In this document: positions 1 through 64,000 of the stretch, piece after piece | Position numbering within the stretch: position 1 is the first letter of the stretch | Layout: each line of letters starts with the position of its first letter | DNA from: a phage | Length of the DNA stretch: 64,000 bases | Sequence record: NC_103192.1 | Strand: one strand, 5' to 3' | Notes under the pieces: model-generated | The model's database searches: none | What the model saw: only the letters and a program-made list of their open reading frames with translations | Told to the model about the DNA's origin: nothing | Position numbers and translations under genes: made by a program

Positions 1-339
1 CGTGAGTTCCCTCAAGCATTGGCAGCTGACAAAGAGACCAGATATGGTTGCCTAAGTAAACTGGGTGCGTTCTCCCGCTGGGAGCACTTATCTCCGAGAG
101 GTATTGTCTACGGAATCAATCTGTATACTCAGTTCTACCCAGGACCTAATGCTGAATATTTCTCAATCCTGAAAGGCTTTGAGCTAGTCAATAAGGTATT
201 CAGTGGATCGACTTTACCATTCTACATCCCTAAGATCGGGTGCGGCATAGGCGGTTTGAAGTGGGAGCACGTAGAGGACGTTATTAACCTTGCCACTTTT
301 GATATAGATATTATCGTGGTGGAGTACAAAGAGTGTTGA
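1..339 (+). CDS. Macrodomain protein, TARG1/DarG-like (5' end lies outside window)
   Basis: Frame is open to the window edge; C-terminal motif YIPKIGCGIGGLKWEHV...DIDIIVVEY resembles, from memory, the TARG1/OARD1 macrodomain signature PRIGCGLDRLQWENV...ITVYTL. Confidence 0.45.
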   Translation, partial: REFPQALAADKETRYGCLSKLGAFSRWEHLSPRGIVYGINLYTQFYPGPNAEYFSILKGFELVNKVFSGSTLPFYIPKIGCGIGGLKWEHVEDVINLATFDIDIIVVEYKEC

Positions 340-590
340 CAGATATATTTTAAGGTGGTATAGTCACCACAACGATTAAGACAGAGGAGCACTATGGAGA
401 CTAAAATCTTAATTCTAGCTGTGATAGATACAACAGAAGGAGCCATGTTTGAATCTGCAGGAGGGTATTTCTACCTGCCCTACGGAAAAAGAACTTCCGA
501 GCCGAGTAAAGATTCAATCCTCAAAGTGTTCCCGTGTGCTTTCTGGCTGGAGATTCTGGTAGAAGATTGCAGAGGACTAGGGAGATAATT

Positions 591-785
591 ATGAGAAACA
601 AGAAAGAGCTTTACTCTGGTGAGTGGATAAACGATCAACAGGTAGGAGAGGTAACCTGCTTCCGGTGCTTTACTCGGTACAATCTTAAAACTGCACCAAA
701 AAGTGTTCCAAAGACTGATGGTTATTACATAAAAGAACCTCATTGCCCAAAATGTAAATGCCGATTGTACTGGAGCAATCTGTAA
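591..785 (+). CDS. Small zinc-ribbon protein (64 aa)
   Basis: ATG preceded by ggagataatt; two Cys pairs CFRC...CPKCKC; start moved inward from the 534 ORF. Confidence 0.5.
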   Translation: MRNKKELYSGEWINDQQVGEVTCFRCFTRYNLKTAPKSVPKTDGYYIKEPHCPKCKCRLYWSNL

Positions 786-848
786 GAGGTTGACATCTGA
801 AAACTGTAGTGTATAATATACGCATAAACTAACAGAGAGTGATGTATT

Positions 849-1040
849 ATGGTAATTTTTAACCGAGATGGTATCATAGTTAGACAGCACCCGTTCCTTG
901 AATACTATCAAATTGAGCAATGGTGTTATGGTGATTGCAGCCATTCTTATGGGCAAAGTTGGGGATATCGTACAGTTTTTGAATCAACAGACATTGATAA
1001 GGTAAGACAGAAAGTTTTAGAACTTATTAACAACAAGTGA
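849..1040 (+). CDS. Hypothetical early protein
   Basis: ORF with upstream gagagtga SD-like sequence; first gene of a tightly packed run. Confidence 0.45.
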   Translation: MVIFNRDGIIVRQHPFLEYYQIEQWCYGDCSHSYGQSWGYRTVFESTDIDKVRQKVLELINNK

Positions 1041-1047
1041 GTATGAT

Positions 1048-1380
1048 ATGGTAACATTAGAAAGACGTAAAGCTATCGCCGCCACACTGGCAGACATCTT
1101 TTGGGATTGCAACTTAAAAGATACCCGAAATTGTGGCGCATCTGTAGATGTATTATTCCCACGGCCCACCATTGTTGCAATGGGAAACCTGTTAAACGTG
1201 GTGTACGGAGCATGGGACAAAGAAGGTGGATTCTATATCTGGCAACCTGACTACGGGGCCTGGAAAGAGGTAAGGGGTGCGGATGACTTTGGGCCTACAG
1301 TTGCTAAGATGGATGGCTGGGAAATTTATGTTGGAAATGACATGAAGCTGAAAGGCGAGATTGTTTACTGGCTACCTTAA
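1048..1380 (+). CDS. Hypothetical early protein
   Basis: ORF 7 nt after the previous stop; no recognisable motif. Confidence 0.45.
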   Translation: MVTLERRKAIAATLADIFWDCNLKDTRNCGASVDVLFPRPTIVAMGNLLNVVYGAWDKEGGFYIWQPDYGAWKEVRGADDFGPTVAKMDGWEIYVGNDMKLKGEIVYWLP

Positions 1381-1389
1381 GGGTAAAGT

Positions 1390-1635
1390 ATGAACACAGA
1401 GTGGACATTTGTAGACGGCGTTAAAAACATGCCTCTTGGAAAGTATATCGTAGCCATGGCTGATAAGGATGGCAATGTGGATTTCGGAGCTTGCGAGGTT
1501 GTTCTTGCAGGATCTGGTAACTATGTGGACAAAACCGGGATAATTAACGGTCAGTTCTACTTTGATCACAACCCTGTTGTAGCGTATATGGCTATGCCAG
1601 AGTTTAAGTTCCCAAAGGAGGGTGCTGATGTTTAA
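1390..1635 (+). CDS. Hypothetical early protein
   Basis: ORF with aagggtaaag SD; no recognisable motif. Confidence 0.45.
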   Translation: MNTEWTFVDGVKNMPLGKYIVAMADKDGNVDFGACEVVLAGSGNYVDKTGIINGQFYFDHNPVVAYMAMPEFKFPKEGADV

Positions 1636-1825
1636 GCTTAAATCCGCATGGAACATTGCTGTGGGTGATGAGATCCGTATCCCAGGGGGAAAGACCATTA
1701 TGAAGATATCTCGTATCGAGTACGAAGGTGATCGTGTATTTCATATCTTTGCAGAAGATGGTCGAGAAATTTATATACAGGCAGGCTCTCACATCTATAT
1801 TCGTAAGAAAGGGGACGACAAATGA
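1622..1825 (+). CDS. Hypothetical early protein
   Basis: Start overlaps upstream gene; SD aaggaggg. Confidence 0.45.
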   Translation: MLMFKLKSAWNIAVGDEIRIPGGKTIMKISRIEYEGDRVFHIFAEDGREIYIQAGSHIYIRKKGDDK

Positions 1826-2151
1826 CAGAGATCATCGTTTCAACTGCAGGGTATGTATTCCTGACAATCATTGCACTGACTATTTTGGTGACAGTGTATG
1901 GGTTTGTTATCCTTCCTATCCTTGAGACATTTAGTTTGTGTCGGTGTTGGAGAAAAGCTTACGGTCCACAACCATGGAAGGACTGGCCCCACCTGGTGCG
2001 CTTAGCGTTCTCTTATGCTTACGATCACTCCAGCAGTGCATGCATAACCGGATACCACGCCCACAACTGGAGCTGGGAAGGGTTGAGGAAATGGAATGTT
2101 ACAAAGACCATACCTCTGCGCATGTACAAACCTAAAAACAAAGACAGCTGA
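1822..2151 (+). CDS. Hypothetical membrane protein
   Basis: ATGA start/stop overlap; N-terminal hydrophobic stretch VFLTIIALTILVTVYGFVILPIL. Confidence 0.45.
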   Translation: MTEIIVSTAGYVFLTIIALTILVTVYGFVILPILETFSLCRCWRKAYGPQPWKDWPHLVRLAFSYAYDHSSSACITGYHAHNWSWEGLRKWNVTKTIPLRMYKPKNKDS

Positions 2152-2454
2152 TACTTGAAAATTCCTGGCATATCAAGTATAAGGGGGATTTCTAAAATGG
2201 ATTTCCTCCTTTTGATATTTCACCAGGCTGGATATTTTAAAATCCTTAGAAAATCAGAAAATGGATCGAAAACTAAAATGGATTTTTTCAAGACAGGCAC
2301 GATAAGCTGCGCTGCTCATTCTATCATTCGCACCGTACTTCAAATCACAGTTCCAGATTTTCCACACACACTCTCGCCCATCTAACAGGACTTTCCCAAC
2401 TTACCTTCGACCTTTTATGACAATAAGTTAATTATTATCAGTAAGTTTTGATAC

Positions 2455-2650
2455 ATCTCTCTCAGTACTCGATCTGTTTTTCATTTCAAAGATTGGATTT
2501 TCTGAAAATTTTTCTCGATAAATTTCTCAGTACTCGATCTGTTTTTCGTTTTCTGAATTGGATTTTCTGGAAATCGTTCCAGCTCTCGACCTGAAATTTT
2601 TGGGGACGAAATCGATTTTTCGTTTTCAGAAATGGATTTTTAAAATTTCT
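2455..2650. repeat. Tandem direct repeats, about 65-bp unit (ctcagtactcgatctgtttttc...ttggattttctg), 2 good copies plus 1 degenerate
   Basis: Near-identical copies readable at about 2462-2520 and 2527-2585; non-coding. Confidence 0.7.
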
Positions 2651-2789
2651 ATATGGGAATATTTTAGTGGATACTATTTTATAGGAAATTGTTACGGAGG
2701 GTAATTAGCATGCTAACTAAATTTATTAAATGCGAAAAGTTCTCATTTAGAATTTTGAATGATAATCATTCTCGTTTGCAGAATAACGG

Positions 2790-3260
2790 GCACCCCCGGT
2801 GATTGTCTCCCGGCCCCTGTTGCCCCGGCTTGTTATTATAGTATCACACAGGACAAAGAAAGCAAAGACTTTTTGCATAAATTTTTAAATGATAATGATA
2901 ACCGTTCTCATTTTATGCAGCGCCCATCCCCGGTGGTTGTCTCCCCCGTCACCGGTGCCTGCCGTCCTTTCGATAGGTATATTGTGCCACCTGGCGGGGC
3001 CGCTGTCAACACTTTTCAAAAAAAAAAAATTCTAACCTGATGCGCTAACCGTTGCAACCTGGCGGGGCCAGCCTGGCAGGTCCGCGCTATAAAGTAAGCA
3101 GCTACAGAAGAGGTACAAAAATGAAAAGTAATATAATCCCCTGGAAAATGTAGCGATCAATGCCGCTGAAGTTATCGCCCTGGTTGAAAAGGCTATGGCG
3201 GGAGCGTTGGAACATAAAGAAGAGTACGAAAAAATGGTGGTTAACCTGGCGGGGGGCGGC
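2790..3260. repeat. GC-rich repeated motifs (CCGGTGRTTGTCTCCC x2; ACCTGGCGGGG x3) in a non-coding tract
   Basis: Motif copies at about 2796, 2929, 2988, 3055, 3243; GC content far above flanking sequence. Confidence 0.6.
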
Positions 3261-3297
3261 AGGTGGATTCTATCATAAAAATAATTTAAAATAGTCG

Positions 3298-3327
3298 TTG
3301 ACAACAAGGTTAATCATGGTATTATTA
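3298..3327 (+). promoter_or_regulatory. Sigma70-like promoter
   Basis: TTGACA, 17-nt spacer, TATTAT-like -10, about 50 nt upstream of the 3377 gene. Confidence 0.5.
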
Positions 3328-3376
3328 CCCTACAAGGTGAACAACACCACACTAATTAACAGAGAGGATAAAAATC

Positions 3377-3574
3377 ATGAACGCCTACGGAATTAAAGTA
3401 CGTCGCAACACTCGCCAGGTGGTCACCGATCAAATGGTTTGCCGGGTGGATGTAACCATCAACAACGGGCAAGGCCTTTATAAATTCTGTCGCGGTCAGA
3501 GCTATACCCTGCAACAGCTTAATCGTTGCGCCCTGACAAAAGGTCAGATCAACCACTGGTTTAATAAAAAATAA
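3377..3574 (+). CDS. Hypothetical early protein
   Basis: SD agagaggat upstream of ATG; own promoter. Confidence 0.5.
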   Translation: MNAYGIKVRRNTRQVVTDQMVCRVDVTINNGQGLYKFCRGQSYTLQQLNRCALTKGQINHWFNKK

Positions 3575-3577
3575 ATA

Positions 3578-3606
3578 TTGACATGTAGTCTGAAACAAAA
3601 CATACT
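3578..3606 (+). promoter_or_regulatory. Sigma70-like promoter
   Basis: TTGACA, 17 nt, CATACT upstream of the 3639 gene. Confidence 0.5.
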
Positions 3607-3638
3607 GAAAGCACAAAAGGCACTAAGAGGATAAAATC

Positions 3639-4037
3639 ATGAAAACCACAACCTTTAATTTTGACAATGCTGACTTCTCTTTTTCTGATGTTAAAAGCTG
3701 CCGCCGTGATCGCGGATTCTACAAGGCCTATAATCTGGTTGGCCTGGACGATGATAATAATTTGCACGAAGTAGCGGAGATCCGGTACTATGCCGCCGCC
3801 AGCGGTAACACTCACTACTGCGTTTTTTGGATACACGACAACAAGAACAATAAGTACGGTTATACTGGCGGCAAGGCGAGCGGTCACGGTTATGATAAAG
3901 CTAACGCAGCACTTGAGAGCGCATTAAATGCTATGGGGATCACTGCCGACGGCTGGATCTACGAAGAAGGGTTTTTGTCGGCACTTGCTGACCACCTAGG
4001 CTATAAAAAGCACATTGTAACATGTGCCCACGAATAA
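3639..4037 (+). CDS. Hypothetical early protein
   Basis: SD aagaggat; 132 aa. Confidence 0.5.
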   Translation: MKTTTFNFDNADFSFSDVKSCRRDRGFYKAYNLVGLDDDNNLHEVAEIRYYAAASGNTHYCVFWIHDNKNNKYGYTGGKASGHGYDKANAALESALNAMGITADGWIYEEGFLSALADHLGYKKHIVTCAHE

Positions 4038-4125
4038 AAAAAAAAATTATTGACACGCTGCAAAATTCAAGTAAACTATGCACAAAAGGCGGGAATGTTT
4101 CCCGCCAACACAAAGGAAAAAGATC

Positions 4126-4521
4126 ATGAATAAGAACGTACGCCGCATCATGAACGAACTGGCAAACGATGAAAAAATTATTGACATGCATTTAGTCAAC
4201 ATTTGCCGCCGTTGTGTAACATATAACAACCGCGCCGCAAAAGCGCGTGAGATGAACGCAAAAGGCACCTTAAAGCCCTTTCAGGTGGTTGTAAAATCTA
4301 TAACTAATGCAGCAGGCCAGGCGCATGACCACAACAACGAGAGCGCTAATATTGATCCGTCTTACGTAATGAAACGGATCCGGACTTGCAAGAATAAAGA
4401 GCAGGTGTATAACGTCATAGATTGGCTGGACTCCCTGGGCGATGTGGTTTACAATAGGTTTTCTGCAGCTATCGAGATCCAGCTTGACAGATTGGACGGG
4501 AAAGTACTAAAAACTTATTGA
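4126..4521 (+). CDS. Hypothetical early protein
   Basis: Start moved to the ATG after SD aaggaaaaag; leader has GC hairpin ggcgggaatgtttcccgcc. Confidence 0.5.
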   Translation: MNKNVRRIMNELANDEKIIDMHLVNICRRCVTYNNRAAKAREMNAKGTLKPFQVVVKSITNAAGQAHDHNNESANIDPSYVMKRIRTCKNKEQVYNVIDWLDSLGDVVYNRFSAAIEIQLDRLDGKVLKTY

Positions 4522-4568
4522 GTTTATTTTTAGATGGCCTTGACACCAGGGCCATCAATAAAGTAAAC
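4521..4568 (+). promoter_or_regulatory. Repeated promoter element with -35 TTGACA in the loop of a GATGGCC/GGCCATC hairpin (copy 1)
   Basis: 48-nt element aatttatttttagatggccttgacaccagggccatcaataaagtaaac; near-identical copies at 5151 and 8887. Confidence 0.55.
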
Positions 4569-4600
4569 TAATCTCAGTTAGGCTAAAAGGAGGCTTGAAG

Positions 4601-4720
4601 ATGAGCACTACACGCCAGCACACAAAGGTAACCATCATCGTTTGCATCATTGGTTACATCCTGGCGCAAATGTTGATGGGTAGCGCCAATGATTTCGCAA
4701 AATTTTTCTTAAACTTCTAA
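4601..4720 (+). CDS. Small hydrophobic peptide (39 aa)
   Basis: Strong SD aaaggagg; predicted single TM helix VTIIVCIIGYILAQMLM; below the ORF-track size cutoff. Confidence 0.4.
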   Translation: MSTTRQHTKVTIIVCIIGYILAQMLMGSANDFAKFFLNF

Positions 4721-4800
4721 TTGACAAGCTAACTTAAATCAGTATAATACTAAGCACATAAACGGGAAAACTTCCCAGAACACCAAAAGGAGAAAACATT

Positions 4801-5151
4801 ATGAATACTTCCATCACTATGACCGCCGAAGAAAAAGCCCTGCAGATCGCCGCTCTGAAAAAACAGATTGCAGAACTTGAAGACAAGATCGACAATTTTG
4901 AAATCGACGAAGACAAACACGACGATAAATATGATGAATGGTTAGACGAGATCTACGGCGAAATCATGATCGGAAACATTTCTTTTCTTCCGTCGCGTAT
5001 CCTCAAGGAGCTAGATCCTATCGCTTACCGCTGCGGATTTAGCGACTACATCGACAGCCTAGATATTGAGGACGATGAAGAATACCAGGAATTGCAGACA
5101 GAGCTCGAAGAAGTGAAAGAGGAGCTTTCAGAGCTGGAAGAAAACGAGTAA
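4801..5151 (+). CDS. Hypothetical acidic protein
   Basis: SD aaaaggagaaaac; leader hairpin; very acidic, heptad-like C-terminal half. Confidence 0.5.
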   Translation: MNTSITMTAEEKALQIAALKKQIAELEDKIDNFEIDEDKHDDKYDEWLDEIYGEIMIGNISFLPSRILKELDPIAYRCGFSDYIDSLDIEDDEEYQELQTELEEVKEELSELEENE

Positions 5152-5198
5152 ATTTATTTTTAGATGGCCTTGACACCAGGGCCATCAATAAAGTAAAC
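5151..5198 (+). promoter_or_regulatory. Repeated hairpin-promoter element (copy 2)
   Basis: Same 48-nt element as at 4521. Confidence 0.55.
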
Positions 5199-5240
5199 TT
5201 TATACTGTTAACACTTAACCAATACAGAGGAGTTAAAACC

Positions 5241-5486
5241 ATGGCCGCACTAATTACCAAATATTATGCCCCTACCAACACCAAAAGCGCCCGTATCATG
5301 GTAAAAGGCTTCGGACGTAAAAAGGTGTACACCTGGGATTATTCCCTAGACATGGAAGACAACTACACCAACGCGATGACAGATTTTATTAATGAGCTGA
5401 ACACGCGGATCTTGACAAATTATAAAATTACCGATATTGCCTATGTAGGGGAAGGCGGGATCTGTTTTGTCGGTATCGTCAAATAA
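5241..5486 (+). CDS. Hypothetical early protein
   Basis: SD agaggag upstream of ATG. Confidence 0.5.
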   Translation: MAALITKYYAPTNTKSARIMVKGFGRKKVYTWDYSLDMEDNYTNAMTDFINELNTRILTNYKITDIAYVGEGGICFVGIVK

Positions 5487-5562
5487 ACTGTTTTTTCGGT
5501 GGTCCTGGTAGCAGGGCCATCTATAAAGATAGTTTATCAACACAATGAAAGGAGAAAGTAAC

Positions 5563-5910
5563 ATGATCAGCGGGGCAAGTTTTATTATTGGCGCTATTGC
5601 TACGGCTTTAATTGTAAACAAGATCCAGGATAAAAAGGAAAGTACCGCCCTTGCAGAATATCCATTTTGGACATTCAACGATAATGAAGATTATATTGTA
5701 AAGTATAAAAATAAAGAAGGTGACCAAGTAACACCGCGACCGATCCCGGCTTACAAAATGCAGGAAACACTGTACCGCCTGGAAGCGGGGGGCGCAAAAA
5801 TTGTAGACTTTTGGGGATACGATCACACAGATCAGGAAGTTATAAAGCGCCGTATCCGGGCTATTCAGGCCAATATCGAAGTTAGTAAGGGGGGAATATA
5901 TGAAGATTAA
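5563..5910 (+). CDS. Hypothetical membrane protein
   Basis: Start moved to the ATG after SD aaaggagaaag; N-terminal TM segment ISGASFIIGAIATALIV. Confidence 0.45.
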   Translation: MISGASFIIGAIATALIVNKIQDKKESTALAEYPFWTFNDNEDYIVKYKNKEGDQVTPRPIPAYKMQETLYRLEAGGAKIVDFWGYDHTDQEVIKRRIRAIQANIEVSKGGIYED

Positions 5911-6097
5911 TTTTGAAAAGATTGTAAAGCGATCTCATGATTCCGAAGAGCTGCCGGAACGCCGCCAGCGTAACAATAAACTGAATAAGCCAAAAAGATT
6001 TGGGAAGATCTGGCGGAATCATTATGATCGCAAATTACCGGGCCTGCTTTTGGAACGTGAACGACAGGCGGAACGATACCGCCACAAAGGCAAATAA
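5900..6097 (+). CDS. Hypothetical basic protein
   Basis: Overlaps upstream gene; Arg/Lys-rich. Confidence 0.4.
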   Translation: MKINFEKIVKRSHDSEELPERRQRNNKLNKPKRFGKIWRNHYDRKLPGLLLERERQAERYRHKGK

Positions 6098-6105
6098 CAA
6101 CCAAC

Positions 6106-6133
6106 GCCCCGCCATTGTGCGGGGCTTTTTATT
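6106..6133 (+). terminator. Rho-independent terminator
   Basis: gccccgccattgtgcggggc hairpin followed by a T-run. Confidence 0.6.
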
Positions 6134-6278
6134 TCTATCCTACGAATAGCGCCCCTGGTTGGCCCCACAAACGCCACAAAAGCCCCTACCTATGCAATCC
6201 CCTTTCTTAATCTGAAAACATCACCCAGGGCCGTTTTATGGCGTTAAAAATATTATTGACAGTTATTTTATTTAAAGC

Positions 6279-6307
6279 TTGACACCTTGGAATAGTCCGG
6301 ATATACT
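6279..6307 (+). promoter_or_regulatory. Sigma70-like promoter
   Basis: TTGACA, 17 nt, TATACT. Confidence 0.5.
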
Positions 6308-6342
6308 AGCCACATCAAAGCAAGAAGGAAGGAGTAAACGCC

Positions 6343-6603
6343 ATGCGTAAATTGAAAAATTTTGATAAGGTCGATGCAGTACTAAATAATTTTTACTACT
6401 GCAATAATAAAGCCGTTTGGTGGCGTGATAGTTCCACCGATAAAGTTAAAGCGCGCTTTCTCCAGGGGCACTGGCAAGGCCGCCCAGTGATTAAAATCTT
6501 GGGGCAATTGGTAGCGTTTAAAAATTGCCGCCGTGTTGATGACGTTGAAGAGATTTTAAACATTTTGCGCCACAATAATTTAAAAAATAGTGTTGACAAG
6601 TAA
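6343..6603 (+). CDS. Hypothetical early protein
   Basis: SD aaggaaggag. Confidence 0.5.
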   Translation: MRKLKNFDKVDAVLNNFYYCNNKAVWWRDSSTDKVKARFLQGHWQGRPVIKILGQLVAFKNCRRVDDVEEILNILRHNNLKNSVDK

Positions 6604-6675
6604 GTATCAATAAGTATACTTAAACACAGGCGGGAAAACTTCCCGCCACTAACAAAGAAAATAGGAGAAAATATC

Positions 6676-7299
6676 ATGACCACCGTTAACATTACCACAG
6701 GTTACAATTTAGCTTTCGACGTGCTGACCGACGAACAAAAAGAAAAAGCCGTTGAAATGGTCCGAGAAAGAGAAGAACACAGCGGGGATAACTTTTTTGC
6801 AGAAAGTGTAATTGAAGACTATAAAGAATATGTCTTTCCAGAGTATGGCCTTGAAGATACCAAGGTACATTGGTCCGGCTTTTGGTGTCAGGGTGACGGC
6901 GCGTCAATCAGTGCGGAAAACGTGGATTTAGAAAAATTCTTGCGTAAAGTCAAGTCTCTGACTAAATTTCGCTCAATTCGTCACTTGTTCGGCACAATGC
7001 ACGATGGCGAACTATCCGCAAGTGTTGAGCGTGATCCATATAGCCGCTATAGCCACGAAAACACTGTAAACGGGTACATCGATACTACATGGCTAGACCT
7101 GACCGCCAAACAAGAAGATAAAGTGGAAGATTTGGAAGAACTGATCACCGAGACGGTACGGGAGCTATCCCGCAAGGTTTACGTAGACTTGGAAGCGGCC
7201 TATTTGGAGCAATTCACATCTGAAAACCTGATCAACCTTATTAAGGACAATGATTGGCGGTTTGATGTAGATGAACATGGCGAGATGACTTTTTCATAA
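6676..7299 (+). CDS. Hypothetical early protein (207 aa)
   Basis: SD aataggag; leader GC hairpin ggcgggaaaacttcccgcc. Confidence 0.5.
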   Translation: MTTVNITTGYNLAFDVLTDEQKEKAVEMVREREEHSGDNFFAESVIEDYKEYVFPEYGLEDTKVHWSGFWCQGDGASISAENVDLEKFLRKVKSLTKFRSIRHLFGTMHDGELSASVERDPYSRYSHENTVNGYIDTTWLDLTAKQEDKVEDLEELITETVRELSRKVYVDLEAAYLEQFTSENLINLIKDNDWRFDVDEHGEMTFS

Positions 7300-7388
7300 A
7301 TAAAGTGTTGCAATAACCTAAAAACCTGCTATATTAAAACTCAAGGGGGCAAGACGTTTGCCCCACACAAAACAAAGAGGAAAACATT

Positions 7389-7769
7389 ATGAAAAACACT
7401 ACTAAAGCTATTGACACCGTTATGTTTAACCTGGTTACCTTTCGCGAGGATATGAAAGATCTTCCACGTGAAACAGTGTGCGATCACATTGAAAACTATC
7501 GCAAACTAATCAAAGAGTTGCCTTTAAAACGTGACCAGTATGCGGCTAACGCTATGCTCAACGCCATGATCAAAAAGATGATTCAGTGTGATTTAACCCT
7601 GGCCTATGATTATGCAGGTGGTCGTTTTGCAGTATATAATCAGCCCGTGCCTGGTATGGGCACCACCGAAGAATTGCACGCGCTCAATCTAAAACAAGAC
7701 GTGTGGGATAGTATGCCTCGCGTGGTGGTGTGGGCAGAAAGCGGAAAGATTTACGGCGATAATTTTTAA
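7389..7769 (+). CDS. Hypothetical early protein
   Basis: SD aaagagg; leader hairpin gggggcaagacgtttgcccc. Confidence 0.5.
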   Translation: MKNTTKAIDTVMFNLVTFREDMKDLPRETVCDHIENYRKLIKELPLKRDQYAANAMLNAMIKKMIQCDLTLAYDYAGGRFAVYNQPVPGMGTTEELHALNLKQDVWDSMPRVVVWAESGKIYGDNF

Positions 7770-7780
7770 TCAAGAACAGA

Positions 7781-7806
7781 CGGCGGCATATTTGCCGCCT
7801 TATTGT
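7781..7806 (+). terminator. Rho-independent terminator
   Basis: cggcggcatatttgccgcc hairpin followed by ttatt. Confidence 0.55.
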
Positions 7807-7835
7807 TAAACAGAACTGCAAAAGAGGTACATAGA

Positions 7836-8207
7836 ATGGAATTTATTATTTTGGCTGTATTAGTTGCCTTGTTTAACGCCTGGATCGCTGGCAAGATGGG
7901 TAGATCCGCCTTTTTATGGTTTATTATATCTATTTTCCTGGGGGTGGTTGCAACTATTGTATTAGTTATCCTTGCAATTGTTGACAAGGGCGATAATAGA
8001 AAGGGTAAAGTATTTTCAGACCTGTACGACGCTCAAACGTTTGTCAACGCATATTATAGTGATCTTCCAGTCTCCCTACGCTGCAGCCTGGCACAACAAG
8101 TTTTCGATGAGGCTAAAACCAGAGATCAAGCCCATGAGATATGTTTAACTGAGGCGGATCGCCTATTTGAGAGGAATAGAAAATATGTGGGCCAACCGTT
8201 TAAATAA
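7836..8207 (+). CDS. Hypothetical membrane protein
   Basis: Two predicted TM segments (IILAVLVALFNAWIA; FLWFIISIFLGVVATIVLVILAIV). Confidence 0.45.
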   Translation: MEFIILAVLVALFNAWIAGKMGRSAFLWFIISIFLGVVATIVLVILAIVDKGDNRKGKVFSDLYDAQTFVNAYYSDLPVSLRCSLAQQVFDEAKTRDQAHEICLTEADRLFERNRKYVGQPFK

Positions 8208-8430
8208 TGCCACGTTAATTAATCCCTTTAGTGAAGATTTGAAGCCAGCCGCCTGGCGTGATGGATTCAATACCGAACGCTTTATTTTCAGGCCTGATCT
8301 TGAGGAATTTTATAACAATGGATCGAACAACGACAGAGATAATTTTTCTTGTGATGTGCGTAGTGATGGTACTCCTGGGGGCCATTGTAAACCACGTCAC
8401 TACTACCAGGAGGAAAGGGGGAGACGATGA
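8185..8430 (+). CDS. Hypothetical early protein
   Basis: ORF overlapping upstream gene; start is a guess. Confidence 0.35.
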   Translation: MWANRLNNATLINPFSEDLKPAAWRDGFNTERFIFRPDLEEFYNNGSNNDRDNFSCDVRSDGTPGGHCKPRHYYQEERGRR

Positions 8431-8546
8431 CACCCAAGGATAAGCCACGCACCGATAAGGCGCGCCGTGTTATGGTGTGGCTGGAGATCATCGCCCTTGA
8501 AATATTGTTAGGCGTAGGGATGTACTTTATCGCTATAAGTAACTAA
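8427..8546 (+). CDS. Small membrane peptide (39 aa)
   Basis: ATGA overlap with upstream gene; SD ggaggaaaggggg; C-terminal TM; terminator directly downstream. Confidence 0.4.
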   Translation: MTPKDKPRTDKARRVMVWLEIIALEILLGVGMYFIAISN

Positions 8547-8547
8547 G

Positions 8548-8580
8548 AACGGCCCCCGATCATGGGGCTTATCTTTTTAA
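8548..8580 (+). terminator. Rho-independent terminator
   Basis: ggcccccgatcatggggc hairpin followed by a T-run. Confidence 0.55.
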
Positions 8581-8685
8581 AAAATTTTTCTTCTAGGGTG
8601 TTGCAATCCGGTCCGAGATGTGGATAATGACAATCAACGGGGAGCCAATCCCCACCAACACAAAAAACCAGAAAGGAGAAACAAA

Positions 8686-8886
8686 ATGAGCAACAATATC
8701 CGCGTTATTAACTTCAAAAAAGAAGAAAAAATTGCCGTGCTGATTGACGGTCAAGAAATCTTCAAGGGCGATTATGAAGATCATCAAACGGCGATTAGTA
8801 TCACTCGCGTGATCGGTTACCATAATTTCTACCCCCAAGGCGCTGAGGCAGCAGTTAAACGAATCAAAGAGATTGTAGGCCTGTAA
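8686..8886 (+). CDS. Hypothetical early protein
   Basis: SD aaaggag; leader hairpin ggggagccaatcccc plus CA-rich linker. Confidence 0.5.
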   Translation: MSNNIRVINFKKEEKIAVLIDGQEIFKGDYEDHQTAISITRVIGYHNFYPQGAEAAVKRIKEIVGL

Positions 8887-8935
8887 AATTTATTTTTAGA
8901 TGGCCTTGACATCAGGGCCATCAATAAAGTAAATT
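8887..8935 (+). promoter_or_regulatory. Repeated hairpin-promoter element (copy 3)
   Basis: Same 48-nt element as at 4521 and 5151, with one C-to-T change in the loop. Confidence 0.55.
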
Positions 8936-8977
8936 TAAACCCTGTTAAAATAATCAGTGCAAAAAGGAGTAATGATC

Positions 8978-9277
8978 ATGTTTATACCCGCCAATAATCT
9001 TTATTTCTTTGATGGTCAGATCGTAGACGGTGTGGAAGTCGAGATCACTGGATGTCAAGGCGGTCAGGCAATGATCTTTCGCAATAGTGCCTTTAACGAT
9101 CAATTCATTACAATGACCATGGAAGTTAAAAAGCTGGACGATAAGAAAACGCTCATTGACTATTCCGTGAAAGATCATCCAGACTACCACATGATCTATG
9201 GTGATTTGTGCATTGTTGACCGTGACAAGGTGGGCGGCATTGTGATCGCTATTGTGAACGATGTTTTCTCAAACTAA
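8978..9277 (+). CDS. Hypothetical early protein
   Basis: SD aaaaggag; start moved to the third in-frame ATG. Confidence 0.45.
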   Translation: MFIPANNLYFFDGQIVDGVEVEITGCQGGQAMIFRNSAFNDQFITMTMEVKKLDDKKTLIDYSVKDHPDYHMIYGDLCIVDRDKVGGIVIAIVNDVFSN

Positions 9278-9294
9278 TTTCAGCAGGTGATTTT

Positions 9295-9645
9295 ATGAAA
9301 GTAAAACTATATTACCTTAATGAGCTTAACCCCCTTGCCCAGGTCCGCGCCCTGGCTAATACCTTGATTTGTGAGAAATCTGCATATTGTGTTGAGCTTA
9401 ACGCCATGCGTGAACGTCTTAAAGGGGGTTACTTTGACATCCATGCTGCAATCAACGGCCTGAATATGGGATTTATACGCTTACGTAACAGCCGCCGGAA
9501 TCTGGCAAGAATGGAACAAGATCCGGCCCACCTTCGTAAGCTGGTTATTGAAAACCATCTGATGTTTAATGCCGAGGGTGATTATTACCATTTTCACCGC
9601 AAACGCTGGTACCGTGGCGGCAATACAGGCAAGAGTGCAAAATAA
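9295..9645 (+). CDS. Hypothetical early protein
   Basis: ORF followed by GC hairpins. Confidence 0.45.
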   Translation: MKVKLYYLNELNPLAQVRALANTLICEKSAYCVELNAMRERLKGGYFDIHAAINGLNMGFIRLRNSRRNLARMEQDPAHLRKLVIENHLMFNAEGDYYHFHRKRWYRGGNTGKSAK

Positions 9646-9846
9646 GGCCCCAGGCAGGGCCTGCAGCGATATAATCACATAAAGGCTATGCGGTTGCATG
9701 GCCTTTATTATTTTAGCGTTACAGCGGCCTCCAAGGCGCTTAAAAATTTTTAAAGAAGTACTTGCATCAAGCCCTACAATATGGATAATAGGACGTGTCA
9801 GGGGGGCGGCCCCCAATCATTAACCAGATAGATAGGAGTTAAAACC

Positions 9847-10131
9847 ATGGCTATTGTTACCGCTGGCGATGTAGTAGAAATGGAAGCAAAATACTTAAAA
9901 GCTGGTATGCATATCATCCGCAATGATCTTGATCTGGTCCTCACTATGGTTGATTATAACCCTGGTCAAGATTATCCAAGCGTTGACTACTTTTTCCAGT
10001 ATGTTGATGAAGAATTAAAAGAGGATGAGGCTTATCGGGGTGAATTTTGTAATTTCTTTTGCCCTGATGAGGTTGTAAAAGTTATTTATCAACCTGGCGT
10101 ACCTTTCCCGTTGCACGCTATCAATAAATAA
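9847..10131 (+). CDS. Hypothetical early protein
   Basis: SD gataggag; terminator hairpin gggccgataaggccc downstream. Confidence 0.5.
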   Translation: MAIVTAGDVVEMEAKYLKAGMHIIRNDLDLVLTMVDYNPGQDYPSVDYFFQYVDEELKEDEAYRGEFCNFFCPDEVVKVIYQPGVPFPLHAINK

Positions 10132-10197
10132 ACCTGGAGGGGCCGATAAGGCCCCCACCCAACCTGAGATTATGAAAATAAAGAGAGACAAATCATC

Positions 10198-10431
10198 ATG
10201 ATGGAACAAATTAAACGCGCTGAGGCTATTAATGGCAATGTGATCTATTTTGTCAGCAAAAACGAAAAAGGCGTACCATATGCGGCGGTAATAGTACAGC
10301 CTGACGGCAATTATTGGTTTACTGTATACGGATCTTATTCTTTCGGGCGTCCGGTGCATGATAGAATTTTGAAAGTAGCGAACCCCACCGGGAAGAATAT
10401 CACGGCAGAAAAATTTTTTGAAAATAATTGA
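10198..10431 (+). CDS. Hypothetical early protein
   Basis: SD aagagaga. Confidence 0.45.
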   Translation: MMEQIKRAEAINGNVIYFVSKNEKGVPYAAVIVQPDGNYWFTVYGSYSFGRPVHDRILKVANPTGKNITAEKFFENN

Positions 10432-10509
10432 CAACGTTTTAAATTAGTTTAAGATGTATCACGTAGGGGCAAGCGCCCTATTAAACGCAACAAGAAGAGG
10501 ATAAACACC

Positions 10510-10749
10510 ATGAAAAGCAGTAAAGGTTATAACGGTTGGAAAAACTTTAATCAGTGGAACGTTGTTCTGTGGATCAATAATGACGAAAGTATGTACTTTT
10601 TCGCCCTGGGCCTGATTAATGAGTGTGGTAATAAAGGTGCGGCGGCTGATTTGATGTGCTACCGTTTGAAACAGGAAGGGATCACCCATACCCCTGACGG
10701 TGTGCCTTATACTAAAACCAATATCCGCGCCGCTATGGTTGGAATGTGA
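10510..10749 (+). CDS. Hypothetical early protein
   Basis: Promoter TTGACA at about 10426; conserved leader stem-loop; SD aagaggat. Confidence 0.5.
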   Translation: MKSSKGYNGWKNFNQWNVVLWINNDESMYFFALGLINECGNKGAAADLMCYRLKQEGITHTPDGVPYTKTNIRAAMVGM

Positions 10750-10838
10750 TAAAATAGCTTGACACTGTTTTTTATTCTGGTATAGTTTATCACATAGGGC
10801 GGCAATAGTGCCGCTCACAACTAAAAAGGGAAATCATC

Positions 10839-11033
10839 ATGGCGCTTAAAAAACTAACAAGCAATACTCGTTGGGATGAAATCGACGGGGAAGTTTACAT
10901 TTTTGCCCGTAAACCAGGGGATCAAAAATGGTCAAAGGCTTTTACTTGCCACCCTGCAACAATAGATCTAATAAAAAGTAAAGGTTTACGTGAAGCAGTA
11001 GCGAGAAGTTTACTGATCCCTTATAAAAAATAG
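10839..11033 (+). CDS. Hypothetical early protein
   Basis: Promoter TTGACA at about 10757; conserved leader stem-loop gcggcaatagtgccgc. Confidence 0.5.
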   Translation: MALKKLTSNTRWDEIDGEVYIFARKPGDQKWSKAFTCHPATIDLIKSKGLREAVARSLLIPYKK

Positions 11034-11093
11034 TTTGACAATATCGCACTAACCTTTAAAATGTTCTCTGTTACGTATCTTTAAAGGTGTAAC

Positions 11094-11273
11094 ATGTTCC
11101 AATCAATCATTGATGTTCTATCAGTCGCTAACAACGTGATGAACGTCATTACAATGATTAAACTTGTTGCGTGGTTTGTTTCTGGGGATTATCGCTATAC
11201 TAAGTGGCGCAAGCCAACCATAAAAGACGTAGCAAAGATCTTGTTTGAAGCAATGACAGAATATTATCTATAA
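11094..11273 (+). CDS. Hypothetical small protein (59 aa)
   Basis: Promoter TTGACA at about 11033; SD aaaggtg; below ORF-track cutoff. Confidence 0.35.
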   Translation: MFQSIIDVLSVANNVMNVITMIKLVAWFVSGDYRYTKWRKPTIKDVAKILFEAMTEYYL

Positions 11274-11369
11274 CGATTATTTTTTGTTGACATCTTGGGA
11301 TTGCTCTTTTACTATTAACGTGACTCGAAGGCCGTAACTGGTACGGCCTGATTCGAAAGGTGAATTAAT

Positions 11370-11570
11370 ATGAAACGTTTTACTTATGGCGTTGTTGGTG
11401 GGTATGTATCTAACCGTTTTTACAATACCGAGCGTGGTGCTAAAAATGCCGCTACCCGTGAACATGGCAATAGTGTGAATTTACAAATTGGTTATATTAG
11501 CAACATTAGTGGTATGTTTATTCCGGTTGCTCAACGCGGCATGTATTGCATAAACTGGATGCCAATGTAA
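11370..11570 (+). CDS. Hypothetical early protein
   Basis: Promoter TTGACA at about 11286; SD gaaaggtg. Confidence 0.45.
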   Translation: MKRFTYGVVGGYVSNRFYNTERGAKNAATREHGNSVNLQIGYISNISGMFIPVAQRGMYCINWMPM

Positions 11571-11585
11571 AAAGGAGTAATAAAA

Positions 11586-11777
11586 ATGAATGCCGAACAA
11601 GTTAGAAAGGTATTGGCGGTACTGCGTTATCATAATCATAGAAAGGTCATAGACGATCCTGATTATGTTGATTCAAGCCTGGAAGAAGGCACATTGCAAG
11701 CTATAAGCCATATGCAAGAATTGCTTAAGCGTATGACAGAGAAAAACAGATCTGATTATATAGGTGACGAGATCTAA
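11586..11777 (+). CDS. Hypothetical early protein
   Basis: SD aaaaggag. Confidence 0.45.
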   Translation: MNAEQVRKVLAVLRYHNHRKVIDDPDYVDSSLEEGTLQAISHMQELLKRMTEKNRSDYIGDEI

Positions 11778-11861
11778 AATAGCTTGCACAATGTATCTGA
11801 TAGTGTAAGATGTATCACGTAGGGCGGCAATGGTGCCGCTCACAACTGGAAGGAAAACACC

Positions 11862-12065
11862 ATGACTACAGCTAACCGCCTGATCGCCGTCCTGAACAAA
11901 GCAAAGGCTAACCGCCTGGATGTTCAAATCAAAGATCAAGCAAATGGCGAGATCCTTGCTACGGTGTCCGATGGCGGTTATGTATCGGAATCATTTTTAT
12001 CAGGGAGCTTAGATCATCTTGTTTGGAAATTAGAAATTATCGTGGAGGATATGCAGATCATCTAA
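11862..12065 (+). CDS. Hypothetical early protein
   Basis: Conserved leader stem-loop gcggcaatggtgccgc; SD ggaaggaaa. Confidence 0.5.
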   Translation: MTTANRLIAVLNKAKANRLDVQIKDQANGEILATVSDGGYVSESFLSGSLDHLVWKLEIIVEDMQII

Positions 12066-12117
12066 TCTTTACAAAACAGGGCTTGCAATGGTCCTGTTTT
12101 TTGTTATACTTATTCTA

Positions 12118-12165
12118 CGGCAGGCACCTGGCGACGGGGGGAGACAATCACCGGGCCTGCCTGTC
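12118..12165. repeat. GC-rich element, inverted copy of the motifs at about 2926-2970
   Basis: cggcaggcacctggcgacggggggagacaatcaccgggcctgcc matches the reverse complement of the 2.9-kb element at roughly 85 percent; self-complementary ends. Confidence 0.5.
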
Positions 12166-12269
12166 ATATAAGAACTATAAAAACCGTTGACATCTGCCAT
12201 GGGGTGGGGTAACATTTATCTTGAAGGGGCAAAAGTGCCCACACAACAACCAGGAGAGAGGAAAACATT

Positions 12270-12542
12270 ATGTCAAGCTGGATTAATCAAGAAGTCGAAT
12301 CACGTTTTAACGCTATTTGGGATCTCATCGAAAAAGAAGACGGAACATCAAGCCCCTACCTCAACAATTTGGAATTCCATTTTGTGGAAGCGATGAACGC
12401 AGAACATGATCACGAAGGTGGTGCGGATGAGTTCGCTAAAGGTTATGGCTTCAACAGCGCCAACGAAATGATCGAGGCGGTTGTACTCCAGGCTGAGGAA
12501 GATTATCAATTAAAAACGCTTGAATTTTGCCGCCGTAAGTAA
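12270..12542 (+). CDS. Hypothetical acidic early protein
   Basis: Promoter TTGACA at about 12186; SD aggagagagg. Confidence 0.5.
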   Translation: MSSWINQEVESRFNAIWDLIEKEDGTSSPYLNNLEFHFVEAMNAEHDHEGGADEFAKGYGFNSANEMIEAVVLQAEEDYQLKTLEFCRRK

Positions 12543-12601
12543 TAAGATAATGACACGGGCCAAAAGGCCCACCAAACCAGAACCGCATAGAGGTAAACAT
12601 C

Positions 12602-12865
12602 ATGAAACGTCTTGACCAGCTCAAACTAGTTCAATATATGGCTTATCGTGTTCTTGAAGTACAGAAAGGTAGCAAAAAAGAGGTTTGCGAAAAAGCGTAC
12701 AAGATCTTTACTCGTAAAAAAGATGATTGGATGTTACGCCAGACCAAAAAAGCCGATATCCTGGGGTACCTGGAAGAAGAGATCCGACTTGAAGAGCAAG
12801 AAGAGATCCGCCGTAGTGAGGCAGATTATCAGGCAGCTTGGGAAAACTGGATGAGCAACAAATAA
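12602..12865 (+). CDS. Hypothetical early protein
   Basis: SD agaggtaaa. Confidence 0.45.
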   Translation: MKRLDQLKLVQYMAYRVLEVQKGSKKEVCEKAYKIFTRKKDDWMLRQTKKADILGYLEEEIRLEEQEEIRRSEADYQAAWENWMSNK

Positions 12866-13008
12866 TACAACAAGTTACGGTCAGGGGGTAATAAAGCCCC
12901 TTGATCACATAAAAATTATGCTATCCCTGGTTGACAGGGATCGGCAGTTTTGCTATATTCTTTTTTGAAGGGAAGTTGTAAGAAAATTAACTAAGAGGTA
13001 AAAACACC

Positions 13009-13428
13009 ATGAACATTAAATCTAATAATCCGGCATATAGCTTTGATAACGCTTTTTGTCACGGTCCGGCGGCGAAAGGATTCGAAATCGATGGTAAACT
13101 AATTATTGTCAATGTTGACGGGGAAGAGGTTGCAGTATATCCGGTGGCAGACGTTAAAAGCCGTTTGCAATGCCGCATGGATGTTACCGCCTACCAGCTT
13201 GATCCGGTCCGCATAGTTGCCCTGGTCCTGGAGGAAGAGATCAAAGCAATGCACCACAGCAACAAGTTTATTGGTGACGCTCAAGATAATATGAAGGTGT
13301 GCCGCCATAAAGTTAATGAAGTGCTTAAAGAATATGGCTTTAAAGATCTGATGATCAAACGTGAGGAAAAATTCCGCTACCGTAACGACCTGGCAAATCG
13401 GATTTTTGAAATATACGAATCATTATAA
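13009..13428 (+). CDS. Hypothetical early protein (139 aa)
   Basis: Promoter TTGACA at about 12932; SD aagaggtaaaaa. Confidence 0.5.
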   Translation: MNIKSNNPAYSFDNAFCHGPAAKGFEIDGKLIIVNVDGEEVAVYPVADVKSRLQCRMDVTAYQLDPVRIVALVLEEEIKAMHHSNKFIGDAQDNMKVCRHKVNEVLKEYGFKDLMIKREEKFRYRNDLANRIFEIYESL

Positions 13429-13446
13429 TTTCTTAACTGAATTATC

Positions 13447-13475
13447 AAGGGGCTTAAAGGCCCCTTTCTTTTTGT
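13447..13475 (+). terminator. Rho-independent terminator
   Basis: aaggggcttaaaggcccctt hairpin plus T-run; ends the plus-strand early block. Confidence 0.65.
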
Positions 13476-14079
13476 CTGCTCTTCTCCTACCATAAACGGC
13501 CCCACCCGGCAAGTGGAATAATTGACTAGCCAGCAATTGCCTGCACTGTACAAACATACAGGTAAAATAGTTATTGCATAACCTTTCATTGTGTGGTAGC
13601 AGTGCCATTTTTACACGTTTTTCCTTCCAAAATTGCACGTAATGCCGCTATTGCATAAATTTTAACCTGATGCATATCTTCAATATCTTGTCAACAACTA
13701 AAAATCTTTATAAGTCATACACTTACACCACCACAAAAGCGTGTTCTACGTGAAAAATCGGGTGTAACTATAGCCGCCAGATCTCAGAATTTACGTACGC
13801 TCACCAGTCTATAGCCTGCTAAGTATTTATTCCAACCATAGAATAACGGAATAGTCAATACCTGCATAAAATAATTATTCGTGTAAACTGCATAACATAA
13901 ATCAGCCAGGGTGTCAACATTTTTCGTAAACATCTCGAAATTATCACGATGAGTTATCATAAACAGAGAAATCTTTAGTCGTCTAATGTTTACTGTACAT
14001 TACTATACTGGCTGGAATCATTAGATGACTAAGAGAAAGATAAGAAATAGTTAACAATGTAATTGTTTTACCTGTAACA

Positions 14080-14310
14080 ATAAGGCAACTATGCAAACGA
14101 ATGGCATGGCGCGACGGAGTCGCGACATAATATAAAAGCAGTAACCATCACCCCCGTGATAGTTTGTCTGCAAACTATTAATCAGATCATAGTTGCCTTG
14201 TAGTTAGTTAATCATGACACAATAAGCAAGGCAACTATAGATCTGCTAATAGTTGCCCTGCTTTTATATTATGTCATAGAAACACCCGAAGGGGTGACCG
14301 AAGGTCACCT
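14080..14310. repeat. Nested inverted repeats (18-bp gacataatataaaagcag / ctgcttttatattatgtc; four copies of CAAGGCAACT in alternating orientation)
   Basis: Read directly: 14124-14141 versus 14258-14275; motif copies at about 14082, 14189, 14229, 14249. Confidence 0.7.
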
Positions 14311-14329
14311 GGCCTAGCCAGTGAAAGAT

Positions 14330-14530
14330 TATTAACTTGTTAATTGTTAACTTGCTAATTGTTTTCATGCAAACGAATGTCATGGCTTATCATATCTGCG
14401 TGAACAGTGAAACATGGAAATGATAAATATGTGAACAGTTATCCATGTAAACTATTAGACATGCAAACAATCAGGTGTGCAAAAGTGACATAGTATGTCA
14501 CCAGTATGTCATAGTATGTCAGACAAGTTT
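14330..14530. repeat. Direct repeats and overlapping palindromes (ATGCAAACRAAT x3, GTGAACAG x3, TGACATAGTATGTCA array)
   Basis: Read directly in a non-coding tract. Confidence 0.65.
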
Positions 14531-16006
14531 TTCTCCTCTTTGTCAAGTGCTGCATGGAAAATTTACAAACTGGTATGGTAGCATTTTTGCGGCCCTGTTT
14601 ACATTCAGGAGTGTATGTATAATCCTTGTTGTGTGGGCGTTTAGACGTCTGGACGGTCAGAAGTCCGCAGGTTAATATCTAATCTATTGGTTGCTAACTA
14701 TATCCCACACAAATAGTAAGAAATATAATTGTTATATGCGTAAACAGTAACTCATGTTATCAATCCATGTATGGATCGCCAGTGGTGCGCATAATGGGTA
14801 TTATGTTAAATTGCCCGTAATGATAACCATTCCCACAATGATAGGTATTCTCATTCACCCCCACAAGATAGGTTGCAAATGTTGTGCCACTGTGTGAACG
14901 GCCTCACCTATTAATTTGCCCCACTGCCTCGATATTTGAGAATTGTTATAAGAATGAGAAGTATTCCCATTCCGTCCGCCTGGCAGCACTCCAGTCGCTA
15001 ACGCTCTCGGGCTGAGAGCTATGCTCGATGCTACCGGCTCCTGACAGGGAGGCACTCCTGTAGGACAGGTCAAAATCGGGGCATAACTGGACCCCCCTTC
15101 AGATATTTCTGGCTGACTCTTCAGGTCTGTGTGGGAAAAGCCAACCTCTCCGGCAGAGGGGAGGGGGTCAATTAAAAAATTTACGTGGTGTATGAAGCGC
15201 TCTTCAGGCAAGGTGTGTATTATGGGAGGAATCACTCTTCAGGTGATGATATTTGTGGGTGTGATATTTGCTGGAAAGCCAGATATGACGGGACTCCCGG
15301 CGGGGCAGGGGTAGTACAGACAGGGAAAATGTGGAGAATGTGGTGGGTAAATTGATCAGGCAGGTAGAGTATGAAATATGTTACAGGTATGTTAAATATG
15401 GAGGGTGAATATCTGTAAGATTTGTGTGTAAAATCAAAGACTTAAGTGGTGTTGTGGTATTTTCTATAAATAATTCAAGTTTAATAGGTAATATTTGTCT
15501 CTATCCACTTTGTGTGGTAACCAGATTCAGATGAAATTGGTTTACAAGTGTATACATAATATACAAATTAAAGATACAAGAAACCCCCCTCCCCCTTCGG
15601 CTACCATTCACCTTTTCCTCTGACTGGTACTTAAACACTTATTCAGACTCTTCAGGTTATCACCCATATATCATATGGCAGTGACTGGTGTCCTCCGGCC
15701 CCTCTTTCGTCACCCGTCCGCTTCGCCATGCTAATGCCATAGCCAAAGGTTCGGTTGTTCACCCTGTTCACTCAGGTGTATCTCCATACCCCTTCAAACC
15801 GAAGAGAACAGAAAACCCGAATTACTCGGTAAAAGAAAAGAGAAGAACTTAATTTTATCAGGATAGGCAAGAATGTCAAGGCATGACTGCTCACTAAACA
15901 AGCAAACAGTCATGTGTGGGAGGTAAGTGATTGTGGTGGTAGGAAATTTAGTTGAAAGATGTGTTATAGGTGCTTCCAGCACTTTAGCCGGGCAGCTAAT
16001 TGTGTG

Positions 16007-16222
16007 TCAGTCCAGCGGTTCATCTACTACTTCACTGAAATCAATGTTCAGAGTCTCTTCCCAACCATCGATCTCAGCACAAGAGTGGAGTTCTTTAGGG
16101 TTTACTCCCAAAGCCTCAGCAACAGAGTCTATATTTAACACCTCTGGCAGGTATGATTCATCGAATTCAAGGTAAATCAGGCCACGAGTGTTGTCAGCTC
16201 CACCAAATATTTCTATCTTCAT
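16007..16222 (-). CDS. Hypothetical acidic protein
   Basis: ORF at the distal end of the minus-strand gene array. Confidence 0.4.
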   Translation of the reverse strand: MKIEIFGGADNTRGLIYLEFDESYLPEVLNIDSVAEALGVNPKELHSCAEIDGWEETLNIDFSEVVDEPLD

Positions 16223-16342
16223 AAAATCTCCTCTGGAAATGAGAGTGTGAACAGGGTTATACGTTCCAATGCACTGGAATTTATATACGTTTGCCTCTTC
16301 AGGCCATGCTTTAGCATGATAAACTTGTGTGGGCTCGGTACT

Positions 16343-16756
16343 TCATAGTCTGCCACCTCTGAACTCTTCGTTCTCAGGCATGATAGAGAACCAGATGGCT
16401 ATGATGTCCTCCCACGTCAGGTCATCAGCCTCAGGATCTACCTGGAGCGAAGATGGAGAATCTTCAGAATTGAAGTTTTTCTCTTTCACTGTCTCAGCCA
16501 AGGGACATATAGTCACTCCTTTGGATGCCTCTTCAGATGCATGTGTGTTTATCATGTTCCACCCGTGAGTATTCCGGCAACAACTGCTATGGACGTAATG
16601 ATCATCAGGATCACCACCAAAACCTCTGACAATGTTTTCATTGTGCGCTCCATATTCTCCAAATGATGTGTGGATACTATCACAGGAGCGGTAATGTGTC
16701 AACAGAAACGCCGCGAGGGTTTGGTTAAAATCCGAGCGTATGGTGATTTGGGTCAA
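16343..16756 (-). CDS. Hypothetical protein
   Basis: ORF in the minus-strand array. Confidence 0.4.
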   Translation of the reverse strand: MTQITIRSDFNQTLAAFLLTHYRSCDSIHTSFGEYGAHNENIVRGFGGDPDDHYVHSSCCRNTHGWNMINTHASEEASKGVTICPLAETVKEKNFNSEDSPSSLQVDPEADDLTWEDIIAIWFSIMPENEEFRGGRL

Positions 16757-16915
16757 AACGGACGTGCGTTCTCGCTACGCTCGAAAGAGAGATTTGTTCG
16801 TAGGAAGCTCTTAAACGCTCTGTAATGAGATTAACTGCCCAAGGTATGCAATCGTGCACCAGATAAAGAAAAGGACGCCACAGAGCGTCCTAGGTGTCTT
16901 AAATTTGATATTTTG

Positions 16916-17227
16916 CTATACCCATGAGGGCTTATCAAGGTTGGAGTAGCTGAAAGGTGTCAAAAGGTGACTGTCAAAATCCCTCAAACTATCCAAATCT
17001 TTTTCCTCGTCCTGACACCATCTGTGCCTACATTTATTGTTGTAGTGCATGGAATGCATAGCGTTCTGCAACTTAACAGGCACAAGTGATTCAGGAGTAG
17101 ATAGTATTGTAGGGTATGCCAGAACCACCTCAAACAGTGGAAATACATCGAAACTAAAGTCTACCTCTGCAGAGGTTGATGGCATATAGGAGTATTTAGC
17201 CGCCTTTGTAGACATAATCCACCTCAC
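16916..17227 (-). CDS. Hypothetical protein
   Basis: ORF, 4-nt overlap with upstream gene. Confidence 0.4.
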   Translation of the reverse strand: MRWIMSTKAAKYSYMPSTSAEVDFSFDVFPLFEVVLAYPTILSTPESLVPVKLQNAMHSMHYNNKCRHRWCQDEEKDLDSLRDFDSHLLTPFSYSNLDKPSWV

Positions 17228-17589
17228 ACAGGTTTGATAATACCTTCACCGAATAACTCTTCATATTTAATCTTATCAGGATCCCACTCCTGGATAATTT
17301 CGAAGACAATGTCCAGCCCAGGAATAATCACTTCTCCAGTATCCAGTCTGGCAAGAACAAAACCGGAAGGTTGAATGGTTTCCCAGTTGCGACGATTAGA
17401 ATAGAGAACTTCGAAAATATCACCAACCGCAATCTGTTGATCAAGGTGCTCAAGATTCTCTTTCATATAAACGCAGCGTATTTTCCGTGCAGGCCACAGG
17501 CCCCCTGCATCACGTTCATTTAGCTCTTTTACAGTAATCGGCATTAGCATTTCTGATCTCCTCCATAGATAGTAAAAAAGAGGGGCCAA
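17224..17589 (-). CDS. Hypothetical protein
   Basis: ORF; true start may be an internal Met. Confidence 0.4.
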   Translation of the reverse strand: MAPLFYYLWRRSEMLMPITVKELNERDAGGLWPARKIRCVYMKENLEHLDQQIAVGDIFEVLYSNRRNWETIQPSGFVLARLDTGEVIIPGLDIVFEIIQEWDPDKIKYEELFGEGIIKPV

Positions 17590-17604
17590 GACCCCTCTTC
17601 GTTG

Positions 17605-17910
17605 TTATTCTGCAGAGCGTTTGAACAGAATGTCTGCTTCAGACATGTGCTCAACCTCTTCTTCGATTTTAGCTCGACGTTTTTCAGCTTCGTAGCGGAT
17701 ATCGAATTCAGTAGCCACCAATGACTTGATAAACTTAGGAGAATACAGGTGATCCTGTTTCTCGACAATAATAATATCCTTGATAGCGTCTTTCAGATCT
17801 TTAATCTGAAGCTGAAGTTCCACCAGCTCTTCAATTGTTTTACGGAGGCGATCACGCTCTGCAGTGTCAGAAGGAAGAGAGGTGAACAGTTCAACTTTAG
17901 ATTTAGCCAT
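17605..17910 (-). CDS. Hypothetical coiled-coil protein
   Basis: Charged, heptad-like sequence. Confidence 0.45.
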   Translation of the reverse strand: MAKSKVELFTSLPSDTAERDRLRKTIEELVELQLQIKDLKDAIKDIIIVEKQDHLYSPKFIKSLVATEFDIRYEAEKRRAKIEEEVEHMSEADILFKRSAE

Positions 17911-17938
17911 AGTAAGAGTCTCCTTATGTTGTTTTAAA

Positions 17939-18256
17939 TTAACGTTCTACAAAAATACCGTTCAGTTCAATAACCAGGAATTTCTGGTCTTCACTATCGT
18001 CACGTGCCAGCACCTCACAGACGTAACGGTCATCTCCGTCATCATCACAGTCAAATACAAGGCTGAGGACTTTATCATGATAAACCTTCGCCACCACTGC
18101 CTCGTAAGTATTGCCGATTGTGAATCCAAGATAATCCCCGATGCATTTGACAACAACATGGTCGCCAGCATTTAAGTCAATCTTCGTCATTACTGTGCCC
18201 CTTGGGTGAGAATATGGTATGTAAAACTTTAACCAGAGATGTGAATAACGCCCCAA
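17939..18256 (-). CDS. Hypothetical protein
   Basis: ORF; start likely at internal MTKIDL. Confidence 0.4.
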   Translation of the reverse strand: MGRYSHLWLKFYIPYSHPRGTVMTKIDLNAGDHVVVKCIGDYLGFTIGNTYEAVVAKVYHDKVLSLVFDCDDDGDDRYVCEVLARDDSEDQKFLVIELNGIFVER

Positions 18257-18345
18257 AACACACCGATAGCGCTAAAACGGATAAGGCCATCATTAAAGCT
18301 TCAGTAAAATCAGTCATTCCTCACCTCTTGTTAGTCACTATACTA

Positions 18346-18609
18346 TCATTTATCCTTGTCGTCAAGAACTTTTTTAAATCTTTCAGGGATATCTCCCGTT
18401 CTTAGATAGTTCATGACCTCGCAAGGTTCCCACTTGAATTTCTTACAGAGCAGGGCGGCTGAGATTGTTTCATTGCGAAAAGAAAGGATATTAATATCCC
18501 ACTCTGAGAACCCCAACTTCCGAAGGGTAGCTACAGAAATCCTCACCGCAACCCAGCAGCAAAAACATGCAACAAACGCCACTGCTATAACCCACATCAG
18601 GATGTTCAT
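18346..18609 (-). CDS. Hypothetical membrane protein
   Basis: N-terminal TM segment ILMWVIAVAFVACFCCWVAV. Confidence 0.45.
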   Translation of the reverse strand: MNILMWVIAVAFVACFCCWVAVRISVATLRKLGFSEWDINILSFRNETISAALLCKKFKWEPCEVMNYLRTGDIPERFKKVLDDKDK

Positions 18610-18698
18610 ACAAGCACCTCACTGAAATACAAGGCATAGTGTCAAGGTTACTGACCAGCAAATAATTAACAGTGCCGTTGCAACCTTGGCAAGATTTA

Positions 18699-18986
18699 TC
18701 ATAGTGCCTCTAAGATTTCATATCCTTCGGGTCGGAATACAAGCCACTCTGTGGCTCCGTTTGGTCGATACGCTTTATACAGAACAACCTGGTCTCGGCA
18801 CATGCACATGGCTACATAGTTTTCATCCACACCTGCAGCCTGCATTGCATCTTCTTCTCCGGCAACTGCTTTGCTTACAACTTCCTTGGTAGGCAGGTGT
18901 GCGATCAGCTCGTCACCATCATTAATTCCAAAATGGCTGAGTTCGCCGTTGGTATCTTTAATCTTAATCTTAACCAAATCTTTCAT
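18699..18986 (-). CDS. Small acidic protein, family A-like
   Basis: Abuts the next gene; acidic; MK.L.KIK start as in paralogs. Confidence 0.45.
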   Translation of the reverse strand: MKDLVKIKIKDTNGELSHFGINDGDELIAHLPTKEVVSKAVAGEEDAMQAAGVDENYVAMCMCRDQVVLYKAYRPNGATEWLVFRPEGYEILEAL

Positions 18987-19315
18987 TAGTCTTCCCCCAG
19001 GTTCAAAGGTCCTAAGATTTCATATGCCAGATTAGAAGTTACAAGAGGGTCTTCTGCGTCTTTAGTATTATACCACCCGTGAATAACCAGAGTCCCACTT
19101 TGTTTCATGTCCAACTGGAACTCTTCTGCCGTTTCCTCATCCAGCTCCAAGATTTCCATAAGGTATTTGATGTTAGGGAGGTATGCAGCTGTTACAGTCC
19201 CCTCTACCAGACCTTCAGGCCAACCTACATCCGGATGACAAGTAGGAACCAAGTTGGTCAACTTAATGGTGTACGCTTTTTCTGCACGAGCCTTCAGTAA
19301 CGGGTCAATCTTCAT
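18986..19315 (-). CDS. Small acidic protein, family A-like
   Basis: 1-nt stop/start overlap; acidic. Confidence 0.45.
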   Translation of the reverse strand: MKIDPLLKARAEKAYTIKLTNLVPTCHPDVGWPEGLVEGTVTAAYLPNIKYLMEILELDEETAEEFQLDMKQSGTLVIHGWYNTKDAEDPLVTSNLAYEILGPLNLGED

Positions 19316-19665
19316 TATTCGTCCTCCTCTTCGGTGCCTGCTTCCAGTAATAAGTTAAGAATATCTTCTGCACAAGGCTCATAGAACTCTTGGCCTTCAT
19401 TATCGATGATTTTGTAGTCATCTCCACGAATAATCAGGGGATCACTCTCAAAATTATCGAGACCTTTAACAACGACAACACGATCGATTGCCATCATTGT
19501 AAGAACTTTATCGACATCTTCCTCTGCTACACCATACTGCAGCAGAATGTCTTTGGTAGGAGGAACAGCATCCACCACAACGCCGTTACCAAAACCTTCT
19601 GGAAGTTTAGCTAAAATATCTTCCGGAACCACATTCACATCAAAACCGGTAATTTCTACTTTCAT
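19315..19665 (-). CDS. Small acidic protein, family A
   Basis: MKVEITG start; acidic C-terminus; 1-nt overlaps on both sides. Confidence 0.5.
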   Translation of the reverse strand: MKVEITGFDVNVVPEDILAKLPEGFGNGVVVDAVPPTKDILLQYGVAEEDVDKVLTMMAIDRVVVVKGLDNFESDPLIIRGDDYKIIDNEGQEFYEPCAEDILNLLLEAGTEEEDE

Positions 19666-19926
19666 TTACAGCACCTCTTCGTCAACTACTTCATAAAAAT
19701 GGCCTGGGATTGCAATAGCGTTCTCACCTTCACCTACAAACACAGTTCCGTCAAGAATCAACATCATAAGAATTTCTGTAATATCCTCTTCCGGAACGTT
19801 GCCAAAACCTTTAATCAACTTATAGGTCGGGATATCCGCCTCTAGGATGTCTCCATCTTTAGAACGGAAATCAACACCTTCCTGAATCTCTGCCGTTTCA
19901 AGGTTTTTCAATTTAATCTTCATCAA
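19666..19926 (-). CDS. Small acidic protein, family A
   Basis: MMKIKLKNL start; shares the family pattern. Confidence 0.5.
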   Translation of the reverse strand: MMKIKLKNLETAEIQEGVDFRSKDGDILEADIPTYKLIKGFGNVPEEDITEILMMLILDGTVFVGEGENAIAIPGHFYEVVDEEVL

Positions 19927-20002
19927 TCGGTCTCCTATCTTGTTAAGATGAAGGTATTATTGCACACAGGGTTGGTGTTGTCAACACCTGTGTGGCATAA
20001 AA

Positions 20003-20398
20003 TTACTGAAACAGTGCAGATAAATTACCTTCTGGTGGAAACTTATCTGCCAAGAACGGAGTCAGAACAGTGGCCTTCTGGAGATCTGGAGTCCACTCGT
20101 TGTTCAGAACATCCCAGTAGTACGCAATGTTACTGTGTGGGTGCCGCATTACGAACTTTTTCCCTTCGTAGTCATCTGAAACCTCTACAGAAGAAATAAC
20201 AACAGAATCTTCAAGGGTTTCTTCATAGAAAGATCCGCCTTCAAATTTCCAACGAGATGCAAGAGCCCCTGCCTTGAACGCTGCAGATAACGGACTGTCG
20301 GCAAGAACATACATTTCTTGCATTCTGTCGCTGCGATCTTTGCTTCTTACGTTGTATACAGTATCTGAGCTATACTCAACACGGTATAGGCTTACCAT
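20003..20398 (-). CDS. Paralog family B protein
   Basis: Shares HP.S...YW......WTP block with the 22205..22603 product. Confidence 0.5.
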   Translation of the reverse strand: MVSLYRVEYSSDTVYNVRSKDRSDRMQEMYVLADSPLSAAFKAGALASRWKFEGGSFYEETLEDSVVISSVEVSDDYEGKKFVMRHPHSNIAYYWDVLNNEWTPDLQKATVLTPFLADKFPPEGNLSALFQ

Positions 20399-20757
20399 TA
20401 CCGCACCTCCTCAATAACTTCCACATCTGAACCCACCACAAATGCAAAAGGACAGGTTTCATGAAAGACATCCGGATCTCCACCAAGCTTGCTAACTATC
20501 TCTCCACCACTGATAAACACAAGCTCACCAATATTCATCAGATTGCTAAAATAGTAGCCATAATGATTGAAGAATGCAGCTGGGTCAGGTAGACTGGTGG
20601 CCTCAAGCTCTACATTGCTTGAGATCACTTTCTTATCATACCCTCTCGCCTTTTGAGATGCAAGATCTGCAGAATCCTCAGGCGACCGAAGATGCACAGG
20701 AATTGTTTCACCAATAAAGCGTACTTTCATATTATCACCCAACAACCATAGCTTCAA
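20398..20757 (-). CDS. Small acidic protein, family A-like
   Basis: Sits upstream of a family B gene, the same arrangement as 22616/22205. Confidence 0.45.
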   Translation of the reverse strand: MKLWLLGDNMKVRFIGETIPVHLRSPEDSADLASQKARGYDKKVISSNVELEATSLPDPAAFFNHYGYYFSNLMNIGELVFISGGEIVSKLGGDPDVFHETCPFAFVVGSDVEVIEEVR

Positions 20758-20998
20758 AAGGAGTCATAAACGAATAAACAGCATCATCATCTGCTTCAGG
20801 AAATGCCCCCAAAGCCTTCATGTCTGAGCCTTTAACAAATACAAGGTTTTGATCAAAAGCTTCTTGTGGATCAATCCGGTACATATTTCGTAGGGTATCA
20901 CTTACCTCATCATCGAGAGGCGAGTATGCTGTGCACGTTTTTCCAATCAAGCTTTGAGAATCAGGGTATCCACCTGAAGTTTTAAAATAAACAATCAT
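20735..20998 (-). CDS. Small acidic protein, family A-like
   Basis: VFVKGSDMKALGAFPEADDD resembles the family G.DL.AAGA block. Confidence 0.4.
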   Translation of the reverse strand: MIVYFKTSGGYPDSQSLIGKTCTAYSPLDDEVSDTLRNMYRIDPQEAFDQNLVFVKGSDMKALGAFPEADDDAVYSFMTPFEAMVVG

Positions 20999-21090
20999 AT
21001 AGTCTCACCTTTGGTAAGAGATGGGGATTCCTTTCCCACAAATAATTACAAACCTTTCTTGTAGAGGAAAGTATGCTAACCCAAGCAGGA

Positions 21091-21360
21091 TTACTCTTCT
21101 ACAATCTCATACACATCCGGAGTTACAATCAACTCTTCCCCGTTACCTGGTGCAACAAACACTACCAAACCTTCAGGTGTGTGCTTTTTAGCCATCTCGA
21201 TGACATCTTCTCGCAGAGCTGGCTCCATCAGATCAAAACCTTCACCCAGGGCATCACGAACCACCTTCATGTAGTCAACTGGTTGTGCTTCAACGATCAT
21301 GCCTTCAACCAGTCCACAGTTTTTGTCTGCCAGTTCAGTTTGGAATAATTTAATTTTCAT
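21091..21360 (-). CDS. Small acidic protein, family A
   Basis: MKIKLFQTEL start; acidic. Confidence 0.45.
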   Translation of the reverse strand: MKIKLFQTELADKNCGLVEGMIVEAQPVDYMKVVRDALGEGFDLMEPALREDVIEMAKKHTPEGLVVFVAPGNGEELIVTPDVYEIVEE

Positions 21361-21503
21361 TTAGAGGTCTCCTCAATTATTTGATATTAATAGCCGTAAC
21401 CTAACACATTAACTACAACTGCGATTGCAAACATAATTCCAAAGCATGCAATCTCTACATTTGGGATTAATTTCTTAATCGTGCCCATTGTAGCACCTCA
21501 ATC

Positions 21504-21815
21504 TCAAAAGTCAATCTTTACTTTACCTTTTCCCTTACCTTTCTTTCCACCGCATTTAGCCAACTGGCGTGCTGCAACATCCACCATACGGTCAGTTGCC
21601 TCGTAAGCATCACTACCTTTAGCTTTGGCGATAACTTCTTTTCCAGAAGTGTCAAAAATGAAAGCCATAACTTCCTGGTGATCATTTTCAACTTTTACAC
21701 TCACACGTGCATAGTTGGCAGAGGGGTGCAAACGCTCCAGCTTGGACATTTTGTTGGAAATGAAAGACACCATACCTTCAGTGATCTCTACGTTGCCAGT
21801 GATTTCAATTTGCAT
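21504..21815 (-). CDS. hpf: Ribosome hibernation promoting factor / RaiA-family protein
   Basis: MQIEITGNVEITEGMVSFISNKMSKLERL...DAYEATDRMVDVAARQLAK aligns by eye with E. coli HPF (MQLNITGNNVEITEALREFVTAKFAKLEQY...DMYAAIDGLIDKLARQLTK). Confidence 0.8.
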   Translation of the reverse strand: MQIEITGNVEITEGMVSFISNKMSKLERLHPSANYARVSVKVENDHQEVMAFIFDTSGKEVIAKAKGSDAYEATDRMVDVAARQLAKCGGKKGKGKGKVKIDF

Positions 21816-21896
21816 AATGTGTTCCTTTTAAAGAAGAGGGACCAACCCCTCTTTGAAAACAATGATACTAAATCTGAAGCGTTGTGTCAACAGTTT

Positions 21897-22187
21897 TTAC
21901 AGCTTGTTGTCAATAGTATCTAAAATATCTACAGCAAGATCTGCCATTTTTCGAACATACTCTGCAAACTCAACAGGATCCTTGATCAAAGAATTCACAG
22001 GGTCGTACCCTAGAGCGTTCAAAATGGCTGCAGCATCTACAACCTTCTCATCATTTGCGAAGATCTCTCCGTCAAACTTGTAGGTCCATTTTGAGTCAAC
22101 CTTAGCAGAGCAGGGTTTGTCCATGCTTGTTACACCATCATCTTTAAACTCTCTTGAGTTATCAGTATCCAAAACTAAATCCATCAT
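21897..22187 (-). CDS. Hypothetical protein
   Basis: ORF in array. Confidence 0.4.
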   Translation of the reverse strand: MMDLVLDTDNSREFKDDGVTSMDKPCSAKVDSKWTYKFDGEIFANDEKVVDAAAILNALGYDPVNSLIKDPVEFAEYVRKMADLAVDILDTIDNKL

Positions 22188-22204
22188 GTAAGTACCCCAC
22201 TATT

Positions 22205-22603
22205 TCAGCTTATCTTTTCTTCAACAACCCCATAGCTTGGGGCAGAGTCAAGAGCTTTCTGGTTCAAAAGTGGTGTAGCAGAATCTGCAAACGGTGTCCA
22301 GGTTTTTGTTCTGGCATTCCAGTAATGCTTCACTCTGGAATCAGGATGCACTATAACAAAAACTTTTTCACTTGTCAACACATTAATTTCTTCCACACCC
22401 TTACTGACAATTTCTCCGTCATAGCCCCCAGTCTGGTATCCTTCGTACCAGGTTCTTGCATAGGCATAGCCAGCCTGCCAGCATGCAGCCTCCTCCGAGG
22501 TGGAGACTACGTAGAAGTCTTTCTCAAATTCTGGGATACGCCCTTGCTTTACGCTCCAAGCTCCGCGAATTTTCATTGTAACTTTGAACAGTTTATTTTT
22601 CAC
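22205..22603 (-). CDS. Paralog family B protein
   Basis: VIVHPDSRVKHYWNARTKTWTP matches VMRHPHSNIAYYWDVLNNEWTP in the 20003 gene. Confidence 0.5.
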   Translation of the reverse strand: MKNKLFKVTMKIRGAWSVKQGRIPEFEKDFYVVSTSEEAACWQAGYAYARTWYEGYQTGGYDGEIVSKGVEEINVLTSEKVFVIVHPDSRVKHYWNARTKTWTPFADSATPLLNQKALDSAPSYGVVEEKIS

Positions 22604-22615
22604 AACGGTTACCCA

Positions 22616-22870
22616 TCACAGCTCTACAATATCTGCATCTGACCCTACCCCAAAGGCATAATAGGACTCTTCCCCGAAATAATATTCAGGTGCACCAGCG
22701 GTGATCAGGTCTGATCCTAAAATAAACACCACGTTGTGGCCTACATAACTGTGATGTTGCCGCACAGGATCATCCCACGGCAACCCTTCAAAGTATACCG
22801 CAGGGACGACCTTTCCTTTCAGGAAGGATTGCCCCAAGTAGACGTTAGAATCAAGAATTTTAACCTTCAT
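22616..22870 (-). CDS. Small acidic protein, family A
   Basis: MKVKILDSNVYLGQ...GSDLITAGA; paralog of 22860 and 26410. Confidence 0.55.
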   Translation of the reverse strand: MKVKILDSNVYLGQSFLKGKVVPAVYFEGLPWDDPVRQHHSYVGHNVVFILGSDLITAGAPEYYFGEESYYAFGVGSDADIVEL

Positions 22871-23087
22871 GATCGTCCTCCACTATCTCTACATCCTCAC
22901 CTAGGGCAAAGTTGTAGTCCCACTGGCTGTCAAAGCAGTCCTGAGATGCACCAGCGGCAATAAGATCTGCCCCTTTTATTTTTAAAAGGTCAGGGTAATC
23001 TTCGTTAGGGACAGCAGTAAACACTTTTCCTACTAAAGGCTCCTGACCAATATAGAAGCTTGAATCTAAAACTTTAACTTTCATCAA
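22860..23087 (-). CDS. Small acidic protein, family A
   Basis: MMKVKVLDSSFYIGQ...KGADLIAAGA. Confidence 0.55.
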   Translation of the reverse strand: MMKVKVLDSSFYIGQEPLVGKVFTAVPNEDYPDLLKIKGADLIAAGASQDCFDSQWDYNFALGEDVEIVEDDHEG

Positions 23088-23365
23088 CGGTCTCCATCAG
23101 GTGGTTGTGGGACGTAAACACTGTTACGAATATCGTCAGCAGTGTAGTAATAAGTGGTTCCAACCCTGTCTCGGGCTGCAATGTACTCTGCTATACCAAT
23201 AAGTGCCATTGATTTGGTGGCATATCTTCCCAACTCGTTAGCTCCCCAGTAGAATTTAGACCAATATGGGATAAGTCCAAACAAATATACCTTTTGTCTC
23301 ACTTCCCAATAGGTCTCCTTACTACACACCTTGAACTCCACATCTGTATCGCAAATCTTTTTCAT
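23084..23365 (-). CDS. Hypothetical protein
   Basis: ORF; start set at internal MKKICD to avoid the long overlap. Confidence 0.35.
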   Translation of the reverse strand: MKKICDTDVEFKVCSKETYWEVRQKVYLFGLIPYWSKFYWGANELGRYATKSMALIGIAEYIAARDRVGTTYYYTADDIRNSVYVPQPPDGDR

Positions 23366-23367
23366 TA

Positions 23368-23661
23368 CTAGTCCTCTTCTGTGGTTGGATTGGTAGTAAG
23401 ATATTGTGCATTGGCCGGAGGTACACCAGACATCTTCCACACAATCATACATTTATACCCAGGAATTCTCCTAAAAGATGCTCCTGAGGTATCCGTGCAG
23501 GAATATTTCCGTTTACCGAACCCGTTCTCAAGCATGATCCAGTATCCCGTGTCTTTATCACCTGGAATTGGTGATCCATCATCGTCCACCCACTGAATGG
23601 ACCACGGCACGATGGCTACAGCTTTATATTTAAACTTTTTAAACCACTCAAAAAGTTTCAT
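23368..23661 (-). CDS. Hypothetical protein
   Basis: ORF in array. Confidence 0.4.
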   Translation of the reverse strand: MKLFEWFKKFKYKAVAIVPWSIQWVDDDGSPIPGDKDTGYWIMLENGFGKRKYSCTDTSGASFRRIPGYKCMIVWKMSGVPPANAQYLTTNPTTEED

Positions 23662-23846
23662 AATTCAGCCTCGCTTGGCAACTCTTCTACCTTAACATGC
23701 CGAAAAGTGTTACCGTAATGGTTGATCCATGACATCAGCTCGCTTTCTTGCTCTTCCTCTGGGATGAACTCTCGAATGCTGACAAGTTTTAAGAAAACCC
23801 AATCACAATCTGCACCCATTCTACCAGACAGACAATAGTGCTTCAT
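23658..23846 (-). CDS. Hypothetical protein
   Basis: 4-nt overlap with downstream gene. Confidence 0.35.
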   Translation of the reverse strand: MKHYCLSGRMGADCDWVFLKLVSIREFIPEEEQESELMSWINHYGNTFRHVKVEELPSEAEL

Positions 23847-23864
23847 AAAACCCTCCCGCCTGGT

Positions 23865-24059
23865 TTAGAATATTGCTTCTTCCATTGCACCTGAGAGCAA
23901 CAAAGAGGTAATCTGGCTAACATTCATCTCAGACTCCACTTCCTCTCCTTTGAAAGGTTCGCGGCAGAATAGGACTGTTTCAGGACTTTTACTTCGAACA
24001 ATATAATACAAATCATTCAATGTGTTGTAGTAATAAGTGTTAAAACGTAAGTTTTTCAT
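23865..24059 (-). CDS. Hypothetical protein
   Basis: ORF in array. Confidence 0.35.
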   Translation of the reverse strand: MKNLRFNTYYYNTLNDLYYIVRSKSPETVLFCREPFKGEEVESEMNVSQITSLLLSGAMEEAIF

Positions 24060-24343
24060 TTTCTAGTCCTCTTCTTAGATTTTTGGGGAGAAACGCTTTC
24101 TGCAATACGAGACAGACGTTCTTCTGAAGCCTTACCTACTCCAGGTTTTTTGAGTGGATTATCTTTATGACCACAATCCAACTGGATATTGGATACCTCT
24201 CCAACTTTGTAAGTCAATTCTAGCAAAAGGTTGTCGTCCTTGTCAAATGTTTTTACGATAAATTTTTTATCGTTCTCCTGAACTTCATATCTGGTACCTG
24301 CAGTATACAGCATGGTGCCATCAGCATAGGATATCCAGATCAT
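24056..24343 (-). CDS. Hypothetical protein
   Basis: 4-nt overlap; basic C-terminus. Confidence 0.4.
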   Translation of the reverse strand: MIWISYADGTMLYTAGTRYEVQENDKKFIVKTFDKDDNLLLELTYKVGEVSNIQLDCGHKDNPLKKPGVGKASEERLSRIAESVSPQKSKKRTRK

Positions 24344-24687
24344 TGAGCCTCCTTTTGCTGCAACAGCATTAACTCTTTGTTAGAGATCTTTACTGCTGTT
24401 TTTATTGTTCCATCTTCACGAAACCACGACCAGAACTCTACAGTGTCACCACTATCAAGTAAAGCATGCCCATGGTAAAAATCTTTGTCCTTAGACAGTT
24501 TCTCATCTATATCTGCATCAACACATTCGTGATCCATAGCATTTTGCCTGAACGCATCGGTTATGCCAATGCACGCCTTGCTCTCAAGACTGGTATATCC
24601 GATATCTTTTAATTCAGTTTCCCAAGTCCAGTACCCTATAAAAGCTAAAACAGCTACCCACAGTAATAACGTTTTAATCTTTGGCAT
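24340..24687 (-). CDS. Hypothetical secreted or membrane protein
   Basis: N-terminal signal/TM segment LLLWVAVLAFIGYWTW. Confidence 0.45.
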   Translation of the reverse strand: MPKIKTLLLWVAVLAFIGYWTWETELKDIGYTSLESKACIGITDAFRQNAMDHECVDADIDEKLSKDKDFYHGHALLDSGDTVEFWSWFREDGTIKTAVKISNKELMLLQQKEAQ

Positions 24688-24749
24688 TCTCTCTACCTCT
24701 TTCTTAGTTTATTTCACTATGGCACATCCTTTGTGCCATATCTCAACTA

Positions 24750-25220
24750 CTACTTAAATAGTAGTTCAAAATAGTGCAAAATTAACAGAAGTTGAACTAC
24801 ACCTAGTGCAACGGCGAGTATGTTAATCTTAGAATCGAAAAACTTCTTAACTTTTACTCTAAAAGGTTCCTTAATGTCCTTTACGATCCTATCTATAGAT
24901 GACCTCATATCTCTGATTACCATCCTGAACATTAAAGACGGATGCTCCCCCATCTCTGTAACGGAATCGAAAACATACTCTCTTCGGTCATAAGGGCCGC
25001 CAGCTCTGCGTATTAACCTCTCCACAGAGACCTCGAACGTCACACCTGTAACGTAATCATCTATAACAAGTCGTGACGGGTCTTTACCTTTACTATCAAG
25101 AGGTATCAAAGTTATCTTTCCAGATTTTGTTAAAATTTCCCCTTTTTCAAGCAAGGTGTACCAATGCTCTCTGCCAAGACTGTTGAGGCACGTTTTTACA
25201 TATTTAACAAACATCGTCAC
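24750..25220 (-). CDS. Hypothetical membrane-anchored protein
   Basis: C-terminal TM segment ILAVALGVVQLLLILHYF. Confidence 0.45.
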   Translation of the reverse strand: MTMFVKYVKTCLNSLGREHWYTLLEKGEILTKSGKITLIPLDSKGKDPSRLVIDDYVTGVTFEVSVERLIRRAGGPYDRREYVFDSVTEMGEHPSLMFRMVIRDMRSSIDRIVKDIKEPFRVKVKKFFDSKINILAVALGVVQLLLILHYFELLFK

Positions 25221-25420
25221 CCCTCATCGCACGTCTGATATAACCACTCTATAAAATCTTGATACCATTCGCCCTCTGAGCGCTCCGTAGGCCAATAATC
25301 TTCACCCTCTCGTGCATTAAAATCTGAGTATTCAACTTTCCACTCCTTTACCAGCTCGTGGAGAAGGTTTTCAGCCTGCTCTAAAGATTTATTTTTTACC
25401 ATTGCTGTCTCCTTTTTCAA
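25217..25420 (-). CDS. Hypothetical protein
   Basis: 4-nt overlap; SD aaaggagac. Confidence 0.45.
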   Translation of the reverse strand: MKKETAMVKNKSLEQAENLLHELVKEWKVEYSDFNAREGEDYWPTERSEGEWYQDFIEWLYQTCDEG

Positions 25421-25496
25421 GATAGTTATACATCAGAACTGCACCACCTAAGATGGCTACCAGTAACAATATCCCAGATAGCATCTCAATAAACAT
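25389..25496 (-). CDS. Small membrane peptide (35 aa)
   Basis: MFIEMLSGILLLVAILGGAVLMYNYLEKGDSNGKK; overlaps the start of the downstream gene; not in ORF track. Confidence 0.3.
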   Translation of the reverse strand: MFIEMLSGILLLVAILGGAVLMYNYLEKGDSNGKK

Positions 25497-25621
25497 GGCT
25501 TGAAACACTGGAAGGTCTCCCTAAATTAACGCACCATTTTAAATACATGCTCTTTTCCCATAAAGGTGCCTGGCTAAGATCTGCGTAGAACGCAATCTCT
25601 TTAAGAACAGTATAGATAGTT

Positions 25622-25849
25622 TTAGGTGCGGTCTCCATCCCTACTCTCCTTCCTGATATTCTTGTAGTAATCAACTAGGCACATTATTACGATGAAGATA
25701 ACAACAGGCCAAAAAGGTGCAGCAGTGATGATGGTGATAAAATCATCAAACTTCACCCTTCGTCTGGACACGATGCATACACCTGTCAAGAATACCGCTG
25801 TTATAACGGACATTACCAGGTAACCTATTAGCACAACATTTATACTCAT
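25622..25849 (-). CDS. Hypothetical membrane protein
   Basis: Two hydrophobic segments. Confidence 0.4.
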   Translation of the reverse strand: MSINVVLIGYLVMSVITAVFLTGVCIVSRRRVKFDDFITIITAAPFWPVVIFIVIMCLVDYYKNIRKESRDGDRT

Positions 25850-25879
25850 TGGTCCTCCCTTTGTAGGTTAAATTGTATA

Positions 25880-26413
25880 CTACAAATGGTCGCTGAGGGT
25901 GTCAAGAAAATTATCCCGTTCTTTCTCAGAGTTTTCATGTGTGTAGCTGAAAAACATATCGAGAATAACCTTATTGATATATTCCAGCTCCTCTGTGTTC
26001 AGATGCTTAGCAGGATCTACAATGACATCCCAAATATCATACAGACCACACTCATGATACCCATAACGCCACTCAATTGTCAAGCTGAGCGGCAAATCTT
26101 TACCTTCACAAACAACCTTCCATCTACATATGTTGGTATCTGGTCGTACCTGTGCACGGTACACCTGCACAAAATCCAATTTGAATTTGAGGTACTCGTC
26201 ATACAATTTAAGCACAAAGCTCTCGATTTGTGGAGACACTTTTGCAGCAAACTGTGCGTATTTGTACTTGCACTGGATGATCTTTCTGCGTTTTGCAGTT
26301 AAATTTTTTGCCGCCAGTTGTTCTTCAGTGTATCTCCACCTACGATCAACAAACGCAACAGGGTCTTTGTCCCCATAGAGGTCTTCCCAGTTAATCAGAA
26401 GCATACCTGTCAC
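25880..26413 (-). CDS. Hypothetical protein (177 aa)
   Basis: ORF in array. Confidence 0.45.
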   Translation of the reverse strand: MTGMLLINWEDLYGDKDPVAFVDRRWRYTEEQLAAKNLTAKRRKIIQCKYKYAQFAAKVSPQIESFVLKLYDEYLKFKLDFVQVYRAQVRPDTNICRWKVVCEGKDLPLSLTIEWRYGYHECGLYDIWDVIVDPAKHLNTEELEYINKVILDMFFSYTHENSEKERDNFLDTLSDHL

Positions 26414-26643
26414 TCCTCCACAACTTCAAGGCCTTTACCGCCTCGCTCTGGCAGATTACTTAAAGATAGGTAATACATATAATCAGGAGAGATCCTGCCA
26501 GACTCTGCACCTGCAGCTAGTAAATCCTTCCCTTTAACCAGGACAACATTCTCGTTTGCAGATAGCCGTTTTGCTTCCACAATTTTACCAACACAGTCAA
26601 CCAAGGAAGGGTACCCTAAATCTGTAAGAAATTTAACTTTCAT
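26410..26643 (-). CDS. Small acidic protein, family A
   Basis: MKVKFLTDLGYPSLVDCVGKIV...KGKDLLAAGA. Confidence 0.55.
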   Translation of the reverse strand: MKVKFLTDLGYPSLVDCVGKIVEAKRLSANENVVLVKGKDLLAAGAESGRISPDYMYYLSLSNLPERGGKGLEVVEE

Positions 26644-26680
26644 GCTACCTCCTACCTACCGTCCCTGGTAAGATAAATTA

Positions 26681-27079
26681 TTACTGAACAGAGCGCGGTG
26701 CTGGGAAGGATAACTCTTCTAAAGAGAAGATTTCATTTCCTACCACCCAAGTTGCTGGGTCATCTGGATCAACAGGTTGGACAATCATTACCTCATCCGC
26801 CTCGCACACACGTTTCCCACCCATAGTAGCGTCAGCCACTAACATACGCGGCTCTTCAGAAATGCACAGGTAGCCACCTCGGCCCACTGTTCCTTCCACG
26901 GGATCCTGCCCTTTGACCACAATGAATACCTTCTCTCCTGTGGAGATATTACTTTTCACACTAACAGTTTGACCAACTTTAGATGTACCGATCTTGGTGG
27001 CTTCAAACATTAAATCCCGAATTACTGTTGCATAGTTGCCGGACACTTTCTTACCTTCTTTAGTAATCTCAATCTTCAT
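26681..27079 (-). CDS. Hypothetical protein
   Basis: MKIEITKEG start. Confidence 0.45.
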   Translation of the reverse strand: MKIEITKEGKKVSGNYATVIRDLMFEATKIGTSKVGQTVSVKSNISTGEKVFIVVKGQDPVEGTVGRGGYLCISEEPRMLVADATMGGKRVCEADEVMIVQPVDPDDPATWVVGNEIFSLEELSFPAPRSVQ

Positions 27080-27351
27080 AATCTAGGCTCCTTAAATGAA
27101 TCTATGTAATCAATTAAATCCCAAGCATCGCGATGGGCTGTCAGAGGGTATACTTCTCCGAGAGGGATCATAGCAATAAGTCTATCAAAAACCCAGTCTG
27201 GACGCAACATTTTATGGTGATATTCCCACTCACCTTCTACAGATTTTTTCTGAGTGATCAGGATCTCTGTGTAGTGTTTCGCCTGTCTTGAGTAGATTGA
27301 AAATGACTTGTACATAAATGACCCCCTCTTGTTGAAAACAACAATACACAA
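27076..27351 (-). CDS. Hypothetical protein
   Basis: 4-nt overlap. Confidence 0.4.
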   Translation of the reverse strand: MCIVVFNKRGSFMYKSFSIYSRQAKHYTEILITQKKSVEGEWEYHHKMLRPDWVFDRLIAMIPLGEVYPLTAHRDAWDLIDYIDSFKEPRL

Positions 27352-27666
27352 CTACCAGGTTACTGTCAAGTAGGCAACCGTATTATTTTTCTCTGGGGAG
27401 ATGCCAACAACATCTACCTGCAGACCTCCTGCCCTTAAATCTCCAACAATGTGCGGGAAGTAATCTGAGAAATGCGAGGGTAGATTTATCGAAAATCCGC
27501 ACCCCAGAAAGCCTGCTAACGCTTTATTTTGTATCTCCCCTACAATCGCATCATAAATGGAGTTAAGCTCGTCAGGGAGCGTTACAGGGCGTTTTAGCGC
27601 CAGCTGGTGTAATTTGTCCTTAGCACTCATTTTCATTTCAGGTCTACCTCTGGGGGTGCCAACCAC
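27352..27666 (-). CDS. Hypothetical protein
   Basis: ORF in array. Confidence 0.4.
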   Translation of the reverse strand: MVGTPRGRPEMKMSAKDKLHQLALKRPVTLPDELNSIYDAIVGEIQNKALAGFLGCGFSINLPSHFSDYFPHIVGDLRAGGLQVDVVGISPEKNNTVAYLTVTW

Positions 27667-28166
27667 ATAAACGGCGGCAAGTCTAAACGGTTTTTCTTAT
27701 CCCACACAAAATATGCATATGCTTGCCCGTCAGTTCTGCCGTTTGATTGAAATGATGGACGCTTAGATATTGTGATCACAGTAGTAGGTGCATTATCAAG
27801 CCACCATTCAAATCTGGCTTTGCTTTCCAGAAAATTAAGACGTAAAAGCATAATAACTACGTCAGCATCTTTCAACGCCTTGTCTACAAACTCACGAGCC
27901 AGGCTGTATGGTGGGTTGGTGATAATACAGTCAACATGGTTGTATTCTGTATTCAGATAGTCAACACCTTCTTGTATTTCTCCCCATGCAGATCCTAACG
28001 GCATACGGGAGTAGAACACACCTGAGGCACTATTCCTGCAAGGCTCTAAGTAGGTCCAGTCTTCTGGGAACGGAATAAGGTCATACAGCCCTTCTGCACA
28101 CCACTCCGGTGTCACATACTCATCGTAGGCGTTACGTTGTTCATCAGGTTTTCTAGCACAAGTCAT
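27633..28166 (-). CDS. Phage-type DNA N6-adenine methyltransferase
   Basis: Catalytic motif IV CIITNPPYS; small size typical of phage Dam-like MTases. Confidence 0.65.
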   Translation of the reverse strand: MTCARKPDEQRNAYDEYVTPEWCAEGLYDLIPFPEDWTYLEPCRNSASGVFYSRMPLGSAWGEIQEGVDYLNTEYNHVDCIITNPPYSLAREFVDKALKDADVVIMLLRLNFLESKARFEWWLDNAPTTVITISKRPSFQSNGRTDGQAYAYFVWDKKNRLDLPPFMWLAPPEVDLK

Positions 28167-28217
28167 GCAAATCTCCAGATCGTAAAAGCCCTCCGAAGAG
28201 GGCTTTAGAATTAATGT

Positions 28218-29267
28218 TTAAGCTTCTTCGACAATTCCTGCACCCAGGATTTTTTCATTGAGCTCTTTTGCTGTTTTAATAATATTGTCCACCAGACGCT
28301 TGCGCGTCTTATCTTTCACCTTAACCTCTTCACCGCCGTTCAGAGTAGTCTTCAATTGAGACAGAATATCCTGAAGTTCAACGACAGAGAATCTCTGCAG
28401 ATCTTCTGAAGTAATCTCACCCAGGGCAATTCTGACGGTCTCGCCACTCTCCATCTGCAGATTCAGGAACACAGTGTGAACATCACCTTTCGAACCACCC
28501 GCTTTTGCAGATTCAACAGCATGAACTAACTCATCTAAAGATGTGCACTGGTGAATCTCCGGAAGACCTGCTTCACCTAACACGCCTTCTTCATCACCTT
28601 TTGCCAGAAGCTTTTTCGGTTTTTGTCCGTTCTGGATGCGTTGTATGTTGCCTTCATCCAGAATAATAGCTCCAGTGCGTGCTGCCAGCTCTTCTCCGTC
28701 CAACCACACTTCGCCACCAGCTGTGATGGATGCGATCTCATCTTCTGTTAGCACCCCACCGTAGTATTTTTCGATCAGGCGTTCAAAACGTTTTTTCCAG
28801 TAGCTGACCTGAGTATTCATGTTCACACCGTTACCATAAGTGCCACCTTGATAGTAGTGGAACATAAACTCTGTGTCCGGAGCCACAGTACGTTCTTTAC
28901 AACCAAGCCATAAGATTGTTCCAGCAGAGCAGCACATCCCTTCAGCATGTGCAACAACGCTTGCCTGAGACTCGCGGAATGCCTGCAGATAGGCCATTGC
29001 AATGTGCACGCAACCCCCAGGGCTATTGATGATCACCCGAATGCTTTCTTCCGGCTGAGCCATACGGATCGTCTGCAGACGAGACATATGATCTTGTAAG
29101 TCTTCCAAATCGTCGATATAAAGAACGTGGTCAACAACAGGTGTTGGGTAGCTGTATGTTTCCATAATACCACCCGGCATACCAAACATTTTATTACTCA
29201 TAGGTTCGAAACCGTTCTGTTTTTCTTTCATGCCGTGTACCATGGTGCTGCGAGGTGTTAAATTCAT
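28218..29267 (-). CDS. ClpP-family serine peptidase with C-terminal extension
   Basis: INSPGG and GMCCSAG match ClpP/S14 oxyanion and active-site Ser motifs; about 130 extra charged C-terminal residues. Confidence 0.6.
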   Translation of the reverse strand: MNLTPRSTMVHGMKEKQNGFEPMSNKMFGMPGGIMETYSYPTPVVDHVLYIDDLEDLQDHMSRLQTIRMAQPEESIRVIINSPGGCVHIAMAYLQAFRESQASVVAHAEGMCCSAGTILWLGCKERTVAPDTEFMFHYYQGGTYGNGVNMNTQVSYWKKRFERLIEKYYGGVLTEDEIASITAGGEVWLDGEELAARTGAIILDEGNIQRIQNGQKPKKLLAKGDEEGVLGEAGLPEIHQCTSLDELVHAVESAKAGGSKGDVHTVFLNLQMESGETVRIALGEITSEDLQRFSVVELQDILSQLKTTLNGGEEVKVKDKTRKRLVDNIIKTAKELNEKILGAGIVEEA

Positions 29268-29327
29268 GAGAAATCCTTAATATTGGAAGTTGAAAGCTAT
29301 TTATTTAAACCTGATTCACATTTACCT

Positions 29328-29639
29328 TTATTTAGCAATCACTAGGGAGTACTTACGATTGTCAGAAGCATCACAGCTCAATGATTGCCAGTCTACCACA
29401 TACCAAGTATCATTGTCAACAATTACTTTATCGCCTGTTCTGTAGCAGGTGCTGCTTTCAATAATCCGAGACTCGATAAAGAATCTGTGTCGGCGCTCAC
29501 GTAGCAACGCTAAGTTGATTATATTACCACCACTGTCCTTGATCCACACATTCTTGGATCCTTTATTTGCCAAAATTGTCTCGCCGTTATAGACAAACAG
29601 GCAGTATATTTTATTCAGTCTCTCTTGTATTGTAGCCAT
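29328..29639 (-). CDS. Hypothetical protein
   Basis: ORF in array. Confidence 0.4.
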   Translation of the reverse strand: MATIQERLNKIYCLFVYNGETILANKGSKNVWIKDSGGNIINLALLRERRHRFFIESRIIESSTCYRTGDKVIVDNDTWYVVDWQSLSCDASDNRKYSLVIAK

Positions 29640-29742
29640 ACTATCTCCTTCTCCTTGTCTTGTCCGGTAATAATATCTAAATCTTACCTGTTTGTCAACA
29701 ACTGTTTTAGATATCTAAGGGTGGAATAACCACCCTTCTGTA

Positions 29743-30531
29743 TTACTCGGAAACAGGGGTCCAAATATGATTTGCACGATCCTCAATAAGATTGAGTGCA
29801 ATCTGACGACCCAACCCGGAACGAACAACATCGTCTGGACTATCAAAGCTGATCATTCCAACCTCAGGATCTGGATGACGAGTAAAGAAATCCGTCACCC
29901 ATGCAAGGCCAGATTTACCAGGGATGTCACGTTGGCTATTATCGCCCATAATTACAAGGGTGGCCTGATCAGAGATCCTTGTGATAATTGACAACATTTC
30001 TTCAGGGTTAGTTTGCTGTGCCTCGTCAATCAGGACAAAGCATCGCTCATCGAAACTACGACCACGAATGCTTTCAACCTCACAAATCTCGATACGGCTG
30101 TTCTGACCGTCTCCCAGCATTGCGGCAAAAGCACCTTTGCCAACACGACGACAAATCGTGTCCATCATGCTTCGAAGATAGGGCCACAGTTTCTGCATTG
30201 CATTTCCAGGTTTAAATCCTGAAGTCTTTCCTGTCTGAACGTAAGGACGTGCAACAATGATCTTATCAATCTCGTTCTTACGCAGAAGATCACCTGCATA
30301 TGCAGATGCCATAAACGTCTTACCGGATCCAAACACACCGTTTACAATAATAATCTTACGTGACCCTAGATAATCAAGATACTTTTGCTGCTTTTTATTC
30401 ATTGGTCGGAGAGCTGGAGCGGTGTGCTCTCGTTCGTCAGCAAATTTCTCAGCAGCCTTACGCAGGCGATCAGATTTGCGAGCCTCTCTAGCTTCATCCC
30501 GCATGCGTTTTGTTTCTTTAGCTCGACCCAT
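29743..30531 (-). CDS. phoH: PhoH-like ATPase
   Basis: Walker A GVFGSGKT, Walker B-like VLIDEAQ, charged N-terminal extension. Confidence 0.75.
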   Translation of the reverse strand: MGRAKETKRMRDEAREARKSDRLRKAAEKFADEREHTAPALRPMNKKQQKYLDYLGSRKIIIVNGVFGSGKTFMASAYAGDLLRKNEIDKIIVARPYVQTGKTSGFKPGNAMQKLWPYLRSMMDTICRRVGKGAFAAMLGDGQNSRIEICEVESIRGRSFDERCFVLIDEAQQTNPEEMLSIITRISDQATLVIMGDNSQRDIPGKSGLAWVTDFFTRHPDPEVGMISFDSPDDVVRSGLGRQIALNLIEDRANHIWTPVSE

Positions 30532-30569
30532 GTTGGGACTCCTTTCAGATTGAGATGTGCCAAGTACTT

Positions 30570-30920
30570 TTACTGCAACAGTTTTTCAATAGCCGCTTCC
30601 ATGCTGCTTGCAACAGCCTGAACTCGGATATTCATCTCTTCTTGGTGGATCAGCTCCTTAAGCTCTTTAATGGTAAATTCTTTAGAGAAACCCTCCACCA
30701 TAATCTTGTGCAAGGCTTCTTGCGTGTCTACTTGCAAGAACTTTTCCAGTTTGTTGGCAGAGGCTTCTAAATCAGCCCGAATACGAGGGTCATCTGTGCG
30801 ATTAAGCATTAGGCGTAAGCCATCAAGATTAGTAGAAATAGCGTCTGCATGTTGAGTAACTAACCGTGGCAAAATGAGATCTACAAACTTATTAGCTAAA
30901 TCGATACGTTCTTGTGTCAC
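30570..30920 (-). CDS. Hypothetical protein
   Basis: ORF in array. Confidence 0.4.
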   Translation of the reverse strand: MTQERIDLANKFVDLILPRLVTQHADAISTNLDGLRLMLNRTDDPRIRADLEASANKLEKFLQVDTQEALHKIMVEGFSKEFTIKELKELIHQEEMNIRVQAVASSMEAAIEKLLQ

Positions 30921-31030
30921 TGTTGCACCCCCTCTTCATCCTCATGATGTTTCTTTTCACGCTTGTGTTTTTTCTTAAGCTCAAGCGCAATCTCTTTTTT
31001 GTACGCCTTCTTCAAGGCCTTTTTAGCCAT
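30917..31030 (-). CDS. Small lysine-rich peptide (37 aa)
   Basis: MAKKALKKAYKKEIALELKKKHKREKKHHEDEEGVQQ with strong SD aggagg; not in ORF track. Confidence 0.3.
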   Translation of the reverse strand: MAKKALKKAYKKEIALELKKKHKREKKHHEDEEGVQQ

Positions 31031-31092
31031 TTGGCACCTCCTCTGCTTTCATTACGCTAATTATAACCAACTTAACAAGACTTTGTCAACAA

Positions 31093-31584
31093 TTAGTCAA
31101 CCTGAACCCAACCGCCTGCTACCTTTTTAAACATTCTTTGGTTATCACTGCCTCGGAATGGTTTCTTGGTTGGTAAATCTTTTACATACTTTCCATCAAT
31201 GACGATATCAGCCAGTTTAAGAACATCACTAGAGATATGCTCAAATGTGAACCCAGTATACACAAGAATAGTTTTCTTGTCACCAAACTTTTCCTTAATT
31301 CTCCTCATAAGGTTGATAATATCTGGCTCATTATAAGTAGCCAAAGGCTCTCCACCAAGTAAAGAAATACCGCATACAGATTCATTGTCTAAATCCAACA
31401 AAATTTTCTGCAAATCTTCTTCGGTGAACTCTCTTCCTTTATCTTTTGACCAAAATGCTTGATTAAAGCAACCAGGACAAGCGTGTGGGCACCCAGATAC
31501 CCACAAAGCTGTCCTAATACCTGGCCCCTCGGTGTAAGATATCTCTGTATACCCGACAATATTCATACATACTCCGCATCGCAT
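31093..31584 (-). CDS. nrdG: Anaerobic ribonucleotide reductase activating protein (radical SAM)
   Basis: Cys cluster CPHACPGC near N-terminus; size and position next to nrdD. Confidence 0.75.
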   Translation of the reverse strand: MRCGVCMNIVGYTEISYTEGPGIRTALWVSGCPHACPGCFNQAFWSKDKGREFTEEDLQKILLDLDNESVCGISLLGGEPLATYNEPDIINLMRRIKEKFGDKKTILVYTGFTFEHISSDVLKLADIVIDGKYVKDLPTKKPFRGSDNQRMFKKVAGGWVQVD

Positions 31585-31731
31585 TTAGGACAATGCCAAA
31601 TAAAATCGTCCAGTGCCTTACACCAACGAAGATTGCAATGACAACCACACTTGCAGATTTTATAGATACCCGATGACATACTGCACCTCCTTAGTTAATA
31701 GCATATTTAAAATATGCATATCTTTCTACGA

Positions 31732-32667
31732 TCATTTACCGCAGATCTCTTTATACGCTGCTTCCACTATGCTGAACACCTCAGGCCTGTAGTAGAAGAA
31801 TTCGGTGCTACCATTAAATTTTACAGGAAAGTTTATTTTACACTTGTTGAAAATCTCGTGCACAGATTTTTCTACACTTAGCATGTTTTTAGTCGATCCG
31901 CTCCATGTTTTCAATATATGTAAATCATGTAGACCCGCGCCAGATGTATGTGCGCTTTTTAATATCTCATCCTTTCTATTATCAACACGGACGCTCACAC
32001 CTATCTTCATGAGTGTAGGCAATTCTAGATCATCAACCATGATGTAAAGTTTACCACAATCGTGGGATAAAAATCCACTTTTGGTGCATTTAGGACATCC
32101 TCTCCCTCCTAAATGCTTGGTAGGGGATTGACAGAAATCTCCATGGTCTGTGCAAACAATTGTAACCTTGATGTGTGAATTCACATACCTAACTTTAGAG
32201 TAATCATACTTGTTCCCGTGGACAGCCACAGCGTCCTGGATAAACTCTTCAGTGGTCTTTTTCATAGATCCGCCACATCCTGGACAGCCGTGACCACGCT
32301 TAAGGCTACCAGGAGTAGCTGACCATTCGTGGTTGCAAACTTTGCAACGACATAATACTTTATTACACCCTGTAGTGATCTCTTCTAATATTTCAATATA
32401 AGTATTTTTCTTCCCTATGTCCTCAACCCACTTTTCATGAGGTTTGGTTTTACTTTGTGCTATTTTTAGCTTCCTGCATTCAGGACACCCGCATTTTTGA
32501 TTTAGATGTATATCAGGTGTTTGGGCAAAGTGGGTGCCGCAGTGCTTACATATTATCTCCACTTTATCTTTACAGGTTTTATAGTCCACAAGAGAGTAGT
32601 CGTATTTATCACCATGTTTCTCTCTAGCCCTCCCTATAAATTCCTCCGTTGTCAGTCGTCTGGTCAC
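31732..32667 (-). CDS. Free-standing homing-endonuclease-like protein (tandem Zn-ribbon modules, T5orf172/GIY-YIG-like C-terminus)
   Basis: Two repeats of TTEEFI...HG.KYDYS.V.Y...C..HG; C-terminal KLYIMVD...KIGVS block; inserted between nrdG and nrdD. Confidence 0.4.
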   Translation of the reverse strand: MTRRLTTEEFIGRAREKHGDKYDYSLVDYKTCKDKVEIICKHCGTHFAQTPDIHLNQKCGCPECRKLKIAQSKTKPHEKWVEDIGKKNTYIEILEEITTGCNKVLCRCKVCNHEWSATPGSLKRGHGCPGCGGSMKKTTEEFIQDAVAVHGNKYDYSKVRYVNSHIKVTIVCTDHGDFCQSPTKHLGGRGCPKCTKSGFLSHDCGKLYIMVDDLELPTLMKIGVSVRVDNRKDEILKSAHTSGAGLHDLHILKTWSGSTKNMLSVEKSVHEIFNKCKINFPVKFNGSTEFFYYRPEVFSIVEAAYKEICGK

Positions 32668-32734
32668 CGCTAAATCCTCTTGGTTGCTAATCTATGTACT
32701 AAGTGTGCCACATCCTTGTGGCTTTTGTCAAGTA

Positions 32735-33697
32735 TCAGCAACTACAACTTCCATAGTGCTTCACTCGCTCGATAACTTCCGCTTGCTTACCTGTGTTATA
32801 CGGCCTACTGTTCGGGCTGGAGAGATAGCCAGACACTCTTCGGATCACTGAGATATATTGTTCATCGTGGCATCCGCACGCAGGGCAGCAGAACCCTTTA
32901 GCTGTTGCACTGAACTCACCAGAGAAACCACACTTGAGACATTTATCCACAGGTTGGTTAATACCAAAATACATAATATGTTTATACCCGAAGTCAACAA
33001 GAGCCTCTAAAGCATCTAAGTTGTTTTTCAGATTTGGTGTCTCTATGTACCCAATGTTGCCACCAGAGGAGATCATAGCAAAACCTTCCTCATACTTCCA
33101 CTTATCAAAAGGTGAGCTATTGATCCATACTGGCTGGTGGAAACTGTTGGTGAGGTATTCATGCTCGTGCTTCAACACTTCAGGATATTCACGATCCAGG
33201 CAGGTTGCAGCCTTATAGCATAAACTCTCAGAAGGGGTGCCGTACAAGCTAAATGCTAGTCCACTTTCCTTCTTATATCGCTCACAAGCATCCTTCATGT
33301 GCTGAAGGATTCCAAGAGCTAAAGCCTTGTCACCCTCTCTGCCCAAAATCTGACAGGTTTCATACACACCAATATACCCAATACTGATGGAAGCGTACCC
33401 GTCATAGAAGAGTTTATCGATACTCTCTTCAGGATCCAGGCGAGCAAGAGCTCCTTCACACCACATGATAGGATTCTGCCCGGCCTTGGTGCCTTTCAGA
33501 CGGTTAACCCTTACAAGGTGAGATTCATATGCCAAATCCAGATACTCGTCAAGAACGGCAAAGAAATCAACACCTTCCGTCTTAGCTTTTGCCGCAATCA
33601 TTGGTAGGTTAAGGCTAACAACACCCAAGTTGAATCTGCCAAGGTATTTCTCCTCGCCTGTTACAGGGTCGCTATATTTCGATAAGAAACTTCTACA
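32735..33697 (-). CDS. nrdD: Anaerobic ribonucleotide reductase NrdD, exon 3 (glycyl radical domain)
   Basis: CRSFLS..NLGVVSLNLP and C-terminal RRVSGYL glycyl-radical motif plus Zn-ribbon cysteines align with E. coli NrdD C-terminus. Confidence 0.8.
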   Translation of the reverse strand, partial: CRSFLSKYSDPVTGEEKYLGRFNLGVVSLNLPMIAAKAKTEGVDFFAVLDEYLDLAYESHLVRVNRLKGTKAGQNPIMWCEGALARLDPEESIDKLFYDGYASISIGYIGVYETCQILGREGDKALALGILQHMKDACERYKKESGLAFSLYGTPSESLCYKAATCLDREYPEVLKHEHEYLTNSFHQPVWINSSPFDKWKYEEGFAMISSGGNIGYIETPNLKNNLDALEALVDFGYKHIMYFGINQPVDKCLKCGFSGEFSATAKGFCCPACGCHDEQYISVIRRVSGYLSSPNSRPYNTGKQAEVIERVKHYGSCSC

Positions 33698-34459
33698 CAT
33701 TATGTTCAAGGTGGTTCGCAAGGCCACCCCCGCACCTTTACGTGCTGCTGCATGTCCCCATGCAGATCAGACTATATCTTCACACTTAGTGTGTCTACCA
33801 TTTCGAGTGTCATCAGCTTACACCCTACACCGCTACATTCATCACGGTTAGTCGTTAGGCATTTCGTAACAGAACTCGTAATCATAGTTATTAGGTGCAC
33901 CACGTTTCAGGATAGCAGATATTCTTTTTCTATCTATTCCTAAAACATCAGCACAACATCTCAGACTCTTAAAGTGAATAACCACACCAGTTAATTTGTG
34001 GGTGGCTTTCACCCCGTGACATCTTGTGTAAAAAGCATAACAGTTGTTGTCGTATCCTTCTTGAGTATTGTCTGGGCAAGCTCCCCACTCAAGGTTGTAT
34101 ACGCTGTTATCTTTCCTGTTGTCACCTTTGTGCTTAACATATGGTAAATTGTCTGGATTTGGTAAAAACGCTTCAGCAACAAGTCTGTGAACCCTTAGGC
34201 AAACAGTCTTTTTGTTCTTGCGTATCCTGACAAGACGGTAACCTGTGTTTATCTCTTCCCACGAATGAATAATTCTTTCATTTTCGTATCGGGTGCAATA
34301 AACATTGCCCATCTCGTCAATTTCATAACCTTCAAAATCACGAATTTGTTTTCTCATTTCAGGACTCCTCTTAGTCAGGAGTTCTGTTACGTTTAGCACG
34401 GGATTGTCCGTTCTGGAGTTTCCCCGTTTAGATAGATTTTACATGAGCAGTTATAGTTT
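33698..34459 (-). mobile_element. Group I intron 2 in nrdD (contains HNH endonuclease ORF)
   Basis: Exon 2 ends ...SMG (codon ggt, terminal U), exon 3 resumes CRSF, restoring the conserved PMGCRSF block; 3' end carries AAGATATAGTC P7-like element and a P9 hairpin. Confidence 0.65.
33848..34399 (-). CDS. HNH homing endonuclease (intron-encoded)
   Basis: VKHKGDNRKDNSVYNLEWG HNH_3-type motif; N-terminal FEGYEIDEMGNVY module. Confidence 0.7.
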   Translation of the reverse strand: MLNVTELLTKRSPEMRKQIRDFEGYEIDEMGNVYCTRYENERIIHSWEEINTGYRLVRIRKNKKTVCLRVHRLVAEAFLPNPDNLPYVKHKGDNRKDNSVYNLEWGACPDNTQEGYDNNCYAFYTRCHGVKATHKLTGVVIHFKSLRCCADVLGIDRKRISAILKRGAPNNYDYEFCYEMPND

Positions 34460-34759
34460 ACCCATGCTTGTTACTTTGCCGTCTGTTGAACCTGTCACTT
34501 TTCTATTTAGCGGTACAGATACGAAGTCGGGATAAATCCGCTCTGCAGAGCATTCCAGAGCCAACCGTTTCAAATCATAGTTAGGATCCCCAGGATTCAT
34601 GTTGACACCCTCTTCTAGGAAGAACAGCACTTTAGGGAACACAGGTGTGATACGTTCTTCACCAAGACCCATTTTGTGGACTTTCAAGTAATTTTTGGTA
34701 ATCATTCTACCAAAGACCGAGGTATCCAGTCCTAAACTTAATGTGATGAATGGAGTCTG
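34460..34759 (-). CDS. nrdD: NrdD, exon 2
   Basis: QTPFITLSLGLDTS...ITPVFPKVLFFLEEGVNMNPGDPNYDLKRLALECSAERIYPD aligns with E. coli QTPFVTFGFGLGTS...AVFPKLVFAIRDGLNLKKGDPNYDIKQLALECASKRMYPD. Confidence 0.75.
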
Positions 34760-35556
34760 CTGTCTCCTCCCTGTGTTTCCACAGGGCCAGACTATCTCTT
34801 ACTCTACTTCAATAAGATAATAACCCTTTATTGTGAGATGCTTACCTTCGGCATTTCCTTCGATAGCCCTATGAACGTTACCTACGTTCAAATTTAAGGC
34901 TTTTGCACAGGCATAGAGTGAAGGATATTCACCAACCAAGGTTTTCCCTTTGTATGCCTGCACTTTCCTATAGCACTTACCTGGACAAAGTCCTGTTCGG
35001 AAAGCATGTCTCTTATTATCTTCCGGCAAAACCCACTCTAGGTTAGACGGATGATCATTCAATGTATTGCCATCTTTATGATTCACTTCCCAGTTTTCAG
35101 GGTCTTCTGGGACATCTGGCAAACAATACAAGGCAACAACCCTTGAGGTTTGGATTCGAATCTTTTTACCTTTGTGGTTGAAAGAGTACATATAACGGCG
35201 TTTAACATGCTTGTTACCTTTTCCATAACCTCCCCACAATATTGGGTGTAGCATTCCACGTTTTCCGTATACGTTTCCAACCTCATCAATCACATAGTTT
35301 GACTCTTCACCATTAAGAATGATCTTTTTCATAGAGCCTCTCCATTTCGAAGTTAGTATTTCAACTAACCCCTACACTACTTGGTTCAGAAATGTTTGTC
35401 AAGCATCTCTGCCTTTCGTTAGTCGTTACAACCGTTCCAACTCCTGTAAGAACTAGTCACGGGATTGGCGTAGCTTTCGCCTTAGCGTTCCCCGTTAGCC
35501 GGATTTACCGACCCCTCTTATGAGGTTAGGAGAGTTTTACAACGGCCAGTTTGTTA
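34760..35556 (-). mobile_element. Group I intron 1 in nrdD (contains HNH endonuclease ORF)
   Basis: Exon 1 ends ...SVNG then in-frame stop; exon 2 starts QTPF; intron 3' end has GAGATAGTCTGG plus hairpin; 5' part has GTTGTAACGACTAACG core-like element. Confidence 0.65.
34799..35332 (-). CDS. HNH homing endonuclease (intron-encoded)
   Basis: VNHKDGNTLNDHPSNLEWV HNH_3-type motif. Confidence 0.7.
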   Translation of the reverse strand: MKKIILNGEESNYVIDEVGNVYGKRGMLHPILWGGYGKGNKHVKRRYMYSFNHKGKKIRIQTSRVVALYCLPDVPEDPENWEVNHKDGNTLNDHPSNLEWVLPEDNKRHAFRTGLCPGKCYRKVQAYKGKTLVGEYPSLYACAKALNLNVGNVHRAIEGNAEGKHLTIKGYYLIEVE

Positions 35557-36417
35557 ACCGTTGACAGAAGTTAACGTATTGATTTGATAGAGCAAAGTCT
35601 GCATGCTGTCAAATACGTCTTTATCTGTCATTTGCATTGCAACAGTCTCAGCATCTGGCAACCAATGTTCCTGGCAAAATTTAAGGTTCTTCTCATAGGT
35701 CGCTTCAGCATACTGTGCCAGATAATGATCAATATGACTCATGGTCTGACCGCCATATTGAGCACTAGCTACTGCACTAGAGATTTGGCTAAGGATTGTT
35801 GTTGCAACCCCTATTGACTTCGGCTTACTGACATGGGCGTTACCAATGTTGAATCCGTTTTCCAACATATCTGGATAATTTACCAAACAACAGTTTGTTA
35901 ACGGACTGATCAAATAGTCAAGATCATGCACATGGATGAAGCCTTTGTTGTGCTCTTCGGAGACACGGTCTGGCAGGATCTGTGTTGATGCAAGGTGTTT
36001 GCTAAGGATGCCTGCAAGCAGGTCACGATGAGTATGCACATGATTAGTAGGCTTATTTGCGTTTTCTTTTGTAAATTCATCACAAGTACGATCCAAGAAG
36101 CCACTAATATCGGCAAGCAGTTTTCCACCTGCCTCTCTGTTATTATCTCTTGTCTGTCTATACTGGATGTATTCTCTGGCTGCACATTTTAAACCCATAT
36201 CCATAAGAGCATCTTCAACAAGGATATGGATATTTTTTACAGAGATCGTGCACTGGTCAGTTGGCAGATTGTTGGCAACAACTTCATTAACCGCACAGGC
36301 AATCCGGTAAGCTTCTTCTTCAGTATGTCCAGACTCAAGTAAGGCGGACTCTGCCGCCTTGATCACCTTAATTCCGTTATAGACCTCTTCTCTACCGTCC
36401 CGTTTTACAACTTTCAC
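35557..36417 (-). CDS. nrdD: NrdD, exon 1 (ATP-cone and N-terminal core)
   Basis: MKVVKRDGREEVYNGIKVIKAAE ATP-cone start; NENANK...RDLLAGI, HDLDY, PKSIGVAT blocks match E. coli NrdD. Confidence 0.8.
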
Positions 36418-36692
36418 TTTTTCTCTCCAAAACCATTCTTAACAAAAGAGATGAAATCATCGGCACCGCCTATATGGGCACTTTCAAGATTACTTTCTAA
36501 GAAGATCTGCGGCAACGTTCTGGGTACGATTGGACTGCACTTCTCAATAAGCTCTTCTTTTGTGTAACCCTCGCCAAGTGTCTTATATACAAAAGGCAGA
36601 CCTTTACTGACTGCAAATTCTTTTGCTCTTACACAATGTGGGCAGTTATCTTTACCGTAAATAATAAAGAAAAAAGATTTTTCACAACTCAT
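36414..36692 (-). CDS. Glutaredoxin/NrdH-like redoxin
   Basis: CPHC active-site motif near N-terminus, 92 aa, directly downstream of nrdB. Confidence 0.65.
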   Translation of the reverse strand: MSCEKSFFFIIYGKDNCPHCVRAKEFAVSKGLPFVYKTLGEGYTKEELIEKCSPIVPRTLPQIFLESNLESAHIGGADDFISFVKNGFGEKK

Positions 36693-36695
36693 GTA

Positions 36696-37784
36696 TTAAA
36701 ACTCCCAAATTTCTTCTTCAGCGTCGTTAACAGTTGTGTTGACTCGGTAGTCAGTGTTCGACATTTCTTGGTTCGCCGTCTGTTGCAATGAAGGTTTCAT
36801 CCACACCTGCATAAACGGTAGCGGGTCCTTTGTTGGCGGCACAAAGTCTTTGTCGATGTTGTAGTAATCATAAATCGGTGAGCAGTTATAATCAACCCAT
36901 TCTTTAAGTAATGGTGAGTTAAGACCTATAATTGCTCTTCCTTCGCTGAAAATATAGTCACTCCAACCGTACTCCTTGGTCCGCACTTCATCAAGAATTT
37001 CTTTTAACTCACTTTTAATCTCAAGAAAGCTTTGCTCCCATGCAGGATCATCAAGCAGGATATCGATGATAGCAAAATCACCTTTCGAATGCAGCATTTC
37101 ATCAAGCATAATTTTTTGAACAAGTTGTGCCACTTGAACAAAAATACCTTGCTCAGCTACTGCAAACGTACATGCAAAACTTGCAATAAACTCAATGCTT
37201 TCTAGAGCTAAAAGTGCAAAAAGTGCTCTAAGGATACATTTCCGTACAACATCTTCTTCAACACTGGAAGGATCCAGTCGGTATTTTGCACCAATAACCT
37301 CAAGCTCTTGCATATATTTGACAATAACTCCAGACCTGCTCAGCACGTTCTGGTTTTCCTGAATCTCTTCTATAATCTCACGAGCATTAGGAAGGCATTG
37401 TCTAACAATCTCTGAGTAAGTTAGTGCATGAAGAACCTCAATCTCAGACTGCTTCATCAACAAGGTGAAAAGCTCACTATTGGTGATAAATGGTGAAAAC
37501 AGACAAATGATAGATCTTGCTGCAACACTGTCTGCCTCCCATTGCCACATCAGTGTCTGCACCATTACATCGTAAGTTGACTTTGAGCATGTTACGAAAT
37601 CCGAAATAGACTGTGACAAATCTACTTCGTCCTCTGCCCAATCTTGTTCTTTTTGTTTTTTGTATAGTTCAAACAGCTGTGGGTACTTTTTGTTAATAGA
37701 GTCGTACATCCCCATCTGCTGTCCTAAAAACAGCGGATAATCACCAGTTTTATGAGCAGTGTTCTCAGTATTAAATACAGCCAT
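36696..37784 (-). CDS. nrdB: Ribonucleotide reductase class I beta subunit
   Basis: Size, position after nrdA, ferritin-like helical sequence with conserved Glu/His-containing blocks. Confidence 0.75.
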   Translation of the reverse strand: MAVFNTENTAHKTGDYPLFLGQQMGMYDSINKKYPQLFELYKKQKEQDWAEDEVDLSQSISDFVTCSKSTYDVMVQTLMWQWEADSVAARSIICLFSPFITNSELFTLLMKQSEIEVLHALTYSEIVRQCLPNAREIIEEIQENQNVLSRSGVIVKYMQELEVIGAKYRLDPSSVEEDVVRKCILRALFALLALESIEFIASFACTFAVAEQGIFVQVAQLVQKIMLDEMLHSKGDFAIIDILLDDPAWEQSFLEIKSELKEILDEVRTKEYGWSDYIFSEGRAIIGLNSPLLKEWVDYNCSPIYDYYNIDKDFVPPTKDPLPFMQVWMKPSLQQTANQEMSNTDYRVNTTVNDAEEEIWEF

Positions 37785-37823
37785 TATTCTACCTCTAAAA
37801 TGGGGCCGAAGCCCCTTTTTAAA

Positions 37824-40139
37824 TTACAGTGCACAACTTTCGCAATATGGATCTTCAACTGAACTATCTGCAATCAAAGGATAGTTCTTTCTGGTTTCAT
37901 CTTCAGCCTGTTTCTTCGCGTGAAGCTCCTCTGTCAAAGAGTCACCAGCACCAACCCGAGAGTTTAAGTAATACCATGTCTTCATCCCGAATTTAGTAGC
38001 ACGGATAAGATACCCAAGCTGCTCCTTCATTGAAATTTTACCATCTTTCAACTTGGTGTAATCAATATATAGGTCAGCACTGATTGCCTGTCCTGTGAAT
38101 TTTTGAATCACAGCATACATATCAATCATGTCGTTAGTATCAACGTCCCAAGCCGAGGTATAATACTCTTTCAGTTCATCATATTCAGGAACGATAAACA
38201 GCACCTGCCCTTGTGGTGACTTTTTAAAGATAATGTGTTCACGGACAGGATAAACCCCGTTAGTGGTGTTTGTTGCCAACGAAGAGCTTTCATTAGGCAT
38301 GTATGCTTCAAGAACGCTATTACGTAGTCCACCGTTTTCAATAATTTCTTTACGTAACCCTTCCCAATCCTGCTTAAGAGAAGGATCTTTCACCACACTA
38401 TCGACCTCTTTGTTATAAGTGTCGATTGGTAACCAACCATCTGGGTATTTTGTTTTATGCATCCACTCGCAGACACCACGCTCTTTTGCCAATCGTAAAC
38501 TTGCCTTATGCAAGCTGTAGCTGTGGAGCTCTGCAAGATCGTGAACAAGCTGTTTACTTTCAGGAGATCCGTAAGCAACCTTGTGGCTGGCAATAAAATG
38601 TGCAACATTGGTAAGGCCAACCCCGATGGATCTGCGTTTTTTAACAGTGCTCTCCATATTTTCATACGGATATGTCATGATTTCCATAACATTGTCAATC
38701 ATAAGCACAGTGTAGTATGCAACATCCTCATACTCCTCTGGGGTAACCCTTCCCGCTACAAGAGATGACAGGAAGCACAATGCAACTTCGCCATCATCAA
38801 CATCGTACTTGAAGATATTACGCATATCTGAATAGCCTTTTGTCGGGAGGGCTATTTCTGCACACAGGTTACTTGAATAGATTACATCTTTAAAAGGTGT
38901 ATGTCTATTCATCTCATCTGTCCAGTACACATACAGTCTGCCTACCTCGGTACGCTGCGTGATCAGTTCAACAGCAAGGTCTCTAGCACGGATCCATGTT
39001 TTAGGAATGCTGTCATCTTTAGCGATACGATCAACCTCTGCATCAAACTCCTCCATAGACATGGTGAAGATACCCTCGTGCAGTTGAGGTGCGTGCTTAT
39101 AAGAAACAAGCATCCAATCTAAATTCTTAGCCACACGGTTGATAAATGATCTATTAATACCTATAGAGTAGTCCATGGTGTTGATTCTTTTTGAAGCAAC
39201 AGTCATAGGGTTTCTCAAACGGATTAGCTCATCAATCTGCGGGTCTAGTGCAAGGAATGATACCGTTGCCGAACCTCCGCGTGATTGTTGTCTATTCTCC
39301 TTAACCCCGGCATCAATGCCTCGATAATATGGAATCTTACCCATGTGTTTAATAGTGTTACCACGAACACCATCGCCTGCAGATCTTGAGGATAAGTAGT
39401 AGCCGATACCTGCCTGGTTAACCGTCATTGTGTACGCAACTTCACGTGCCACACCAATGGATTTTGCTGTATCGTCAGCTTTTATTACACAACAAGATGC
39501 ATACCCTGTCTTACCTGTGCGCAGCCCGTTTAAGTACGGTGTCGGGGCATTGATCTTTAAGTCGGACAGATAAGTGTATAATTTTACAACATCGTTGATA
39601 CGACGTTCTTTCGGCATATTCTTCATGACAGCCATTGCTATCCCCATAAACATCATCTGGGGAGATTCAAACAAGGTGTCTTTAAGAGTATCCTTGATCC
39701 CGTATTTGTCGCGAAACTGTTTAAGGACTGCATAGCCATAACCGAGATCTTTACTGTGGTCAATAACAGCGTCTAAAGTGTTTAGCTCGGTAAAGCTATA
39801 ACCCATATCCTCCCAATAACCTTTCTCAACCATGTCATTGTAAAATGATGGTAAGGAAGGGATCTTTGTAAACCCTCCAAAAGCCTCTTTATAGATCTGA
39901 CCAATAAGAACACGACCAGCCATACGGGAATGTGCTTCGTCTTTACGGCTAACACAAGAGTCTATAATAGCTTGGTTAACTTCTTTGGTTGTACATCCAT
40001 CATACAACCGCTTGTAGGCATCCAGTGCAATATGTGACCAATTGCCGTTACCATCGTCACCGAAAATAGCTGCCTTATTTAAACGTTCTGGATCGAATGC
40101 CACTTCACATCCGTTGCTTTTAATTACCTTGGTGATCAA
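37824..40139 (-). CDS. nrdA: Ribonucleotide reductase class I alpha subunit
   Basis: 771 aa; N-terminal ATP-cone; active-site SSNLCAEIALP; C-terminal CESCAL cysteine pair. Confidence 0.9.
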   Translation of the reverse strand: MITKVIKSNGCEVAFDPERLNKAAIFGDDGNGNWSHIALDAYKRLYDGCTTKEVNQAIIDSCVSRKDEAHSRMAGRVLIGQIYKEAFGGFTKIPSLPSFYNDMVEKGYWEDMGYSFTELNTLDAVIDHSKDLGYGYAVLKQFRDKYGIKDTLKDTLFESPQMMFMGIAMAVMKNMPKERRINDVVKLYTYLSDLKINAPTPYLNGLRTGKTGYASCCVIKADDTAKSIGVAREVAYTMTVNQAGIGYYLSSRSAGDGVRGNTIKHMGKIPYYRGIDAGVKENRQQSRGGSATVSFLALDPQIDELIRLRNPMTVASKRINTMDYSIGINRSFINRVAKNLDWMLVSYKHAPQLHEGIFTMSMEEFDAEVDRIAKDDSIPKTWIRARDLAVELITQRTEVGRLYVYWTDEMNRHTPFKDVIYSSNLCAEIALPTKGYSDMRNIFKYDVDDGEVALCFLSSLVAGRVTPEEYEDVAYYTVLMIDNVMEIMTYPYENMESTVKKRRSIGVGLTNVAHFIASHKVAYGSPESKQLVHDLAELHSYSLHKASLRLAKERGVCEWMHKTKYPDGWLPIDTYNKEVDSVVKDPSLKQDWEGLRKEIIENGGLRNSVLEAYMPNESSSLATNTTNGVYPVREHIIFKKSPQGQVLFIVPEYDELKEYYTSAWDVDTNDMIDMYAVIQKFTGQAISADLYIDYTKLKDGKISMKEQLGYLIRATKFGMKTWYYLNSRVGAGDSLTEELHAKKQAEDETRKNYPLIADSSVEDPYCESCAL

Positions 40140-40387
40140 TTTGCTTCCTCCACTTCACTAACGTATTTATCAAGGCAGGTATCAGTATCTTGCTGGATAA
40201 AAGTATCCTCTTCTACAGAGATATTTATAATTTTACCTGTATACTCGTCATAATAAACATCATCATACATTTTAATATCGTTTGTCAGGCCGTTGAACCA
40301 AAGCCAACCAACATATTCTGCCCGACTTGCAAAACCAAGATCCTTCCACTTGGAGTTATGGCTCATCTTCACCACCTTAGCTTTCAA
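40136..40387 (-). CDS. Hypothetical protein
   Basis: 4-nt overlap with nrdA start. Confidence 0.4.
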   Translation of the reverse strand: MKAKVVKMSHNSKWKDLGFASRAEYVGWLWFNGLTNDIKMYDDVYYDEYTGKIINISVEEDTFIQQDTDTCLDKYVSEVEEAN

Positions 40388-40877
40388 TACCGAATAATTT
40401 TTCTAGGCGATGCAGATCTTCAAAATTGAAAGGTTCATCAACAATATGAATATCTTCAGCCTTTTCAGATTGTTTTGTATACTTTCTTACATTAACACGA
40501 TCTTCTACTGGGATATCATACGGAAGATCTTGCACAAGCATTGCCTCACCAGGTGCTTTATCTACATCTAAAATATCTACACCGTTATACATTTGTGGGT
40601 ATCTAAAGTCTGCACGCATGACACCAGCAAATACATCTGCCTTTCGATAATGGGTTGGCTTATTTTTGCATCGAACGTTTTTTCCACGGAGAACATCAAT
40701 ATTTTTTAAATCAAACCCTACGGCAAAGAGTGCAGCTCGGAGACCGTTTCGTGTGCGAACGTTAAACCCAGGGACGGTAGCTAGGAAATCTAAAGTAACT
40801 GAAATAAATGTCTTTTTAGGAATCATAACATTACTCATATCTGTCTCCATTTCTGGCTCACCAACAAAGTGAGCCAT
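40377..40877 (-). CDS. Hypothetical protein
   Basis: ORF in array. Confidence 0.4.
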   Translation of the reverse strand: MAHFVGEPEMETDMSNVMIPKKTFISVTLDFLATVPGFNVRTRNGLRAALFAVGFDLKNIDVLRGKNVRCKNKPTHYRKADVFAGVMRADFRYPQMYNGVDILDVDKAPGEAMLVQDLPYDIPVEDRVNVRKYTKQSEKAEDIHIVDEPFNFEDLHRLEKLFGIES

Positions 40878-40936
40878 TATTATAGATTATCTGATACTAT
40901 TAGTCAACACAAAAGTTACCTATCGCTGTGATAGGA

Positions 40937-41920
40937 TTAACCTTTCACGAAGTGGTTATTAAGCAGTTGTCTGTGCTGAACCCACCCACAAAAGTTGGCA
41001 GACCAGAATTTACCATCACGGTCTTGATGGGTTACACCTTCCTGCCAAACACAGCTGTCTTGTGTGATTTCACATGAAGACAGGTAGTAGTTTAAACGTT
41101 CCATTGCGTTATCGTGATCCATAGGTGTTGCCTGGTGCTCGTAAGGGCTTGCATGGATACGATCCCCACCAATCAATTTTTTAGCCACACTGTCTGCCTT
41201 TTCAAACGTGCTGTCAATATTTCGATAAGATACTTGTGCACAGCAACTAGCACTGATAGACAGAGCTTCTTTAGTATCGAGAATGCAGAGCTTTCCTTCT
41301 GTGTCACGTACAGCGTAGTTAAACTCTCCGTCCAAATAAACGTGCTCTACATATGGAGTGTGCCATTGCCCTGGTTTAAGGATTTCAGGAGTGCTATTCA
41401 CAAGAGCTTCCCACATACAATTAGCCAACATCTGAATCGTAGGATCCGCATCGTGCCAGCAACGGAGATGGAAAAAATTATTCCACTCTGTGCTTGTTAC
41501 AACTGTTTTCATGCGCTGAAACGGCTCCACTAAGCGGTTACATACTTGTTTATGGTAACCAGCAAGGGCGAACTTCTCTGCATGCCAAGCGGCGTTTTTT
41601 GCAGCTTCTTTCCAAAACTCTTCAGGGGTTAGCTCCATGTCAGTGTACTCTACACGGATCTTTTGATCGTGTTCTCCACCATCTTCCATACCTCGCTTAT
41701 TTACACCGAAGCGAACTGGCATTGCCGGATTCTCCACAATCTGCTGCAGCATCTTGCCGACAGGAACTGCACGGGAAGACATGGCGTTTCGGCTGAACAC
41801 TCGGTGCGTCATAAGCTCTGAGTGAATAATTCGAGGATACTCTAGCTCAAAAGTGGTGATACGCTTACCTTTCTCGGAAATGCTGTCAGCAATGATCTTT
41901 GCAGTGCACAGTTTTAGCAT
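40937..41920 (-). CDS. thyX: Flavin-dependent thymidylate synthase-like protein (ThyX family)
   Basis: ELMTHRVFSRNAMSSRA resembles the ThyX RHR-x7-S signature; longer than typical ThyX. Confidence 0.5.
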   Translation of the reverse strand: MLKLCTAKIIADSISEKGKRITTFELEYPRIIHSELMTHRVFSRNAMSSRAVPVGKMLQQIVENPAMPVRFGVNKRGMEDGGEHDQKIRVEYTDMELTPEEFWKEAAKNAAWHAEKFALAGYHKQVCNRLVEPFQRMKTVVTSTEWNNFFHLRCWHDADPTIQMLANCMWEALVNSTPEILKPGQWHTPYVEHVYLDGEFNYAVRDTEGKLCILDTKEALSISASCCAQVSYRNIDSTFEKADSVAKKLIGGDRIHASPYEHQATPMDHDNAMERLNYYLSSCEITQDSCVWQEGVTHQDRDGKFWSANFCGWVQHRQLLNNHFVKG

Positions 41921-42120
41921 TATTTAGCTCTCCTTGTTTTAATTTTGGAAATTTCGTCTGGGTTTATGTTGGCCTTAAATGCAAGGTATCTGTTAAACAT
42001 ATCAGAGCACATGTCTTGGGTGATCCTGGAGGCATACACCAGCTTACCGCCCAGATCATACACCTCTATCCAGTCACCGTATCTGACTACAGGATCGCCA
42101 CCTTTAGAACATCTGCCCAT
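41920..42120 (-). CDS. Hypothetical protein
   Basis: 1-nt overlap with thyX. Confidence 0.35.
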   Translation of the reverse strand: MGRCSKGGDPVVRYGDWIEVYDLGGKLVYASRITQDMCSDMFNRYLAFKANINPDEISKIKTRRAK

Positions 42121-42121
42121 T

Positions 42122-42715
42122 TCAAATACCTTCTAAAAACTTCCCTATTTTGTACCAGCTGTTAGCGGTATAGTCAACACTAACCTTCAACTCCTCGAAT
42201 TGCTCGTAAGGAGTGTCTTTTAAGATTTTAATAACTTCAGGACGTGAAGCGAATTGATTCAGGTATTCATGCCTGTCGTCAATTATAACATCTACAGCCA
42301 CATTACCTTTGAAATGTGTGGCGTAGAAGCCGTGACCCTGGGTGTGATCGTCCAGATCCATAAAATCGCTGGTCCAACGCTTTAAGAACCTTGATTTAGA
42401 TGCAAGGTGACCTTTCTTACATACAGAGATAAATGCAAGCTTGTGACCACGAGCCACCAAATCTTTCATAACCTCAATAGCCCCCTCTTCAGGCTTAAGA
42501 AAGTCGTAGAGGAACGGGTCACTCCAGAAATCAAAAGGCCCTATGATGTTTTCTTTGGGGCGATCAGGCCAATACTTTGACAGATCGTAATACATCAGTC
42601 CGTTAGAAGGTTTAGCGACTGTCTTGCTGGCTGGACCATACAAACGCTCTAGCCATTCCCACCATGCTGTTCCTGAGTCTACCAGTGTTAAATCTACATC
42701 AATTCCGATCAGCAT
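42122..42715 (-). CDS. HAD-family 5'(3')-deoxyribonucleotidase
   Basis: N-terminal DxDxT motif GIDVDLTLVD. Confidence 0.55.
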   Translation of the reverse strand: MLIGIDVDLTLVDSGTAWWEWLERLYGPASKTVAKPSNGLMYYDLSKYWPDRPKENIIGPFDFWSDPFLYDFLKPEEGAIEVMKDLVARGHKLAFISVCKKGHLASKSRFLKRWTSDFMDLDDHTQGHGFYATHFKGNVAVDVIIDDRHEYLNQFASRPEVIKILKDTPYEQFEELKVSVDYTANSWYKIGKFLEGI

Positions 42716-42720
42716 TGTTC

Positions 42721-44280
42721 TCAGCCCTCTTTAGCATCAATATACTTGCACACAATCTCAGATGCGCACTCCCAAGGAGCTCCCTCGGGGTTAACAACAT
42801 CAAACTCGATACCTTTTATCCCGTTCTTCTCTAAGCTAAGGTAAGTTCTGGAATCATTTCCCCAATCATATCCTGCACGGTGGATACGGAACAGTAGAAG
42901 ATCGCCACCTGTGCTGTATGCGTACTCGCCAAGGCATGCCAGCTCCTCTTTGAAGCCACCGTCGGAGTAAACAACAACCCCTTTACCTTCAGGGAAATCT
43001 TTCTTCAAGGATGCGACTGCGGCCTTACCGAAAGCATCTTCACCAAAGATAGGTTTAATCAGATTTTCACTACAATGGATCATCCATTCTCGCGGAGAAA
43101 CATGCTTGCCGTCTATCATTAAGAACGGGCACGGTTCTTCTTTGTAGCGGCGATCATAAAGTGCATTCCACAACTGTGGTGAAATACCCGCTGCCTTAAT
43201 TGCCACACTGAATAGCATTTCCTTTACCTCGCGGTGATGCGAGTTTGGAATGGCTTCCAACAAAAGATCTGCGATATGGTCTTTTCCACTGTTACCTGTT
43301 AAAAACACCATACCGTTTTGTCTTGCCACCCAAAATCCGGTTGTTGTGGTAAAGCAGTAACACTTACCCCCAGGTAACTCCTCTTTGTAAGGTTGAAAAG
43401 CTTTATCTGGATTATCATATCCGCCACTTTTACGCATCGAATAAGAGTCTGACTTTAGAATTTTTACCGCATAGCAAACGCTACGAGTTCTGCTCTCTTT
43501 ATCACACTCCCTTTTGTAGTTATCTATTTCAATTTTGGCCTTTCTTCCACATTTTGCTGCTAAAAGCTGAAACAGATCTGCCTCCTCTTTAGAAGTGGTT
43601 GAGAAAGATTTGTATTTCTCGCACCCATCCCATTTCAGCATCTCGTTTAGTAGTTTTTCACTAGCATTAGAAGAGAGATTCCACCAATGGCTAGGTATAC
43701 CATCTTTCTTCATGAAAGGGCTGTTGTAAATGAAAAAACGGGTGTAGCCAGGCATACTATCAAACTCTTTTTCGGAAAAGGTTACTCCAGTTCTTTTAAA
43801 TAAGTATCGTAGCCTCTCCTTTTTACGGTCCTTTTTAATATTAAACATCAAAACACCCTCCCGATTTTTAACCTCAGAGGAGTCTGCTAAGATTGCAACT
43901 CTAAGCAGGTCAAAATCGTCAACATCCTCTCCAGATTCTTGATGGAAGGTGGCAGGTATATATCCATCGTAGCCAGTTTTGGATTCCAAAGTTATCTCTG
44001 ACCACTCTCTAGCAATTCTTGATCCTCTTCTGTTTTCATACAGAACTTTGTGGTTAGGTGTTAAAACCATGGACCATGTGGCAAAAACGCCCTTTTCAAA
44101 AACTGGAGTATTGCCTTCAATAAATTCAGGTATCTCCCAATGCATTGCCCCAAATTTATCGCACACTGCCACGAAATCATTATCAAAATCTTCTATACTT
44201 TTCCACCCAGATTTGGTGAGGAACTCTGTACCACTCGGGACGCAGCACGGTGGAGCGTTAAGAACAATAATATCCATCAA
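42721..44280 (-). CDS. P-loop nucleotide kinase-like protein interrupted by an intein
   Basis: N-extein MMDIIVLNAPP(C) and C-extein SGKDHIADLL reconstitute a Walker-A-like loop; insert starts CVPSGTEF, has TPNH block and ends FLTGN before Ser. Confidence 0.5.
   Translation of the reverse strand: MMDIIVLNAPPCCVPSGTEFLTKSGWKSIEDFDNDFVAVCDKFGAMHWEIPEFIEGNTPVFEKGVFATWSMVLTPNHKVLYENRRGSRIAREWSEITLESKTGYDGYIPATFHQESGEDVDDFDLLRVAILADSSEVKNREGVLMFNIKKDRKKERLRYLFKRTGVTFSEKEFDSMPGYTRFFIYNSPFMKKDGIPSHWWNLSSNASEKLLNEMLKWDGCEKYKSFSTTSKEEADLFQLLAAKCGRKAKIEIDNYKRECDKESRTRSVCYAVKILKSDSYSMRKSGGYDNPDKAFQPYKEELPGGKCYCFTTTTGFWVARQNGMVFLTGNSGKDHIADLLLEAIPNSHHREVKEMLFSVAIKAAGISPQLWNALYDRRYKEEPCPFLMIDGKHVSPREWMIHCSENLIKPIFGEDAFGKAAVASLKKDFPEGKGVVVYSDGGFKEELACLGEYAYSTGGDLLLFRIHRAGYDWGNDSRTYLSLEKNGIKGIEFDVVNPEGAPWECASEIVCKYIDAKEG
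43291..44244 (-). mobile_element. Intein (Hint domain with degenerate LAGLIDADG-like region)
   Basis: Hint blocks A (C-x-x-x-G-T), B (TPNH), terminal ...GN then S; internal LLRVAILADSS resembles a LAGLIDADG motif. Confidence 0.5.
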
Positions 44281-44480
44281 AAACCTCCGTGGTATTCTTC
44301 AACTGCATCAATAATACTTTTACACTTATCTACCAGCTCGTTAGCCACTACAGCATCGTCTTCCCAAACAGCCTCCTCAATCTGATCAAGCAGTGATCGC
44401 ATCTTACCCATCATTTCTGGGATAAAGTCTTCTGAAAAGCTGTCTGGAATTGTTAACTTTAGTGTCATTGTGGCCTCCAA
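44277..44480 (-). CDS. Hypothetical protein
   Basis: 4-nt overlap. Confidence 0.35.
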   Translation of the reverse strand: MEATMTLKLTIPDSFSEDFIPEMMGKMRSLLDQIEEAVWEDDAVVANELVDKCKSIIDAVEEYHGGF

Positions 44481-44495
44481 TCATACTATGCGTTA

Positions 44496-44954
44496 TTAGA
44501 AGTTTGTTTTTACACGTCCCTTTTCATCAACCTCGTTGTTAGCTAAAAGCGTTACAAAGTCTGTGAAACGGACATGAAGAACTTTTTTCTTATCAAGGTA
44601 TCCTAAAGCCACCCCTGAGAAATTTAGCATCAAAGGGGCTAAAGAAGCTCTGGCACTGAAATGCCGTTGTTCTACCCTTCCAACACCCTTAGTGTAGGAT
44701 GGGTTAAGATTGTAAGTTCTGAATCCTAGTTTTGTTGGAGCTTTAGAATTAAAAACAACTTTATAGCGTTTCTTACTCAACTTATGCTCCAGGATAAGCA
44801 TTCCCTTATCACCTTTGATAAGTTGAAAATCTGTAAAGTGCTCTTTTAAGACGAAAGGTAGTGCCAGTCCCATCGCCTGTCCTCTTTGTACCGCTGTCTC
44901 ACCAAAAGCTTTTGCATCAGTAAGTTCTTTGGTCAAGTCTATGCTTTTGATCAT
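44496..44954 (-). CDS. Hypothetical protein
   Basis: ORF; start may be internal. Confidence 0.4.
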   Translation of the reverse strand: MIKSIDLTKELTDAKAFGETAVQRGQAMGLALPFVLKEHFTDFQLIKGDKGMLILEHKLSKKRYKVVFNSKAPTKLGFRTYNLNPSYTKGVGRVEQRHFSARASLAPLMLNFSGVALGYLDKKKVLHVRFTDFVTLLANNEVDEKGRVKTNF

Positions 44955-45765
44955 ACCTGGTCTCCAAAATGTATTGTAGTTCTTTCTTACCTATACTCTT
45001 CATTCCAGCAGTCTTACCTGCTTCTTCTTGAAAAGAAGAATAGCATTCAGCAAACACTCTGTCAACACCGTCAACTAAAGATTTTATGAAATATGTTGAT
45101 TCTTCAGATTTTGGGTCATCATCCCCCAATACTTTTCCAGCATTATACCCAACACGTCTTACACAGAAGTCGTAGTCATCTGGTGTGCTAAAAGAAAATA
45201 ACTTATTCTCTCCAATCTCTACAGGATCCCTATTGCACGCCTTTTTCTCCCAAATTTGGAAAACACATGGCACGTCATAAGGTTTACCATTAAGTAAAAA
45301 CGAGTTCTTAGGGCACCTTTCGCTGTAGACAAGGTGCATAGACATGTCCAGTTTGTTTGCAAAAAATATTTTTTCAAATGTCCGTGGCAAGATGAAGGCT
45401 ATAGCCCCGCCAAGCTCTAGCAATGATGCACAATGGTTAAAGAATTTGCAAGCTAAAGATGAATTCTTGCCAAATGGTGGGTTACCTATGAAGACATCTG
45501 CCTTGGGATGCACCTCCAAGAAGTTTGCCTGAATGCACTGTGTTGGTCCTTCAAATTCAGGATCTGGTACTAGATCGTACGACAGTATCTTTGAAAATAG
45601 TTTTGAAAAAGAACCCCTTCCAGCAGAAGGCTCAACGTATGCACAATTCCCATACTTGTCTTTTACTTTACCAACAAGATATTCTGCATACTCAGGGTTT
45701 GTGTAATATTTGTCGTTGGACTCTTTCTTGCTCAAAGTGCCTCCAAAAGGAAAAGGGAGGCGCAA
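44917..45765 (-). CDS. DNA N6-adenine methyltransferase
   Basis: Motif I-like EPSAGRGSF, YYTNP, and catalytic motif IV GNPPF. Confidence 0.65.
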   Translation of the reverse strand: MRLPFPFGGTLSKKESNDKYYTNPEYAEYLVGKVKDKYGNCAYVEPSAGRGSFSKLFSKILSYDLVPDPEFEGPTQCIQANFLEVHPKADVFIGNPPFGKNSSLACKFFNHCASLLELGGAIAFILPRTFEKIFFANKLDMSMHLVYSERCPKNSFLLNGKPYDVPCVFQIWEKKACNRDPVEIGENKLFSFSTPDDYDFCVRRVGYNAGKVLGDDDPKSEESTYFIKSLVDGVDRVFAECYSSFQEEAGKTAGMKSIGKKELQYILETRYDQKHRLDQRTY

Positions 45766-45780
45766 GCCTCCCTATAATTG

Positions 45781-46764
45781 TTAGATTATCTGAATCAGGG
45801 TGTTTTTCATTTCTTCTCTGGTGCGGATGTTGTTACGGTCACGAACAACAGATCCACAACCTTCGCAGCGGTATGTTTTAAATGCACTCAGTTGAGTATA
45901 CGCCAAAGCTTCTTCCTCGTGAAGGTGTTCTCCACCACAGCGTGGGCAACGAACTTTTGGCTCCTCGTCTTGATAGTACAATGACATGTTTGGGTGCTGC
46001 TTAGCAAACGGGCGAGCCAGCAAATACAGGCCTTCCAGAGACAAGATATCACCAACATTGTACTCCCGCATCTGTTTAAACGCCTCAAGGTCACCGTGAA
46101 CACACTTGATCCACATTTCAAATGTGTGGTCAATCAGTTTCTGTCTGGCAAGTTGGAAGTATTTGCATGCATACTCCAAAGTGTTTGCATTCAAACGGAA
46201 TGCCTTCTTGATCATTTTAAGGGTGTCAACCTCTTTGTAGGGGCTTGTTGGAGGCAACCCGTGAAATGCAAATCGTTGGTTGGCCCACCCGCAGTCAAAA
46301 CCTGAATTGTGGGCTACTGCTACATCGCATTTATCCAGATAATACCACAAATCCTGAATCAATTCGAGATCATTGTGAATATCCTCATCCCACATTTTGT
46401 AATCTGGAAGAGCGCAGTCAACCACACTAGGGTTGTCTAACCACTTACCTGCGAAAGTTAGCATATAGGGCATAACTTCAATACCACAGGTTTGAATGTT
46501 GGTCTTATAGTGCCCAAAGAACCAGCCGTTTGTTGGGGATGTCTCTGTATCATACACCCAAACTTTAGCACCTTTGTGCTCTTCAAGGAAGCGCTCCGTT
46601 GCTTCTCCTACAATCTCTGACATATTCTCTTGTGCACGTTTAAGCTGTAGTCGGATCCAGCTCTCGCGTGACTCACGGCCTAAAAATTCACGAGCAATTT
46701 GTCTATTAGTGTATCCCTGTTGCTTTAGTGTTAAAATTTGCTCAAGAGTTAACTTTGTCATCAT
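45781..46764 (-). CDS. DnaQ-like 3'-5' exonuclease with N-terminal HTH
   Basis: Exo I VYDTETS, Exo II HNSGFDCGW; C-terminal CPRCGG...CEGCG zinc ribbon. Confidence 0.65.
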   Translation of the reverse strand: MMTKLTLEQILTLKQQGYTNRQIAREFLGRESRESWIRLQLKRAQENMSEIVGEATERFLEEHKGAKVWVYDTETSPTNGWFFGHYKTNIQTCGIEVMPYMLTFAGKWLDNPSVVDCALPDYKMWDEDIHNDLELIQDLWYYLDKCDVAVAHNSGFDCGWANQRFAFHGLPPTSPYKEVDTLKMIKKAFRLNANTLEYACKYFQLARQKLIDHTFEMWIKCVHGDLEAFKQMREYNVGDILSLEGLYLLARPFAKQHPNMSLYYQDEEPKVRCPRCGGEHLHEEEALAYTQLSAFKTYRCEGCGSVVRDRNNIRTREEMKNTLIQII

Positions 46765-46776
46765 CGTTAAGATTCC

Positions 46777-46998
46777 TTAGTAAAACTGAAGAATGTCTTT
46801 TAAAGCGAAGTCACGATATTCGCCCTTGTCTACATCGAAGGCACGCATCAACCACTGCTCTTCTTTATGATACTCTGTAGAGCCAAACCATAAATTAGGC
46901 TCAGTAACGCAGCGATCTGCAACAACACCTTTCCAGTTACGGTATTTCATCCTGATCAGGACTGAGTCGCAAGGATTGAATACCTTTTTCATCCCCAT
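46777..46998 (-). CDS. Hypothetical protein
   Basis: ORF in array. Confidence 0.35.
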   Translation of the reverse strand: MGMKKVFNPCDSVLIRMKYRNWKGVVADRCVTEPNLWFGSTEYHKEEQWLMRAFDVDKGEYRDFALKDILQFY

Positions 46999-47542
46999 AG
47001 AAATCTCTCTCCTCAGTTTTCTTTATAAACTCCTGCATGTAGAACTCAATAGCCTCATGCTTGGTGCACTCCGGATTAATGACAAGATTGAGATCTGATT
47101 CTGCTCGTGCAATAATCGTAGCTTTAGAGCATCTCCTCAAGAACTTTGTCATATCATCTCTGTAGTTTTTGTGGAGCGGGAAGTCGCTGTAGTCTTTCTC
47201 CAAATAGTCAGCCATCCGGCGCAACGCCTCTGATAAACTGCAATCTGTATACTCGTTACAGTATTTCATCCAGTATTTAAGCACATACCCCTCAAAGGTA
47301 TTAGTGCATTGAGACAAAACACCCCTGCAGCGACCAGTCAGATGATCATGATCTAAACAAGGCTTACGAAGTGGTTCACACAAGATCGGATCAAGACCAT
47401 CCTGCTCTTCTGACAATTCTTTCCGAAAGTTGGCTATGTCCTTAGAATCTTTTAGCCACCCGCTATGAACGGGGGCTTTGACAGCTTTCTTTCTTATTTT
47501 ACGCTTTGCGATAATCCCTCCAGATGCGCCCTGCCTATCCAA
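46937..47542 (-). CDS. Endonuclease VII-like junction resolvase
   Basis: CLDHDHLTGRCRGVLSQCTN matches the T4 endo VII DHDH.TG..RG.LC..CN signature. Confidence 0.65.
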   Translation of the reverse strand: MDRQGASGGIIAKRKIRKKAVKAPVHSGWLKDSKDIANFRKELSEEQDGLDPILCEPLRKPCLDHDHLTGRCRGVLSQCTNTFEGYVLKYWMKYCNEYTDCSLSEALRRMADYLEKDYSDFPLHKNYRDDMTKFLRRCSKATIIARAESDLNLVINPECTKHEAIEFYMQEFIKKTEERDFYGDEKGIQSLRLSPDQDEIP

Positions 47543-48123
47543 TAAGCATCTGCAAGATCGGCCTTACCTTGTGCCAAATTGATCCCATCCAGGAACCCAG
47601 GTTCAGATACTTCGCAGGCCTTAACCATCAACTTTTTATCCATTGTAACAGGTTTCTTCACAGTATGCTCTTTACCTGTCTTTTTGTCAAGCTTTTTCTT
47701 CTCCTCAAAAGCAAGTTCTTCAGGAAGATGACTACGAGCAAACTTTTTGGCAGTTGTTGGTGTCACTGTGTGGACCTTAAACAGGCCGTCATTTTCACAA
47801 TCAGCTAAGGCATCCCAAAGCATAATTTCAAGACCGTAAAACAACCCAGCCAGTTCACGTGTGGCATCCCCGCGTGATCCAAAGGAAAGCCCTTCCATAA
47901 CCACGGTGTCAACGTGATGCGTGTGGATATAATATCTGACCTGTTTGCAGATCCAGTCAATACGCTCAGCAGCTGTTGCAAAAGAAACCGTCCCTGGTTT
48001 CTTCTCTTTTGCAGATGAGCTTTGAGTTCGTAACACAACCTTATGAACAGGCTTTCCATCGTCCCATACAACGCAGGCTGTGTGGGTAAGAGACTGATCT
48101 ATAGACAGCAGTCTTTCTCTCAT
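47494..48123 (-). CDS. RuvC-like Holliday junction resolvase
   Basis: LLSIDQSLTHTACVV (Asp1), VVMEGLSFG (Glu), KADLADAYWIG (C-terminal acidic pair) in RuvC order. Confidence 0.6.
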   Translation of the reverse strand: MRERLLSIDQSLTHTACVVWDDGKPVHKVVLRTQSSSAKEKKPGTVSFATAAERIDWICKQVRYYIHTHHVDTVVMEGLSFGSRGDATRELAGLFYGLEIMLWDALADCENDGLFKVHTVTPTTAKKFARSHLPEELAFEEKKKLDKKTGKEHTVKKPVTMDKKLMVKACEVSEPGFLDGINLAQGKADLADAYWIGRAHLEGLSQSVK

Positions 48124-48446
48124 ACTGTTTCCTCTTCATGTGGGGAATAAGCTTTGTCTTTGAACAGCACAAGAGAGCAAAGCTTAACGTCTGTTTCCAC
48201 GCTGGTAAACATGCATAGCCGCTCGCCCTCAATCAGCTCACAATCCTCTTTTAAAACAGCAGACCATACACGATCATCTGCGTAATCATCAGTATACAAG
48301 ATGTATGCAATAGTGTCATCTTCATACAACCGCCACATACCTGTGGCAACAATAAATGTATTTTTTGTTTTAATGGTCCCTGTTGTATGATCATCCTCAA
48401 AAACAGCTTCCATAATTGCACTATCTACAGAATTTTTAGTCATCAA
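48120..48446 (-). CDS. Hypothetical protein
   Basis: 4-nt overlaps both sides. Confidence 0.4.
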   Translation of the reverse strand: MMTKNSVDSAIMEAVFEDDHTTGTIKTKNTFIVATGMWRLYEDDTIAYILYTDDYADDRVWSAVLKEDCELIEGERLCMFTSVETDVKLCSLVLFKDKAYSPHEEETV

Positions 48447-49582
48447 ATTGCTCCAACATTTCTAAGAACGTTAACAAGTTTTGTTTGATCATTGAATGTT
48501 CGCTTCATATACAAACAGTCAAAAATTATACTCATCCACTGACCTACGGAAATTCTACGATCAATACCGTTGAAGTCAGTATACTTAACAACACCTTTCG
48601 GGAACCACTTCTTGTACTGATCAATAATAGCCACCCACATCTCTTTTGGAGTGCTGCACTGAGACAGCAGGTAGAATGCTGAGGCATCCCCGAACTTACC
48701 CTTACCGATAAGTCCTTGATACGGCTTGATATTGTCAGCAGAGTCACCACACAGCATTTGGTATCCGAAGAACAGCATTCCGTAACCACCAACCTCTCCA
48801 TTAGGCTTCATGAAGATGTTCCCCATACCATTATCGATCAGCATAGGGGTTTCCCTCACAAAATCTCCCTTATCGTTTCGCATGGGATCGAACACAAGCC
48901 CCGGTAGTGTTCTTTGGTCCTTATCAATAGAGATAATAAACTTGTTGAACTTACCTGTTTTTTGGTAGTGGTTCCAACCTTCAAATTGCTGGATAGCTAA
49001 CCAGTCGTCAGCCTCGATACCGTTGATCACTTGAGCATTATACTGCTTTTGGAGATACTGTCTTGCATCTCCAAGCAGCAGTGGTCGAAGAGTATTGTTA
49101 CGGTTGGCTTTGTATCTTTCCGGCATTGGAAGATCTAGTCTGAAGTTACCTGTGCCTCCCAACACCCCGACACATCGCTCTTCCGGAATACCAAGATAGT
49201 TAAGAACTGCATTTGCCTTACATTTTATTGTGTGCAAGCAGTTTTCTACAGGATCAGGGGTTTGGATATCCAAGACATCAAAATCTTCGCGTGTCCACGG
49301 AATAAACTCCTTGCCAGCTTTTTTACATGCAGCTTCACGGTTGGTGTTCTCAGCCTTTAACCAACCGCCAACTGCGTTCTTCTGCCTCCCCCAAAACTCT
49401 GTTCGTGTTTTAAACACCTTCTTACGTCCGGAGGCTTTATGTGTTACCTCAATTGTCCTTTTTTCACAACTTGCTGCAGCTTGATATGCAACCTGATCGA
49501 AGTCATAATAAACTATAGCGTCAGGTTCAAGAAGATCAGCTAGACAATCTATGGACTCAATAAGTGGATATTCTCTACTCAA
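48443..49582 (-). CDS. 5'-3' exonuclease / flap endonuclease (RNase H family)
   Basis: VINGIEADDWLAIQ matches the FEN G.EADD.IA metal-site motif. Confidence 0.65.
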   Translation of the reverse strand: MSREYPLIESIDCLADLLEPDAIVYYDFDQVAYQAAASCEKRTIEVTHKASGRKKVFKTRTEFWGRQKNAVGGWLKAENTNREAACKKAGKEFIPWTREDFDVLDIQTPDPVENCLHTIKCKANAVLNYLGIPEERCVGVLGGTGNFRLDLPMPERYKANRNNTLRPLLLGDARQYLQKQYNAQVINGIEADDWLAIQQFEGWNHYQKTGKFNKFIISIDKDQRTLPGLVFDPMRNDKGDFVRETPMLIDNGMGNIFMKPNGEVGGYGMLFFGYQMLCGDSADNIKPYQGLIGKGKFGDASAFYLLSQCSTPKEMWVAIIDQYKKWFPKGVVKYTDFNGIDRRISVGQWMSIIFDCLYMKRTFNDQTKLVNVLRNVGAI

Positions 49583-49901
49583 AGACCCTCCTGTTAGTTA
49601 CTCTGCAAGATGGTTGGATGCTGTAATGGAATGCATCATCACTCTCTGCAATAAGCGACTCAACATCCCAATATTTTTCAAAAAGGAACGGATTAGACCC
49701 CCAGTGGTGGGTTATTTTCATCAAGGAGTCTGGTATCAGATAGCCACAAATCTTAATTACATCGCCAGGTTGAATGGTGTTTTCATGAAGGTTGCTTGCC
49801 TTCTTCAGGATCATACCTTTATGATTCTCGTTTGCATACAACTGGACAATATCTTTATCTTCAACAATAAAAATTTTAAGCATATCTGGAAATTTAAGCA
49901 T
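49575..49901 (-). CDS. Hypothetical protein
   Basis: ORF in array. Confidence 0.4.
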   Translation of the reverse strand: MLKFPDMLKIFIVEDKDIVQLYANENHKGMILKKASNLHENTIQPGDVIKICGYLIPDSLMKITHHWGSNPFLFEKYWDVESLIAESDDAFHYSIQPSCRVTNRRVFE

Positions 49902-49960
49902 ATCTGGTTCTCCTAGTTTATAAATGTTTGACTGATAATATCAGACTAATAACACTTTTG

Positions 49961-50254
49961 TCAAGACTTTTTAGTCTTCCTTGGAGAGCTTTTTGTTGAT
50001 CTTTTCCTTTTGTGGTAGATTCCAAGTGCGGCGTTTTCTTGTGCGCACGTTTTAACAGTTCTCAGACAAGAACTTTCAGCTTTAGGCAGGTTTAACTCCC
50101 ACCAACCAAGCCAGTAAAGTTCTGATTCAGACAACTGCTCAGATTCAGCCTTCCGATACAATGATTGCATACCTCTAATAATGTCGTCCAGAGGCGTATC
50201 AAATACAAAAGCTGTCTTATCGAATTTCTCTTTTACAGGTTTCTTAGCCATCAA
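49961..50254 (-). CDS. Hypothetical basic protein
   Basis: Basic C-terminal tail. Confidence 0.4.
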   Translation of the reverse strand: MMAKKPVKEKFDKTAFVFDTPLDDIIRGMQSLYRKAESEQLSESELYWLGWWELNLPKAESSCLRTVKTCAQENAALGIYHKRKRSTKSSPRKTKKS

Positions 50255-50759
50255 GGTAACCCTCTATCCACGAAAAGTCAGTCTTCCATTCCGGAACTTT
50301 ACTAAGCTCACGCCACTCTGCAAAGCAGTCTCGGTAATACGCCTCTGCCATACCCTTGGTGATCTTATTCACCTTAGCCAACTGATTAACTGCCTGAGCA
50401 TACTTTCCACGGATATTTGCTAACCCCGGATGCACCGATGTGTGACAATCTGGGCACAATGCTATCAATCCGACAAGCCGGATCACGCCCTCTTCGAAAG
50501 TGTAAAGTTCATGACACTCCACTGGGTGTTTGCTGCCTTTACCGCCGCACACCTCACAAGTGTAGTTGGCTTCTCTGTAGCACTTCTTACGGATCTTATC
50601 CCACTCACTCTTCTTCACAGCGTTTCGGAGGTTATTATACCAAGCTGTTTCTGGGATCAGTTGCACAATAAGCCTGCGTTCAGACTTCATTAAACGTCCG
50701 TCTTCCACGTGTTCTCCCTCATTCAAAGAAATGGGTGCGAGGGCAGGAACCTGCCTCAC
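50244..50759 (-). CDS. HNH-type zinc-finger nuclease-like protein
   Basis: CEVCGG...HPVECHE...LCPDCH pattern. Confidence 0.45.
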   Translation of the reverse strand: MRQVPALAPISLNEGEHVEDGRLMKSERRLIVQLIPETAWYNNLRNAVKKSEWDKIRKKCYREANYTCEVCGGKGSKHPVECHELYTFEEGVIRLVGLIALCPDCHTSVHPGLANIRGKYAQAVNQLAKVNKITKGMAEAYYRDCFAEWRELSKVPEWKTDFSWIEGYLDG

Positions 50760-50925
50760 CTTGTTTCACAAGCTCGTAGAGCTCCCCTTGGCTTGTCTCA
50801 TAAAGGCAAATACGTTTACCATTGTCCCGATATACATCGACAAGGTATGCTGTTTCACCTGCAAATACGACACCACAGGCCAAACATGCCACCATGAACA
50901 AAATTGCCAACAGAAAATCTTTCAT
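50719..50925 (-). CDS. Small secreted protein (signal peptide)
   Basis: SD gggaggg; hydrophobic N-terminus LLAILFMVACLACGVVFA. Confidence 0.45.
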   Translation of the reverse strand: MKDFLLAILFMVACLACGVVFAGETAYLVDVYRDNGKRICLYETSQGELYELVKQGEAGSCPRTHFFE

Positions 50926-50988
50926 GGTTAAACCCTCCCAAACATTTTATGAGGTGACAATACCACGTCCGTGTGGTTATGTCAACCA

Positions 50989-51468
50989 TTAATCCAGTAC
51001 TGTGCCTCCGGCTTTTCGGAAGACGTCCAGCATCTTCTCTATGTTTTCTACACGCTGATCATACAGTTTACCAGCCCCCGGTGGTGGTGGGAAACTTGCC
51101 CAACGGCTACGGCATTTATAGATAGCTGAACGGATCCTTCCTTCATAAATGTCATCAAGGGCTTTACATTCGCGGATCAACTGTTTTGCTATGGCATCCT
51201 GACTTGCCGGACCAAAATCTCTTAAGCCAAGCTGCTTCATGTAATGCTTAGCGTATTTCTCCAGAATTTGGTATCTGCCAAATGCTGAAGAGGTAAGGCC
51301 TGGTCTTAATTTGACATAAATACCGGGATGCCTGCTGAGATCCTCTATGTATTTTCCACCAACAAGGATGTGGTACGAAGCATCTTCGCCACCATATCTG
51401 TCAGTACCTTCTGAGTGTGAAATCATCGAAAAAAATGCTCTCAATTGTACATTTTTATCTAGCTTCAT
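50989..51468 (-). CDS. Lambda-R-like endolysin (lytic transglycosylase)
   Basis: AFFSMISHSEGTD, AFGRYQIL, WASFPPPPGAG, FRKAGGTV align with lambda R blocks. Confidence 0.75.
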   Translation of the reverse strand: MKLDKNVQLRAFFSMISHSEGTDRYGGEDASYHILVGGKYIEDLSRHPGIYVKLRPGLTSSAFGRYQILEKYAKHYMKQLGLRDFGPASQDAIAKQLIRECKALDDIYEGRIRSAIYKCRSRWASFPPPPGAGKLYDQRVENIEKMLDVFRKAGGTVLD

Positions 51469-51755
51469 TTAAACCTCCGATTAAACCACTCTTCCAACGA
51501 ATCATCATGTTTTGCATATTCTGCGGATTTTCTGACGCATACAGCATCCCACCACTCCGTGTATTGCCCCAAATGATACCTTTTGCTGTTTTCAGCAATC
51601 TGAACTTGCCACTTGTCAGTATCGTGTCTCCATTTAACACCTGTACACCCAGATGTGTTATTAAGTTTTAGTATTTTGCCTTTATAAGTACCTGAAACTA
51701 GCTCCCCATCTTTGTACCAAAATGCAAAATTATCATTGAAGAAGAAATTAATCAT
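51465..51755 (-). CDS. AP2-like DNA-binding domain protein
   Basis: GVKWRHDTDKWQVQI...YHLGQYTEWWDAV resembles AP2 domains of homing-endonuclease families. Confidence 0.45.
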   Translation of the reverse strand: MINFFFNDNFAFWYKDGELVSGTYKGKILKLNNTSGCTGVKWRHDTDKWQVQIAENSKRYHLGQYTEWWDAVCVRKSAEYAKHDDSLEEWFNRRFK

Positions 51756-51906
51756 TTTTTACTCTTCAATCTACTTATAGCATATCCGATCAACAACACT
51801 GTACAGCATGGTTATATTGCACAGTGCGAATATCAGGGCATATGCAGGTGCCAATTGAAAAAACCCTCATTCAATTGGCTACCGTTACCTACTGAACCTT
51901 CCTACA

Positions 51907-53190
51907 TCATTCCAGCACCTCCCAAGTGTCTGGGTTAACATTTCGAACGCAGATACCGACAGGGAATTGGTAGTTGTTGTCTTCTGTCCTTGCTTGGTAT
52001 TTGAAGGTGATAAACTTGCCGATCATTTCCTGCATCCTGTCATAGCTACGCTCCTCGTGAGTGCCTTTCATCTTCATTTTAACAACAACACCTTCCTTGT
52101 CAACACAGATAAGAACACCTTCATCATTCTTATCTTTCTCAACGTCAATAACTTTCACCTCTGCGTCGTTGAACTTTTTCCATTTCAATGCTTCAGATGT
52201 TCGCTGACCATACTCATATTTACCACAGAAATTACGCATGATAGTACCTTCATATCCTTCGGACATGAATATACCAACAGATTCTTCGCAATGATCAACT
52301 GTGTACGCAAGCTCTGCGTCAACAACCTTGATATGGTCAAGCATCAGAGTGGTAACGGTATCCTCTGCATCCATAAGATCCTTGCAGCGTCCAGACTCTG
52401 TTTCTGGATCCCACCACACCTTGTCGCTAGGAATATCAAAAATGTGATACTCCAGATCGTAGCTACAGTACCCACCATAACGCAAATCATCACGAACAGG
52501 CTCAACATCGACAGGAATATCTACCTTGTTGAAGTTTTTGTATGTTGATAAGCCTGCCTTAATTGCGGCATGACGGCGTTTTTTATCTGCCTCATAGTCT
52601 TTATCGATCTCGGCCTGAATCTCTTCCTGTGTGCGCCACCGTTTAGCAAGAGACACTATTTTCTGCAAAGGAAGACCATGAATGTATAGTTCCCCATCAA
52701 GTTGTTTAATCCCAGTGGTGAAGTGGAAAGAACGAAGTTGCTCCAGAAGCTTTCCTTGAATAGGGTAGGACTTATTACCACGGGAAATAAATTTAGGCTC
52801 ACCATTCTGGAAAACAACAAGTAGACGAAGGCCATCTAACTTACGCAAGATCCAGCAAGGTAATTTAAGTGCCTTGCCACGCTTCAGGTAGTCATGCACC
52901 AACATGGGTAAAAGGTCAACACCCTGCTCGCAATCTTCCATATTTTCAACATACCCCAGACGGACTTGTTTTTCCCACTTACTGATCGCTTCCAGCTCAG
53001 CCTGTTGCTCAGCTGTAGTTTCATTGGCACGACCCACGTTCTTAGGTGTGCAGATCGTCTCTTTGTATTGCAGTTTACCATCAAGCTTGCCAAACTCTAC
53101 GATAACCTTATCACCATCCGTGAATACTTTCCACTGTTGGTAGCTGCCATCTTTGTTCAGTGCGTACAGTGTTGTTTTGATCTGATGCAT
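51907..53190 (-). CDS. ATP-dependent polynucleotide ligase (DNA ligase-like)
   Basis: Motif I RKLDGLR (KxDGxR), motif IV EGTIMR, motif V LKWKKF. Confidence 0.6.
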   Translation of the reverse strand: MHQIKTTLYALNKDGSYQQWKVFTDGDKVIVEFGKLDGKLQYKETICTPKNVGRANETTAEQQAELEAISKWEKQVRLGYVENMEDCEQGVDLLPMLVHDYLKRGKALKLPCWILRKLDGLRLLVVFQNGEPKFISRGNKSYPIQGKLLEQLRSFHFTTGIKQLDGELYIHGLPLQKIVSLAKRWRTQEEIQAEIDKDYEADKKRRHAAIKAGLSTYKNFNKVDIPVDVEPVRDDLRYGGYCSYDLEYHIFDIPSDKVWWDPETESGRCKDLMDAEDTVTTLMLDHIKVVDAELAYTVDHCEESVGIFMSEGYEGTIMRNFCGKYEYGQRTSEALKWKKFNDAEVKVIDVEKDKNDEGVLICVDKEGVVVKMKMKGTHEERSYDRMQEMIGKFITFKYQARTEDNNYQFPVGICVRNVNPDTWEVLE

Positions 53191-53459
53191 TACTCAGCCT
53201 CTTCCTTAAAAATTTTAAACATCTCTTCTTTACTCATTACCAACCAGTCTCCCATAAAGTCAACTAACCAATCCCCCTGGTATAATACCAGGTTACCAAA
53301 CGGCTCAACAAGCTCACACATGCGACGAATATCTCTGGTCCGAACAGGTGACCATGTAAACACGCCTGTATCAATCCACCGTTGCAGATCAGATACTGAT
53401 GAAGAGCTTCCGTCAAACTGGTGTGCTTCTACAGGTTTAGCAAGATTAAATAACGGCAT
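53190..53459 (-). CDS. Hypothetical protein
   Basis: 1-nt overlap with ligase. Confidence 0.4.
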   Translation of the reverse strand: MPLFNLAKPVEAHQFDGSSSSVSDLQRWIDTGVFTWSPVRTRDIRRMCELVEPFGNLVLYQGDWLVDFMGDWLVMSKEEMFKIFKEEAE

Positions 53460-53805
53460 TGCAGTCCTCCTTCTCTAATAGGTCTTTTATCGGGTAAACA
53501 AGCAGGTGTGGATCGTAATAATTTATAGTCTTATTCTGCCACACTATGAACTTAATTACAACTAAATTTACCACATCTTTATCTCCATGTAGTCCAACGC
53601 ACAAATTTGTCCATATTTTGTGGTTGAATACTTTGCTGTCGATGTAGATCTTAGTGTCAAACTTATCCTCTATCCTGCCTATGAGTTTAACCAACTCTTT
53701 CATCTGATCCCCAAACACAGCATCGTTTTCAAGATCTCTAGAGTGCTTGTACATAACTATCTGCCTCACTTGCATACTTTCCACAACAAGTAAAGCCGGG
53801 ATCAC
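53446..53805 (-). CDS. Hypothetical protein
   Basis: ORF in array. Confidence 0.4.
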   Translation of the reverse strand: MIPALLVVESMQVRQIVMYKHSRDLENDAVFGDQMKELVKLIGRIEDKFDTKIYIDSKVFNHKIWTNLCVGLHGDKDVVNLVVIKFIVWQNKTINYYDPHLLVYPIKDLLEKEDCNAVI

Positions 53806-53817
53806 CCGGCTATGTTG

Positions 53818-54531
53818 TTAAATATACTCTGTTACATCCTTGAAGCTTGAAGGCTTCATGATCTTACCTTTACTGTCAAGGAATATGATAACTTTATTAC
53901 CGTTGTAGAATTCTTCCTTAGCAACAAAACCTTCATATCGACCATCAAAGCGTCGCTCAAGATCTTTAATCTCCAACTCGATGAGTTGTTCAGCAGGCAT
54001 ATCTGCACTGGCACCGTGTGAATACCGTAGATGATTTACCCGTGCAAACTTGCTGTCATTCGATTTGAGAACCTTACGCATCATCCCGCACACATCGCCG
54101 CGAAGCTGGAACAGCAAAGCTGTTGACAACTCTGCTAAGCGGTAAGCGGATGCTCTTTGCTTAGAGGTGTTTTTCGCAGCGATCAGTGTATCATAGAACT
54201 CACCGATCTTGAACTTAAGACCCTGCGGATTATCAAACAGGTCTGACCACATTTTGTGATTATCATTAACAAGATAAGCGGCATAACTTGTGACAACGTG
54301 AAGATCGCAGGCCTCTTTTAGCAGGTGATCTCCGCCATCACCTTTCTCCAGCTCTTCCAAAACTTCATTGAACTCTTCCTCAATGAAGCTAAGCTGTAAT
54401 TCGAACGGTGTGTATGATTTTTTCACTTTAGCTGCCACACGGTTCCAATTTTCCACCCAGTTGGCAGACCAAAGGTAGTTTTCAGGCTGAGACAGTTTTT
54501 CCAGGTTGTCGATCAGTTTAGTATTCAGCAT
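53818..54531 (-). CDS. Hypothetical protein, possible MazG-like NTP pyrophosphohydrolase
   Basis: FIEEEFNEVLEELEKGD...LLKEACDL resembles the MazG EExxE...E..D metal site; weak. Confidence 0.3.
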   Translation of the reverse strand: MLNTKLIDNLEKLSQPENYLWSANWVENWNRVAAKVKKSYTPFELQLSFIEEEFNEVLEELEKGDGGDHLLKEACDLHVVTSYAAYLVNDNHKMWSDLFDNPQGLKFKIGEFYDTLIAAKNTSKQRASAYRLAELSTALLFQLRGDVCGMMRKVLKSNDSKFARVNHLRYSHGASADMPAEQLIELEIKDLERRFDGRYEGFVAKEEFYNGNKVIIFLDSKGKIMKPSSFKDVTEYI

Positions 54532-54545
54532 TAAAAGGCCTCCGC

Positions 54546-55307
54546 TTACAGTTCCATAAAGTTTTCTACGATGTCAATGAATGTTTTATCAGAGAAAGCG
54601 TCAACCGCCCCGTTAAACCAAACTGGGATGCCGCGATCCTCATACTGGTAAATGTCACTACGTGAAATGCCATTCTCCCCTAAATGCTGTGAGTCGTATT
54701 TGTTAACGATCAGTAGTTTAGTCCCCTTACTACAGGCAGGAAACAGCTCCCAGTTAAAATTGATAACTGTGTTGGAGCACCCTACAAGAATAACCATATC
54801 ATTGCTAGTCAGAGAAGTCAACAGGTCATACATGTCTGTATACTTTGGAGCTACTTCTCCGAAGAACACTACATTAGGCTTGACCCAAGTATACTTGCTT
54901 GCATCTACCTCAGAGTATCCAATGTCTTTAATGACGTCACTCCCCTCATCATCCTCATAGACTATTTCTGGCAAATATCCGTGGACATGTAAAATATCTT
55001 CATGTTTTACACCAGCACGCTCCAGCAAATCATCTACATTGGTGGTCAGGTTGATCACACGACCAGACCAGCGGGAATACCACTCAGCGATCCGAAGATG
55101 CGCAAGGTTAGGATCAACACTGCCCAGAGCTACACGTCGTGCATTGTAAAAGTCATGCACCTTATAGTAGTTCTTGGCAAAGGTGTGGATGTTACACACC
55201 TCATCGATGCTGAAATTCTCCCACATTGCAGTGCCACCAGACCGGAAAGTGGGGATACCAGATTCAGCGCTCAAACCAGCACCGGAGATAATGATCAGTC
55301 GTCGCAT
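54546..55307 (-). CDS. Sir2-family NAD-dependent deacylase/ADP-ribosyltransferase
   Basis: GAGLSAESGIPTFRSGG...MWENF, TTNVDDLLERAG, VHGYL catalytic His; no clear Zn-ribbon cysteines. Confidence 0.75.
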   Translation of the reverse strand: MRRLIIISGAGLSAESGIPTFRSGGTAMWENFSIDEVCNIHTFAKNYYKVHDFYNARRVALGSVDPNLAHLRIAEWYSRWSGRVINLTTNVDDLLERAGVKHEDILHVHGYLPEIVYEDDEGSDVIKDIGYSEVDASKYTWVKPNVVFFGEVAPKYTDMYDLLTSLTSNDMVILVGCSNTVINFNWELFPACSKGTKLLIVNKYDSQHLGENGISRSDIYQYEDRGIPVWFNGAVDAFSDKTFIDIVENFMEL

Positions 55308-55315
55308 AAGTGTCC

Positions 55316-55666
55316 TCAGTAGATGTTTTGTTTAATCTCTATTCCAAACTTTTTAAACGAGTCAGCTGCAAGCATGAATTTACGAGCAGCTGATGGGTTA
55401 GAAGTATGCACGAAAATCTTCACGTTGTCAACTACAGGAGGCTTACCAAATACAAATTTTTCCTCTAGGAGGCAGAAGCAATCGTATCCTTCAAGAATTT
55501 CTCCCAAGTCGCTGTCAAAATGCCACTCAGAAACGCGCCTGTAGAGCTTTCCCTTATCGTTAATAAAATCCATAAACTCAGAAGAATTCTTTAGCCACAG
55601 AGCGTCTGGGAGTCCATAATCTGACGGATCTCTAAAATCATCAAGCCACACAATCCACTTCTTCAT
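55316..55666 (-). CDS. Hypothetical protein
   Basis: 4-nt overlap with upstream ligase gene. Confidence 0.4.
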   Translation of the reverse strand: MKKWIVWLDDFRDPSDYGLPDALWLKNSSEFMDFINDKGKLYRRVSEWHFDSDLGEILEGYDCFCLLEEKFVFGKPPVVDNVKIFVHTSNPSAARKFMLAADSFKKFGIEIKQNIY

Positions 55667-56598
55667 TGCATATAGTCCTCGTTGTGGAAATAGTAGTCCA
55701 GTATCTCACGACGCTCCTGCTCTAATAAGCAATTCCACACATCTTCTGTATAGTTGCTACGAATAAATTTTACCATACCGTAAAACTCTTCGTCAACACG
55801 TTTAAAGATATCATCATCCCAAATCTTCCAAGCTTTACCCCTCATTACGGCCTTCCGTGCCAAATAGTATGGAGACTTGATCTTCAGCTGCAGATCATAA
55901 GGGTAGTAAGGCTTACGAATCATATACCCTTCACCTCTTGTTTCTGCAGCTAATTCTTTTGCATAGCTGAACGGAATTTCACGCACAGTGTGAGGACGTT
56001 TTGCACCAAGGTATTTGGCAATCCCATCTAAAGCTGCTTCTGGTAGCATTATTCCAGAATCATTATATCTGCAACCTATCAAATATGCGCCATGATCTTC
56101 CTGAACAATATGCGGATCTGAAGGGTGACAAATTTCAAACATGAATGTCATGTTTTCATGGCCCATAACCTTCTTGATAAGATCTAAATTACCACATTGC
56201 TCCTGGATGGTTTCCTTTGCAAGGTTACAATATGGAGAATCAAGAGACCCGGTTGTTGAAAACAATAGTTCACCTTTATGAGATGATACCACACCAAGGA
56301 ATCCGTTCTTTTTCTCTACCACCGTCACAAGTTTATTGTCAGGCAGGTTGGTGGAATTTTCTCCCAAGTTAAACACTTTTGTGAAGGGCCATGCCACAAC
56401 ATTTCCTTCATTACCGACAACAATGCCTCGGCACTCCAGCAAACGAGGAGACAAATGCCATAAATTGTTGTAGAATACTTTTCTGGCATATTTATAGATC
56501 TTTAACCCAAGATCCGGGTAATATCTGCTGGTTACAAGACCTTTGTCAACTAGGTCGTCTGCATTAAAATACTTCATCATACATTCCTCATTTGTCAT
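55663..56598 (-). CDS. RNA ligase-like nucleotidyltransferase
   Basis: Motif I VVEKKNGFLG, motif IV EGYMIRK, motif V LKIKSPYYL; context with kinase and phosphoesterase. Confidence 0.5.
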   Translation of the reverse strand: MTNEECMMKYFNADDLVDKGLVTSRYYPDLGLKIYKYARKVFYNNLWHLSPRLLECRGIVVGNEGNVVAWPFTKVFNLGENSTNLPDNKLVTVVEKKNGFLGVVSSHKGELLFSTTGSLDSPYCNLAKETIQEQCGNLDLIKKVMGHENMTFMFEICHPSDPHIVQEDHGAYLIGCRYNDSGIMLPEAALDGIAKYLGAKRPHTVREIPFSYAKELAAETRGEGYMIRKPYYPYDLQLKIKSPYYLARKAVMRGKAWKIWDDDIFKRVDEEFYGMVKFIRSNYTEDVWNCLLEQERREILDYYFHNEDYMQ

Positions 56599-56698
56599 TT
56601 TGTCCCTTTATTCTGCCACACAAATAACCCAGTGTCAACACTTGAAATTAACAAAACCGTTAGGTATACTATCATTCAAATTAAAACGGAGGGTTACT
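56599..56698. promoter_or_regulatory. Divergent promoter region between the minus-strand and plus-strand blocks
   Basis: Plus: TTGAAA, 17 nt, TATACT ahead of 56699; minus: TTGACA-containing sequence ahead of 56598. Confidence 0.5.
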
Positions 56699-57109
56699 AT
56701 GTCTAAAATGCTATATATCGTGCGTGGTCTACCAGGGTCTGGCAAATCAACACTGGCAAATGCGCTATCTTTAGAAGGTCTGTACCCACATTTTGAGAAC
56801 GACATGTTCTGGTACGACGATGACGGCAATTACAACTGGGATGCAAGTAAAGTAACACTTGCAGCAAAATGGTGCAAAGATAACGTAGAAGATATGATGC
56901 GTATGGGATACGACCGTATCGTGGTAAGTAATACGTTTACAAAAGAAAAATATGTTCAAGAATATATTGACATGGCGATCAGTCATGGATATAGTTATAC
57001 CGTGATCGTGGTTGAAAACCGCCATGGTAATAAAAGCATTCATGATGTTCCAGACAGGGTTGTGGATCGTATGGAACGCCAGCTTAAAAACTGCATTAAA
57101 CTTAAATGA
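56699..57109 (+). CDS. Polynucleotide kinase-like P-loop kinase
   Basis: Walker A GLPGSGKST at residues 10-18; SD ggaggg; 137 aa. Confidence 0.6.
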   Translation: MSKMLYIVRGLPGSGKSTLANALSLEGLYPHFENDMFWYDDDGNYNWDASKVTLAAKWCKDNVEDMMRMGYDRIVVSNTFTKEKYVQEYIDMAISHGYSYTVIVVENRHGNKSIHDVPDRVVDRMERQLKNCIKLK

Positions 57110-57116
57110 GGGATGT

Positions 57117-57671
57117 ATGAAATACTTTGTAACAAGCGACACACACTTTCTCCACCAGCGGGTAATGGAGTTCGACTCATGTCAAAAACACAGATCTCAG
57201 TATGATCACAATCTTGACAGTATGAATGCGGGAATCATCACCAAGTGGAACTCTGTTGTGTCACCTGCAGACACTGTGTTTCACTTGGGGGATATTGCGT
57301 GCACTAATGATAAGAATATCAACAAATTGCTTCCAGATGTTCTAAATATGTTGAACGGACATATTATTCTTGTTCGTGGTAACCATGACACAAGGACGAC
57401 TGTCAGAATTATGAAAGAGTTCGGTCATGAGGTTGTGGATTATTACGAGCTTCGCCACAACAAGAATTTGATCTGTATGAGCCATTACCAGTTTGCAACG
57501 TGGAACAGAAAGCATCACGGATCAGTCCAACTGTTCGGTCATGCTCACGGAACCACACAACAGTTGTTTGGCAGGCAGTTTGATGTCGGTTGGGATGTGT
57601 GGGGGAGACTCTTACCATTAGAAGAGGCATACCGTGTTGCAATGAGTTTTGCTATTGACAGCGGGGAGTAA
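57117..57671 (+). CDS. Calcineurin-like metallophosphoesterase
   Basis: SDTHF, GDIAC.ND, GNHD motifs in canonical order. Confidence 0.65.
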   Translation: MKYFVTSDTHFLHQRVMEFDSCQKHRSQYDHNLDSMNAGIITKWNSVVSPADTVFHLGDIACTNDKNINKLLPDVLNMLNGHIILVRGNHDTRTTVRIMKEFGHEVVDYYELRHNKNLICMSHYQFATWNRKHHGSVQLFGHAHGTTQQLFGRQFDVGWDVWGRLLPLEEAYRVAMSFAIDSGE

Positions 57672-57718
57672 TCTCCGCTATTTTAAAGAAAATTACCACA
57701 CAAGGAGAATCAGGAGAT

Positions 57719-58069
57719 ATGAAAGATGGGGATAAACTGCCATATCTTAAAGTCCCCCTTGGTATACTGTCTATGTCAAAAGTTTTGAATGACACAACTG
57801 GAGAGGTTGTTGTTCTTGACTTGTATGATAAGATCGTATACTGCTACCTGCACAACTGGTATAAGCTTGGAGGAAATTCACGCTTCACACCCAGCACAAG
57901 GAAAATTGCAGCAGATATTGGGATAAAGAAAACAAAAGCAGCAGCGTGCGTTAAAACTTTAGAATGTGCAGGGGTGGTTGAAACATCCACACAAGGGAGA
58001 GGCAAGAGATGCACATTTTCCAAAGTTTTGCCACCAGAAGAAGTTATTCGAATGTCAACAACTGGTTAG
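57719..58069 (+). CDS. Putative HTH DNA-binding protein (candidate initiator/regulator)
   Basis: RKIAADIGIKKTKAAACVKTLECAGVVE helix-turn-helix-like segment; iteron array immediately downstream. Confidence 0.4.
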   Translation: MKDGDKLPYLKVPLGILSMSKVLNDTTGEVVVLDLYDKIVYCYLHNWYKLGGNSRFTPSTRKIAADIGIKKTKAAACVKTLECAGVVETSTQGRGKRCTFSKVLPPEEVIRMSTTG

Positions 58070-58144
58070 ACCAGTAAAAACTTAAACATCTGTACTATAA
58101 GGATTTGTATGTTTTATGTTCGCTCTGGAACAGAGGTTAGTAAC

Positions 58145-58225
58145 TGTCCGTGATACGGACACTACTGTCCGTCACGCGGACACATCTGTCCGTAATACGG
58201 ACACTAACTGTCCGTGATACGGACA
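58145..58225. repeat. Four 17-bp palindromic iterons (TGTCCGTGATACGGACA and variants) at 21-22 bp spacing
   Basis: Copies at 58145, 58166, 58187, 58209. Confidence 0.85.
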
Positions 58226-58229
58226 CATA

Positions 58230-58345
58230 AAGAATATAACTAAAATAACTAAATAATAAAAAATAAAAGATCTAGTACTTATGGTACTAAAGTACATATA
58301 CTTAACTTATGTAGAATATACTAGATCCTAAGTACCATGTTTTAA
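58230..58345. other. AT-rich tract with short palindromes (candidate DNA unwinding element)
   Basis: Over 80 percent A+T immediately after the iterons; agtacttatggtact palindrome. Confidence 0.45.
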
Positions 58346-58374
58346 ATTTATTACTTATTATGGGTAGTGTCGGC

Positions 58375-58725
58375 CCTTCATTGGCACTCGCCTACGAGGG
58401 GCGAGATGCCGGGCCTCCATAGTGCACACAATAACAGAAGTGCATACATGCAGGACTGTTAACATGTGTGGGAGCGAAGCGATAGCGCAGGCCAAAGGCC
58501 GAGCACTAATGTGGACCACCGACGAAAGCTTGCCAGCGCCGGAAGGAGTCGGTTGAGAGCCTCCCGCGCGAGTTTGGTTAAAGTTTATGTGTGGAAACGG
58601 ACAGGAAGGCTCCTAAATCGCCACACAGCTGCGTAAACTATATCAAGTAAGGCAATCGCACCAGTTTGATAGAAAAGCTCGTTACAAAGCGATACAGTGA
58701 GTTTTTCTATAACTTGAAGAGGAGA
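58375..58725 (+). ncRNA. GC-rich structured non-coding segment (candidate structured RNA or long leader)
   Basis: About 350 nt with multiple complementary GC-rich stems (ctcgcc/ggcgag, ggcc aaa ggcc); no credible ORF. Confidence 0.3.
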
Positions 58726-58730
58726 CAGCT

Positions 58731-59309
58731 ATGAGTTCACGCAAAGATGACCGCGAAAAGATTGCAAAACGTTATCAGAATGAAGAACAGATGGAGAAAA
58801 CTTTCAAGTGGAAGCCGGGTTTCCAGCGTAATCATTCTAACGCTCGTGATCGTAAGCATCCGGATAAGTGGCTAACACCGCCAAAGGATGGCATGCAGGT
58901 TGGTGATGAGAAGGAGCTATCGCCCGGAAAAGATGGCAACTACATTCGCACTAAGGACGCTGGTCCAAAGGATGACAGCTATCTTGTAGATAAGGTTCTT
59001 GATGGTATTGATGTAGATGTTGACACTACACGGAACTTTTTTCTTGGGTGGTATCGCACAGGTTTTTTCGACATCAAGGCCATTCGTCGTGTTTGTGATA
59101 TTAAAAAGTCTGCATATGATGACGACTCGTTACATCGCACCCTGAGACAATATTCAGAAAGATATGGTCATCCGGTTATCACTCTTGACGATGTTAACGA
59201 AGTGATGTATCATGCAGAGGTTGTTGCAGGCAGATTTGGTGATGCATATCTTGATATCCTTTCTGCAAACGATGAGGTAATGTTGAATAAGATTTACTAC
59301 GAGCGTTGA
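58731..59309 (+). CDS. Hypothetical protein (192 aa)
   Basis: SD gaggagacag. Confidence 0.5.
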   Translation: MSSRKDDREKIAKRYQNEEQMEKTFKWKPGFQRNHSNARDRKHPDKWLTPPKDGMQVGDEKELSPGKDGNYIRTKDAGPKDDSYLVDKVLDGIDVDVDTTRNFFLGWYRTGFFDIKAIRRVCDIKKSAYDDDSLHRTLRQYSERYGHPVITLDDVNEVMYHAEVVAGRFGDAYLDILSANDEVMLNKIYYER

Positions 59310-59319
59310 GGAGAGCTTA

Positions 59320-59508
59320 ATGAACAATCCGGTAGCAAAGAATTGTAATAAGTTCAACAAGTCTGCAATTCACACTGACAGGAAAAAGAGCTGGTCACCG
59401 GACATTGACGAGGAGCTTGAGAATTACTTTGAAGATCTGGTTACCAATGCAGGTGAGGTTGCGATTAAAGAATACGCAGACAGGAGGGATAAGGCCGGAA
59501 TCTGTTGA
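59320..59508 (+). CDS. Hypothetical protein
   Basis: SD ggagag; 10 nt after upstream stop. Confidence 0.45.
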   Translation: MNNPVAKNCNKFNKSAIHTDRKKSWSPDIDEELENYFEDLVTNAGEVAIKEYADRRDKAGIC

Positions 59509-59584
59509 CAAAAATAATGTTACCTGATAAGATCTGCAATATGATGTGATACAATTTTAACTTACGAGGTCTACAGGTAATGCT

Positions 59585-59827
59585 ATGTTTAAGGTTAAGC
59601 TCGTTTTCCGTTCCATGAATGAGGATTATTTAGAAGATGAAGGTGAATTTCGTGCACTAGATGATGCAATAGATTTTGCCAACGACTTAGCTTGTATGAA
59701 TACTGGTTATGGTTTATGTTGTTGGGATGGTGGTGTTCAGATTGGTGATAGCAAGATCTTCTACTTCTACCCTGAGCCCGATAACAAACAAATTAAGTAT
59801 GTTTTATTTATTTGTGCTTTACAATGA
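59585..59827 (+). CDS. Hypothetical protein
   Basis: Promoter-like TTGACA at about 59505. Confidence 0.45.
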   Translation: MFKVKLVFRSMNEDYLEDEGEFRALDDAIDFANDLACMNTGYGLCCWDGGVQIGDSKIFYFYPEPDNKQIKYVLFICALQ

Positions 59828-59864
59828 GGTTGTTTTCGTGTATCATGATGAATATCCAATTTAA

Positions 59865-60125
59865 AGATGAGTTTGATGGCTTTATCTCCGGATGCTTTGA
59901 AACAGGGTTCGGAGAAGACTGAGTTCCCCTTAGAGGTCTTGATAGTGCACCACACTTAAAATGGTAGGGGCAGCCAGCACATGACGATGTGACCCCAGCC
60001 AACCTGTAATAAGGTCGAGCCTGAGAGCGGTAATGGGTATAGCTGGAAAACCCACTCGTTGGGTCTTGTTGGTCCAGGACGCTGGGCAAGTCGCAGGGAA
60101 TACCACCCTGCGGCGAACTTGACAA
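59865..60125 (+). ncRNA. Structured non-coding segment (candidate small RNA)
   Basis: GC-rich hairpins (gcaggg aatacca ccctgc; cccc...gggg); only low-complexity overlapping ORFs. Confidence 0.25.
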
Positions 60126-60175
60126 TCAGTATTTGCCGTGATAAAATCCACCTATCACGTGATAATGGAGGAAAC

Positions 60176-60514
60176 ATGGCGGATACAACTAAAAAGCGTC
60201 GCCGTAGAGGCAGACCTCTGAAAGAGGAGTCCAACGCCATTCAGCTAGAGAAGAACATTCTTGATATGAAGGAATCTTTTATAGCGATGGTTCCAGAAGC
60301 TCACAAAGTTTTAAGAGAGCTGATGTTGGACCCGAAAACCAAACAAAATATTCGTCAAAGCATTGCAGAGTATGTTCTTGATAAGGCAGACCGAATGCAG
60401 GAAGAATATGATGAGATGTTTGGTGAAGAGGAAGAGGTGGTAGTAGAAGAGGCTGAAAAACCAGCACCTTTTATGCCATTTACCACAGAAATACAGCCTG
60501 TTGGCAATAGTTAA
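60176..60514 (+). CDS. Hypothetical protein with basic N-terminus and acidic C-terminus
   Basis: Promoter TTGACA, 17 nt, GATAAAAT at about 60120-60150; SD ggaggaaac; KKRRRRGRP motif. Confidence 0.5.
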   Translation: MADTTKKRRRRGRPLKEESNAIQLEKNILDMKESFIAMVPEAHKVLRELMLDPKTKQNIRQSIAEYVLDKADRMQEEYDEMFGEEEEVVVEEAEKPAPFMPFTTEIQPVGNS

Positions 60515-60523
60515 AATATTTTC

Positions 60524-60552
60524 TTGACAAACTTTGCCTAACAGTGTAATAT
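60524..60552 (+). promoter_or_regulatory. Sigma70-like promoter for the tRNA cluster
   Basis: TTGACA, 17 nt, TAATAT. Confidence 0.55.
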
Positions 60553-60600
60553 TATAAACATGGTCTCCCACCTTTTCTGGCGGCTCAGGTGTAAAAGAAA

Positions 60601-60675
60601 GCCACCCAGTGCCCTGTTAGCTTAGTGGATAAAGCAGCGGCCTTCTAAGCCGTTGACACTGGTTCGAGTCCAGTA
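60601..60675 (+). tRNA. tRNA-Arg (anticodon TCT)
   Basis: Hand-folded cloverleaf: acceptor GCCCTGT/ACGGGGT, anticodon loop CTTCTAA, T-loop TTCGAGT, CCA encoded. Confidence 0.7.
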
Positions 60676-60815
60676 CGGGGTGCCAAGTTCTTTTTAATGT
60701 AGCTTACTTTAGCAGAGTAAATCTTCGGCAAGTGGCGGTAACCACTTTACCGATACCTCATAGTTAGTGGTGAGAACACTAGCTATTTTAAAAAGAATTT
60801 AAATATTAGTATTTA

Positions 60816-60903
60816 GGTGAGTTAATTCCGTAGGGGTAGCGGGGCAGACTGTAAATCTGTTATCATTGCGATTCGGGTGGTTCGACTCCATCACTCACCA
60901 CCA
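60816..60903 (+). tRNA. tRNA-Tyr (anticodon GTA), long variable arm
   Basis: Acceptor GGTGAGT/ACTCACC, anticodon arm CAGACTGTAAATCTG as in E. coli tRNA-Tyr, T-loop TTCGACT, CCA. Confidence 0.7.
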
Positions 60904-61017
60904 AATTTATATTTTTAAATGCATAAATCATACAGATAATGGCATTGATATTTATCGTCGTTTATACTAGTCACTAACTGCTCGAAAATCAGTGTCATTA
61001 TCAGTATTGTTTATAAA

Positions 61018-61108
61018 AGAGGGTAGGGAGCAATGGTGCTCAAGCGGTCTTGAAAACCGTCCCGTTGAGGATGACTCGATGATGGTTCGATTCCATTATC
61101 CTCTGCCA
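61018..61108 (+). tRNA. tRNA-Ser (anticodon TGA), long variable arm
   Basis: Acceptor AGAGGGT/ATCCTCT, anticodon arm CGGTCTTGAAAACCG, T-loop TTCGATT, CCA. Confidence 0.7.
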
Positions 61109-61206
61109 TATTGTTGACTATGTAATTAAGCGAAAGCCGGAAGCAGAACCGGATTATCAAATGTTACAGTCGTCATCGCCGACTAGCAACATGGTCAACA
61201 TACTGA

Positions 61207-61305
61207 GCTAGGTAAGCCCTTTGGCAAGGGCGAGGATTTTTAATCCTGAAAATAGACGAGGTAGTCGTTGAATACATAGGTGGTTCGATTCCATCACCTA
61301 GCACC
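61207..61305 (+). tRNA. Atypical tRNA-like element (type II shape, irregular anticodon arm)
   Basis: Acceptor GCTAGGT/ACCTAGC, D-arm GCCC/GGGC, T-loop TTCGATT, long variable arm; anticodon region is either a 5-nt loop or a 4-bp stem with TTTTTAA loop; no CCA. Confidence 0.35.
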
Positions 61306-61310
61306 TTTTT

Positions 61311-61386
61311 GCTGATGTAGCACAATTGGTAGTGCAATTGATTTGTAATCAATAGGTTGCAGGTTCAAGTCCTGCCATCAGCACCA
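61311..61386 (+). tRNA. tRNA-Thr (anticodon TGT)
   Basis: Acceptor GCTGATG/CATCAGC, anticodon loop TTTGTAA, T-loop TTCAAGT, CCA. Confidence 0.75.
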
Positions 61387-61387
61387 T

Positions 61388-61462
61388 GGCCCTGTAGCTG
61401 GAAGGTTCAAGCAAGCGACTCATAATCGCCAGACGGTGGTTCAATTCCACCCAGGGCCACCA
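61388..61462 (+). tRNA. tRNA-Met or Ile2 (anticodon CAT)
   Basis: Acceptor GGCCCTG/CAGGGCC, anticodon loop CTCATAA, T-loop TTCAATT, CCA. Confidence 0.75.
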
Positions 61463-61473
61463 AATAATAAATA

Positions 61474-61550
61474 CTCCGCGTAGCTCAGCTTGGTAGAGTG
61501 CCTGATTTGGGATCAGGAGGTCGAGTGTTCGAATCACTCCGTGGAGACCA
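61474..61550 (+). tRNA. tRNA-Pro (anticodon TGG)
   Basis: Acceptor CTCCGCG/CGTGGAG, anticodon loop TTTGGGA, T-loop TTCGAAT, CCA. Confidence 0.75.
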
Positions 61551-61596
61551 CTTTCAGTTATACTTTAAACATATACAAACAAAAGGAACCTTTAAA

Positions 61597-61866
61597 ATGT
61601 ATACACTTAAAATTGTAGAGCGTGTAAATCCAACCCATACTGTAGATTTTCGTGACGATTTCAATCCTCTGGCTGTAAATCTTCGAGAGTCATATCATGA
61701 ACTCAGCTGCGATGCAGTGGTGGTCTTTTTTGAAGACAACTCTGAAGGGGCGGTAGCTTGTGTTGTTGATAGTGAGCAGAAGTTTTATATTTACAGAGAT
61801 GTGGATGCTTACTTGATGAATGAGAATGCGGTTACTGTCAGAATCATCCACCGAGTGCCTCGATAA
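61597..61866 (+). CDS. Hypothetical protein (89 aa)
   Basis: SD aaaggaacc; start placed downstream of tRNA-Pro. Confidence 0.45.
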   Translation: MYTLKIVERVNPTHTVDFRDDFNPLAVNLRESYHELSCDAVVVFFEDNSEGAVACVVDSEQKFYIYRDVDAYLMNENAVTVRIIHRVPR

Positions 61867-61914
61867 GTATTAGTCTCCTTTTAGTTAGTTTCGATCTATT
61901 TAGGTTACTCAATT

Positions 61915-61952
61915 TTAACCCGCCCCGTTAGCTGTATAGCTGCGGGGTTTTT
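61915..61952 (+). terminator. Rho-independent terminator
   Basis: ccgccccgttagctgtatagctgcgggg hairpin followed by a T-run. Confidence 0.6.
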
Positions 61953-61971
61953 TCGTTTCTGGAGCCTTAAA

Positions 61972-62370
61972 ATGATTTCAGTTTTAACATGGCTGGGTAG
62001 GTATAGAGGGATCATAAAAGGTTTAGTTTTTGCAGCTGCTCTAGGCACAGCATACCTGGGGGCCGTGTATTGGTTTAACTCTAAGCTTAACGCTGCTTAT
62101 CAGGAAGGCGTAACAGCAACAGATTTGAAGTGGGAGCAGATCCTTGACCAGCAACAAAAGCGAGCCGACAGGATTAAAATGGGACATGCCGAGGAGGTGA
62201 AAAACCTTGAAAAATCCCTTTCTGACTTACAGGATAAGCTGGAGGCAGCTAAGATGGCAGGTAAAGAAAAGCAGATTATTTACCTCCAATCACCTGAAGG
62301 TAAGAAGTCAACACTCCCTGATCAGCTTATAGATATTTATAATGAGAGTATCAATCAGGAGGGTCGATGA
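61972..62370 (+). CDS. i-spanin-like protein (Rz-like)
   Basis: N-terminal TM segment plus coiled-coil periplasmic domain; overlaps downstream lipoprotein gene. Confidence 0.55.
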   Translation: MISVLTWLGRYRGIIKGLVFAAALGTAYLGAVYWFNSKLNAAYQEGVTATDLKWEQILDQQQKRADRIKMGHAEEVKNLEKSLSDLQDKLEAAKMAGKEKQIIYLQSPEGKKSTLPDQLIDIYNESINQEGR

Positions 62371-62654
62371 GAGTTGCTACACTATTTATTGTGTGCTTGT
62401 TATTATGTGGGTGTGCAACCAGTGTTGAGAAAGAATACAAGATTGACCCTCCAGATGTAGGAAGGTTGATTGTTAAACCCCCAGAAGGTGCTATGAAACC
62501 ACCTGCTAAAGCTATGCCTTTGAAGAAAGGTGCGCCAGATGCAGTAAATTCTGGCATTATGAGGGATAATAATCTGTCTTGTAGCAATGATAGAGCTAAA
62601 TTGATCATTTTGCAAGACTATATTAGAACACTTTTTCCAAAGGAGAGAGGTTAA
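62367..62654 (+). CDS. o-spanin-like lipoprotein (Rz1-like)
   Basis: Signal with lipobox-like LLCGCAT; proline-rich mature part. Confidence 0.55.
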   Translation: MRVATLFIVCLLLCGCATSVEKEYKIDPPDVGRLIVKPPEGAMKPPAKAMPLKKGAPDAVNSGIMRDNNLSCSNDRAKLIILQDYIRTLFPKERG

Positions 62655-63079
62655 TGTCTAAGATTTACGGACCGTGTTCTGAAAAGCAGAAGATGATCCT
62701 CGAAAACGATGCAGATATTTTGGTAATCGGCGGTGCCGCAGGGTCTGGCAAGTCGTTCCTCTTGCAGTTGATGCCACTTAAAATTATTGATGACCCCCAC
62801 AGCTCTGTGGTTATGTTCCGAAGAACAACCCCACAGTTGGAAGGTGAGGGTGGGCTATGGCCTAAAGCAGTAGCTATTTATAGCGATCTGCCTGAAAACA
62901 TTAAGCCAAAGTTCAGAGAGAAGGATCATAAGTTCATTTTCCCACGGTTTGATCCGGGCACTGGCAAGTGGGATAGAAGCAAAAAGGGAGCTGTTGTAAA
63001 ATACTGCCACATGGAGTATGTACAAGATAAGCTTAACCATCAAGGGCTTGAGTACACCATGGTTTGCTTTGATGAGGGT
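62654..63079 (+). CDS. terL: Terminase large subunit, exon 1 (ATPase N-terminal part)
   Basis: Walker A GGAAGSGKS, Walker B MVCFDEG; reading frame then hits a stop where the intron begins. Confidence 0.7.
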
Positions 63080-63398
63080 TAATTTGTAGCTCTCGTAAAA
63101 CCTCCCTAATTGCGGGGAAATCTTTATTATTGACACCACCAACCTGTCATGGTAACATGACAGAGGCTTCGAAGAGAGATCGAAGGTATGGTAACAGTGT
63201 GTTAATTTAGATAATCCGCAGCGAAGCATCCGAAAGGATGAACGTTCAACGACTAGTCGAAAGACGTAGAATCAAGCGATTCGAAACGGGAGGATAAGCG
63301 GTTGTTGTCGCTTATAAGATATAGTCTGGTCTGCATGGAGACATGCAGCTGCCTGAAAATGGCGGGGCAAGACTAGCGACCTTGCCCGAACATAAACG
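63080..63398 (+). mobile_element. Group I intron (ORF-less) in terminase large subunit gene
   Basis: GTTCAACGACTAGTC and AAGATATAGTC core elements (P7-like), P9-like hairpin; exon 1 ends on U of ggt; frame resumes TQFEWEQIDYLMSRL. Confidence 0.6.
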
Positions 63399-63716
63399 AC
63401 GCAATTCGAATGGGAGCAGATAGACTACCTAATGTCTCGTCTGCGATCTCAGTCAAAGTATCCATCAAGAATGGTTATCAGCTGTAACCCCGACTCAGAA
63501 CACATGCTTGCCAAACTGATTAGGTGGTGGTTGGACGATGAAGGGTATCCAGATCCGGAGAAATGTGGTAAGAAAAGATATTTTATCCGACGCGACGGTG
63601 AATTTATCTGGGGAGACTCTAAGGAAGAGTTAATAGAGAAATACACCACGGTTAACGGACTAGGTGTGGAGATCAAGCCAAGACCGTTGTCATTCTCGTT
63701 CATAGGCGCAACCATT
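63399..63716 (+). CDS. terL: Terminase large subunit, exon 2
   Basis: Continues the ATPase domain (RMVISCNPD region) in frame after the intron; ends at a stop followed by a second intron. Confidence 0.6.
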
Positions 63717-64000
63717 AAATGATAGTGGCTTCGTGCAGAAATGCACGTCGAATAACTTCGTTAATTGCTGGAAAATCCTTTATGAAAGGACAATCAGCAG
63801 CCAAGCCTGAATATTCAGGAAGGTTCAACGACTATCCTGAGAGGGAGTAGGGCGCAAGCTTATGGCGCTCGAAAAGCGAAGCACCCTGAGATGGGTGGTG
63901 ATATAGTCTACTCTGCATGGTAACATGCAGCGGCACGTAATGGTGCGGAGGGTGGTGTTGCGACCACCCTTGAATATAAGGATTCGATAATCCTGTCTGC
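63717..64000 (+). mobile_element. Second group I intron in terminase gene (3' end beyond window)
   Basis: GTTCAACGACTA and GATATAGTC elements and a P9 hairpin closely resembling intron 1 and the nrdD intron. Confidence 0.55.

Follow-up and report, generated by a model that had tools for sequence, protein, structure and literature searches.

Terminal redundancies of 458 bp are given for the phages EdH4 and HdK5 by Korf et al. (2019, PMC6563267), where a 328-bp repeat is also reported for phAPEC8-like phages, and the paper on Gotham describes a region of doubled coverage and a single packaging start sequence for all virions (Dias et al., 2020, PMC7471380). KPP-1 (Mydovirus) has a direct terminal repeat (DTR) of 514 bp, established from twofold coverage and PhageTerm, and PBES 02 (Certrevirus) has one of 443 bp at positions 200–642, established by PhageTerm (PMC5557969). 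The latter source also states that repeats of the T7 type are thought to come from extension at staggered nicks (PMC5557969).

The window analyzed here, a stretch of 64,000 nucleotides from sequence record NC_103192.1, belongs to a Vequintavirus (rV5-like myovirus, a coliphage), and 121 phage records matched its positions 13400–16000 with 88–94% identity. A gene-free gap of about 2580 bases (13429–16006) separates the stop of a plus-strand gene at 13428 on the left from that of a minus-strand gene at 16007 on the right. On the basis of the sequence comparisons described below, this gap is probably (with a probability of about 0.78) the terminal-repeat or concatemer-junction region of a Vequintavirus genome. 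The window carries the same 459-bp repeat as EdH4, HdK5 and Gotham, with identical end nucleotides, and shares with KPP-1 and PBES 02 homologous ends located between convergent gene blocks. By contrast, the right flank of KPP-1 and PBES 02 measures only about 335 nt and lacks the 700-nt AT-rich stretch, the promoter and the invariant block found in the window.

The gap also resembles the concatemer junction of T7 and T3, which has a short exact repeat with fixed ends (160 and 231 bp, respectively). In T7, as in the gap, short imperfect repeat arrays adjoin the terminal repeat, and close to the left end there is a host-type promoter that fires endwards; the counterparts are reportedly the SRL/SRR arrays and promoter A0 described by Dunn and Studier in 1983. 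However, the phage of the window is a myovirus of about 137 kb whose repeat is three times longer than those of T7 and T3, and this repeat lies in a 2.5-kb gene-free gap between convergent units, whereas that of T7 opens a single rightward programme. The gap has no sequence similarity to T7. It is largely a known kind of locus in which the anatomical detail is new, and the invariant promoter-driven block is the sole part that may represent new biology. In the accessible text of the papers on the sister phages, only the repeat length is given, and the link to the 'non-coding' box of rV5, the arrays, the cut motif and the conserved elements are not described there.

Extent and coding status of the gap

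The initial annotation of this DNA had described an ORF-poor and repeat-dense region, and this description was borne out, since no credible gene was found in 13429–16006 and non-random repeats are dense. The longest ORF of the gap encodes 126 aa from a GTG start; nine ORFs of the gap were compared with PHROGs and Pfam with no matches, and ARAGORN detected no tRNA or tmRNA in the region. In an alignment of 17 genomes, the variable sites showed no 3-base periodicity in any block of 13470–15982. In the flanking genes, used as a control in the same alignment, one codon position took 34 of 44 variable sites in one gene and 23 of 34 in the other. Third-position substitution bias and protein-family homology, the marks of a protein-coding gene or pseudogene, were both missing from the gap. 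The genome map in the 2013 paper on rV5 labels the gap as a 'non-coding' box (PMC3606486). This mark was overlooked in the initial annotation, which did not recognize the genome end either.

The plus-strand gene block is closed by an intrinsic terminator at 13447–13466 (AAGGGGCTTAAAGGCCCCTT followed by a T-run), which is annotated likewise in the records of EdH4, HdK5, Gotham, Murica and Alma. It is followed by a moderately conserved, non-coding left flank (13470–14074), delimited by the conservation profile and free of codon periodicity. The search for 9-mers in common with KPP-1 and PBES 02 showed that this flank shares with the other genera the motifs ACTAGCCAG (13525), CTGCATAA (13862 and 13888) and AGCCAGGGT (13904), and it contains a near-invariant block of 50 nt at 13850–13899.

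Terminal repeat, cut sites and flanking arrays

The 459-bp DTR occupies positions 14522–14980, to which the record ends of EdH4, HdK5 and Gotham map. In DNA as replicated or assembled, each genome unit carries a single copy of this repeat, and the virion DNA carries two. In each of these three records the first 459 nt are the same as the last 459 nt, and the Gotham record carries a repeat_region annotation at both ends. The repeat of the window is 95–96% identical to theirs and the terminal 40-mers are identical; the termini of the phage under study are taken from these relatives. The left end begins on the top strand with 5'-GACAAGTTTTTCTCC and the right end on the bottom strand with 5'-GGCGGACGGAATGGG. 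At least five more records (YN3, bov11CS3, bov25_3, bov22_2 and ECP2309) were opened at the same two boundary nucleotides. Conservation within the DTR was 94–96%, with indel-rich zones on both sides (14250–14520 and 14990–15090), although the DTR accounts for only 459 of the ~2580 gene-free bases. Among the functions initially listed for the gap (origin, packaging, injection-stop site, regulatory hub or non-coding RNA locus), packaging gained support from the presence of the 459-bp repeat and both cut sites inside it.

The two boundaries share a short motif on opposite strands, with 5'-TGTCA^GAC at the left boundary (top strand) and 5'-TGCCA^GGC at the right one (bottom strand). The read-determined termini of KPP-1 and PBES 02 fall at positions homologous to the Vequintavirus DTR ends, and the six ends in three genera are homologous nucleotides that all conform to 5'-TGYY(A/T)^RRC on opposite strands, which is consistent with staggered nicking of the T7 type. 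The motif was spotted post hoc, and in the window alone the chance of at least six of eight matching positions is about 0.004 by our own estimate; it is off by one position each in rV5 (TGCCT) and inoa (TGTTA). Moreover, the DTRs of KPP-1 and PBES 02 each lie in a gene-poor gap of ~1.75 kb between convergent gene blocks, and the 9-mers that both phages have in common with the window occur in the same order, supporting an architecture conserved across genera.

Both sides of the DTR are occupied by hypervariable arrays. Across 17 genomes, the left array (14278–14521, plus strand) comprised one to nine units of the sequence RYRAAYNRT (GTRAACAGT type) at a spacing of 15–16 bp, followed by two to five TGTCA units, mostly ~10–11 bp apart, the last of which ends exactly at the left cut (TGTCA|GAC); its total length varied between 183 and 305 bp. 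The TGACATA/TATGTCA palindrome array previously noticed at 14486–14523 is real (14486–14521) and abuts the left cut, but what the relatives conserve is the two to five direct TGTCA repeats. The GGTGACC-gaa-GGTCACC hairpin (14294–14310), also noticed before, is present in the window but deleted in 10 of 17 relatives and hence dispensable. On the other side, the right array (14981–15090, plus strand) starts with the cut-proximal TGGCAGCACTCC and continues with a variable copy number of GCACTCCWGT / CTCCTGNNAGG units and small hairpins, and its identity falls to 0.19 over 15000–15049. An exact 15-mer search of IMG/VR with TGACATAGTATGTCA returned 52 matches, all of them unrelated chance occurrences.

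By analogy with T7-type phages, the repeat arrays that immediately flank the DTR would let the terminase recognize the junction. The candidates to the left are the GTRAACAGT (15–16-bp period) and TGTCA units, and those to the right are the GCACTCCWGT / CTCCTGNNAGG units. The enzyme would then nick each strand once, in both cases after TGYY(A/T) and at points separated by 459 bp, and filling in of the recessed 3' ends would leave a full repeat on each daughter molecule. The convergent transcription of the flanking gene blocks would be halted by the plus-strand terminator at 13447–13466 and by terminator-like hairpins on the minus strand.

Headful packaging from a pac site with circular permutation, which would make the 459-bp repeat an artefact of assembly or convention, was also considered. 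PhageTerm has called the bov phages 'circular permutated' (PMC8407724) and BpE1AUH 'headful (pac)' (PMC13211470), and most deposited records have arbitrary start points. However, two laboratories arrived at the same 459-bp repeat and end nucleotides, one of them with a single specific packaging start for all virions, and two further groups obtained homologous ends in other genera from read-start peaks. PhageTerm is also stated to be blind to termini in libraries made by transposase (PMC5557969), a general limit that is not tied to either of the two studies. The conservation profile, which shifts sharply at the exact boundary nucleotides of the DTR, favors two fixed boundaries, and we regard headful packaging as very unlikely. 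Even less credit, close to none, is given to the gap being a set of decayed genes or a functionless neutral spacer. Several records do annotate small ORFs in it, but these are mutually inconsistent; 14100–14199 and 15583–15920 are conserved beyond the neighboring genes, motifs and architecture are common to three genera, and the gap lacks both codon periodicity and protein-family homology.

Inverted-repeat element and right flank

The remaining conserved elements of the gene-free end region (inverted repeat and palindromes, CTCTTCAGG boxes and promoter module) are most likely targets of phage proteins and the source of a small non-coding transcript. Between the left flank and the left array lies a near-invariant element (14075–14277), with an identity of 0.99–1.0 over 14100–14199. 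It contains the perfect 18-bp inverted repeat reported initially (14124–14141 and 14258–14275), which was confirmed and surrounds two operator-like palindromes built as CWRGSMAACTAT-N10-ATAGTTGCCYTG at ~14167–14200 and 14227–14260. These palindromes are 34 bp long and 60 bp apart, each has a GATC in its N10 spacer, and an extra half-site is present at 14081–14092. The four alternating CAAGGCAACT(AT) sites claimed before were all found, at 14081(+), 14189(-), 14227(+) and 14249(-), and the whole 64-kb window holds six such sites against 0.51 expected. Of the three ATGCAAACRAAT repeats, two are exact (14091 and 14367), but the third (14461) has two mismatches, and this pattern was not above chance window-wide. 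The element also includes a terminator-like hairpin on the minus strand (14143–14164; AACTATCACGGGGGTGATGGTT with a T-rich tail), which does not vary among the 17 aligned genomes. KPP-1 likewise has a perfect inverted repeat, of 21 bp and with four palindromic sites, although the sequence differs. It is plausible, judging from the sequence, that the gap contains protein-binding DNA, a reading consistent with the repeat arrays and with both 34-bp palindromes.

The right flank begins with a conserved cluster of motifs (15091–15330, plus strand) that includes CTCTTCAGG at 15117, 15200 and 15235 and two copies of TGATATTTG, as well as a hairpin with a G-run at 15145–15167 that is terminator-like on the minus strand (15159–15145). 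The right flank of PBES 02 has CCTCTCCGGC, CTCTTCAGG, TGTGGGAAA, TGATATTTG and CCCGGCGGG too, and that of KPP-1 has related motifs. With a further copy at 15648, the count of four CTCTTCAGG motifs given initially proved right. The 64-kb window contains eight copies, all on the plus strand, against 0.56 expected, and the three distant ones are Pro-Glu-Glu codons inside ORFs. The fifth copy (16295–16303), which reads CCTGAAGAG-N9-TATAAAT on the minus strand, lies ~75 nt upstream of the ATG of the gene at 16222..16007 and is a possible phage promoter box. As a general promoter box, CTCTTCAGG was rejected, since a good TATAAAT at a distance of nine bases downstream accompanies the copy at 16295 alone; it is missing from the four copies of the gap, and the other three are coding.

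The cluster is followed by an AT-rich spacer (15331–15582) with a GC content down to 29%, a strong skew of G over C and an enrichment of TGTGG-type motifs on the plus strand; it has no counterpart in the right flank of either KPP-1 or PBES 02, which is far shorter (~335 nt). The 101-aa regulator encoded nearby was tried as a guide to the locus in other genera and discarded, as it is not syntenic with the repeat in KPP-1, whose gap-flanking proteins are unrelated to those in the window.

The promoter-driven invariant block

A sigma-70-type promoter is predicted on the minus strand at 15852–15879, with a -35 hexamer TTGACA (15879–15874), a 16-nt spacer and a TG-extended -10 hexamer TAAAAT (15857–15852). 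It matches 11 of 12 consensus positions plus the TG and is directed towards the genome end. Immediately downstream lies an almost invariant block of ~263 nt (15583–15845, minus strand), which is bounded by a pyrimidine tract (UCUUCUCUUUUC) at its 5' end and a G-run (GAAGGGGGAGGGGGGUU) at its 3' end and includes the CTCTTCAGG copy at 15648. The block barely varies across 20 genomes. Its nucleotide diversity is 0–0.011 vs 0.03–0.05 in the adjacent gene; B9-1 and S127 differ at three positions within it and at ~100 per 1001 nt overall. Changes in the promoter within the genus are found mostly in the spacer. A divergent relative, L075, was obtained from a search for related loci with the 71-aa neighboring protein, which returned Vequintavirus contigs only; its block has only three differences and both promoter hexamers are retained, with a spacer that is rewritten and 2 nt longer. 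The sequence of phage C9 diverges directly past the G-run.

No homologue of the block was found by blastn in phages outside the genus (E ≤ 1), and none was found in 5,426 E. coli genomes. Rfam 15 gave no match at E ≤ 1 over 12500–17000, and over 15500–15900 it yielded noise only (E = 2–7, far below the gathering scores), with no match even at E = 10. The folding z-score was -2.11 for the trimmed unit and -0.70 and -1.74 for longer versions. Stretches of 287 and 866 nt, folded on both strands, ranged from -1.74 to +1.19 and make no case for a large structured RNA across 14981–15846. Among nine distinct sequences of the block there were no compensatory pairs, because it hardly varies. A literature search for Vequintavirinae transcriptomes returned nothing relevant. 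On its sequence features, the module 15583–15879 may encode a non-coding RNA or a primer for replication.

An independent non-coding RNA gene, whose product of ~263 nt would have paired 5' and 3' ends and act in trans (for example in host takeover or anti-defence), would be compatible with the terminal-repeat explanation, and we give it a little less than an even chance. It is favored by the promoter, which is near consensus with an extended -10 and keeps its hexamers in L075 despite the rewritten spacer, and by conservation that starts at the predicted start site, stops in C9 exactly at the G-run and allows three differences in 263 nt against a divergence of ~10% around the block. The block shows no codon periodicity or protein-family match, the trimmed RNA (z = -2.11) has a 12-bp terminal stem, and the few substitutions sit in predicted loops or retain pairing through G-U, with one that breaks a pair. 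The module also looks like an addition, as nothing equivalent exists in the much shorter right flank of KPP-1 or in that of PBES 02. Against such a gene stand the empty Rfam result, the lack of compensatory changes, the unremarkable folding of the longer versions, a 3' end without a canonical terminator and a weak hairpin with a U-tract at 15829–15817, which could end transcription after ~30 nt. In addition, an invariance that extends to every base is more than RNA stems alone need.

R-loop primed origins are known from ColE1 RNA II, T4 oriF/oriG and mitochondrial CSB II. By resemblance only, the module is like these systems in that a promoter precedes a constrained leader, the transcript contains a G-run (GGGGGAGGGGGG) and AT-rich DNA follows. 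The region, or part of it, could be a replication origin, in which either the transcript from the promoter at 15879 hybridizes stably at the G-run (15583–15597) and primes synthesis in the AT-rich 15331–15582, or an initiator protein binds the palindromes at 14167–14260 or the GTRAACAGT array. The order of promoter, invariant leader, G5AG6 run and 29% GC stretch was observed directly, the arrays and palindromes are iteron-like, and the cumulative GC skew turns in the gap, as the authors on rV5 also saw (PMC3606486). However, the skew turns where gene orientation switches, and the same authors deemed this switch a sufficient cause (PMC3606486). DnaA boxes are not enriched (11 found vs 8.7 expected in the window, with two inside the region), and no initiator gene lies next to the gap. 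The array varies from one to nine copies between near-identical phages, and the short right flanks of the sister genera contain no equivalent of the promoter and G-run module, although these phages have to replicate as well. An origin at this place is considered unlikely.

A remote analogy can be drawn with the pRNA of phi29, which like the module is a small non-coding unit within ~1 kb or less of a genome end beside packaging signals; phi29, in contrast, replicates by protein priming and has no terminal repeat, and Rfam gave no match for the module. We put forward, as a rather doubtful proposal, that the genus-specific unit, formed by a consensus host promoter that points to the terminal repeat and an almost invariant 263-nt transcript ending in G5AG6 some 600–860 bp inside the left genome end, encodes an RNA of no described family that primes through an R-loop at the G-run or aids end processing or packaging. 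If true, an RNA with one of these roles would account for a sequence fixed at every nucleotide amid DNA that diverges by 10–20%.

The rV5-like phages are widely used in the biocontrol of E. coli O157 and in phage-therapy cocktails, and they form part of the BASEL collection. Their records have arbitrary start points and some have been described as circularly permuted. With true ends and a cut motif common to three genera, such genomes could be oriented and annotated by a simple rule. A few short conserved elements stand out for testing, namely the arrays beside the DTR, the pair of palindromes, the CTCTTCAGG boxes and the invariant block behind the promoter. Placed ends would also be of use for judging the risk of transduction, which involves fixed-end versus headful packaging, and for the design of engineered or rebooted genomes.

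A gene-free gap between convergent blocks

Essentially all of the 121 phage records that matched window positions 13400–16000 in the database nucleotide comparison (~88–94% identity) belonged to Vequintavirus, the rV5-like myoviruses of ~137 kb. Genes on the + strand run up to 13428, and the stop codon of the minus-strand block lies at 16007; therefore, both blocks converge on the gap. A grey box marked "non-coding", without ORFs, was drawn at the equivalent place of the rV5 genome map, and its authors explained the GC/AT-skew change at this place by the reversal of transcription (PMC3606486). Among the matching records, 19 UNVERIFIED and unannotated "Campylobacter phage" entries (e.g., MG065661, "Campylobacter phage C9") were 88–93% identical to E. 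coli Vequintaviruses in this region, and their host label looks doubtful. Elsewhere in the window, ARAGORN detected a tRNA-like gene of 99 nt at 61207–61305, within the tRNA cluster 60611–61550; its anticodon has four bases (atcc), and it was assigned no identity.

The description of this gap as ORF-poor and repeat-dense in the initial annotation was borne out. The longest gap ORF encodes 126 aa from a GTG start, and 0 of 9 gap ORFs matched PHROGs or Pfam. An alignment of 17 genomes was used: the window, 14 database records, and EdH4 and HdK5 after joining of their ends. Variable sites in the flanking genes were concentrated in one codon position (34/44 and 23/34), and codon periodicity was absent from all blocks of 13470–15982, with an even 1:1:1 spread. 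The small ORFs annotated in the gap by some records were mutually discordant in position and strand. Tiny ORFs in or beside the gap are found in APCEc02 (3653–3787 and 1718–1981) and in two further records (navn_131 and naswa_156). Names given to such ORFs, "structural protein" for one of 44 aa located in the non-coding right flank and "DNA translocase FtsK" for one of 87 aa, seem to have been carried over from other annotations and are not taken as evidence.

Probable genome ends within the gap

Several matching records start or stop inside the gap query, at two common points. In EdH4 and HdK5 (Korf et al., 2019, PMC6563267) and Gotham (Dias et al., 2020, PMC7471380), the first 459 nt are exactly the last 459 nt (3/3 records), and the ends map to window positions 14980 and 14522, with terminal 40-mers identical to the window. 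Therefore, the window carries the repeat once, at 14522–14980, which fits an assembly that runs through the junction. Judged from these records, the genome ends fall inside the gap, which is the key result and lends partial support to the earlier interpretation, through its packaging or termini option. The repeat itself was already published for sister phages, and the main feature belongs to a known type of locus.

In the 17-genome alignment, identity was 94–96% inside the repeat and collapsed directly outside both boundaries, at 14250–14520 on the left and 14990–15090 on the right, where indels are large and the repeats vary in copy number. This drop at both boundaries independently supports the position of the ends. 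According to the 17-genome comparison, the left zone (183–305 bp in total) contains 1–9 units of the GTRAACAGT type with 15–16 bp spacing, followed by 2–5 TGTCA units, mostly 10–11 bp apart, the last of which stops exactly at the cut (TGTCA/GACAAG). The repeats of the previously proposed "palindrome array" thus exist, as direct TGTCA repeats rather than palindromes. Two of the three claimed ATGCAAACRAAT direct repeats are exact copies and the third is inexact. The right zone consists of repeated cut-proximal GCACTCCWGT / CTCCTGNNAGG units. Shigella phage CM1 (MK962749) carries a tandem duplication that comprises the entire 459-bp repeat together with ~64 nt of the left flank (~window 14457–14980). 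Its junction, ...CCGTCCGCC/GTATCCAGTG, corresponds neither to the normal junction nor to plain joining of the two ends, and the duplication could be an assembly artefact from doubled coverage or a real variant.

Terminal repeats have also been reported in other genera: 514 bp in KPP-1 (Mydovirus), from doubled coverage and PhageTerm, and 443 bp (positions 200–642) in PBES 02 (Certrevirus), in the PhageTerm paper itself (PMC5557969). Each lies in a ~1.75-kb gene-poor gap between convergent gene blocks, and the reported end nucleotides align with the ends of the window. At the left end, top strand, the window reads TGTCA/GACAAGTTTTTCTCCTCTTTGTCAAG, KPP-1 TGCTA/AACACAATTCTCTCTCCTTGTCAAG and PBES 02 TGCCT/GGCAAAATTCACTCTTCGTGTCAAG; at the right end, bottom strand, the sequences are TGCCA/GGCGGACGG, TGCTA/GACGGACAG and TGCCA/GGCATGGCG, respectively. 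The motif 5'-TGYY(A/T)^RRC fits 6/6 ends, on the strand acquiring the 5' end, and the cut sites in the window and PBES 02 (TGTCAGACA, TGCCTGGCA) are palindromic or nearly so over 9 bp. In the staggered-nick model for short terminal repeats, opposite-strand nicks are made at both boundaries and the recessed 3' ends are extended (PMC5557969). The opposite-strand end motifs fit the prediction of this model: nicks would be introduced after TGYY(A/T) on opposite strands at the two repeat boundaries, and extension of the recessed 3' ends would then generate the short terminal repeat. Since the motif was spotted post hoc, and rV5 and inoa each deviate from it by one base, this nicking rule is considered a well-supported hypothesis only.

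Moreover, several 9-mers are common to the genera in the same order: GTATTATGTTAAAT and AAATTTACAAA within the repeat, CCTCTCCGGC, CTCTTCAGG, TGTGGGAAA and TGATATTTG to its right, and ACTAGCCAG(GGT), CTGCATAAA and CGTAAACAG to its left, which indicates that the end architecture is old and conserved. A clearly more divergent Vequintavirus, the 137,418-bp contig IMGVR_UViG_3300010279_000001 (L075), has flanking genes 60–90% identical, retains the terminal repeat, the inverted-repeat element and the invariant block, and is a useful genus outgroup.

Two papers, based on PhageTerm output, described Vequintavirus as circularly permuted or headful; according to the PhageTerm authors, termini are lost in transposase-made libraries (PMC5557969). 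Headful packaging is given a low probability, because four groups concur on homologous fixed ends. By repeat identity, found in the records of relatives, and by conserved end positions, the gap is assigned to the short-terminal-repeat group of the Vequintavirinae, together with EdH4, HdK5, Gotham, KPP-1 and PBES 02. Like a T7-type concatemer junction, it combines a short exact repeat, fixed ends and adjoining short-repeat arrays.

Inverted-repeat element and right flank

The element at 14075–14277 is near-invariant in the 17-genome alignment (identity 0.99–1.0 over 14100–14199). Within it, the arms of a perfect 18-bp inverted repeat flank a pair of 34-bp palindromes (12-N10-12) spaced 60 bp apart, and a terminator-like hairpin lies on the minus strand. 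This inverted repeat pair and the four alternating CAAGGCAACTAT sites, both listed in the initial annotation, are present and non-random. A GATC (Dam) site occurs in the N10 spacer of both operator-like palindromes (14183–14186 and 14240–14243), where protein binding could be methylation-sensitive. KPP-1 has the same design with other sequences: its perfect inverted repeat measures 21 bp, and four ATGATAAnnnTTATCAT palindromes (4740–4960) adjoin its terminal repeat. This parallel points to a putative dimeric DNA-binding protein co-evolving with its palindrome sites. One ATGATAAnnnTTATCAT copy matches 16/19 positions of the E. coli Fur-box consensus.

On the right flank, 15091–15330 contains three CTCTTCAGG boxes and a hairpin with a G-run, whose conservation extends through the genus and, in part, to PBES 02 and KPP-1. 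The right flank spans only ~335 nt in these two phages, and 15331–15879 is Vequintavirus-specific, with an AT-rich, TG-skewed stretch followed by the most conserved DNA of the whole neighbourhood. The motifs TGTGG, GTGTGG, TGTGTG and GTGGTG are 5–15 times denser on the + strand of 14600–16010 than in the rest of the window and almost absent from its minus strand; local GC skew reaches +0.67 (15300–15399) and then flips to −0.54 (15550–15649). The reported CTCTTCAGG repeats were confirmed: the window has 8 copies (0.56 expected), of which four cluster in a 540-nt stretch. The GGTGACC hairpin is also present in the window, although it is missing in 10/17 relatives. At 16295–16303 (−), CCTGAAGAG precedes a TATAAAT by 9 nt, with the ATG of gene 16222..16007 ~75 nt downstream, and the box could belong to a phage-specific promoter. 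Its TATAAAT −10 part is like the T4-late-like motif mentioned by the rV5 authors. No good −10 accompanies the four box copies in the gap.

Invariant module with a predicted promoter

A minus-strand promoter was predicted at 15879–15852, with −35 TTGACA and a TG-extended −10 TAAAAT separated by a spacer of 16 nt. In L075, both hexamers are intact, the spacer is rewritten (+2 nt), and only 3 differences occur in the 300 nt downstream. Within the genus, nucleotide diversity was 0–0.011 over 15600–15899, compared with 0.03–0.05 in the adjacent gene. Over 1001 positions of the region, ~100 differences separate B9-1 and S127 from the window, and only 3 of these lie within the block (15583–15845), at loop and linker positions also changed in other genomes. 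Phage C9 diverges completely right after GGGGGAGGGGGGUU; therefore, the 3' limit of the block was placed near 15583.

In the predicted ~263-nt RNA, a 5' pyrimidine tract pairs with the 3' G-run (folding z = −2.11). No compensatory changes that would bear on the fold are present, and the folding signal was lost in longer constructs; the block could also have a purely DNA-level role. No Rfam family matched it, and no homologue turned up in sequence searches, either in E. coli or in phages beyond the genus. The invariant unit is thus a candidate ncRNA or primer transcript.

In the accessible parts of the cited papers, neither the equation of the rV5 "non-coding" box with the terminal-repeat region nor the common cut-site motif, the variable arrays, the palindrome element or the invariant promoter-driven block is described. 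The invariant module and the cross-genus cut-site rule are the parts of interest in the gap.

Follow-up and report, generated by a model that had tools for sequence, protein, structure and literature searches.

The DNA analyzed here (the window) is a stretch of 64,000 nucleotides from the phage sequence record NC_103192.1, and it carries a gene of the ribosome hibernation promoting factor (HPF) family within an array of small leftwards-transcribed genes (Table 1). The 4 kb around this gene have counterparts at 94–95% identity in 120 phage records of Vequintavirus, the genus of the rV5-like myoviruses with genomes of ~136 kb, which places the window in this genus and agrees with the phage origin given in a preliminary description made from the sequence. 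The protein starts MQIEITGNVEITEGMVSF and ends ARQLAKCGGKKGKGKGKVKIDF (complete sequence, MQIEITGNVEITEGMVSFISNKMSKLERLHPSANYARVSVKVENDHQEVMAFIFDTSGKEVIAKAKGSDAYEATDRMVDVAARQLAKCGGKKGKGKGKVKIDF), with residues 1–88 forming the folded S30AE core and residues 89–103 (GGKKGKGKGKVKIDF) a polybasic tail that is predicted to be disordered.

Table 1. Features of the window, with positions counted from its first nucleotide
Feature	Position	Strand	Remarks
86-aa ORF	19666-19926		
131- and 132-aa ORFs, paralogous	20003-20398 and 22205-22603	-	Flank the HPF gene; 28% identity to each other, E=3e-11; phrog_7379
89-aa ORF	21091-21360	-	Two genes downstream of the HPF gene; phrog_11868
33-aa hydrophobic ORF (MGTIKKLIPNVEIACFGIMFAIAVVVNVLGYGY)	21387-21488	-	15 nt after the HPF stop; strong Shine-Dalgarno sequence GAGGTG
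Promoter-like site	21487-21514	-	TTGACT-16-TACAAT, extended TG; within the last HPF codons
HPF-family CDS	21504-21815	-	ATG-to-TGA ORF; 103 aa plus TGA stop
Gly/Lys repeat with GGGG run	21504-21550		3' end of the HPF gene
Shine-Dalgarno-like AAGGA	21823-21827	-	7 nt before the HPF ATG; read from sequence
6-bp leader hairpin (AGAGGG/CCCUCU)	21835-21852	-	Between promoter and Shine-Dalgarno sequence; MFE fold
Sigma-70-type promoter, putative	21862-21890	-	TTGACA-17 nt-TATCAT; 47 nt upstream of the HPF ATG
tRNA cluster	60611-61550	+	ARAGORN: Arg(tct), Ser(tga), Thr(tgt), Met(cat), Pro(tgg)
tRNA added by Rfam	60816-60900		39 bits
tRNA-Ser omitted by Rfam	61018-61108		
ARAGORN 'tRNA-???'	61207-61305		99 nt, 4-base anticodon; Rfam 35.5 bits
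First exon ORF of the intron-bearing gene	62654-63082		
Two group I introns (RF00028)	63070-63348 and 63706-63930	+	Rfam, 84 and 93 bits

The HPF gene lies outside any rpoN (sigma-54) operon and has a putative sigma-70-type promoter of its own. The promoter matches the consensus at 11 of 12 positions in a consensus scan and is kept in every aligned rV5-like locus, and its TTGACA (-35) is also present in a divergent phage, P0004. It is annotated as 'Sigma70-type promoter; P144' in the rV5 record (DQ832317), and PhagePromoter predicts the same site in phage Gotham. The record of phage Murica gives a ribosome_binding_site where the AAGGA sequence lies, and this sequence, like the promoter, is conserved among the rV5-like loci. 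As a host-type promoter situated in a block of small ORFs is suggestive of early expression, these signals suggest that the gene is expressed early and from its own promoter. The leader hairpin was considered as a regulatory element or terminator and rejected: its folding z-score of -0.57 against shuffled sequences is chance-like, and a terminator scan is silent. It is roughly conserved in the rV5-like phages and missing from the P0004 phage, and an Rfam search of the 5' leader assigns no family, the sole match being noise (E=0.48).

Searches of the neighbouring ORFs with Pfam and PADLOC give no matches, and the ORFs belong to PHROGs without assigned function; PADLOC, run on the HPF protein and three neighbours, yields no link to defence or anti-defence for any of them. 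Immediately downstream, the 33-aa ORF is conserved in the rV5-like phages (phrog_15151), with ATA in place of the ATG in phage D#, and is lacking in the P0004 phage; its start codon overlaps the -10 of the promoter-like site at the end of the HPF gene, a site that PhagePromoter predicts in Gotham too. It possibly encodes a small membrane peptide that is co-transcribed with HPF. The 89-aa ORF corresponds to a second 'sigma 54 modulation factor' in the records of phages APECc02 and pangalan, a label that we regard as a mis-annotation, as the product is without a Pfam match and belongs to phrog_11868. It is weakly similar to the 86-aa ORF (34% identity, E=0.006), a hint from sequence that small acidic proteins encoded in this block form a paralogous family. 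In the rV5 record, ORF 142, at the position of the rightmost of the paralogous 131- and 132-aa ORFs, is noted as similar to a protein of Listeria phage A118.

The preliminary description identified the HPF gene product as a homolog of bacterial HPF/RaiA, and this is borne out by family profiles, by matches to HPF chains and by the predicted fold. In the Pfam search that it proposed as a check, PF02482 (Ribosomal_S30AE) matches residues 3–88 with E=1.1e-12 and 48.9 bits, above the curated gathering cut-off of 23.7, and covers nearly the whole domain (profile positions 1–83 of 88); with TIGR00741, the model of the HPF/YfiA family, the score is 47.1 bits and the cut-off 40.9. The sequence motifs on which the description relied are likewise present. 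The MQxxITG-NVEITE start reads MQIEITGNVEITE in the phage protein and MQLNITGNNVEITE in Escherichia coli HPF, with one residue fewer in the phage protein; the C-terminal block ARQLAK corresponds to ARQLTK; and this block is followed by a Gly/Lys-rich tail. The closest sequences of solved structure are the E. coli HPF chains 2rql, 4v8h and 6h4n (E about 1e-11), and in a tblastn search of the whole window E. coli HPF has a single match, the HPF gene itself (42% over 88 aa, E=4e-14). We regard it as nearly certain that the protein belongs to the HPF family.

Within the family, the sequence comparisons place the phage protein nearer to HPF than to RaiA. The best NCBIfam model is PRK10470, the enterobacterial HPF equivalog, at 55.5 bits (the equivalog cut-off of 125 is not reached), whereas PRK10324, the RaiA equivalog, scores 19.4 bits, far under its cut-off of 158; similarly, the 42% identity to E. 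coli HPF compares with 24% (E=0.002) when YfiA is the tblastn query on the window. The 103-aa protein contains no second Pfam domain and no Ribosom_S30AE_C dimerisation domain of the kind found in the long HPFs of Firmicutes type, and its residues 90–103 are predicted to be disordered, so it is not a long HPF. Its own PHROG is phrog_12469 (E=6e-69), with phrog_8990, which contains other phage S30AE proteins, matched only at E=1e-6.

An AlphaFold2 model, computed from an alignment of the phage protein with Enterobacterales HPFs, has a mean pLDDT of 84.7, with values below 50 in the tail, which is disordered from residue 90. The predicted elements (E2-7, H13-29, E33-43, E46-55, E60-67, H70-89) follow the order beta-alpha-beta-beta-beta-alpha. 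In a Foldseek search of the PDB the best 36 matches are without exception chains of HPF, YfiA or pY, led by Vibrio cholerae HPF (4hei, rmsd 1.0 A) and by 6h4n_x, the HPF chain of the E. coli 100S ribosome (rmsd 1.1 A, 41% identity).

The gene has been annotated since 2008, and its GenBank names include 'sigma 54 modulation factor', 'ribosome hibernation promoting factor', 'RaiA' and 'ATP-dependent protease La type I'. The first is a historical misnomer, which arose because bacterial hpf adjoins rpoN. The last, found in several Vequintavirus records, is plainly wrong, and 'RaiA' is less apt given the ~22–24% identity to YfiA, the low score with the RaiA model (19.4 bits against 158) and the acidic, longer tail of YfiA. 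The rV5 copy, ORF 144 (ABI79209, 105 aa, 'sigma 54 modulation factor' in DQ832317), is the same gene, being 98% identical with the same promoter, neighbours and Gly/Lys tail; the allele in the window differs in length (103 versus 105 aa) and at 1–2 residues (N21 for H, T56 for N).

Mizuno et al. (2019, Nat Commun 10:752, PMC6375957) included rV5 HPF among virus-encoded ribosomal proteins and examined it experimentally. The protein was expressed from pBAD24 in E. coli and 70S and 100S ribosomes were purified under high salt; by mass spectrometry, rV5 HPF peptides were present in the crude extract and not in the high-salt-washed 70S and 100S fractions, and 100S levels were unchanged (PMC6375957). 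The authors named the stringent salt wash or the growth phase as possible causes of the missing association, and proposed that the viral HPF, in competition with the homologs of the cell, might keep dimers from forming (PMC6375957). In the literature we found no functional work on the phage HPF after this study beyond a restatement in PMC6969025 that rV5 phages contain hpf, and the CRISPRi-ART paper, whose passages on the rV5-like phage EdH4 deal with the capsid and rII genes, makes no mention of hibernation (PMC11879866). With its database annotation since rV5 and the 2019 paper with an experiment, the gene is thus already known and is not the discovery as which the preliminary description treated it; furthermore, that description suggested that the protein could dimerise or silence host ribosomes to redirect translation, or counter defences that target translation, and the only published experiment points against such activities. 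New in the present analysis are an estimate of selection, a comparison of the tails, the divergence residue by residue and the finding that phages have no RMF.

The phage protein shares the fold of E. coli short HPF (YhbH; 2RQL, 4V8H, 6H4N, 6Y69) at 38–42% identity and, like it, has no C-terminal dimerisation domain. The two have in common the MQxxITG-NVEIT start, the ARQLxK block and the basic alpha-2 residues R83, K87 and K91, but the phage protein lacks one residue in the beta1-alpha1 loop and has an additional one ahead of beta4, is changed at Y30, D51, T53, K80 and K89, is not encoded in an rpoN operon and is without a phage-encoded RMF partner. The enterobacterial short HPF acts jointly with RMF, turning the 90S dimers that RMF induces into 100S; a tblastn search for RMF over 50,697 phage records, and over the window as well, finds no homolog. 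E. coli YfiA/RaiA (protein Y; 1N3G, 4V8I) has the same domain and is a monomeric 70S-type factor with a C-terminal extension past the length of HPF. Among other phages, a Foldseek search of BFVD returns the same fold in large myoviruses and jumbo phages, namely GAP32 of Cronobacter (K4F6Q6) and PBECO4 of Escherichia (L7TII8), both of which were also given as phage HPFs by Mizuno et al. (PMC6375957). At 13–24% identity to the rV5-like protein, and as members of a different PHROG (phrog_8990), these S30AE genes most likely represent independent acquisitions.

The gene is widespread among the rV5-like phages. In a tblastn search of the phage collection the protein is present in 116 records at at least 95% identity and in one more at 90–95%, with one Salmonella phage match at below 60%; among the 120 genomes that share the region, ~117 have the gene at about 95% identity or more, and phages ECP32, ECP26, S127 BCL3 and B9-1 have the 103-aa allele at 100% identity. 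Two further loci are found in IMG/VR, both rV5-like. A word-indexed protein search with the phage HPF returns phage copies only, and an exhaustive phmmer search of 1.84 billion cluster representatives gives a single match below 1e-10, the P0004 protein, which is ~64–65% identical; no cellular HPF in that search exceeds 44% identity, and the Enterobacterales HPFs align at 35–40%. The second-best phmmer match, P0127 (1160 aa, 9 stretches), is a repeat protein matched over residues 35–81 only and was set aside as spurious. P0004 is represented by phage-sized contigs of up to ~137 kb with a similar array of small genes, including an 89-aa gene after the HPF copy as in the window; the HPF gene has thus remained at a syntenic position while synonymous sites diverged to saturation. 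Sequence comparison thus describes the phage HPFs as an isolated and narrow clade, old or fast-diverged and now constrained, which qualifies the 2019 suggestion of a recent transfer.

The HPF gene is under strong purifying selection. Over the 88-codon core of seven rV5-like alleles dN/dS is 0.02–0.19, and mostly 0.03–0.07, with dS of up to 0.57. These values bear directly on whether the gene is a functionless passenger, either a captured host gene adrift or an artefact of ORF calling, as might be proposed from its variable C-terminal end (+GE, +WD, and frameshifts in APECc02 and Murica) and from the lack of a reported phenotype. Selection on the core, presence in ~117 of 120 genomes, retention in the sister lineage past synonymous saturation, the conserved promoter and Shine-Dalgarno sequence, and the peptides detected upon expression all speak to the contrary; the selection and conservation data effectively refute the passenger explanation, and we consider it very improbable. 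That a strictly lytic phage keeps a factor of the ribosome-silencing type under strong selection is a puzzle.

Contacts with the ribosome were taken from cryo-EM work on Gram-negative HPF and YfiA (bioRxiv 10.1101/2025.10.07.680626) and mapped, in E. coli numbering, through an alignment with 24 diverse cellular homologs. All six near-invariant positions of the family are retained in the phage protein (T12, K22, G58, D69, Y71, D75), as are the contact residues K23, K26, R/K29, E44, D75, D79, R83, Q84, K87 and K91, of which R83 is the arginine on m4C1402 (bioRxiv 10.1101/2025.10.07.680626). By contrast, five 16S rRNA contact positions that are well conserved in cellular HPFs are altered in both phage lineages, the window protein having Y30L, E/D51M, T53F, K80V and K89G. 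Position 30, which stacks on A790, is Y, H, F or W in 20 of the 24 cellular homologs and L in the phage lineages. At the m2G966 platform, position 51 is E or D in 19 and position 53 is T, V or I in 21 of the homologs, with M or S and F or R, respectively, in the phages. The basic contacts at positions 80 (K in 18 of 24) and 89 (K or R in 18 of 24) are replaced in the phages by V or T and by G or S, respectively.

We lean slightly towards a protein that binds idle host ribosomes weakly and in a salt-sensitive manner, in the fashion of a short HPF. Expressed early from its sigma-70-type promoter amid a long block of small genes without assigned function, the protein would resemble cellular short HPF in docking, by its core, onto ribosomes that are not translating, in the tRNA/mRNA channel of their 30S subunit. 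Docking would use the retained basic track on alpha-2 (R83, K87, K91) and alpha-1 (K23, K26, R29), and the flexible polybasic tail would add non-specific affinity for rRNA along the mRNA channel. With the contacts changed at Y30L, E/D51M, T53F, K80V and K89G, binding is probably weaker and sensitive to salt, which would reconcile membership in the family with the negative high-salt experiment. As a result, idle ribosomes of the host would be parked or shielded during infection, or the phage protein would vie for them with host HPF, YfiA and RMF; that it drives the formation of 100S dimers is unlikely, since there is no phage RMF and no effect on 100S was seen. The family and fold, the six invariant positions, the retained contacts, purifying selection, the syntenic P0004 copy and the conserved promoter are all in keeping with such a binder. 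It has to be weighed, however, that the sole direct test was negative for high-salt 70S and 100S ribosomes, with an unchanged 100S profile (PMC6375957), that five rRNA-contact positions are replaced in both lineages, two of them (51 and 53) on the m2G966 platform, and that an early general blocker of translation looks counter-productive for a lytic phage, the timing being read solely from the promoter motif. Whether the phage HPF binds ribosomes in the canonical manner is, in our estimate, evenly balanced. If it is active on ribosomes in infection, it would offer simple access to the way in which phages treat dormant or idle ribosomes, a matter of relevance to the infection of stationary-phase cells and persisters and to therapy with rV5-like phages.

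The same substitutions can be read in another way, namely that the S30AE scaffold has been kept and, no longer active at the decoding site of the ribosome, has been turned to a different RNA or protein, such as an mRNA of host or phage, or a factor involved in defence or stress. The negative association test fits this, as do the changes at 30, 51, 53, 80 and 89 common to lineages only 64% identical, the isolation of the clade with a single match below 1e-10, and the move of the pI from 6.5 to 9.0; an HPF with a second, non-ribosomal partner is known from Staphylococcus aureus, the partner being YwlG (PMC9522360). Yet the most diagnostic of the rRNA-binding residues (R83, K87, K91, K23, K26, D75) are just those kept under strong purifying selection, and the neighbouring genes, with no Pfam or PADLOC matches, hint at no partner, so that a change of target appears doubtful to us.

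The C-terminal tail sets the phage protein apart from both cellular factors. With 15 aa and a net charge of +5 it is 8 residues longer than the tail of E. coli HPF (KDKLKQH, 7 aa, net +2), whereas the tail of YfiA, at 25 aa, exceeds it by 10 residues and is acidic with a net charge of -4; the pI of the whole protein is 9.0, versus 6.5 for E. coli HPF. In P0004 the tail is basic as well, with KWDY as its last residues where the window protein has KIDF, and this likeness suggests that the basic tail is functional. One function to consider is that of YfiA, whose C-terminal extension points to the RMF site and is considered to prevent 100S from forming (bioRxiv 10.1101/2025.10.07.680626): the phage protein would sit at the HPF site with its tail directed toward the RMF/anti-Shine-Dalgarno site and exclude RMF and host HPF, and ribosomes of starved or stationary hosts would remain 70S monomers, or revert to them, and could be recruited by the phage. 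A tail extending 8 residues past that of E. coli HPF, the competition proposed by Mizuno et al., the lack of an increase in 100S and the lack of a phage RMF are all compatible with this. We nevertheless regard it as unlikely, as the A/P-site channel would still be occupied and translation blocked until release, the charge of the phage tail (+5 against -4) and its length differ from those of YfiA, and no ribosome association was detected (PMC6375957).

In a further and rather speculative reading, to which we attach a low probability, the phage protein is a re-tooled hibernation factor that has lost part of the m2G966-platform and K80/K89 contacts, has acquired a polybasic tail whose end, K-(I/W)-D-(F/Y), is conserved, and has an early anti-hibernation or ribosome-shielding role. 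Such a protein might displace host HPF, YfiA or RMF and wake 100S ribosomes in starved cells, or it might cover the decoding center against a defence effector that cleaves rRNA or mRNA; it would in either case be a phage counter-measure against the dormant state of the ribosome.

The extreme C-terminus varies among the rV5-like phages. F103 is followed by GE in rV5, by WD in another isolate and by nothing in the window allele, which stops at F103 because a GGA codon has changed to TGA with the loss of the last two residues (GE); judging from these alleles, residues beyond F103 are dispensable. Isolates also differ in the GGGG run of the Gly/Lys repeat, which makes the 3' end of the gene unstable, and a gain or loss of one base in this run has frameshifted the tails of APECc02 (...GRKKGKGERQSKD) and Murica (...GKGKAK). 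Murica HPF also has an additional Asn, which gives it an E. coli-like GNNVEIT. The frameshifted tails and the extra Asn may be true variants or homopolymer sequencing errors.

Among the database records, 18 GenBank entries labelled 'Campylobacter phage' (MG0656xx, UNVERIFIED and unannotated) are 94–95% identical to the region and are classed as Vequintavirus, and their host label is probably wrong. Toward the right end of the window, two group I introns interrupt the gene that is called large terminase in rV5. The corresponding region of rV5 is ~700 bp longer and contains an HNH homing endonuclease, which the window is without. A cluster of tRNA genes lies to the left of the introns, and its annotation differs between programs: Rfam omits the Ser gene called by ARAGORN and adds another element, and ARAGORN reports a tRNA with a 4-base anticodon. 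The two low-scoring tRNA elements may be pseudo-tRNAs or unusual tRNAs.

Follow-up and report, generated by a model that had tools for sequence, protein, structure and literature searches.

The ClpP-like gene and its surroundings

The window analyzed here is a stretch of 64,000 nucleotides of phage DNA (NC_103192.1). On its minus strand it carries a gene for a ClpP-like serine protease that a sequence-only reading had placed between a methyltransferase gene and a PhoH gene. This placement is correct, with one small gene of 103 amino acids intervening on the PhoH side. The genes at this locus are:

27633..28166, minus strand: DNA N6-adenine methyltransferase-like gene, the downstream neighbor (phrog_799, 8.1e-67)
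28218..29267, minus strand: ClpP-like serine protease gene, ortholog of rV5 gp122 (349 amino acids plus stop codon, ATG start)
29328..29639, minus strand: small open reading frame of 103 amino acids, ortholog of rV5 gp121 (phrog_5456), between the PhoH and protease genes
29743..30531, minus strand: PhoH-like P-loop ATPase gene, the upstream neighbor (PF02562, 3.6e-47)

The protease gene has a ribosome-binding site, AAGGA, located 6 nt 5' of the ATG. Matches of the methyltransferase-like gene to the Pfam families EcoRI_methylase and Dam stay below the respective cut-offs.

This region of the window is 98-99% identical to the genomes of more than 100 rV5-like Vequintavirus phages, and the product of 28218..29267 is 100% identical to a protein of phage JES2013 that is annotated as a 'putative ClpP ATP-dependent protease subunit'. 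The rV5 counterpart, gp122, was entered in 2013 as a 'ClpP (ATP-dependent) protease subunit' of 349 amino acids (PMC3606486 Table S3). Furthermore, the protein finds a full-length match in phrog_5410, the long 'ATP-dependent protease' family of the Vequintavirinae (E 4.9e-155; amino acids 24-345 against profile positions 4-322 of 323). Because this profile matches end to end, the C-terminal extension is part of an existing, catalogued family. The gene is thus already catalogued for rV5-like E. coli phages under the name 'ClpP protease', and at this level the result is an accurate, unexceptional annotation. About 19 unannotated records labelled 'Campylobacter phage' (MG0656xx; among them hits H1, H2, H7 and H8) are likewise 98-99% identical to E. 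coli rV5-like phages in this region; these records are probably mislabelled as to host, or else the phages may stem from co-isolated E. coli.

ClpP-like genes outside the capsid module are present in hundreds of lytic phage genomes, including those of therapy candidates of the rV5, ICP1, T5 and PAK_P1 types, and their usual label is "ATP-dependent Clp protease". Our literature searches yielded no functional work on a non-structural ClpP-like protein from any phage.

Fold and catalytic residues of the protease domain

The assignment of the protein to the ClpP family of peptidases, already proposed from the sequence alone, is borne out by profile searches and by structural modeling. The relevant features of the protease domain are:

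28632..29135, minus strand: ClpP-fold protease domain, amino acids 45-212 (AlphaFold2 pLDDT >90; best Foldseek matches are ClpP structures)
28926-28928, minus strand: codon of Ser114 (checked)
28857-28859, minus strand: codon of His137 (checked)
28710-28712, minus strand: codon of Glu186 (checked)

Amino acids 59-168 match the Pfam family CLP_protease (PF00574) with an E-value of 2.1e-12 and 47.7 bits against a cut-off of 20.2, the match being partial (profile positions 32-143 of 182). An AlphaFold2 model computed from an alignment of 20 sequences exhibits a ClpP fold, including the helix of the handle region. Foldseek comparison with the PDB returned ClpP structures for all of the best 50 matches, with E-values of about 1e-9 and target TM values between 0.62 and 0.74 (about 3e-10 and about 0.7 for the best ones). 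Judged by this model, the protein belongs at the fold level to the ClpP/peptidase S14 superfamily.

Ser114, His137 and the oxyanion residue Gly85 are invariant among 20 family members, and also when ten diverse phage homologs and E. coli ClpP are considered. The numbering of the E. coli sequence used in these alignments yields S97, H122 and D171, and alignments with ClpP chains from the PDB agree. The third position of the triad, Asp171 in ClpP, is occupied by Glu186 in the protein studied here, by Gln in most members of the long family, and by Asp or Glu in the short phage homologs. Since the Ser114-His137 pair is kept and Glu186 stands at the position of the ClpP Asp, the protein is probably active as a serine protease. 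The chemistry may differ from that of ClpP in view of the Gln found in most family members.

A catalytically dead, ClpR-like protein that serves as a scaffold or regulator would be in keeping with the lack of conservation of the canonical Asp, and ClpP-like pseudo-proteases do exist in plastids (PMC6508832). Nevertheless, we consider this extremely improbable given the strict conservation of Ser114, His137 and Gly85 in all homologs examined and the retention of an acidic residue at position 186 in the protein under study.

Relation to cellular ClpP and to the host unfoldases

The docking pocket of E. coli ClpP for the IGF/IGL loops is made up of L23, L48, F49, A52, Y60, Y62, F82, I90, M92, F112, L114 and L189 (bioRxiv 10.1101/820209). 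Seven of these residues are replaced in the phage protein: Y60 by R77, Y62 by I79, F82 by E99, I90 by H107, M92 by E109, F112 by T127, and L114 by A129. L203 is the remaining mapped pocket position, and L48 and F49 of ClpP fall into a deletion of five residues. R77, E99, H107 and E109 are invariant across the family. The mapping is the same whether a MAFFT alignment or an independently made profile alignment is used. Read from these alignments, and not from the structure of an assembled ring, the hydrophobic pocket for the docking of ClpX/ClpA is not conserved and charged or polar residues take its place; the protein therefore probably does not use these host motors. With invariant charged residues in the pocket, the 'ATP-dependent' label is doubtful and unsupported, and, the unfoldase docking site being absent, the database designation "ATP-dependent Clp protease" is probably wrong.

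The N-terminal end of the protein also departs from ClpP:

29136..29267, minus strand: N-terminal 44 residues, predicted to be disordered (pLDDT <50 for amino acids 1-42)

This unrelated segment replaces the axial-loop and helix-A region of ClpP. It contains a conserved motif, FG..PG...YSYP, in which F28 and G29 are nearly invariant and Y40 and P41 are invariant.

The equivalog-level HMMs for ClpP (TIGR00493 and the PRK models) all score far below their thresholds, with 33-39 bits against cut-offs of 228-361; the TIGR00493 clpP model, for instance, yields 33.2 bits against 308.6. Higher scores are reached with models of phage head-maturation proteases, namely 60.4 bits for the NCBIfam family Clp_rel_HeadMat (NF045542), which is still below its cut-off of 120, and up to 78.9 bits for the head-protease PHROGs (phrog_1684). 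In the comparison of Peptidase_S14 with prohead protease families that the sequence-only reading had proposed, the threshold of PF00574 is passed and that of NF045542 is not. HMM scores place the gp122 ortholog at a greater distance from cellular ClpP than from the ClpP-related head proteases of phages, and we conclude that it is a member of the phage branch of ClpP-fold proteases.

These data bear directly on the notion that the protein acts as a canonical ClpP subunit, which would either dock to host ClpX or ClpA or mix into host ClpP rings and in this way form an ATP-dependent protease of altered specificity. The ClpP fold, the passed Pfam CLP_protease threshold, the helix of the handle region and the widespread 'ATP-dependent protease' annotation can all be cited in its favor. 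We nevertheless judge it unlikely when the exchange of seven pocket residues, in four cases for an invariant charged or polar residue, the unrelated axial-loop region with its predicted disorder, the low scores of all equivalog ClpP models, and an identity to ClpP of only about 20% are taken into account. The loss of the docking pocket and the HMM scores nearer to the head proteases suggest instead that the protein works without a host AAA+ unfoldase, as prohead proteases do.

The linker and the C-terminal domain

The sequence-only reading had noted about 130 extra, charged residues at the C-terminus. Approximately 137 residues (amino acids 213-349) indeed lie beyond the ClpP fold; they comprise a charged linker and a terminal domain of net acidic character. 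Two segments can be distinguished:

28476..28631, minus strand: variable charged linker, amino acids 213-264 (low pLDDT at amino acids 223-239 and 259-262)
28221..28475, minus strand: family-specific C-terminal domain, amino acids 265-349 (about 85 residues; a β-hairpin followed by helices)

The linker varies between 27 and 57 amino acids across the family and contains a clade-specific helix (amino acids 244-257). In the C-terminal domain, F293, E297 and R322 are invariant. Of 13 members whose domains were compared, 12 have a net charge between -3 and -18 and one is neutral. A profile of this domain searched against 1.84 billion representative proteins produced only seven matches: five members or fragments of the ClpP-like family, a 53-aa fragment (P0043), and an LRR-repeat artefact. 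No relatives outside its own family were thus detected in this search. A SAP/HeH-like DNA-binding motif was considered and rejected; none of the matches to the Rho N-terminal domain, the SAP-like domain of MANF and Pfam HeH (E 0.1) reaches significance, and most members have a strongly acidic domain. This net acidic character argues against nucleic-acid binding.

The C-terminal domain is probably a protein-binding or targeting module. Carried on a flexible linker, it would attach to a substrate or another partner protein during infection and bring the protease near its substrates, as happens in prohead proteases. A more daring and rather unlikely idea is that the acidic domain serves as a bait, possibly as a DNA mimic, that recruits basic DNA-binding proteins of the host, such as nucleoid proteins or restriction and defense nucleases, to a ClpP-fold protease independent of an ATPase. 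If this were true, the protease and the short homologs found in ICP1, T5-like phages, Pakpunavirus and others would represent a widespread and unrecognized class of phage proteases for host takeover or counter-defense.

Neighboring genes and transcription

The gene order around the protease gene is well conserved in Vequintavirinae-like loci, where PhoH is followed by a gp121-like open reading frame, the protease gene and then the methyltransferase gene. Among 17 related loci, the methyltransferase gene lies directly downstream of the protease gene in all, and PhoH lies upstream in 16. A gp121-like reading frame (102-107 amino acids) precedes the protease gene in all nine loci inspected in this respect. 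The gp121 ortholog has no match in Pfam, the PDB or PADLOC; it could be a partner or an inhibitor of the protease, or an unrelated passenger. PADLOC also revealed no homology to defense systems for the protease or for the other small neighbors.

In other genera of the Vequintavirinae, a DprA-like gene (about 224 amino acids, motif YTGVGSRETP) and a conserved reading frame of about 160 amino acids are located between PhoH and the protease gene (loci L013-L025 at about 6500-8000; locus L008 at 2575-3953). In several of these loci, the stop codon of the protease gene abuts or overlaps the start of the methyltransferase gene, which suggests translational coupling; the rV5-like phages lack this arrangement. 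The methyltransferase gene is always followed by a small conserved reading frame of 92-117 amino acids with the motif YLPHIVGDLRxGGF (27352-27666 of the window, minus strand; homologs in loci L009-L025) that has no family match.

The nrdD gene for the anaerobic ribonucleotide reductase seems to be interrupted: the reading frame 32735-33727 (minus strand) covers only positions 263-562 of the NRDD profile, and the reading frame just upstream, 33848-34399 (minus strand), has a weak match to HNH_3 (E 5e-4, below the cut-off). This interruption is probably an intron with a homing endonuclease; in the genome of phage AlexBoehm, nrdD is annotated as a two-piece join. Between nrdG and nrdD lies a reading frame of 311 amino acids (31732-32667, minus strand) with T5orf172 and DUF4379 (treble-clef zinc finger) matches. 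AlexBoehm does not have it at this position, and it resembles a free-standing insertion of the homing-endonuclease type.

Two transcription signals flank the gp121 and gp122 orthologs:

29670..29698, minus strand: sigma-70-type promoter-like site TTGACA-17-TATTAT, upstream of gp121 (11 of 12 consensus positions)
28183..28203, minus strand: intrinsic terminator hairpin GCCCTCTTCGGAGGGC followed by TTTTA, 15 nt past the stop codon of the protease gene

They correspond to the predicted promoter P121 and the terminator t122 (-14.9 kcal/mol) of rV5 (rV5 Table S4). A further hairpin can be read in the sequence after PhoH; it precedes the promoter-like site, which is then followed by gp121. As they lie between a predicted promoter and a terminator, gp121 and gp122 are probably co-transcribed. 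The late-promoter motif of rV5 was found by the authors of that study only in front of structural genes. No exact copy of its core is present in the window, including the intergenic regions 5' of gp121 and gp122; one copy with a single mismatch is located inside gp121 (29520-29529).

By these signals, gp121 and gp122 look like a two-gene unit of predicted early or middle expression. The assigned timing is based on the predicted promoter for the rV5-like phage itself and on transcriptome evidence for a homolog whose protease domain is about 36% identical; we found no Vequintavirus transcriptome in the literature. We envisage that the host sigma-70-type promoter and the terminator would delimit a transcription unit made up of gp121 and the protease gene, situated within a presumably early/middle block of genes for nucleotide metabolism and replication.

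The proximity of PhoH raises the question of whether the protease and this ATPase, perhaps together with gp121, form a new two-component ATP-dependent protease. In the Vequintavirinae, PhoH is found zero to three genes upstream of the protease gene (in the 16 loci mentioned above); it is also near the homolog in ICP1, and in Otagovirus UNO-G1W1 the reading frames for PhoH and the protease overlap by 8 nt. This proximity is not universal, since the two genes are not adjacent in the Pakpunavirus, T5-like and N4-like examples, and in the window itself the hairpin and the new promoter separate PhoH from the gp121-gp122 unit. The myovirus lineages share ancestry, and the synteny may thus be inherited rather than functional. 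A ring-unfoldase function is not known for PhoH-family proteins. A functional coupling to PhoH was therefore not adopted, the synteny being real yet not universal and confounded by shared ancestry, and we regard such a two-component protease as very unlikely.

Does the protein mature the phage head?

The sequence-only reading had viewed phage ClpP-like proteins as usually being prohead proteases, and had considered the protein a possibly displaced enzyme of this type. The first point is half true: ClpP-related head proteases are indeed found in phages, but the phrog_1827/phrog_5410 'ATP-dependent protease' group is large, is separate from the prohead proteases and lies outside the head modules. 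The second point is not supported by the genomic evidence.

In the near-identical genome of AlexBoehm, the genes for terminase, portal, prohead protease, scaffold, decoration protein and a major capsid protein of the lambda-E type lie together, and the prohead protease is of the Peptidase_S78_2/XkdF type (8.7e-18), its gene being flanked by those for portal and scaffold. JES2013 possesses the same head block at 53-60 kb and its ClpP-like gene at 89 kb, and in both genomes the head module is about 30 kb away from the ClpP-like gene. The predicted capsid protease of ICP1 (gp125) is of the same XkdF type and is transcribed late together with the capsid genes. No head gene was found within 8 kb of the ClpP-like gene in any of 17 related IMG/VR loci. 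In the window, the gene is, as had been noted, far from the terminase gene: about 33 kb separate it from the start of the large-subunit gene at 62654, which is encoded on the opposite strand.

The gene for the large terminase subunit is itself split, with exons at 62654-63079 (amino acids 1-142) and 63399-63716 (amino acids 143-248) on the plus strand, separated by about 320 nt with stop codons, and it continues beyond position 64000; the split agrees with the description of the rV5 terminase gene as intron-containing and made up of three segments. A cluster of six tRNA-like genes (60611-61550, plus strand) precedes the genes for spanin and terminase; they are called as Arg-TCT, Ser-TGA, Thr-TGT, Met-CAT, Pro-TGG and an odd one of 99 nt with a four-base anticodon.

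Virion proteomes point in the same direction as the gene arrangement. In the table of rV5 virion proteins determined by mass spectrometry, a shallow analysis that confirmed only six proteins, neither gp122 peptides nor its mass are present. The virion proteome of the Certrevirus CB7 (26 proteins) includes the head-module protease and contains no open reading frame from the region in which CR8, a relative in the genus, has its ClpP-like gene, the position being taken from CR8. A distant homolog, ORF45 of the T5-like phage BF23, was weakly detected in purified virions (3 peptides) and listed in that study as 'function unknown'; since the non-structural enzyme DHFR was found in these virions as well, carry-over of ORF45 from the lysate is plausible. 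[quoted passage not shown]

The product of 28218..29267 is almost certainly not the capsid-maturation enzyme. It might still be an auxiliary morphogenetic or virion protease, either packaged itself or acting as a second maturation protease on head, tail or internal proteins, with the C-terminal domain as a capsid- or scaffold-targeting module comparable to those of prohead proteases and lambda C/Nu3. Head-maturation proteases are its best non-self matches in the PHROG and NCBIfam collections, the succession of a protease domain and a helical C-terminal part resembles protease-scaffold fusions, and BF23 ORF45 was recovered with virions. We deem this improbable, because the head module has its own XkdF-type protease and a separate scaffold, the gene belongs to another transcription block with a sigma-70-type promoter and lies some 30 kb from the head genes, neither the rV5 nor the CB7 virion proteome contains the protein, and the BF23 finding has the alternative explanation given above.

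Proposed role of the gp122 protease

The explanation that we favor, with moderate confidence, is that the gp122 ortholog is a non-structural and probably active ClpP-fold protease that functions independently of host unfoldases and possesses a family-specific targeting domain. The rV5-like phages would accordingly have a second, non-structural ClpP-fold serine protease besides their capsid-maturation enzyme. Our analysis hence points to a targeted intracellular protease. A role against host or defense proteins, which the sequence-only reading had offered as its alternative, is possible and is compatible with all findings; neither PADLOC nor the literature revealed a link to defense. Should the target be a host regulator or a defense protein, the enzyme would be a new type of phage takeover or anti-defense enzyme.

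Comparison with known systems

With cellular ClpP (family S14, e.g., that of E. coli), the phage protein shares the fold, the nucleophilic Ser, the general-base His, the oxyanion Gly and the handle helix. It differs in its low overall identity (about 20%), in the replacement of the ClpP Asp by Glu or Gln, in the lack of conservation of the N-terminal gating loops and of the pocket for IGF/IGL docking, and in its additional C-terminal part of 137 amino acids.

The best-scoring characterized relatives are the ClpP-related phage head-maturation proteases (NF045542; phrog_1684, 94, 2976 and 133). These enzymes have a ClpP fold, presumably act without an AAA+ partner, and often carry C-terminal scaffold or targeting parts. 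The gp122 ortholog, in contrast, scores below the cut-off of the NF045542 family, is encoded outside the head module and was not found in virions, and another protease fills the head role in this type of phage.

The short non-structural relatives of phrog_1827 comprise ICP1 gp211, T5.042 and BF23 ORF45, and the homologs from Pakpunavirus, Otagovirus and an N4-like Alteromonas phage. They share the ClpP-fold domain, the Ser-His pair, an Asp or Glu at the third position, and likewise replaced pocket residues. Their genes, too, are located outside the head module: nucleotide-metabolism genes surround them in ICP1, Otagovirus, Pakpunavirus and the N4-like phage, and in the T5-like phage a nucleotide kinase gene and lysis genes lie next to the homolog. 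In ICP1 and the T5-like phages, a dedicated head protease coexists with them. They differ from the gp122 ortholog in that their identity to it amounts to 25-36% only and most of them have no C-terminal extension; ICP1 has one of similar length, which the C-terminal profile does not detect.

Finally, in comparison with rV5 gp122 and the JES2013 protein there is no substantive difference: the identity is 97-100%, the length of 349 amino acids is equal, and the neighboring genes, P121 and t122 are the same, the annotation itself dating from 2013.

Follow-up and report, generated by a model that had tools for sequence, protein, structure and literature searches.

Among the nrd genes of this phage lies an ORF for which several roles may be considered: does it encode a component or regulator of the ribonucleotide reductase system, a weapon against competing genomes, or a homing endonuclease that has settled beside a conserved gene? 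The DNA analyzed here (the window, a stretch of 64,000 nucleotides) belongs to a Vequintavirus, an rV5/FV3-like myovirus of Escherichia coli, with the best overall match to "Campylobacter phage C2", which is classified as Vequintavirus FFH2 (95.7% identity). Many of the closest matches are MG0656xx records of this kind ("Campylobacter phage C2, A147, D1 ..."), all UNVERIFIED and assigned to Vequintavirus; they barely differ from E. coli phages, so that the Campylobacter host labels look doubtful. The ORF is complete, running from a GTG start to a TGA stop at 31732..32667 on the minus strand, exactly the extent given in the preliminary description of this DNA, and its product is 311 aa long.

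All genes of the locus are on the minus strand and, read from high to low coordinates, follow the order nrdB, grx, nrdD, the 311-aa ORF, a 38-aa ORF, nrdG and phoH. The initial placement of the ORF between nrdG and nrdD is correct except for one small ORF: on one side it adjoins the last nrdD exon (nrdD stop codon at 32735), and on the other nrdG (31093..31584, minus strand) is not the immediate neighbor. The intervening cysteine-rich 38-aa ORF (MSSGIYKICKCGCHCNLRWCKALDDFIWHCPKCDAEYV; 31563..31679, minus strand) is conserved, has a GGAGG ribosome-binding site and overlaps the start of nrdG. Its counterparts in relatives are annotated as genes (navn_84 and the 38-aa genes of L010/L011), for which no Pfam match was found, and it might encode a small Zn-ribbon protein that partners NrdG or NrdD. 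The 311-aa ORF is free-standing, with its own ribosome-binding site, and alignments of the window with empty-site genomes show that it interrupts no reading frame. A good Shine-Dalgarno sequence, AAGAGGA, can be read off 7 nt 5' of the GTG start (32675..32681, minus strand), and a promoter scan predicted no sigma-70-like promoter between the nrdD stop and the GTG start, suggesting that the 311-aa ORF probably shares a transcript with nrdD and is expressed through nrdD read-through.

The 311-aa protein consists of three Zn modules in the order A-B-A, followed by a C-terminal T5orf172 domain. Type A modules follow the pattern EEFI..HGDKYDYS..C-x2-C/H..C-x2-C, and type B modules the pattern HEE..NP.IE.L..KVLCRCK.C.HEW..GCP.C. 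The first module, A1 (residues 4-66; 32470..32658, minus strand), is DUF723-like and reads TTEEFI..HGDKYDYS..C-x2-C..C-x2-C; module B (residues 75-133; 32269..32445, minus strand) is DUF4379/CapR-like, reading HEKWV..N.YIEILEE..KVLCRCKVCNHEW..GCPGC; and A2 (residues 136-197; 32077..32262, minus strand) is the second KYDYS module, with the ligands C-x2-H..C-x2-C. The two KYDYS modules of about 60 aa that were noticed at first reading are real: the local alignment of A1 with A2 scored 133, compared with 26 +/- 5 for shuffled sequences (z = 20), and none of 2,000 shuffles reached 133. At the DNA level the two are just 52% identical, indicating an old duplication. That reading had overlooked the third Zn module, B, which is related to A1 at z = 5.3 in the same kind of shuffle test.

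Pfam profiles give a graded picture of these modules. The best match of the whole protein was DUF4379, a probable treble-clef zinc finger (5.8e-12; 46.1 bits, cut-off 24.5), in two stretches, the better one at residues 95-133. Matches of DUF723 to A1 (15.1 versus 20.9 bits, E 0.022, residues 4-64) and of CapR to module B (19.5 versus 24.2 bits, E 0.0012, residues 86-132) were weak and remained below the respective cut-offs. Across 25 homologues, the A1 cysteines C40, C61 and C64 are invariant, as are C191 and C194 of A2, with C172 almost so. AlphaFold models A1 as a helix plus a beta-hairpin, with a pLDDT of about 90. The paired cysteines of a CapR module have been shown to be needed for DNA binding (Netter et al. 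2021, PMC8096241).

The C-terminal block (residues 198-311; 31735..32076, minus strand) was initially described as T5orf172/GIY-YIG-like, and a nuclease domain is indeed present: Pfam T5orf172 (PF10544, GIY-YIG clan) matches residues 215-296 with 27.2 bits, above the cut-off of 20, and the related MUG113 profile gave 18.7 bits, below its cut-off of 22.3. The domain has the GIY-YIG alpha/beta fold that characterizes the T5orf172 family; the AlphaFold pLDDT is 87 for the full 311-aa protein and 94 for the C-terminal domain alone. It contains the strands LYIMV and MKIGVS, the latter holding the second GIY-YIG motif, which reads KIG rather than YIG, followed by R231, which begins the first helix past the two strands, and then by E266, H270 and E289, the last within a G-x-T-E-F-F motif (GSTEFF). 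When 25 or 36 homologues are aligned, conservation is highest in the nuclease domain, with Y208, K221, G223, R231, E266, H270 and E289 invariant together with the Zn-ligand cysteines.

Judged by motif order and secondary structure only, R231 and E289 would correspond to R27 and E75 of I-TevI, the Arg and Glu with which GIY-YIG enzymes catalyze cleavage; an hhalign comparison of the family alignment with the I-TevI catalytic domain gave no usable alignment. The canonical GIY-YIG family PF01541 gave no match at E <= 0.1, an NCBIfam search returned nothing relevant, and a sequence profile search of the PDB yielded DUF4379 proteins only and no solved T5orf172 structure. The protein shares the fold and superfamily of GIY-YIG enzymes but is not a member of the canonical PF01541 subfamily of I-TevI and the Seg proteins. 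It differs from these T4-type enzymes in layout as well, its nuclease being C-terminal rather than N-terminal and its DNA-binding part being an array of Zn modules of about 60 aa rather than a Zn-finger linker with a helix-turn-helix or NUMOD. A member of the T5orf172 family, the origin-directed nuclease Odn (Gp88) of vibriophage ICP1, has been proven to be a nuclease: it cuts DNA in vitro, and mutation of the conserved Glu (E180A) inactivates it (Barth et al. 2021, PMC8263062).

Comparison with the alleles found at the same site in related phages gave dN/dS values of 0.10-0.24, in the nuclease and DNA-binding parts alike, indicating purifying selection on the protein. This bears on the idea that the gene product is a domesticated, CapR-like DNA-binding regulator with an inactive nuclease domain, one that, for example, tunes transcription of nrdD and nrdG. 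GIY-YIG homing endonucleases such as I-TevI repress their own expression, which counts toward such a role, as does the lack of a predicted promoter of the gene's own. CapR, the repressor of ICP1 capsid genes encoded by the satellite PLE, has a homologous Zn-finger DNA-binding module, the Pfam CapR profile matches module B weakly, and CapR-type modules are able to act as repressors (PMC8096241). CapR, however, has lost the nuclease domain, whereas the window protein is no Zn-finger module standing without one: it keeps a T5orf172 domain that is its most conserved part and is under purifying selection, and the invariant Arg, Glu and His residues argue, with the dN/dS values, against an inactive nuclease. 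The gene is, furthermore, missing from about three quarters of the close relatives (see below) and is hence dispensable for nrd expression. We regard the regulator as quite unlikely.

The architecture itself was first thought to be unusual, an impression that does not survive comparison with published data, because N-terminal repeats of Zn modules followed by T5orf172 are the standard layout of a very large family. Among T5orf172 homing endonucleases, 200 of 229 (87%) carry CapR, DUF723 or DUF4379 Zn-finger modules, often several, which have been described as "beads on a string" that shuffle between genes, and ribonucleotide reductase genes are present in 33% of the T5orf172 neighborhoods (Barth, Dunham & Seed 2023, PMC10448857). 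The window protein matches PHROG 681 "endonuclease" over residues 4-306 (6.3e-62); a large protein database contains 5,884 relatives at E <= 1e-10, and a 99%-identical NCBI protein is already named "GIY-YIG nuclease family protein". A tblastn search detected homologues in 1,107 phage records; their carriers include lambdoid phages (mEp021 among them), and some E. coli chromosomes have them as well. Foldseek searches against viral models gave 266 matches at E <= 0.001, with names including "T5 Orf172 DNA-binding domain-containing", "GIY-YIG nuclease family" and "CapR homology domain-containing". PHROG 681, Pfam T5orf172 and the nuclease fold thus agree with the original assignment of a free-standing endonuclease-like gene, and the protein counts as an ordinary representative of a large family that has already been described, not as a new architecture. 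Its proper label is T5orf172 (GIY-YIG superfamily) homing endonuclease, which has little import beyond annotation. No paralogue of the protein was found within the window, where the one match, of 19 aa and at chance level (18705-18761), falls within an unrelated 95-aa ORF.

The closest described counterparts are gp165 and gp174 of ICP1 and their relatives, which have the same N-terminal Zn-module repeats and C-terminal T5orf172 domain (PMC10448857). Like the window gene, they are free-standing beside essential genes, shuffle their modules, gain or lose modules in frame, and sit at boundaries of genetic exchange. The window gene differs from them in its A-B-A string and in its host lineage, the Vequintavirus coliphages, a lineage absent from that study.

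Whether the gene is mobile can be judged from genomes with and without it. Alignments (blastn) with the empty-site genomes FV3 and C2 place an insert of about 1 kb at 31697..32705, where FV3 has 18 bp and C2 has 22 bp instead, with clean alignment on both sides; by eye, the junctions are sharp at about 31728 and 32708. Apart from a microhomology of 3 nt (TGC), the junctions displayed no visible target-site duplication or terminal repeat. On the right-hand side, the insert abuts a hairpin, GCCACATCCTTGTGGC (32707..32722), just 3' of the nrdD stop, which is conserved whether or not the site is occupied and which marks the junction. Together with the following TTTTGTC, hairpin GCCACATCCTTGTGGC resembles an intrinsic terminator on the plus strand only, and the local genes are all on the minus strand.

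A 511-bp empty-site probe taken from FV3 matched 119 records. Of these matches, 68 ran without a break across 80% or more of its length, others extended through the junction with a coverage of 76%, and all the remaining, interrupted ones broke exactly at probe position 247/266. A family member is present at the nrdD junction in about 26 Vequintavirus records, so that, among some 119 genomes, about a quarter of the sampled relatives are occupied and about three quarters are empty. Far from being a fixture of this position in all relatives, the gene is thus absent from most of the close ones, and the suggestion that its position is typical of homing endonuclease insertion was borne out.

The same genomes decide against a role of the protein in the anaerobic ribonucleotide reductase system, as accessory subunit or maturation factor, a role to which only the position next to nrdD and nrdG and the Cys richness of the Zn-ribbon modules point. 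Most relatives with intact nrdD and nrdG lack the gene, family members found elsewhere adjoin terminase, capsid, polymerase or phoH genes, and the protein has a nuclease fold; we consider this role highly improbable, the empty-site genomes effectively refuting it.

Occupied genomes do not all carry the same gene. Mangalyan (gp119), WalterGehring (bas51_0186), navn (navn_83), SophiaRose (SophiaRose_117), ECML-10 and phiWec189 have an insertion junction identical to that of the window, and the proteins encoded there are members of one family, the identity of their nuclease domains being 58-76%. The WalterGehring gene is annotated as "putative homing endonuclease" and that of SophiaRose as "putative GIY-YIG nuclease family protein". 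Over its entire length, the window protein is 81% identical to that of Mangalyan and at most 53% identical to those of the other same-site alleles, and the module strings vary: A-A-B-A in Mangalyan, A-A-B in WalterGehring and navn/A147, A-B-B-B in ECML-10, A-A-A-A in SophiaRose, A-A-A in phiWec189 and A-B-A in the window. The window allele is collinear with the Mangalyan allele (86% nucleotide identity) except for the lack of one A module (65 codons, in frame), a difference of the kind of gain or loss reported for ICP1 gp174.

Evidence for recent movement comes from three other assemblies, L010-L012, which carry the same allele as the window. The cassette (31753-32752) is 99-100% identical to theirs in nucleotide sequence, whereas the flanks are only 82-91% (nrdG) and 71-82% (3' end of nrdD) identical, and these assemblies differ in their nrdD intron contents. 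The cassette being far closer than its flanks indicates that it was recently placed in different backgrounds or that the backgrounds were swapped around it, with break points at the borders of the cassette; ordinary recombination replacing the flanks could also have produced the high identity of the cassette relative to its surroundings. A comparison of the flanks of carriers (the window, L010-L012 and Mangalyan) with those of empty genomes revealed no consistent polymorphism common to the carriers and absent from the empty sites, so that no target or immunity site can be assigned to the window allele. Collectively, the pattern is what a functional, laterally moving homing endonuclease gene would be expected to leave, and the gene is probably mobile.

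On the strength of these sequence comparisons, we consider it likely that the product of this free-standing gene is a homing endonuclease belonging to the T5orf172 branch of the GIY-YIG superfamily and acting as follows. The three Zn-ribbon modules, folded independently like beads on a string (A-B-A), would bind DNA and thereby position the C-terminal GIY-YIG-fold domain, which would cut by means of the conserved Arg231 and Glu289. During mixed infection, the genome of a related phage devoid of the gene would be cut somewhere in the nrdD-nrdG region, and recombinational repair would copy the cassette of about 1 kb into the intergenic site that directly follows nrdD, often with co-conversion of flanking markers. 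DNA cleavage, the target sequence, biased inheritance and protection of the phage's own genome are the parts of this scheme that we infer.

A nuclease of this kind might instead serve competition or defense in the manner of Odn, by cutting the genomes of co-infecting phages or satellites, with the spread of the gene as a by-product. Odn, an anti-satellite weapon, has the same catalytic nuclease domain as the window protein (PMC8263062), and homing endonuclease domains have been linked to phage-satellite conflicts (Barth et al., PMC10448857); the homologues noted above in lambdoid phages and E. coli chromosomes would also suit such a function. Yet Odn, a defense tool and not a homing cassette, owes its specificity for the satellite replication origin to a RepA_N DNA-binding domain and not to an array of Zn modules. 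Moreover, a fixed intergenic site that is common to many divergent alleles and lies beside a conserved essential gene, together with the presence/absence pattern and the incongruence between cassette and flanks, is as expected of a homing endonuclease gene. Defense as the primary function thus appears unlikely, although the defense and homing roles are not mutually exclusive.

The last nrdD exon of the window contains a recoded patch at 32793..32828 (minus strand), in the region of the glycyl-radical motif (RRVSGYLSSPNSRPYN) and 90-120 bp from the insert. Relative to C2, the patch has 13 substitutions in 36 nt, all but one of which are synonymous and which include the multi-step swaps AGT/TCC for Ser and AGG/CGT for Arg; the 150 nt beyond it are identical to C2. 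A search with the patch retrieved exactly 19 phage records, a set identical to the one with the navn-type allele at the junction. Only the window departs from this pairing, having the patch together with a Mangalyan-type allele. The patch is a candidate for a target-immunity scar of the navn-type enzyme, and its presence in the window would fit inheritance from a background with the navn-type gene, followed by turnover of the endonuclease gene. Tight physical linkage alone could, however, account for the association of the patch with the navn-type allele.

From these observations a broader picture may tentatively be drawn, one that we hold to be possible rather than probable. The alleles at this site, at least 6 in number, would form a natural experiment in modular DNA recognition, in which each module string has its own target in nrdD or nrdG and the alleles displace one another, leaving behind synonymous immunity scars of which the 36-nt nrdD patch would be one; the window would then be a recombinant caught mid-act, with a navn-type scar and a Mangalyan-type allele. 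If true, sequence alone could reveal, for the first time, what a Zn-module T5orf172 homing endonuclease targets in nature. The alleles at the junction, a well-sampled series in which Zn modules are shuffled, are of modest value as material: with the empty sites of near-identical genomes as possible substrates and with a candidate immunity patch, target-site mapping and homing crosses are easy to design for a poorly characterized family of homing endonucleases.

A second feature of the 3' end of nrdD was considered as a possible correlate of occupancy and rejected. The C-terminal Zn ribbon of NrdD (32847-32894) exists as two sharply different protein haplotypes, CCPACGCHDEQY versus VCPECGNHEEGT. 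The window, C2, navn and SophiaRose have the haplotype GFCCPACGCHDEQY, and FV3, Mangalyan, WalterGehring, ECML-10, phiWec189 and L010/L011 the haplotype GFVCPECGNHEEGT; both are found in occupied and in empty genomes, which rules out that the haplotypes track occupancy of the site.

The nrdD gene (32735..36417) is itself split by 2 introns of about 0.8 kb, with one HNH endonuclease ORF in each. With the intact NrdD of phiWec189 (707 aa) as a guide, the exons map to 36417..35558, 34760..34460 and about 33698..32735 on the minus strand. The intron ORFs (34799..35332 and 33848..34399) belong to HNH_3 and PHROG 59, and sub-threshold Rfam matches to group I introns were obtained at 34769..35056 (E 5e-4) and 33748..33982 (E 1e-5). 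Relatives have none, one or both of these introns. With the T5orf172 gene, the two HNH ORFs bring the number of mobile nuclease genes within 4.7 kb to three.

The divergence between the window and C2 is concentrated beside two homing endonuclease sites, and nrdG of the window is 81-90% identical to that of C2 and 96-100% identical to that of FV3. The second polymorphic T5orf172 site adjoins phoH and corresponds to 29709..30452 of the window, that is, to the 3' half of phoH and the sequence downstream. In C2, navn and L010-L012 it is occupied by a paralogue that has about 309 aa and shares 35% identity with the protein of the nrd site; the coordinates are 3779..4690 in L004 and 5973..6902 in L010. 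The site is empty in FV3 and in the window, which is FV3-like here: its phoH DNA is 97% identical to that of FV3, and its PhoH protein is 60% identical to that of C2.
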